Assembly (NCBI GenBank): GCA_038245905.1
Contig: JBBRRY010000050.1
Location: forward strand, 1-18,055
Length of the DNA: 18,055 nt
Source: Thermoanaerobaculia bacterium
GTDB taxonomy: Bacteria; Acidobacteriota; Thermoanaerobaculia; UBA5066
Direction: 5' to 3'
Notes under the pieces: model-generated
What the model saw: only the letters and a program-made list of their open reading frames with translations
The model's database searches: none
What the model was told of the DNA's origin: nothing
Made by a program: the position numbers and the translations under genes
Shown here: piece by piece, positions 1 through 18,055 of the stretch
How the letters are laid out: each line of letters opens with the position of its first letter
Position numbering within the stretch: position 1 is the first letter of the stretch

Positions 1-258
1 ACGTCGGCGCGGTTCGAGACGCGAGTCCGCGTCCGGGCGGACGACCCGTTGCTCGCTCGCTCCGCAAGAGCGACGGTGGAAGGCTCCGCTTCGGTGGCGC
101 ACGCCCTCGTCGCACGCGGCTCGGCGGAGCCCCTCGTTCTCGACCTCCGGCAATTCGCGGGGCGCACCGTGACGCTGCGGATCGAAGCCGAAAACGCCCC
201 GGGGGACGCGCCGCTCGTCCTCGACGCTCCACGCGTCGAACTGCACGGTGCGAGATGA
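1..258 (+). CDS. 3' end of a gene truncated by the window edge; hypothetical protein with a beta-rich C-terminal domain
   Basis: Frame 1 is open from base 1 to TGA at 256-258 (TSARFETRVRVRADDPLL...PLVLDLRQFAGRTVTLRIEA...PRVELHGAR). It has protein-like composition and ends 4 nt from the convergent stop at 263. Function cannot be assigned. Confidence 0.7.
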   Translation, partial: TSARFETRVRVRADDPLLARSARATVEGSASVAHALVARGSAEPLVLDLRQFAGRTVTLRIEAENAPGDAPLVLDAPRVELHGAR

Positions 259-262
259 GCGT

Positions 263-1333
263 CTAGCCGAAAAAGCCGGACACGATCTTCTCGATCGCCT
301 CCCGCCAGCGCGGGGCGTTCGTGGAGAGCATCCGCTTCGCGTGCACCTCGGCCTTCGCGGCCGCCGCGAGCCGGGCGCGCAGCGCAGCGTCGCTCACGAT
401 CTCCTCGAGCGCATCCGCCCACGCCTCCTGCTCGTTCGCGGCGAGAAGTCCCGTCTCGCGGTGCCGGATCGTTTCCCGGTACGGGCCGACGTCGCTGAAA
501 ACGCCAGGAATCCCGAGCGCCCCGTAGTCGAGATACTTGAGGTCCGACTTGCCGCGCGTGAACGCGTCGTCCTCGAGCGGCGCGATCGCGGCGTCCCAGC
601 GCAGCTGCTGTCGCATCCACGGCACGAACCTCGGATACGGATCCTCGTTTCCCGGTTCGCGCATCCGAAAGGGCAGGCCCTCGAAGAGCGAAGCCATCCT
701 CCGCCCCGCGACTCCGCCCACGAGCTCCAGCCGCACCCGTCCGGCGTGGCGCCTGAGGAGCGCGCGCAGCGGCGCAAGCACCATGCGAAGGTCCGCTTCA
801 TGCGTGAGAGTGCCCATGTAGCCGATCGTGACGGACGAACCCGGCTCGCGGGATTCCGGCACCGAGCCGAAGAGCCGTTCGTCGAGTGCGTTCGGCACGA
901 CGAGTACGCCGCCGCGAAGGCCCAGGAGCCGCTCGGCGAGCGCTTTCGTCGAGACGACCACACCATCGGCCTGCCGCACGAGAAACGCGACGACCCCGCG
1001 AAGCGAATCTCCCGGGTACGTCTCCCACGGCGTGTCGCGGTGGAGATCGAGCAGGTTGTCGTCCAGTTCGTAGACGACGGGCACGCCCTTCTGCCGGCAC
1101 CGGGAAAGCACGCGGACGAACCCGTCCAGCTGCCTCTCGTACGGCCAGAGCGTGTGCCGCTCCACGACGAGGAGGTCGCAGTCGGGAATCGCTTCCGCGG
1201 TTCCGTGCGTCAGCTCGATGTCTTCCGCGAGAGCCGGATGGGACAGCGGGCACAGGAGACGAATGTACGTACAGCTATAGGGAATCTCCGTGCCGTAGAA
1301 CCCGTGAAGGACGTGGACCCTACGCTTCGCCAA
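263..1333 (-). CDS. Glycosyltransferase, GT-B fold (GT4-like), about 356 aa
   Basis: Motifs VVYELDDNL, ADGVVVST, IGYMGTLTH, IAPLEDDAFTRGKSDLKYLDYGALGIPGVFSD. Start moved to TTG at 1333 (GAGGT just upstream, 14-nt overlap with the end of the upstream gene). The ORF-track extension to 1759 is Arg/Ser-rich shadow sequence. Confidence 0.9.
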   Translation of the reverse strand: MAKRRVHVLHGFYGTEIPYSCTYIRLLCPLSHPALAEDIELTHGTAEAIPDCDLLVVERHTLWPYERQLDGFVRVLSRCRQKGVPVVYELDDNLLDLHRDTPWETYPGDSLRGVVAFLVRQADGVVVSTKALAERLLGLRGGVLVVPNALDERLFGSVPESREPGSSVTIGYMGTLTHEADLRMVLAPLRALLRRHAGRVRLELVGGVAGRRMASLFEGLPFRMREPGNEDPYPRFVPWMRQQLRWDAAIAPLEDDAFTRGKSDLKYLDYGALGIPGVFSDVGPYRETIRHRETGLLAANEQEAWADALEEIVSDAALRARLAAAAKAEVHAKRMLSTNAPRWREAIEKIVSGFFG

Positions 1334-3356
1334 ACAGGACCTCGAGGATGCCCGCGGCCGCGCGGTCGGGCGTATGGAGGCCGGCGTCGACGATCGCCTG
1401 TGCGGCGAGGCGCCCGAGAAGCGGCGCGTCCGTCGCGAGGCGCTCGAGGCACGCGACACATGCTTCCCGAGACGAGGTGTCGACGGCGAGCGCGTTGACC
1501 TCGTGCCGGGCGAACGTGTCCGCGCCGCCCGCCTTCGGGACGACGACGGCCGCCCCGGATGCCATGGCCTCCAGCGACGCGACGCCGAGCGCCTGATACG
1601 TCGAGAGATCCGCGAAGACGTGCACCTGCGAAAGGAGCGTCGAGAGCTGCCGGTCGTCGAGGACGCCGGCGAAGCGGTGCGGAAAGTCGAGTCGGAACGG
1701 GCGCATCGCGGGATCCGGCTTCTCCGCGCCGAAGAGGACGATCTCAACTCCGTCGCCAAGCTTCCCGGCGAGAGCCCGCATCACGTCTACGGTGAGACCC
1801 GGCTGCCTCCGCGGCGTCGAGGGACGCACCATCGCGGCGATCCGGACGGGGCTCGCCGGCGGCTCCGGCAACCGGGGGCGGAAGACCTCCGCGTCGAAGC
1901 TCGCACTCACGAGCGCGCAGTCGAGTCCCGTCCGGTCGATCACCTCGTCCGCGTTCCACTTCGACTTCGAAAATCGCTTCATGCCCGGCACGAGGCCGTA
2001 CGAGGCGAACGCGCGCTTCCAGTCCTCCGAGCCCTCCGCGTAAAAAAGCGGCTCGTAGTCCTGGATGCAGTAGCCGAGAACGGGCGGCCGCGAGAGCTTC
2101 GCGAGCGGCACCATCCACGGGATGGAGTAGTGAGCCGTCCCGATCACGGCGTCGAACCCCTCCGCGGCCTCGACGAGATCGGACTCGCGGCCATAGATGA
2201 TCGGTACGCCGGGCGCGGGATAGCTCTTCTCGAAGACAGAGCGGTGCGCGGCGAGGTTGAAGACACGCGCCTCGACGCCCATCCGGGCCATCGCCCGCGC
2301 CTCCGAGAGCACGACGTTCGAACCTCCACCACGCTCGAGGACGGGCAGGGCGTAGAGGACGCGCTTCCCTTCCCATCGCCGCCGGGCGTCTTCTCTGAGT
2401 CTGATCCGCTCGGGCAGAATCGAGAGACGAGCCGCGATGCCGGAGACCACGCGGTTGGGCGCGCCTCCGTCCGCCACGGCAGCCCCCGCGACCCACGCGT
2501 CGTCCGCGAGAATCACGCGCTTCCGTCCGGCCCGAAGTACGGCGAGGAGCTCCCGGGGCGAACGCTCCGCGCCGTCGGGCAGCGCGTCTCGCCTGACGAG
2601 GACTGTGCAGCCTCCGCCCTCCTCGAGAGGCGGAAAGAGACGGGCCGACTCGGCGGCGAAAAGAGTCGCGGGGTCTGCCTCGAAGCCCGCTCCGCGCCCG
2701 CCGAACAGCGCGCGGGCGGCGCGTTCGACGACCCGGCCCGCGCCCGGAATGTCCGCCGCGAGGGGAACGGCGGCCACCGCCTCTCCGTCCGCGGCGAGGC
2801 AGGCGATCAGCCGGTCGAGAACGTCCGCCGCGACACGCACGCGCCCGTCGACGAGGAGAACGTGGCGGGACGCGCCCGCGTCGAGCGCCTTCTTGAAGGC
2901 GCCGCCGCCGTCCACGAGAGTGGCTCCCTGATCCTGCGCGAAAACTTCCAGCCAGCTAGGCGCCTCGGACTCGATGCCCGGATCGGCAAGGAAGAGCGTG
3001 TACGGCGGGCGCGCGTGCCTGAGGAGAGCCCCGAGACACTCCTTGAGAACGGGCAGGTCTTCGTGCGCGAGAACGACGATGTCCACGGCGGCTGCCCCGC
3101 GTTCGAGCGCGGGGCCTCGGAAGCGAACGGGCTCGAAGCCTGGAACGTGAACGAGCCCGGGATCCGCCGCCGGAAGGGCGACCCCCTCGCTCGATGACGC
3201 ACCGCCGGCGACTCCGCCCTTCAGCCTCCACCACGCATTGCGCAGCTTCCAGAAGAAGCTCATCTCCATCGCGGCGATGCGCGAGCGCGCCTCGGAAAGC
3301 TCGGCGCGCGCCTTCTCCAGCTCCTCGCGGAGCGCTTCGAACGAATCCTGGCTCAA
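1320..3356 (-). CDS. Multidomain glycosyltransferase: N-terminal coiled-coil/Trp helix, degenerate GT2 domain and WsaF-like GT4 domain (678 aa)
   Basis: GT4 part: VLYALPVLERGGGSNV, IGTAHYS, YCIQDYEPLF, YQALGVASLEAMASGAAVV. GT2-like part: VDIVVLAHEDLPVLKECLGALLRH. N-terminus: EALREELEKARAELSEARSRIAAMEMSFFWKLRNAWWRLK. TTG start. Confidence 0.9.
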   Translation of the reverse strand: MSQDSFEALREELEKARAELSEARSRIAAMEMSFFWKLRNAWWRLKGGVAGGASSSEGVALPAADPGLVHVPGFEPVRFRGPALERGAAAVDIVVLAHEDLPVLKECLGALLRHARPPYTLFLADPGIESEAPSWLEVFAQDQGATLVDGGGAFKKALDAGASRHVLLVDGRVRVAADVLDRLIACLAADGEAVAAVPLAADIPGAGRVVERAARALFGGRGAGFEADPATLFAAESARLFPPLEEGGGCTVLVRRDALPDGAERSPRELLAVLRAGRKRVILADDAWVAGAAVADGGAPNRVVSGIAARLSILPERIRLREDARRRWEGKRVLYALPVLERGGGSNVVLSEARAMARMGVEARVFNLAAHRSVFEKSYPAPGVPIIYGRESDLVEAAEGFDAVIGTAHYSIPWMVPLAKLSRPPVLGYCIQDYEPLFYAEGSEDWKRAFASYGLVPGMKRFSKSKWNADEVIDRTGLDCALVSASFDAEVFRPRLPEPPASPVRIAAMVRPSTPRRQPGLTVDVMRALAGKLGDGVEIVLFGAEKPDPAMRPFRLDFPHRFAGVLDDRQLSTLLSQVHVFADLSTYQALGVASLEAMASGAAVVVPKAGGADTFARHEVNALAVDTSSREACVACLERLATDAPLLGRLAAQAIVDAGLHTPDRAAAGILEVLFGEA

Positions 3357-3363
3357 GTCTGGA

Positions 3364-3369
3364 ATTGTA
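3364..3369 (-). promoter_or_regulatory. Putative sigma-70 -10 box (TACAAT), leaderless configuration
   Basis: The minus strand reads TACAAT-tccagac-TTG (7-nt spacer) in a 16-nt intergenic gap with no Shine-Dalgarno sequence. Confidence 0.6.
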
Positions 3370-3372
3370 CGG

Positions 3373-4908
3373 TCAGCGCGTGCGCACGAGAACGTACGGC
3401 CCGCAGCGGGCGACGAAGGGCGGGCGCGTGACGTCTGCGCCCGCGGGTACTTCCTCGATCCCTGCGAGCATGATCTCCGCCTCGCCCGGCAGGACGACGG
3501 GGCGCAGGAGTTCGTTCGCGAGCCGCTGGACGCTGGACCAGTAGTCCGGCGGCCATCCGCGGGGCGTGCGGAGGCCGAGCGGCCGGCCCGGCGGCAGCAG
3601 GAGATCCACCTCGGTCTTCAGCACGGCGAGACAGGTGTACCCCTGTTCCGTCAGGGGGCACGAAACGTCCACGCGGCGGGAATCCAATAGTCCCTGCGAC
3701 AAGGATGCGAACACGCTCCCTTCGGGACGCACGATGTGCGCTCCGTCGAAATGCAGTACGGACCTCCCTGCCGGCGTGAACGACAGCCCCACCTGGAGAA
3801 AGTGTACGGGGGTAAGGGCGAGGAACTCTATTCCGTAGCCCGGATAGGGGATCTGATTCCAGAGGAGAGCCGAGGCGACAAAGCCGGCAGACGCCACGGC
3901 CGCACCCGCGCCGTTCCGCGCAAAGTCACGCAGGCGCTCGAGGCCTTCGGCCAGAAAGCACGAGAGAAACGGAAGGGAATACAGAAGGAAGCGCTTGTCC
4001 GCCCAGTCATAAACGAAGCACCAGAAGAATGTCAGTGCGATCAGCGGCCCGAGGACGGCCGCGCGCCAGCGTCGCGTCGTCGAAGGGGACCCCGCGAACC
4101 GGAGAGCGCCCAGGACGTAGAGAACGAGGGGAACGAGGCCCACGAGTGCCGCGGCGGCGTAGAAGTAGGCTGGAGCGTTCGCAAGAGAAGGCCGGAGGAG
4201 GGCCTCGACGCCGTGGCGCGGCCCGCCCGGGTGGGCACGATAGAACGACCAGCGGAACGCGAGCCAGCCTCCCGCCACGAGGACGAACGCGATCAGTCCG
4301 ACCCAGAGCTCCCTTCGGCGCAGATCTCCCCGCGACACCGCAAGGAGGGCTACACCGAACCCGATTGACGCCGGCACCGCCGCATACGAGAAGAGGAACC
4401 CGGCCCCGAGGCAGAGGCCGAATGCAATCCAGGCTCGCGGCACGCGCCCTGCCCGAACGAATGCGAGCGCTGCGAGGACGAGAAACGGCGCGGCGTACGT
4501 CTCGGCCATGACGCCACGCGAGAACTCCTTGACGTAGCCGTTCGCGAAGAAGAACCAGCAGGCGATCGCCGCGATCCACCCGTCATGGCGCTCGCGCAGG
4601 AGGGCGTAGAGCGCCGCCGTCGAGAGCCCGAGGAAGAGGAAGTTGAAGACGGGCAGCAGCGGGAGCGCGCCAAGTTTCCACAGGGCCGCGATCAGGAACG
4701 GAAGCCCCGGCGGCCTGAGGCTCGGCCCAACCGGCACCCCGGCCCAGAAGAGGCCGTTGTTGATCCAGTCATACGAGTCGGCCCCCAGGTACGGATAGCA
4801 CCAGTTGAGGTCCGCGACGATGAGCGAACGGACGACCGGAAGGGTGCCGAGCGTGGCGAAGACCGCGAGAAGCGCGGGCGGGAGCCGCTCCGATCGAAGA
4901 ACGGACAC
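3373..4908 (-). CDS. Polytopic membrane glycosyltransferase, GT-C fold (PMT_2/ArnT-like), 511 aa
   Basis: About 10 or more hydrophobic segments. Acidic loop after TM1 (GADSYDW), RPPGLPFL, MAETYAAPF and DKRFLLYSLPF match the GT-C pattern. Soluble C-terminal tail. Confidence 0.75.
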   Translation of the reverse strand: MSVLRSERLPPALLAVFATLGTLPVVRSLIVADLNWCYPYLGADSYDWINNGLFWAGVPVGPSLRPPGLPFLIAALWKLGALPLLPVFNFLFLGLSTAALYALLRERHDGWIAAIACWFFFANGYVKEFSRGVMAETYAAPFLVLAALAFVRAGRVPRAWIAFGLCLGAGFLFSYAAVPASIGFGVALLAVSRGDLRRRELWVGLIAFVLVAGGWLAFRWSFYRAHPGGPRHGVEALLRPSLANAPAYFYAAAALVGLVPLVLYVLGALRFAGSPSTTRRWRAAVLGPLIALTFFWCFVYDWADKRFLLYSLPFLSCFLAEGLERLRDFARNGAGAAVASAGFVASALLWNQIPYPGYGIEFLALTPVHFLQVGLSFTPAGRSVLHFDGAHIVRPEGSVFASLSQGLLDSRRVDVSCPLTEQGYTCLAVLKTEVDLLLPPGRPLGLRTPRGWPPDYWSSVQRLANELLRPVVLPGEAEIMLAGIEEVPAGADVTRPPFVARCGPYVLVRTR

Positions 4909-4916
4909 GATTCTCG

Positions 4917-4922
4917 AGTCTA
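4917..4922 (-). promoter_or_regulatory. Putative -10 box (TAGACT), leaderless or near-leaderless configuration
   Basis: The minus strand reads TAGACT-cgagaatc-GTG (8-nt spacer) with no convincing Shine-Dalgarno sequence. Confidence 0.5.
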
Positions 4923-4938
4923 GCGGAGCTGTCCGCGT

Positions 4939-5283
4939 CTATGGGTACACGAAGAACGACGGATCGTAGATCAGCGTCCGGTTCCCTGGGTCGCTGTGGT
5001 ACTCCTTCGTCTGTCCGTTCGTCACGTCCGTGACGGCCACCCAGAACTCGACGTCCGTGAACGTCAGGATCGAGATCCAGGCCCGGCCGTTGTTCGTCGC
5101 GGTGCTGATTCGGACCACGAACTCGTACGTGTTCGCGTCCGCAATCCAGAACGCGCCCGTCACGTCCGTGAGCTTCGCCTTCGAGAGGTTCGCCTGCGCG
5201 CCGCCCGCGTACTGGTTCTTCCAGCGCCCCGTCGCGCGGTAACGGCCACCCACGAGGCACATCGTGTTGGCGTCTTCCACGCA
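4939..5283 (-). repeat. Copy 1 of a 345-bp diverged direct repeat encoding the shared C-terminal domain
   Basis: Aligns without gaps to 5991-6335 (offset 1052). By hand count 85 of 114 amino acids are identical, and 5121-5224 vs 6173-6276 shows about 8 mismatches in 104 nt. Confidence 0.95.
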
Positions 5284-5952
5284 GGAGGACGGCGGGTTGA
5301 TGACGGAGCACGCGGACCCGGTGCAGGACACCTTCTTGTCCATGAGGATGAAGTCCGTGTAGAGATAGGTGCCCGACACGTTCTCGCGGAGGTAGAGAAT
5401 CATCCAGTACTGGCCCGCCGGGATCGAGCTTCCGAAGAACGACACGGTGCCTGAATCGACCGGCGCGTACTGATACCCGGACTGCAGGGCCGAGAACGTC
5501 AGGGAGCTCGAGAACGAGTACGACGAGATACTCTGGCCGAAAACGGGCACTGTGCTCGTGAGCGCGACCTTGAGGTCGAGCGGGCTGCTGAAGCCCGAGA
5601 TGCGGTTGTTCGCGATGCTGGCCACGTGGAACGACCCGGAATTTCCGGTCCACGTGATGGAGGCCGGCGTTCCGAGGCAGATCGTGCAGCCGGCCTGGTC
5701 GAGGGCGGCACGGCCCGGCTTCGCCGCTCCGCCCGGCGGCAGATCAGTGTTCAGTCTTCCGGGCACGCCAGGCACGACGGTCCCCCGGCTGTCCGGCGCG
5801 ACGCGCAGGGCGCCCGCTTCCGCTGCGGGCTTCCCGATTCCGTGCGTCGTTTCTTGCACGCCTTCCGCGCGCGAGGGTTCCGCGAGCCCGGCCGTCAGGC
5901 ACAAGGCCAGGGCGGCGAGCCCCCACGAGGAAACGGCTTGAAGTTGCTTCAC
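4939..5952 (-). CDS. Secreted protein of unknown function (about 337 aa): signal peptide, Pro/Gly linker, beta-sandwich-like domain and shared 114-aa C-terminal domain
   Basis: GTG at 5952 lies 8 nt after AAAGGA and gives the Sec signal MKQLQAVSSWGLAALALCLTAGLAEPSRA. An alternative ATG at 5994 overlaps the upstream stop (ATGA). Cys pairs CTIC, CTGSAC and CVEDANTMC. Confidence 0.85.
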   Translation of the reverse strand: MKQLQAVSSWGLAALALCLTAGLAEPSRAEGVQETTHGIGKPAAEAGALRVAPDSRGTVVPGVPGRLNTDLPPGGAAKPGRAALDQAGCTICLGTPASITWTGNSGSFHVASIANNRISGFSSPLDLKVALTSTVPVFGQSISSYSFSSSLTFSALQSGYQYAPVDSGTVSFFGSSIPAGQYWMILYLRENVSGTYLYTDFILMDKKVSCTGSACSVINPPSSCVEDANTMCLVGGRYRATGRWKNQYAGGAQANLSKAKLTDVTGAFWIADANTYEFVVRISTATNNGRAWISILTFTDVEFWVAVTDVTNGQTKEYHSDPGNRTLIYDPSFFVYP

Positions 5953-5990
5953 GACGGATGTCCTTTCGGAAAAGCGCACATCGGACCCGT

Positions 5991-6335
5991 TCATGGGTAC
6001 ACGAAGGTGGTCGGGTCGTAGAGGAGCGTCCGGTTGCCGGCGCCGCTGTGGTATTCGTTCGTCTGTCCCGTCTGGGTGTCCGTGACGCCGATCCAGAACT
6101 CCACGTCCGTGAACGTCGGAATCGCGATCCAGACCCGGCCGTTGTTCGTCGCCGTGTTGAAGCGGATGAGGTACTCGTACGTGCTCGCGTCCGCAATCCA
6201 GAACGCTCCCGTGACGTCGGTCAGCTTCGCCTTCGAGAGCGTCGCCTCCGCGCCGCCCGCGTACTGGTTCTTCCAGTGGCTCGTCACCTTGTAGCGGCCG
6301 CCGACGAGACACATCGTCGCGGCGTCCGGCGTGCA
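5991..6335 (-). repeat. Copy 2 of the 345-bp diverged direct repeat (shared C-terminal domain)
   Basis: Encodes CTPDAATMCLVGGRY...WKNQYAGG...LSKAKLTDVTGAFWIADA...TFTDVEFW...GNRTLLYDPTTFVYP*, preceded by a SAGGGGPGV linker. Confidence 0.95.
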
Positions 6336-8783
6336 GACCCCCGGCCCGCCTCCGCCCGCCGACTTGATCCGGAACACGCCGCGCCCGAAAGTGGCGGCCC
6401 AGAGATCGCCGCTCGACGCCTGGAATCTCAGGTCGTAGACCGGGACGTTCGGTAACCCGCTGTTGAACGTCGCCCAGCTCGCCCCGCCGTTCGCCGATCG
6501 GAAGACGCCGACGTCCGTCCCCACGAAGAGAGCGGATGGATCGGTCGGGTCGACGGCGAACGCGAGGGCGGGGACGTCCGGCAGGTTCGAAGAGATGTTC
6601 GTCCACGTCACGCCAGCGTCGTTCGTGCGGAAGACGTGCTTCGAGGGAGAGCCCGAAAAGCCGGCGAACGTGGCGTATGCGTTGCGACCGTCGGGCGTGA
6701 CCGACAAGATCCGGGTGACCGGGGACGCCGGCAATCCCGAAGAGCGCTGCGTGAAGGTCGCGCCGCCGTCGGTGGAGAAAAATACGCTGCCGATCTTGGT
6801 TCCACCCCACACGGGTCCGGGGTCGCCCCCGGGAGCGTCGAGGGCCGTGAAGAAGGAGTTCGTGATCTTCGCGGCCGAACGCGCCGACCACGCCGCCCCG
6901 GTGCTCCCGAACGACGGATTCGCCCAGACCCGGTTCGTCCCGAAAAAGACCGACGCGGGCGACCCGGCTGCCGCGACCGCGGGCGGATAGAACCCCATGG
7001 TCTCCAGCGGATCTCCTGTATTCGTGTCCATCAACTTTCCGTACGCGGTTGCGTCCGTGTACGTCTCGCTCCCGTCGGAAGAGAACTCGAAAAAGGCGTG
7101 GTAATGGGCCGAGAGAACCTGCGACGGGGAGTCGCGCCGGATCAGGTTGAATCCACCGTCCCCATAGATTCGATCCGACCAGACCATCGTGCCGGTGTAG
7201 CGCTGGCTTCCGTTGTCCTGAGTGCCTCCCATCGCAAATTCGGTGTTCGTCGGATGGGGGACCGTGTTGTTGAACTGCGAGACGTTGATCGTCGCGTTGA
7301 GGCTCGTGAACGACGTCCCGCCATTCGCGCTTCTGTATACGCCGCCGTCATTCCCGACGAACAGCGTTCCGCCGGGCCCGACAACGCCGGCATGCTGGTC
7401 CGGATGCAGGGTCACAGTCCCCGTGTCCGTGGAAACATCCTGAGGGATGGTCCAGGTGTTCGCGCCGTCGGTGCTTCTGTAAAGACTGAGCGCGCCAAAA
7501 TAGACCGTCGAAGGGTTGACCGGGTCGGGTGTGATCCAGTGGTCGTAGGAGCACTGGTTGTTTCCGGCACCCGCGGCGGGGCACATCGTCGCGTCGATGC
7601 TCTGCTTCGTCCAATTCGCGCCGGCATCCGTGGATCTGTAGATCCCGATATGGGCGTTCTTGTCGTCGAGGAACGACGCGTAAACGACCGCGGGGTTCGT
7701 CCTCGTGATACCGAGTTTCGTGTTCCCGATGATGACGCCCGCGTCGTACGTGTACTGCGCGTTCCAGGTCTGACCGAAATTGGTTGATACGTAGATCCCG
7801 CTTTTTCCGCAAGTCCCGCAGCCCCCGGTCGCGAGAAGGAGCCTGTCCGCCTCATTCGGGTCCTGAACCAGATCCGAGACGGTGTGCTCCAGCGTCCTCG
7901 TGAAGGTGACCCCGCCGTCGGTCGAGCGGTAGGCCCCGCCCGGGGAACCGGAGTCTCCTGCGACCACTGGATACATGTAGACGCCGACGACGACGACCTG
8001 GGGATTGGTCGGGTGCGGAGCCACCCGGGACAGAATCGCGTTCGCCGGGAGGTTCGCGTCGACGCGCGTCCAGGTCTCGCCGGTGTCGACGGACTTCAGC
8101 AACCCGCCGCCGAGGTAGATCCCCATCGAGCGGGAAGGCGTGTATTCGGCGTCCGCCGAATCGGCCTCACCGGTGGCCGCGAAGACGATAGACGGATTCG
8201 CCGGAGAAAACGTGACATGGCTCGTCGCGAGCGACGGCGCCGTGTCCGATACGGGCCGCCAGGTGGCGCCGGAGTCCGTCGATTTCCAGATTCCGCCCGT
8301 CGCGGAACCGAGCAGCATGATCGCGGGGTTCGACGGATGGATCGCAATCGAGTCGACCCGCCCCCCCACGACGCCCCAGTTCCGATGGGCATCCGTTTTC
8401 GACTGCATCGGCAGCGGCCCCAGCGACTGCCACGCCGTTCCGGTGAACGTGTAGCTCGACCGCACCGAGGGCCCGACGTCGGAGCGCGTGAACGAACCCA
8501 ATGGTCCCTCGGACATCGAGGGGTCGACGGGCATCTCGCAGGCGTCGCGCAGGGCCTTGAGCCGGTTCGACGGCTGCAAGCGGCCCTCGGCGTCGAGGCG
8601 CAAAGACGTGTTCCACTCCGCGCGCGCGGCAGGGTCGTCTTTCTCGAGCCGCGCCCGATCGGCCGCGCCGCCCTCGGGGGCATTCTGTGCGGCCTGAGCC
8701 GCAACGGGGAGACAGAACGCCGCGAGAGCGAGAAAGAGAGCCAGCCTTGCGAGGCCGGGACGACACGATCGGCAAAACGACAT
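5991..8783 (-). CDS. Secreted BNR/Asp-box repeat beta-propeller protein (VPS10/GH74-like fold) with shared C-terminal domain, 930 aa
   Basis: ATG at 8783 lies 5 nt after AGGAGG. Signal peptide ...LARLALFLALAAFCLPVAAQA. About 11 Asp-boxes (KSTDSGATW, KSVDTGETW, RSTDGGVTF, VSTNFGQTW, RSTDAGANW, RSTDGANTW, RSANGGTSF, FSSDGSETY, FSTDGGATF, RTNDAGVTW, RSANGGASW). Also HPDQH, GGTQDNG and AATFGRGVF motifs. Confidence 0.9.
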   Translation of the reverse strand: MSFCRSCRPGLARLALFLALAAFCLPVAAQAAQNAPEGGAADRARLEKDDPAARAEWNTSLRLDAEGRLQPSNRLKALRDACEMPVDPSMSEGPLGSFTRSDVGPSVRSSYTFTGTAWQSLGPLPMQSKTDAHRNWGVVGGRVDSIAIHPSNPAIMLLGSATGGIWKSTDSGATWRPVSDTAPSLATSHVTFSPANPSIVFAATGEADSADAEYTPSRSMGIYLGGGLLKSVDTGETWTRVDANLPANAILSRVAPHPTNPQVVVVGVYMYPVVAGDSGSPGGAYRSTDGGVTFTRTLEHTVSDLVQDPNEADRLLLATGGCGTCGKSGIYVSTNFGQTWNAQYTYDAGVIIGNTKLGITRTNPAVVYASFLDDKNAHIGIYRSTDAGANWTKQSIDATMCPAAGAGNNQCSYDHWITPDPVNPSTVYFGALSLYRSTDGANTWTIPQDVSTDTGTVTLHPDQHAGVVGPGGTLFVGNDGGVYRSANGGTSFTSLNATINVSQFNNTVPHPTNTEFAMGGTQDNGSQRYTGTMVWSDRIYGDGGFNLIRRDSPSQVLSAHYHAFFEFSSDGSETYTDATAYGKLMDTNTGDPLETMGFYPPAVAAAGSPASVFFGTNRVWANPSFGSTGAAWSARSAAKITNSFFTALDAPGGDPGPVWGGTKIGSVFFSTDGGATFTQRSSGLPASPVTRILSVTPDGRNAYATFAGFSGSPSKHVFRTNDAGVTWTNISSNLPDVPALAFAVDPTDPSALFVGTDVGVFRSANGGASWATFNSGLPNVPVYDLRFQASSGDLWAATFGRGVFRIKSAGGGGPGVCTPDAATMCLVGGRYKVTSHWKNQYAGGAEATLSKAKLTDVTGAFWIADASTYEYLIRFNTATNNGRVWIAIPTFTDVEFWIGVTDTQTGQTNEYHSGAGNRTLLYDPTTFVYP

Positions 8784-8877
8784 CTCTGCCTCCTGAGGCC
8801 GGAGGAACGAATCTATGAATTTCGAACGAAGGACTGGCAGAGATCCTAATCGATGAAGCCGCCGCCGTCCACAACAG

Positions 8878-8903
8878 AGAGGGCCCGGTTTCCCGGGCCC
8901 TCT
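8878..8903 (-). terminator. Stem-loop, probable intrinsic terminator or RNA-stabilising hairpin after the PEGA gene
   Basis: Perfect 11-bp stem AGAGGGCCCGG/CCGGGCCCTCT with a GAAA tetraloop on the minus strand, 31 nt after the stop at 8935. The U-tract is weak (CTGTTGT). Confidence 0.7.
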
Positions 8904-8934
8904 TCGTTTGCTGCGTTGTGTCGCGCGGGCGCGT

Positions 8935-10164
8935 TTACTTCTCGAGCACCACGACGACGTCCACGGGCGCACCGATCCGCACCGTGACATCCACGGTCTT
9001 CGACTTGTAGCCAGGGCGCGTGACGGTGATCGAGTGCGTGCCGGGATCCGTGACGACGCCGCGCGGATTCGCGCCGAGGTCCTCACCCGCGCCGAGATAT
9101 TTGTCGTCCACGTAGACGGCGGCGTCTTCCGGCGTGACCTTGAACCTCATGCGCGCGCGGTTGCCCGCGGCGCGCGGAAGGGGCTCGGGCCGCGCGTCCA
9201 TTCGATCCTCGGGAATCCGCTCGCGCCCTTCGGGCGCACGCTCACTTGGGGCCGGGGCCATGCCGGCCGTGCCGCGATCGCTCCATCCGTCGTCACGCGG
9301 TGCGGGCGCGCGCCGGAGAGCCCGCCGCGGCGGAGGCGGAGCCTCGTCGTCGTCGCCGTCGGGAGCGCCGGCTTCGGACCCGTGCTTCGTGAACACGCGG
9401 CCGAGCGGCGTGCCCTTCGACTCGGGAGCGAACTGGTCGAGCGCGCTCTTGCCGGGCTCGAGCTTCAGCTTCTGGTCGAGACGCACGCGCTGTCCGCGGG
9501 TGACGTCGAGATCCGTGGCGAGCGTCTGATACCCCGGAAGGCGGAATTCGACGTGGTACTTCCCGGGCCCGAGGTAGAGGTAGTCGGGCCTGCCGTCGAA
9601 GTCGTCGGCGGTCCCAATGTATTTGCCGTCGAGGAAAATCTGCGCTTCTTCGGGCGAGACGTCGGTCTTGACGACCGCATATCGGCCTGTGCGCGCAGAC
9701 ACGCCCACGCTTCCATCGGAGCTTCTCTCGATGCTTCTCTCGCCGCTTCCGTCTCCCTCGCCGTCGCCGCCCGTCACGATCGTGACGCTCGGGCCTCCCC
9801 ACCACCACGAGGAGTAGTAGGGCGCATAGCCCCATCCCCAGCCCCAACCGTAAGGGTAGTAGCCCCATCCTCGGCGATACCCGCCCCCATTCCAGCCGCC
9901 GCGCCCACCGCCGCGCCAGCTGCTGCCATGCGAGCCGCTCACTCTGCTGCTGCCGCCCGAGTGGCTAGACCCGCCGGAATAGCCACCGCCGGAATGTCCA
10001 CCGCCGCCGGAATTGCCGCCGCCGCTATGTCCGCCGCCGCTATGTCCGCCGCCGGAATTGCCGCGGGCCTCCGCCGCCCGCGGGGCGAATGCCACGGCCG
10101 CCGCGAGGGCAGCCGTCGCGATCAGAGAGGGTCGAAGGAAGCGAGGAGAAGAGTTCGAGACCAT
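8935..10164 (-). CDS. Secreted PEGA-domain protein (two PEGA domains) with Gly/Ser/His and Gly/aromatic low-complexity N-terminus, 409 aa
   Basis: ATG at 10164 follows GGGAG. Signal peptide ...RPSLIATAALAAAVAFAPRAAEA. PEGA-like units VSPEEAQIFLDGKYIG...LGPGKYHVEFRLPGY and VTPEDAAVYVDDKYLG...DPGTHSITVTRPGY are separated by a Pro/Arg/Asp linker. Confidence 0.88.
   Translation of the reverse strand: MVSNSSPRFLRPSLIATAALAAAVAFAPRAAEARGNSGGGHSGGGHSGGGNSGGGGHSGGGYSGGSSHSGGSSRVSGSHGSSWRGGGRGGWNGGGYRRGWGYYPYGWGWGWGYAPYYSSWWWGGPSVTIVTGGDGEGDGSGERSIERSSDGSVGVSARTGRYAVVKTDVSPEEAQIFLDGKYIGTADDFDGRPDYLYLGPGKYHVEFRLPGYQTLATDLDVTRGQRVRLDQKLKLEPGKSALDQFAPESKGTPLGRVFTKHGSEAGAPDGDDDEAPPPPRRALRRAPAPRDDGWSDRGTAGMAPAPSERAPEGRERIPEDRMDARPEPLPRAAGNRARMRFKVTPEDAAVYVDDKYLGAGEDLGANPRGVVTDPGTHSITVTRPGYKSKTVDVTVRIGAPVDVVVVLEK
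9970..10064 (-). repeat. Imperfect 15-bp tandem repeat encoding (H/N/Y)SGGG pentapeptides
   Basis: ccgccgccgctatgt occurs twice exactly, plus ccgccgccggaattg/atgt variants. Translation: NSGGGHSGGGHSGGGNSGGGGHSGGGYSGG. Confidence 0.85.
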
Positions 10165-10211
10165 TTTGAGACTCCCGGACGGGATTTTCGTCCCCGTCCC
10201 CTGGACAGCAT

Positions 10212-10227
10212 TGCAAGGACCCTGCCC
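10212..10227 (-). promoter_or_regulatory. Putative sigma-54 (-24/-12) promoter of the PEGA gene
   Basis: The minus strand reads gGGCAGGgtccTTGCA against the consensus TGGCACG-N4-TTGCW. The GG-N10-GC spacing is exact, and the site is intergenic, about 48 nt before the ATG. Confidence 0.6.
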
Positions 10228-10265
10228 GAAACCAATGGGCCGACTGTCCCCTGTCCCGGACACCA

Positions 10266-11051
10266 TTATCCGCCCGTTACGACCGGGGCGACCGGGAGAA
10301 GGCCTTCAACGACCTCTCCCGGCTTACTCCGGAGCTGTAGTCCGCCAACCACCGAGTACGCCTCGACGGCGAGCACGTCCGCGGAAAGCGTCATCCTCCG
10401 ATATGCGCCGAGGCCCGTCGCGAACCCCGCGTAGTCGCGTGCGGCCGTTTGGGACGCGAATGCGTCCATCGCGCGTTCCTTTCGGGCCAGAACCCGGGTG
10501 ATGTCGACCAGGAAGTTCGGGCGGAACGGCTGGGAGAGCTCGAAAAAGGCCACCGTCGCCGCGTCCAGAATCCGCACGGCCGCGTCGGAGGCGGGACGCG
10601 CCGCGACCCGAAAAAGCGCAACGGCGACCGCGCGATGGTCGGGATGGGTCTCGACCGGAGAGGGAGCGAAGACGAGGTCCGGCGCCGCCTCGACGAGATA
10701 CCGGGCGAGGAGCGCTTCGATCTCAAGGAGCCGGTCCGCGGCGCCGCGATCGGGAATGCCTCCCGCGTGCACCGTCCCGCCGCCCAAGGCTTCGAGGGCG
10801 CGCCGCGACTCCTCCATGCGCGCCGACGCGATCCGCTCGCGCTCTTCCTCGTTCCGCGCTCCTGCGGCCCCGTCCGTCACGATGACGACGTCCACGCGGG
10901 CCCCGCGCTCGAGGAGGTCCGCGAGGGCGCCTCCGCAGCCGAAGACTTCGTCGTCCGGGTGCGGCGCGAAAACGAGGACGCGCTTCCCCGAAAAAGTGGA
11001 GGCCGCATAGGGCACCAGGCTCCTCTCGTCGGGAAAATCCGGAGGCCGCAT
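10266..11051 (-). CDS. PIG-L/LmbE family metal-dependent de-N-acetylase, 261 aa
   Basis: VLVFAPHPDDEVFGCGG, VTDG, R-x-x-E (ARMEES), ETHPDH and KERAMDAFASQ: the full family motif set. Confidence 0.95.
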   Translation of the reverse strand: MRPPDFPDERSLVPYAASTFSGKRVLVFAPHPDDEVFGCGGALADLLERGARVDVVIVTDGAAGARNEEERERIASARMEESRRALEALGGGTVHAGGIPDRGAADRLLEIEALLARYLVEAAPDLVFAPSPVETHPDHRAVAVALFRVAARPASDAAVRILDAATVAFFELSQPFRPNFLVDITRVLARKERAMDAFASQTAARDYAGFATGLGAYRRMTLSADVLAVEAYSVVGGLQLRSKPGEVVEGLLPVAPVVTGG

Positions 11052-11057
11052 CCCGGA

Positions 11058-11074
11058 AGCTTACCGCCTACAAT
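11058..11074. promoter_or_regulatory. Back-to-back -10 boxes (bidirectional leaderless promoter)
   Basis: Minus strand: TAAGCT(11063-11058)-N6-ATG(11051). Plus strand: TACAAT(11069-11074)-N7-GTG(11082). The divergent gap is only 30 nt with no Shine-Dalgarno sequence on either side. Confidence 0.65.
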
Positions 11075-11081
11075 GAGATCC

Positions 11082-12191
11082 GTGGTCGATCAGGCGGACG
11101 CTCCGCGCGTTTCCGTGCTCCTCCGGACGAAGGACAGGCCGGGCTTTCTCGCCGAGGCCCTGGACAGCCTGCGGCGCCAGACGTTCACGGACTTCGAGAC
11201 GGTCCTCGTGAACGACGGCGGCGCCGTGCCCGAAACGCTCCTCGTGTCTCCTCCGGGACGCGGACTCTCCGTCGTCGTGCCGCCGGTGCCCGGCGGGAGA
11301 ACGCGCGCCCTGAACGCGGGCCTCGCGGCCGCCCGCGGCACGTACGTGGCCTATCTCGACGACGACGACCTCTATCTGCCCGGGCATCTCGACACGCTCG
11401 TGCGTTTTCTCGACGGCAGCGACGAGTACAAGGCCGCCTACACGTCCGTCCGCCAGATCGAGCAGGTGCTCGGCGACGATGGGCGTTACCGGGACGGACG
11501 CGAGATCACGATCTATGGCAGGCCATTCGACGCCGGGCGTCTCCTTTACAAGAACGACATTCCCCTCATCGGCCTCTTGCACCTTCGGGCGCTCGCGGAG
11601 GAGATCGGCGGCTTCGACGAGACGTTCGACCTGTTCGAGGACTGGGATTTCCTCATTCGCCTTTCGGCGAGGACGCGGTTCCATCACCTGCCGGCCGTCA
11701 CCGCCGTTTACAGGCTCCGGAACGACGCGTCGAACATCTCCGCCGCGCAGCCGTGGCACGCGGGGGACGCGCAGACGGCCCGCCGCAGGCTCTTCGAGAA
11801 GCACGCGGCAAGAAGATCGGTCTCGACGGAGATGGCGCTCGTCGACAGCCTCGAGACCGACCTCTACGCCCTCCGCGATGCCACCGCCGCGTCCCGCGCA
11901 GAGGCCGAGACTCTCCGGCAAGCCCTCGTGGACGCACAGGCCGAAATCGAGGTGGGCCGGGCGGCTCTCGTCGCGGCCGGCGCCCGAGAGGCCGGGCTTC
12001 GCACGTCACGGGACCACGCCGCGCGCCAGACCGAGGAGTCGGCGACACGCGAGCAGGCGCTCGCCGTCGAAAACGTCCGTCTTCAGGCCGAGGCCGCCCG
12101 CCTCTTCGCCACCGTCGACGACATGAACCGATCCCTCGCGTGGCGCCTCTTCACGCCGTGGTGGAAGCTCAAGGAGCTCCTGAAACGATGA
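11082..12191 (+). CDS. GT2 glycosyltransferase with long C-terminal coiled coil and Trp/basic terminal helix (about 369 aa)
   Basis: VSVLLRTKDRP, LVNDGG, ALNAGL, YVAYLDDDD, GGFDETFDLFEDWDF, then about 100 aa of Ala/Glu/Arg helical sequence and MNRSLAWRLFTPWWKLKELLKR. Start is GTG 11082 or ATG 11073. Confidence 0.92.
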   Translation: MVDQADAPRVSVLLRTKDRPGFLAEALDSLRRQTFTDFETVLVNDGGAVPETLLVSPPGRGLSVVVPPVPGGRTRALNAGLAAARGTYVAYLDDDDLYLPGHLDTLVRFLDGSDEYKAAYTSVRQIEQVLGDDGRYRDGREITIYGRPFDAGRLLYKNDIPLIGLLHLRALAEEIGGFDETFDLFEDWDFLIRLSARTRFHHLPAVTAVYRLRNDASNISAAQPWHAGDAQTARRRLFEKHAARRSVSTEMALVDSLETDLYALRDATAASRAEAETLRQALVDAQAEIEVGRAALVAAGAREAGLRTSRDHAARQTEESATREQALAVENVRLQAEAARLFATVDDMNRSLAWRLFTPWWKLKELLKR

Positions 12192-14224
12192 CGGGCTCGT
12201 CCGCCGCCGTGCCCACCGCCGCCGTGCGCTGCGACCTCGTCATTCCGGTCTACAACGCGCTGCGCTCGACACGCGACTGCCTCGAAAGCGTGCGCCGATT
12301 CGCCCCTCCCTGGGCCCGTATCGTCGTCGTCAACGACGGGAGCGACGCCCGCACGACCGAGTTCCTGAGGGCGCAGGAGGGCATCGTCCTCCTCGAGAAC
12401 GAGTTGAATCTCGGCTTCGTGAAGACCGCGAACCGCGGGCTTGGCTTCTCGGACTCGCCGTGGGTTTGTCTCCTCAACTCCGACACGCTCCTCACGGAAG
12501 GAGCGCTCGAACGGATGGTCGCTCGGTGCGAGAAAGACCCCACGATCGGCCTCTGCTGTCCGCTTGCGGGCAGCGCCGTGAATCTCTCGGTAAAGCTTCC
12601 CGCCGGCGAGGACGTCTTCTCCTTCGCGCGCCGCGTCGCGCGCACGAGCCCGGCGCTCTACCCCGACGCGACGACGATCGTGGGCCATTGCCTTCTCGTG
12701 AGGCGCGAGGTCATCCGCACGCTCGGGGTGTTCGACGAGATCTTCGGCCGCGGCTACTGCGAGGAGACGGACCTCCATTACCGGGTGCGCGCGGCGGGCT
12801 GGCATTGCGTCGTGGCGGACGACACGTGGATCCACCACCGGCAGGGCGCGAGCTTCCCGGACTCGGACGCGCGCATCGCCCAGAACATGAAGATCCTGAT
12901 GTCCCGCTGGAAGGTTCCGCACGAAAAGGAGCTTGCCGCGTTCAACTCAAAGAACGCGCTCGGCAACGTGCGCGACTCCGCGACGTTCGAATGGATGCTC
13001 CCCGACTCCGGGCCCGCGGCTCCGTACGACGTCCTCTTCGTCCTTCCGCTCATGGGGATCTACGGCGGCGTGGCCGACGTTCTCGAGCTCGCGAACGCGC
13101 TCGTCCTGCAAGGCGTGCGCGCCGGCGTCGTCGTTCTCGCGACCGTGCCGCCCGAGATCGAGATGGAGCTCTTCTTCCGGCCCCTGCGCCTCTCATCGGC
13201 CGAGCTCCTCGAACACTGTCCGCCCACGAAGCTCCTCGTCGCCACGGGCTACCAGACGGCCGCCCACGTCGCCGCGGCCGCGGCGCGCCGCGGAATTCAG
13301 ACGGCCTACTTCGTCCAGGATTACGAGGGCTGGTTCGGCTTCGACTCGCCGGAGTACGTCGCCCGGACGTACGACCTCATTCCCCGCATCGTCACGATCT
13401 CGACCTGGATCGCGAAGGAGATCGAGACGCGCCACGGGCACGTTGCGACCCCCATCCCGATCAGCGCGGACCCCGACGTGTACTACCCCCGGGGGGACCG
13501 GCCGGCCGCTCCGCCCGTCCGCATCACGGCGATGCTGCGGCAGGACGAGCGCCGCGGAATGAAGTTCCTTCTTCCCGCGCTCGCGGAGGTCGCCGACCGG
13601 CCGGACGTCGAGATCGTCCTCTTCGGGCACGCGCGTGTGCCCGAAGGCGCGCCCCGCTTCCGGCACACGCATCTCGGAACGCTGCAGCGGGACGCGGTGC
13701 CAAAGCTCCTTTCGACGGTGCACGTCGTGGTCGATCCCTCTCTCTTCCAGGGCTTCGGCCTCATCGGGCTCGAGGGTATGGCGAGCGGAGCCGCGTGCGT
13801 CCTGACGGACTCCGGCGGCGCGTCCGAGTACGCGGTTAAGGACGTCAACGCGATCCTCGTGCCCCCGCGAGATTCGAGCGCGCTGGCGGCGGGCATCCGG
13901 CGCCTGCTCGACGAACCGGCGCTGCGCGAGCGCCTTGTGGCGAAGGGAGTGGAGACGGCGCGCCGCTTCACATGGCAGCTCACGGCGACGCGTTTCCGCG
14001 CGTTCATGGACGAGCTTCCGCCTGCGCGGGCTGTGCCGCCGGGCGAGCGTGCTGCGCTCGAGCTTCTCGCCTTCGAGCACCGGACGCGCACGGGCCTCGT
14101 GGCCGAGCGCCACGAGCTCGGGAAAACGCTGAGTGCGATCGCGGGCTCGCGCGTCTGGAAGGCCGCGCAGCGCTGGCGCGGCCTCCGGGATCGCGTCCGG
14201 GGCTCTTTCACCTCTCCGCGCTAA
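12188..14224 (+). CDS. Bifunctional GT2 plus WsaF-like GT4 glycosyltransferase, 678 aa
   Basis: ATGA overlap with the upstream stop. GT2 part: LVIPVYN, VNDGS, NLGFVKTANRG, LLNSD, FGRGYCEETD. GT4 part: VLFVLPLMGIYGGV, VATGYQT, YFVQDYEGWF, FQGFGLIGLEGMASG. C-terminal SRVWKAAQRWRGLR. Confidence 0.93.
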   Translation: MTGSSAAVPTAAVRCDLVIPVYNALRSTRDCLESVRRFAPPWARIVVVNDGSDARTTEFLRAQEGIVLLENELNLGFVKTANRGLGFSDSPWVCLLNSDTLLTEGALERMVARCEKDPTIGLCCPLAGSAVNLSVKLPAGEDVFSFARRVARTSPALYPDATTIVGHCLLVRREVIRTLGVFDEIFGRGYCEETDLHYRVRAAGWHCVVADDTWIHHRQGASFPDSDARIAQNMKILMSRWKVPHEKELAAFNSKNALGNVRDSATFEWMLPDSGPAAPYDVLFVLPLMGIYGGVADVLELANALVLQGVRAGVVVLATVPPEIEMELFFRPLRLSSAELLEHCPPTKLLVATGYQTAAHVAAAAARRGIQTAYFVQDYEGWFGFDSPEYVARTYDLIPRIVTISTWIAKEIETRHGHVATPIPISADPDVYYPRGDRPAAPPVRITAMLRQDERRGMKFLLPALAEVADRPDVEIVLFGHARVPEGAPRFRHTHLGTLQRDAVPKLLSTVHVVVDPSLFQGFGLIGLEGMASGAACVLTDSGGASEYAVKDVNAILVPPRDSSALAAGIRRLLDEPALRERLVAKGVETARRFTWQLTATRFRAFMDELPPARAVPPGERAALELLAFEHRTRTGLVAERHELGKTLSAIAGSRVWKAAQRWRGLRDRVRGSFTSPR

Positions 14225-15294
14225 GCGAGAGGAGTCGAGAGCGTCGCCTCGGCGAGAACCTCCGCCGTCGCGGGGTCCACGGCGCGCGCGTAGCAGGGTC
14301 CGCCGAGGCCCTCCACGAACCCGGCCGGCGGTCTCCACGACGACGAACCCTCGGGGAGCGGCGCCCACGCGAACGGGCTGAACCACGGGAGAGTCGAGAT
14401 CGCGACGCCCACGGCGCCGCGGGCGGGCCATCCGAGCGCGGCCGCGCCGAGAAACTCGGGGGCCGGCTTCGGCCAAGGAGAAACCGCCGCGAGCGCGTCG
14501 AGGCCGCGCCTTCCGCGCTCACCGAAGTGCCGCCCGAAATAACGGCGCTCCGACTCCGCGAACCACGCGGCCGACCGGGGCTCTTGGCGCGTGCTCCTGC
14601 CGAACCGGTGGACGACTCGGGCCGATCCGACCGTGAGAAGCGTCCCGCCCGCCGCCCGGAGCCGCCGCTGCCAGTCGTTCTCCTCGTAGTAGAGGGGATA
14701 CGCGTCGTCGAAGGGCCCGACGCGCTCGAGCGTCCCGCGCGTCGTCGCGACGAGCGCTCCCGACAGGGCCGGGGCGCGCCGGACCTCGCCACGCGCGGCC
14801 GCGTCGGCCGCCGCGAGGGCGCGTCTCAGGCGCCGCCGAAAGGGCCGGTCCGACGCCCGAGGATTCATCGAGATCCGCCGGCGCAGGAGATCGAACGGGT
14901 GCGGCTCTTCGGCCGGCGGCGCGTGGATGGTCATCGCGTCGTCGAGAAAAAACGAGGGCCCGGCCGCCACGGGCTCACGGCCGCCGCGCACTGCGGCCGC
15001 GAGGGCGGCGATCGAGCCCGGGCGAAAGACGAGATCGGGGTTCGCGAGGAAGAGCAGGTCTCCGCGCGCGGCCGCGATGCCGGCGTTGAGGCCGCCCGCG
15101 AAGCCGAGGTTGCGGCCGGGGTCGAGCGTGAGGTCCGCGACCGCCCGGAACGCCTCGGCCTCGCCCGAGTTCTCGACGACGACGACCTCCGCCGGCTCCC
15201 CCGCCGCCTCCGCACCGCTCCGGAAACCTGCGATCGCCTCGCGGGCGAGCGCGGCCGAGCGATAGCTGACGACGACGAGCGAGAGGAGGGTCAC
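14221..15294 (-). CDS. GT2 glycosyltransferase (WbbL/rhamnosyltransferase-like), 357 aa
   Basis: GTG start 6 nt after GGGAGG. Motifs LVVVSY, VVVENS, NLGFAGGLNAG, FLANPD, SGAL, GPFDDAYPLYYEENDW, VVH. Donor specificity is not established. Confidence 0.9.
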   Translation of the reverse strand: MTLLSLVVVSYRSAALAREAIAGFRSGAEAAGEPAEVVVVENSGEAEAFRAVADLTLDPGRNLGFAGGLNAGIAAARGDLLFLANPDLVFRPGSIAALAAAVRGGREPVAAGPSFFLDDAMTIHAPPAEEPHPFDLLRRRISMNPRASDRPFRRRLRRALAAADAAARGEVRRAPALSGALVATTRGTLERVGPFDDAYPLYYEENDWQRRLRAAGGTLLTVGSARVVHRFGRSTRQEPRSAAWFAESERRYFGRHFGERGRRGLDALAAVSPWPKPAPEFLGAAALGWPARGAVGVAISTLPWFSPFAWAPLPEGSSSWRPPAGFVEGLGGPCYARAVDPATAEVLAEATLSTPLA

Positions 15295-15313
15295 GAAAGG
15301 CCTCCCGCGCCGC

Positions 15314-15322
15314 TGCTAGACT
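15314..15322 (+). promoter_or_regulatory. Putative extended -10 promoter (TGcTAGACT) of the GNAT gene
   Basis: TGn-TAGACT lies 10 nt before the GTG at 15333 in a 38-nt divergent gap with no clear Shine-Dalgarno sequence. Confidence 0.5.
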
Positions 15323-15332
15323 GCCGGGGCCC

Positions 15333-16298
15333 GTGAGCGTTTCCGTTCGTCCCGCGGAAGAGGCCGACCGGCCCGCCCTGTTCGCGCTCTTCTCCGTCGC
15401 GTTCTCCTCCCCGGCCGATCCCGCCGAGTGGGCATGGAAGTACGACCGGAATCCGAACCCGTCCGTCTCCGTGGTCGCCGAGGAGCGCGGACGGATCGTC
15501 GGCTTTTTCGGGGGTTACGGGACGCGCTATCGCGGCGCCGAGGGAGATTACCCGGGCGTTGCCGGCGTGGACGTGATGACGGACCCTTCGGCGCGCACTC
15601 TCGGCCGGCGAACACTCTTCCAGAAGCTCGGGCTGGAGTTCTTCAGGGTGAACGGCGAGAGAGGTGTGCCCTTCGGCTTTGGATTTCCGAACGAACGGCA
15701 TCGCCTCGCCGCGGAGAAGACGATCGGCTACCGGCCCGTCGAGCCCGCGCGGCAGTGGACGCGCGCACTCCAGGCGCCATCCCTTTTCGGACGGCTGCGG
15801 CGGCGGTTTCTCAAGACCCGCGTCGGCGAGACGTTCTCCCCCGCGCACGATGCGCTCGCCGAGACGCTCCATGCGCGCGCCGGATGGCGGACGGATCGCT
15901 CCCGAAAGACGATGAACTGGCGCTTCGCAGCACGCCCGAACGTCTCGTACGCGGTACACGAGCTCGTGGACGGCCGCGGCCGCTCCCGCGCCTGCGCGGT
16001 CCTCCGGATCGCCGGAGAGCGTGGGCTTCTCGTCGACCTTCAGGCCTCGGACGAAGGCTCGGGCGCCGTCGCCGACCTTCTCGACGCGGTCGGAGAATCG
16101 CTCTCGGGGACGACCGCGACCCACTTCGCGCTCCGCGCGGGGACCTCGTCGTGCTTCGCCGGGCGCGCGGCCGAGCTCGGATTCGTCTCCGCCCCGACCG
16201 ACACCCACTTCGAGGTGCGGCCGTTCACGTCCGCGTTCGACCTCACGCGGGCCGCGCCGGCGTTCGACTACCGCTTCGTCGACCACGAGATTTTCTAG
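15333..16298 (+). CDS. GNAT-family N-acyltransferase (probably tandem GNAT fold), 321 aa
   Basis: VRPAEEADRPALFALF, WAWKYDRNP, VAEERGRIVGF, VDVMTDPSAR, FGFGFPN, and a second half containing RSRKTMNWRF. Confidence 0.85.
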   Translation: MSVSVRPAEEADRPALFALFSVAFSSPADPAEWAWKYDRNPNPSVSVVAEERGRIVGFFGGYGTRYRGAEGDYPGVAGVDVMTDPSARTLGRRTLFQKLGLEFFRVNGERGVPFGFGFPNERHRLAAEKTIGYRPVEPARQWTRALQAPSLFGRLRRRFLKTRVGETFSPAHDALAETLHARAGWRTDRSRKTMNWRFAARPNVSYAVHELVDGRGRSRACAVLRIAGERGLLVDLQASDEGSGAVADLLDAVGESLSGTTATHFALRAGTSSCFAGRAAELGFVSAPTDTHFEVRPFTSAFDLTRAAPAFDYRFVDHEIF

Positions 16299-17308
16299 GC
16301 CTCCCGGGGAGCTTCGGAGAAGATGCGCTCGAGCTCGTCGAGGACGGGCTCGAGCCGGAACGTCGCGGCGACCTCCAGCCCGCGCCGCCGCCGTTCACGC
16401 CAGAGACCCGGATCGTCGAGAAGCCGCGCCGCCTCCCTTGCGAGGGCCGCGTCGTCGCCGGGCGGAGCGAACGCCGTGGCGTCGCGCGGGATCGGGCGGT
16501 AGGACGGGATGTCCGTGAGGACCGTTGGGACGCCGGACGCCATCGCCTCCAGCGGCGGAAGCGGGAACCCTTCGGCTTCGAAGGACGGGTGGAGCATGAC
16601 GTCCAGCCCGTGGTAGAACGCGATCATCTCGGCGACGCTCGCGCCGTGGCGGTAGACATCCGGCGCGAGGAGCGCGCATTCTTTCGCCGTGAGCGGGAGC
16701 TGGCTCGCGCGGTGCAGCCGCACGTCACGCCCCTCCTCGCGGAGCCGGCGCACGGCGGCCAGCCCGACCGGGATTCCCTTGTTCGCGGCTTCGAACGGTC
16801 CGACGATGCCGACGACGGCAGGCTCCCGCCGCACGCCGCGCCCGGCGTCCTCAGGCCGGTAGTCCTCCGCGCGGATCGCCTGAGGGAGCACGTGGTAGGG
16901 GCCCGGGAAGACACCCTCGAAGAGCGCGAGGAGGTGCGCGGAGATCAGAAGCTTCGGGAGAGGCTCGCGATAGGCCTCCTCGACCTCGGCGAGGCGGTGC
17001 GCATCGCTCGGGTAGAGCGCCTCGTATCCCTGACTGAAATGGAAGATCCTCGGAGCGCGGCGTGCGCGAGCGGTTGGGACGACGGTGGGGAACCACGTCG
17101 CAACGTGGACGTCCGCCTCGGGAATCGTAGCGGCGTCGAAGCTCGGCACCTCGGCGACCGGGACCCGCACGGGGATCCAGCCGTGGCGCGCATCCCTCGT
17201 GACGATGGAGACATCGTGGCCGCGTGACGCGAGGCCCTCCGCATGCTCGACGATCACCTTGACGCCGCCCGACACCTCGAGGGACTCGACGACATAGACG
17301 ATTCTCAT
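16295..17308 (-). CDS. GT4 glycosyltransferase (WsaF-like), 337 aa
   Basis: ATG at 17308 overlaps the wzt stop (TGATG). Motifs MRIVYV, SGGVKVI, LASRGHDV, VATWFPT, HFSQGYE, EGFPLPPLEAMASGVPTV. Confidence 0.93.
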   Translation of the reverse strand: MRIVYVVESLEVSGGVKVIVEHAEGLASRGHDVSIVTRDARHGWIPVRVPVAEVPSFDAATIPEADVHVATWFPTVVPTARARRAPRIFHFSQGYEALYPSDAHRLAEVEEAYREPLPKLLISAHLLALFEGVFPGPYHVLPQAIRAEDYRPEDAGRGVRREPAVVGIVGPFEAANKGIPVGLAAVRRLREEGRDVRLHRASQLPLTAKECALLAPDVYRHGASVAEMIAFYHGLDVMLHPSFEAEGFPLPPLEAMASGVPTVLTDIPSYRPIPRDATAFAPPGDDAALAREAARLLDDPGLWRERRRRGLEVAATFRLEPVLDELERIFSEAPREA

Positions 17309-18055
17309 CAGGGATCGCCGCCGCCCGTGGGAATCGACTTCCAGGTCAAGGGTGGACTCATCAGGCCGTTGCGCCACGTGTCGGACTCCACGTGGAACGT
17401 GCGGCTCTTCGAGTCATAGAGGGCCAGCGCCCTCTCGTCGCCGAGAAACACGGTCGCGACGAACTCGCCCTTTCCGAGCGGCAGATGTTCGAGCGCGATA
17501 CGGACCCGATACCGGGTCCGCCCTCCGAAGGGTCCAACGCCGTCGTGCCGCGAGTCGGCCGTGAAGCACACCACGTTGTCGAGCGTCGCGACACCAAGGT
17601 GAACCTGCAAGAGCCTTTCGGGGCTGTCGCCCTCGAACGAGACCTCGACGGCCCACGGCTCGTTCGGACGGAATACTCCGCTCTCGCGCCCGTCAACCCC
17701 GACCAGAGAGAAGGCGGTGATGCGTCCGTGCGAATCCACGGGCGGGTGGGGGCTTTGAACAGTCGAAGCGCCCTTCCCGGCGAGGAACTTCTCGTACTCG
17801 AGGACGACGCTCTGCGCGTCGCCTTCCGCCGCCACGCGTCCCGCGTTCAGCCAGAGCGCGCGGTCGCACAGCGTGGACACGTAATACATCGCGTGGCTGC
17901 AGAAGAAAATCGTCTTGCCCGACGCCTTCATCTCGAAAATCCGGTCGACGCACTTCTTCTGGAAGCGGCCGTCGCCGACGGCGAGCGCCTCGTCGAGGAG
18001 GATCACGTCGGGCAGGACCGCCGTCGCGACCGAGAACGCGAGCCGCATCTGCATG
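17308..18055 (-). CDS. wzt: Polysaccharide ABC exporter ATP-binding subunit with C-terminal Wzt_C-type domain (5' truncated)
   Basis: MQMRLAFSVA (end of the ABC signature), Walker B ILLDEALAVGD..FQKKC, H-loop FCSH, then a roughly 140-aa beta-rich C-terminal domain (GRITAFSL...LPLGKGEFVATV). Confidence 0.93.
   Translation of the reverse strand, partial: MQMRLAFSVATAVLPDVILLDEALAVGDGRFQKKCVDRIFEMKASGKTIFFCSHAMYYVSTLCDRALWLNAGRVAAEGDAQSVVLEYEKFLAGKGASTVQSPHPPVDSHGRITAFSLVGVDGRESGVFRPNEPWAVEVSFEGDSPERLLQVHLGVATLDNVVCFTADSRHDGVGPFGGRTRYRVRIALEHLPLGKGEFVATVFLGDERALALYDSKSRTFHVESDTWRNGLMSPPLTWKSIPTGGGDP

Follow-up and report, generated by a model that had tools for sequence, protein, structure and literature searches.

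Two adjacent genes on the minus strand of the window (the whole 18,055-nucleotide stretch of DNA analysed here) encode exported proteins that are unrelated except at their ends. Gene B (5991..8783) was recognized from its translation and Pfam matches as a secreted protein of 930 aa, in which a BNR/Sortilin-Vps10 propeller (Sortilin-Vps10, E 1e-27, plus BNR families; an NCBIfam F510_1955-like match lies below its cut-off) precedes a C-terminal domain, hereafter the CTD. Gene A (4939..5994) encodes a secreted protein of 351 aa, translated from an ATG at 5994, that consists of a cargo domain and a CTD; the collection's gene call (P0153) is likewise 351 aa, and an alternative GTG start at 5952 would give 337 aa (4939-5952). 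The start codon of A (5994-5992) lies on the stop codon of B (5993-5991), forming an ATGA overlap in the sequence at 5991..5994 of the minus strand. Read from the translations, both N-termini are Sec-type signal peptides, as the initial annotation had stated: about 31 residues in B (8691..8783, minus strand), MSFCRSCRPGLARLALFLALAAFCLPVAAQA, with likely cleavage between AQA and AQ, and ...VKQLQAVSSWGLAALALCLTAGLA... in A. Protein A belongs to no Pfam or NCBIfam family. Its cargo domain is common to 95 collected homologues, each of about 330-370 aa; an InhA-like MAM domain was considered for it, but BLAST gave no link, and a single-sequence AF2 model of the whole protein was unusable (pLDDT 33.4).

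The pair is flanked downstream by a GT-C glycosyltransferase gene of the PMT_2 type (3373..4908, minus strand; Pfam PF13231, E 1.9e-7). Upstream lies a gene for an exported PEGA/CarboxypepD_reg protein (8935..10266, minus strand), identified by Pfam, translation and synteny, whose product has a Gly/Ser/His- and Trp/Tyr-rich stretch. The surrounding genes (GT1, GT2, the PMT_2-type GT-C, PIG-L and Wzt_C) form a glycan locus, which agrees with the earlier placement of the CTD genes inside a surface-glycan locus.

Apart from their signal peptides, A and B share only their tails. BLASTP of A against B gives a single significant segment, ungapped and 86/117 identical (E 8e-59), the second-best reaching only E 3.2. 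Identity over the final 114 residues is 75%; with their stop codons these tails occupy 4939..5283 in A (stop at 4939-4941; delimited by BLASTP and profile match) and 5991..6335 in B (stop at 5991-5993; delimited by identity to the CTD of A), both on the minus strand. The initial annotation had described this architecture and quoted the motifs of the domain, all of which are present in both copies. It had also described a tail with neither transmembrane helix nor basic end, and this too is what the translations give: both proteins terminate in ...YDPxxFVYP-stop, and the combination of motif, hydrophobic helix and basic tail that defines sortase- and exosortase-type tags (LPXTG, PEP-CTERM, GlyGly-CTERM) is absent from A and B. 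Short Pro/Gly/Ser-rich linkers (INPPSS and SAGGGGPGV) precede the domain in the two proteins. The proposal of such a linker stands for A and B, but it does not extend to the family, whose members show no excess of P, G or S in the 25 residues ahead of the domain relative to the rest of the protein.

A profile of the family (alignment A2) matches A and B with E-values of 2e-44 and 1e-44, and its reach goes far beyond these two genes. The search returned thousands of matches, with 5,116 representatives of clusters at 50% identity at E<=1e-3 and 2,010 at E<=1e-10. The signature of the family is a stretch of about 110 residues with C-x7-C-L...R near its start and conserved G43, W69, D86 and Y95, carried by proteins with signal peptides. 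No Pfam model covers the CTD in 84 scanned members and no NCBIfam model in 62; in the tails of A and B themselves, the only match to either database at E<=1 is to Lectin_C, on the tail of B and at chance level (E 0.22). A sequence search of the PDB with the CTD gave no match, and the nearest clusters in the ESM Atlas are unnamed Acidobacteriota proteins, with no usable named cluster. All organism names seen among the matches, bar one, are Thermoanaerobaculia or Acidobacteriota MAGs, and the record names bear out the suggestion of the initial annotation that similar tails occur in Thermoanaerobaculia. A full-text literature search returned nothing on Thermoanaerobaculia secreted C-terminal domains or on C-terminal sorting or exosortases in Acidobacteria. 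In other words, the CTD family is large, is named by no searched database, and is centred on Thermoanaerobaculia. With more than 5,000 clusters missing from Pfam, NCBIfam and the PDB, this is an annotation gap: in a class that is widespread in soils and sediments, exported proteins are annotated by their cargo alone.

We read the tail of 114 residues as a self-contained and acidic extracellular domain, stapled by a disulfide and predicted to be all-beta. Copies are aromatic-rich (13% F/W/Y) and have a median pI of 5.1, and 88% of them are net negative. Many wall-polymer binders are basic, and the acidity of the CTD counts against reading it as one of them. The AF2 model of the domain is confident (pLDDT 96.5, pTM 0.89) and predicts ten strands, but it has no clear counterpart among solved structures. 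Foldseek against the PDB found nothing at E<=1e-3 (best TMq 0.39). Of the 48,161 chains compared by VIA-align, 6 score Z>=5 and none Z>=8; the highest Z is 5.9, which is below the usual background of the tool. The search of BFVD returned levivirus coat proteins only, at TM 0.3-0.4. Carbohydrate-active enzymes contribute 23 of the 50 weak structural neighbours with their accessory beta-sandwiches, all at Z<6 and within background. No solved T9SS CTD chain appears among the Foldseek or VIA-align results, although an Ig-like fold could still escape these comparisons. The initial annotation, too, could not match the domain to T9SS CTDs, PEP-CTERM/LPXTG tags or SLH/CWB2 anchors.

Across the family, the CTD behaves as a portable module on secreted proteins that are otherwise unrelated. 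A signal-peptide-like start is present in 241/292 full-length members, against 13/292 in an internal control stretch, and in 336/372 collected proteins the last copy ends no more than 5 residues from the C-terminus. A stretch of more than 60 residues comes after the last copy in 24/372; these are mostly proteins with a pair of copies directly after the signal peptide and the cargo downstream. The cargo itself ranges over S8, S53, M6, M10 and M12 peptidases, propellers (including NHL and ELWxxDGT types), glycosidases (with GH39, GH42 and BNR glycosidase-like proteins), phosphatases and cupredoxins. PKD domains stand directly upstream of the CTD in many members, and PPC (PF04151) occurs in P0300-P0306. 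Both are families distinct from it, likewise accessory modules (beta-sandwiches) located C-terminally in exported hydrolases, and because they co-occur with the CTD in the same chains, the CTD is an additional, separate module. The domain matches no characterised family, extends well beyond two genes, and is mostly neither internal nor found in cytoplasmic proteins, which bears out the earlier view of a portable module on secreted, unrelated cargo.

The CTD genes of the genus occupy a single conserved slot of an accessory glycan locus. One or more of them lie between the PEGA and PMT_2 genes in 9/10 genus loci, and CTD and PMT_2 genes are largely co-present or co-missing. What changes from genome to genome is the cargo in the first slot (the BNR propeller, a propeller 29-30% identical, neprosin with PKD, or an S8 subtilase), while the CTD attached to it stays 75-89% identical. 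The adjacent GT-C was considered as an enzyme for which the CTD would be a general target, but with this query the PMT_2 gene was found only in the genus: it occurs in 19/24 genus genomes, against 0/16 genomes of other genera that hold up to 47 CTD copies. This distribution argues that the ligand of the CTD is not, in general, a product that needs the PMT_2 enzyme.

Copies of the CTD commonly come in twos. The 372 collected proteins, drawn from lists that favour proteins with two copies, divide into 166 with one copy per chain, 200 with two, 1 with three and 5 with four. In three genomes, each on one or two contigs, there are 30 tandem pairs, 40 singles and 0 triples. For 142/200 first copies and 166/200 second copies of tandem proteins, the closest relative is a copy at the same position in another protein. 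In one genome (G014), A and B are fused as a single ORF of 1,290 aa. Complex prediction supports pairing of the two tails: the CTD of B with the CTD of A scored 0.77, and the best of 3 controls scored 0.00. The mark of 0.77 is reached by 116/157 solved complexes against 2/215 mismatched pairs, counts that serve only as a rough benchmark because custom alignments were used for the prediction. At least 98% of contacts agree between runs, the partner pLDDT is at least 90, and the predicted interface is two-fold symmetric. Conservation is not in excess at this interface (2.49 bits, against 2.43 in the rest of the domain; p 0.39). The idea that A-type and B-type tails are the split halves of a tandem pair was rejected: first- and second-copy profiles are near-identical, with differences below 1 bit, and since they fail to separate A-type from B-type, a specificity for hetero-pairing is unsupported. 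In the three genomes, just 6/40 single-copy units have another unit within 3 kb, so most singles would self-pair or act alone. A model of this kind may dock two homologous beta domains by default.

We tentatively propose, at somewhat less than even confidence, that the CTD is a paired, non-covalent retention or assembly module that holds Sec-exported proteins at the envelope. Its working unit would probably be a pair of copies, either in tandem in one chain or as one copy on each of two proteins, and the translationally coupled genes A and B are predicted to be the two-protein form. Once exported, enzymes and binding proteins may be kept at the cell envelope by such a pair. For this genus, the polysaccharide made by the surrounding locus would be the likeliest ligand. 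Both the anchoring role and the ligand are what we infer from architecture and genomic context. Retention or assembly is the most likely kind of function for the CTD, rather than a T9SS- or sortase-type signal. If correct, it would define how uncultured Acidobacteriota organise their extracellular enzymes, and would add a new anchoring principle to SLH domains, dockerins, T9SS CTDs and sortase tags. Experiments could start from the predicted pairing and from the glycan locus with its slot of exchangeable cargo.

One close parallel is the type A CTD of the T9SS of Bacteroidota (TIGR04183/Por_Secre_tail). T9SS CTDs are small, all-beta and C-terminal on many unrelated Sec-exported proteins; they number tens per genome, are restricted by lineage and have no membrane helix. 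The domain described here shares the small all-beta C-terminal tail on unrelated Sec cargo, the lineage restriction, the absence of a membrane helix and, in some members of the class, the tens of carriers per genome. It is conceivable, although we consider it unlikely, that the CTD is a C-terminal sorting signal, possibly removed, for an undescribed outer-membrane secretion or attachment machinery of the T9SS kind. The extreme C-terminal position of most last copies would fit such a signal, as would a close subfamily that invariably ends in ...YDPxxFVYP, a domain that outconserves its mutually unrelated cargo, and an abundance that runs to tens of carriers in some genomes and none in others of the class. 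However, the strictly terminal single copy of A and B does not hold for the family, much of which normally carries the domain as a tandem pair, and the 24 proteins with long extensions mostly place a pair ahead of the cargo. Neither TIGR04183 nor PF18962 matches the tails of A or B, and the best TIGR04183 match in the genome lies elsewhere, at 21.4 bits, below the 23-bit cut-off; SprA_N (PF14349) has no match in this genome (G000), but it was likewise found in 0/14 control genomes, so that this search has no positive control. The genome, which is 96.4% complete, has just two CTD copies and hence two carriers, and no conserved candidate machinery lies beside 18 carrier loci of another genome (G027). 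The recurrent neighbours at those loci (SLH proteins, Ser/Thr kinases and TonB-receptor-like barrel proteins) were considered as partners of the CTD, but all are abundant families and none is convincing. The interpretation in the initial annotation is partly supported: given tandem pairs, non-terminal copies, no T9SS marker found and the low number of carriers, its dedicated sorting system is not supported in the form proposed.

The other two alternatives appear improbable. The CTD might be a substrate binder of the CBM or lectin kind that directs secreted hydrolases to insoluble environmental polymers instead of the cell's own surface. Many carriers are indeed hydrolases, GH39, GH42 and BNR glycosidase-like proteins among them; Ca-dependent sugar binders are often acidic, as is this aromatic-rich domain, and the background-level resemblance to beta-sandwiches of carbohydrate-active enzymes points the same way. 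Yet no CBM family matches, the cargo extends far beyond glycan-active enzymes to peptidases, phosphatases, cupredoxins and propellers of the NHL and ELWxxDGT types, and the genus carriers keep their place in a glycan-synthesis locus irrespective of cargo. We would give similarly little credence to a purely oligomerising module, one that dimerises secreted proteins with no part in anchoring or targeting. The complex prediction with its rough benchmark, the ATGA overlap, the fusion of A and B and the mostly even copy numbers per chain are all consistent with it, but the tandem form that is commonest in much of the family would pair within one chain and so oligomerise nothing, and the predicted interface is not preferentially conserved.

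Two further anchoring and assembly systems come close to the proposed retention module. Type I dockerins are small acidic domains, usually C-terminal on many secreted enzymes, that outconserve their cargo and serve protein-protein assembly. Those of cellulosomes share with the CTD its size, acidity, usual position and better conservation than cargo, but the CTD has a beta fold and not paired Ca-binding helices, has no Pfam dockerin match, and has no cohesin-like partner or scaffold identified; no dockerin, PPC, PKD or CBM model of Pfam covers the tail in A, B or the 84 scanned members. SLH domains are helical, and their functional unit is made of several copies in one chain or an oligomer. Like them, the CTD would be a modular non-covalent anchor on varied exoproteins, but it is all-beta, comes as a pair and not a triplet, and has no sequence match to SLH.

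A broader and more doubtful possibility is that Thermoanaerobaculia have a surface-display system of their own, in which a two-copy beta module of new fold, on 50 or more proteins in some genomes, would tether much of the exported hydrolase and adhesin repertoire to a glycan or scaffold at the surface. Functionally, it would match the SLH, dockerin and T9SS CTD systems, with an undiscovered receptor, and the glycan locus of the genus would keep one slot into which different enzymes are plugged by the same tail. SLH (PF00395) is found neither in A and B nor anywhere else in this genome, by a search that was positive in 4 control genomes. Of 91 class genomes, 49 carry the CTD and 42 do not, with copy numbers from 0 to 50 or more; SLH and CTD alternate by lineage, and not strictly. 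In favour of an anchor-like use of the CTD, all 13/13 genomes of family f10 are without an SLH match, in a family that holds 34 to 50+ copies of the CTD per genome; against it, several f2 genomes have both domains, and 23/91 class genomes have neither. At the G027 loci, just one carrier has a cargo with homology to that of an SLH protein. Also in favour of an anchor-like use, sister genera put SLH domains on cargo of the type that carries the CTD elsewhere, namely S8 peptidases, Kelch proteins and NHL/Vgb propellers.

On the best-supported account, the domain shared by genes A and B is an extracellular module that functions as two copies together. The two genes are neighbours on the minus strand of contig C50, which forms the window (GC about 68%) and belongs to a 3.8 Mb source genome that is 96.4% complete. 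The 930-aa product of gene B (5991-8783, minus strand) matches Sortilin-Vps10 and BNR propeller families. Gene A encodes 337 aa when read from a GTG start (4939-5952, minus strand), or 351 aa from an alternative ATG at 5994 (4939-5994, minus strand), the same length as the collection's gene call; this ATG overlaps the stop codon of B as ATGA. The initial annotation claimed that these proteins have in common a signal peptide and an ungapped C-terminal domain, and this is borne out. BLASTP of A against B returns a single significant segment (86 of 117 residues identical, ungapped, E 8e-59) and no further segment with E < 3, and the final 114 residues, hereafter the tail, are 75% identical. Both N-termini are signal-peptide-like, and both proteins end in FVYP without a hydrophobic or basic tail. 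The cargo of A (residues about 85-235) is an unassigned family of its own and recurs in 95 collected homologues, each of about 330-370 aa and each with the tail at its end. This cargo has no Pfam or NCBIfam match, and BLAST gives no link between it and the InhA-like MAM domain found on other carriers.

Compared with Pfam and NCBIfam at E<=1, the tails of A and B yield only chance-level noise; no model covers the tail in the family members scanned (84 against Pfam, 62 against NCBIfam), and PDB chain sequences are matched by neither a two-sequence nor a 32-sequence profile. The family itself is large: searching 1.84 billion cluster representatives with a profile recovered 5,116 proteins at E<=1e-3, of which 2,010 reach E<=1e-10 and 57 reach E<=1e-30. 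Their public names stem from the cargo (PKD, NBR1-Ig-like, CARDB, choice-of-anchor D, ELWxxDGT), and the organism names encountered are all Thermoanaerobaculia or Acidobacteriota MAGs, bar one labelled Solirubrobacteraceae. AlphaFold2, given a 32-row alignment, confidently predicts an all-beta domain of ten strands (pLDDT 96.5, pTM 0.89). The predicted fold has no clear counterpart among solved structures. In the PDB, Foldseek gives no hit for this model at E<=1e-3 (best TMq 0.39), VIA-align over 48,161 chains reaches a best Z of 5.9, under the tool's stated usual background, and BFVD yields nothing. The tail is acidic (median pI 5.1; net negative in 88% of 561 copies) and 13% aromatic, and it almost always carries an N-terminal cysteine pair, C-x7-C, with a third cysteine in 166 of the 561 copies.

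The abundance of the tail differs greatly among lineages. The source genome holds exactly two copies, also by profile search, and 19 of 24 other genomes of the genus hold 1-4. Across the class sample the tail occurs in 49 of 91 genomes, including all 13 of family f10 (34 to at least 50 matches each, 50 being the limit of scoring, with up to 137 candidates) and none of the 12 of family f11. In a phylum sample of 301 genomes, where scoring stopped at 15 candidates per genome, it was found in 18 of the 29 that belong to the class and in 15 of the 272 others, the latter with 1-3 copies each. Two genomes flagged unpublished, G025 and G030, have 47 and 15 copies; no conclusion rests on those two counts alone.

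The architecture of the carriers is that of exported proteins with a terminal module. Among carriers with an initial methionine and at least 250 aa, 241 of 292 begin with a basic residue followed by a hydrophobic stretch, compared with 13 of 292 for an internal control stretch, and those without such a start mostly look like truncated metagenomic fragments. In 372 collected proteins at most 5 residues separate the last copy from the C-terminus in 336, 6-20 in 9, 21-60 in 3 and more than 60 in 24, most of these 24 having a tandem pair directly after the signal peptide and the cargo downstream. The cargo includes peptidases (S8, sedolisin, M6, M10, M12B, trypsin-like), propellers (BNR, NHL, Kelch, ELWxxDGT), and neprosin, GH39, GH42, phosphatases, esterases, cupredoxins and PKD, BACON and Calx-beta domains. 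Of these 372 proteins, 166 carry one copy, 200 carry two, 1 carries three and 5 carry four, with a median gap of 35 residues between tandem copies; two of the lists behind these counts are enriched in two-copy proteins, because the scores of the copies add up, and another is restricted to 185-590 aa. Three genomes of one or two contigs hold 70 units, of which 30 are tandem pairs and 40 single copies; triples do not occur. The nearest relative of a tandem copy is usually the same-position copy of another tandem protein (142 of the 200 first copies and 166 of the 200 second ones), and therefore the pair spreads as a unit, and the profiles of first and second copies are nearly identical.

Complex prediction of the B tail with the A tail scored 0.77, the best of three controls scoring 0.00; 116 of 157 solved complexes attain this mark, as do 2 of 215 mismatched pairs, counts that are rough because the analysis used its own alignments. 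Contacts are at least 98% the same between runs, the partner pLDDT is at least 90, and the predicted interface is two-fold symmetric (residues 38-44, 50-60, 71-77 and 102-106 in both chains). The prediction supports, rather than shows, binding of the B tail to the A tail, and for such close relatives it cannot separate hetero- from homo-pairing. The predicted interface columns are no more conserved than other tail columns, and we think it improbable that the tail serves dimerisation alone. Similarly doubtful is a binding module that targets the cargo to a substrate, a reading that would have to take in propellers and cupredoxins as well as peptidases and glycoside hydrolases.

A sorting signal, to which the terminal position of most copies might point, is a little less doubtful, though still unlikely. 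The C-terminal tail of sortase-type systems is absent from A and B, no Por_Secre_tail match of T9SS reaches the cut-off in the source genome, and SprA_N has no match there in a search run without a positive control. With two secretins encoded, the genome has a secretin-type outer-membrane channel; export through a type II secretion pathway would fit with this. SLH domains were not found in the source genome. In some sister genera they are greatly multiplied, on types of cargo that the tail also has (52-69 or more scored matches in G027, G031, G039, G040, G373 and G380). No SLH match was found in any of the 13 f10 genomes, each with 34 to at least 50 tail copies; in several f2 genomes SLH and tail occur together. 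Among class genomes, 25 have 10 or more tail copies, and SLH matches number no more than 2 in 21 of these and 52 or more in the other 4. The alternation of SLH and tail is partial and follows lineage. We hypothesize that the two-copy tail unit probably serves to hold or assemble exported proteins at the envelope and that, in this genus, it may be linked to what the surrounding glycan locus makes.

That locus encodes GT1 and GT2 glycosyltransferases, a PIG-L deacetylase and a Wzt ATPase with its C-terminal domain. Directly downstream of A is a GT-C gene of PMT_2 type, and directly upstream of B lies the gene for an exported PEGA/CarboxypepD_reg protein (8935-10266, minus strand) whose long Gly/Ser/His repeat (GGHSGGG...) precedes a stretch rich in Trp, Tyr and Gly. 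Across the genus the PEGA gene sits next to the tail-bearing genes on their upstream side: nine of the ten genus loci fetched have one or more tail genes between the PEGA and PMT_2 genes; in the tenth (G020) a lone carrier is placed elsewhere. The constant member is an A-like protein, mostly 51-67% identical (35% in one) and missing from the G008 locus. In G014 and G003 the slot before it holds a BNR propeller with 61-71% identity to B, in G001 and G021 a propeller of only 29-30% identity, in G011 neprosin with PKD and in G006 an S8 subtilase, and the slot tail in these six loci is 75-89% identical to that of B. This looks like cassette exchange of cargo (L018, L020, L021 and L022 among the loci). 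In G014 (locus L017, G014:C3:128500-148400) the B-like and A-like genes read as a single 1,290-aa ORF (6772-10644), a B-like propeller with PKD and tail joined to an A-like part with its own tail; this ORF is a natural fusion of window genes B and A.

A PMT_2 orthologue is present in 19 of 24 genus genomes and, with the query used, in 0 of 16 genomes from other genera of the order, despite up to 47 tail copies there. Within the genus, tail and PMT_2 are mostly both present or both missing; among the mismatches, two have PMT_2 at a contig edge. In G007 (L025) and G008 (L026) one tail matches as two adjacent pieces, and in G007 PMT_2 is split into three pieces with a TGA, possibly through frameshifts or decay of the locus. 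In the window, a long GT2 ORF (10449-12191, plus strand) overlaps minus-strand ORFs at 10266-11051 and 11061-11921, namely the PIG-L gene and an ORF of 286 aa that matches no family. In this high-GC DNA the latter is probably a shadow frame of GT2, whose true start probably lies after 11051.
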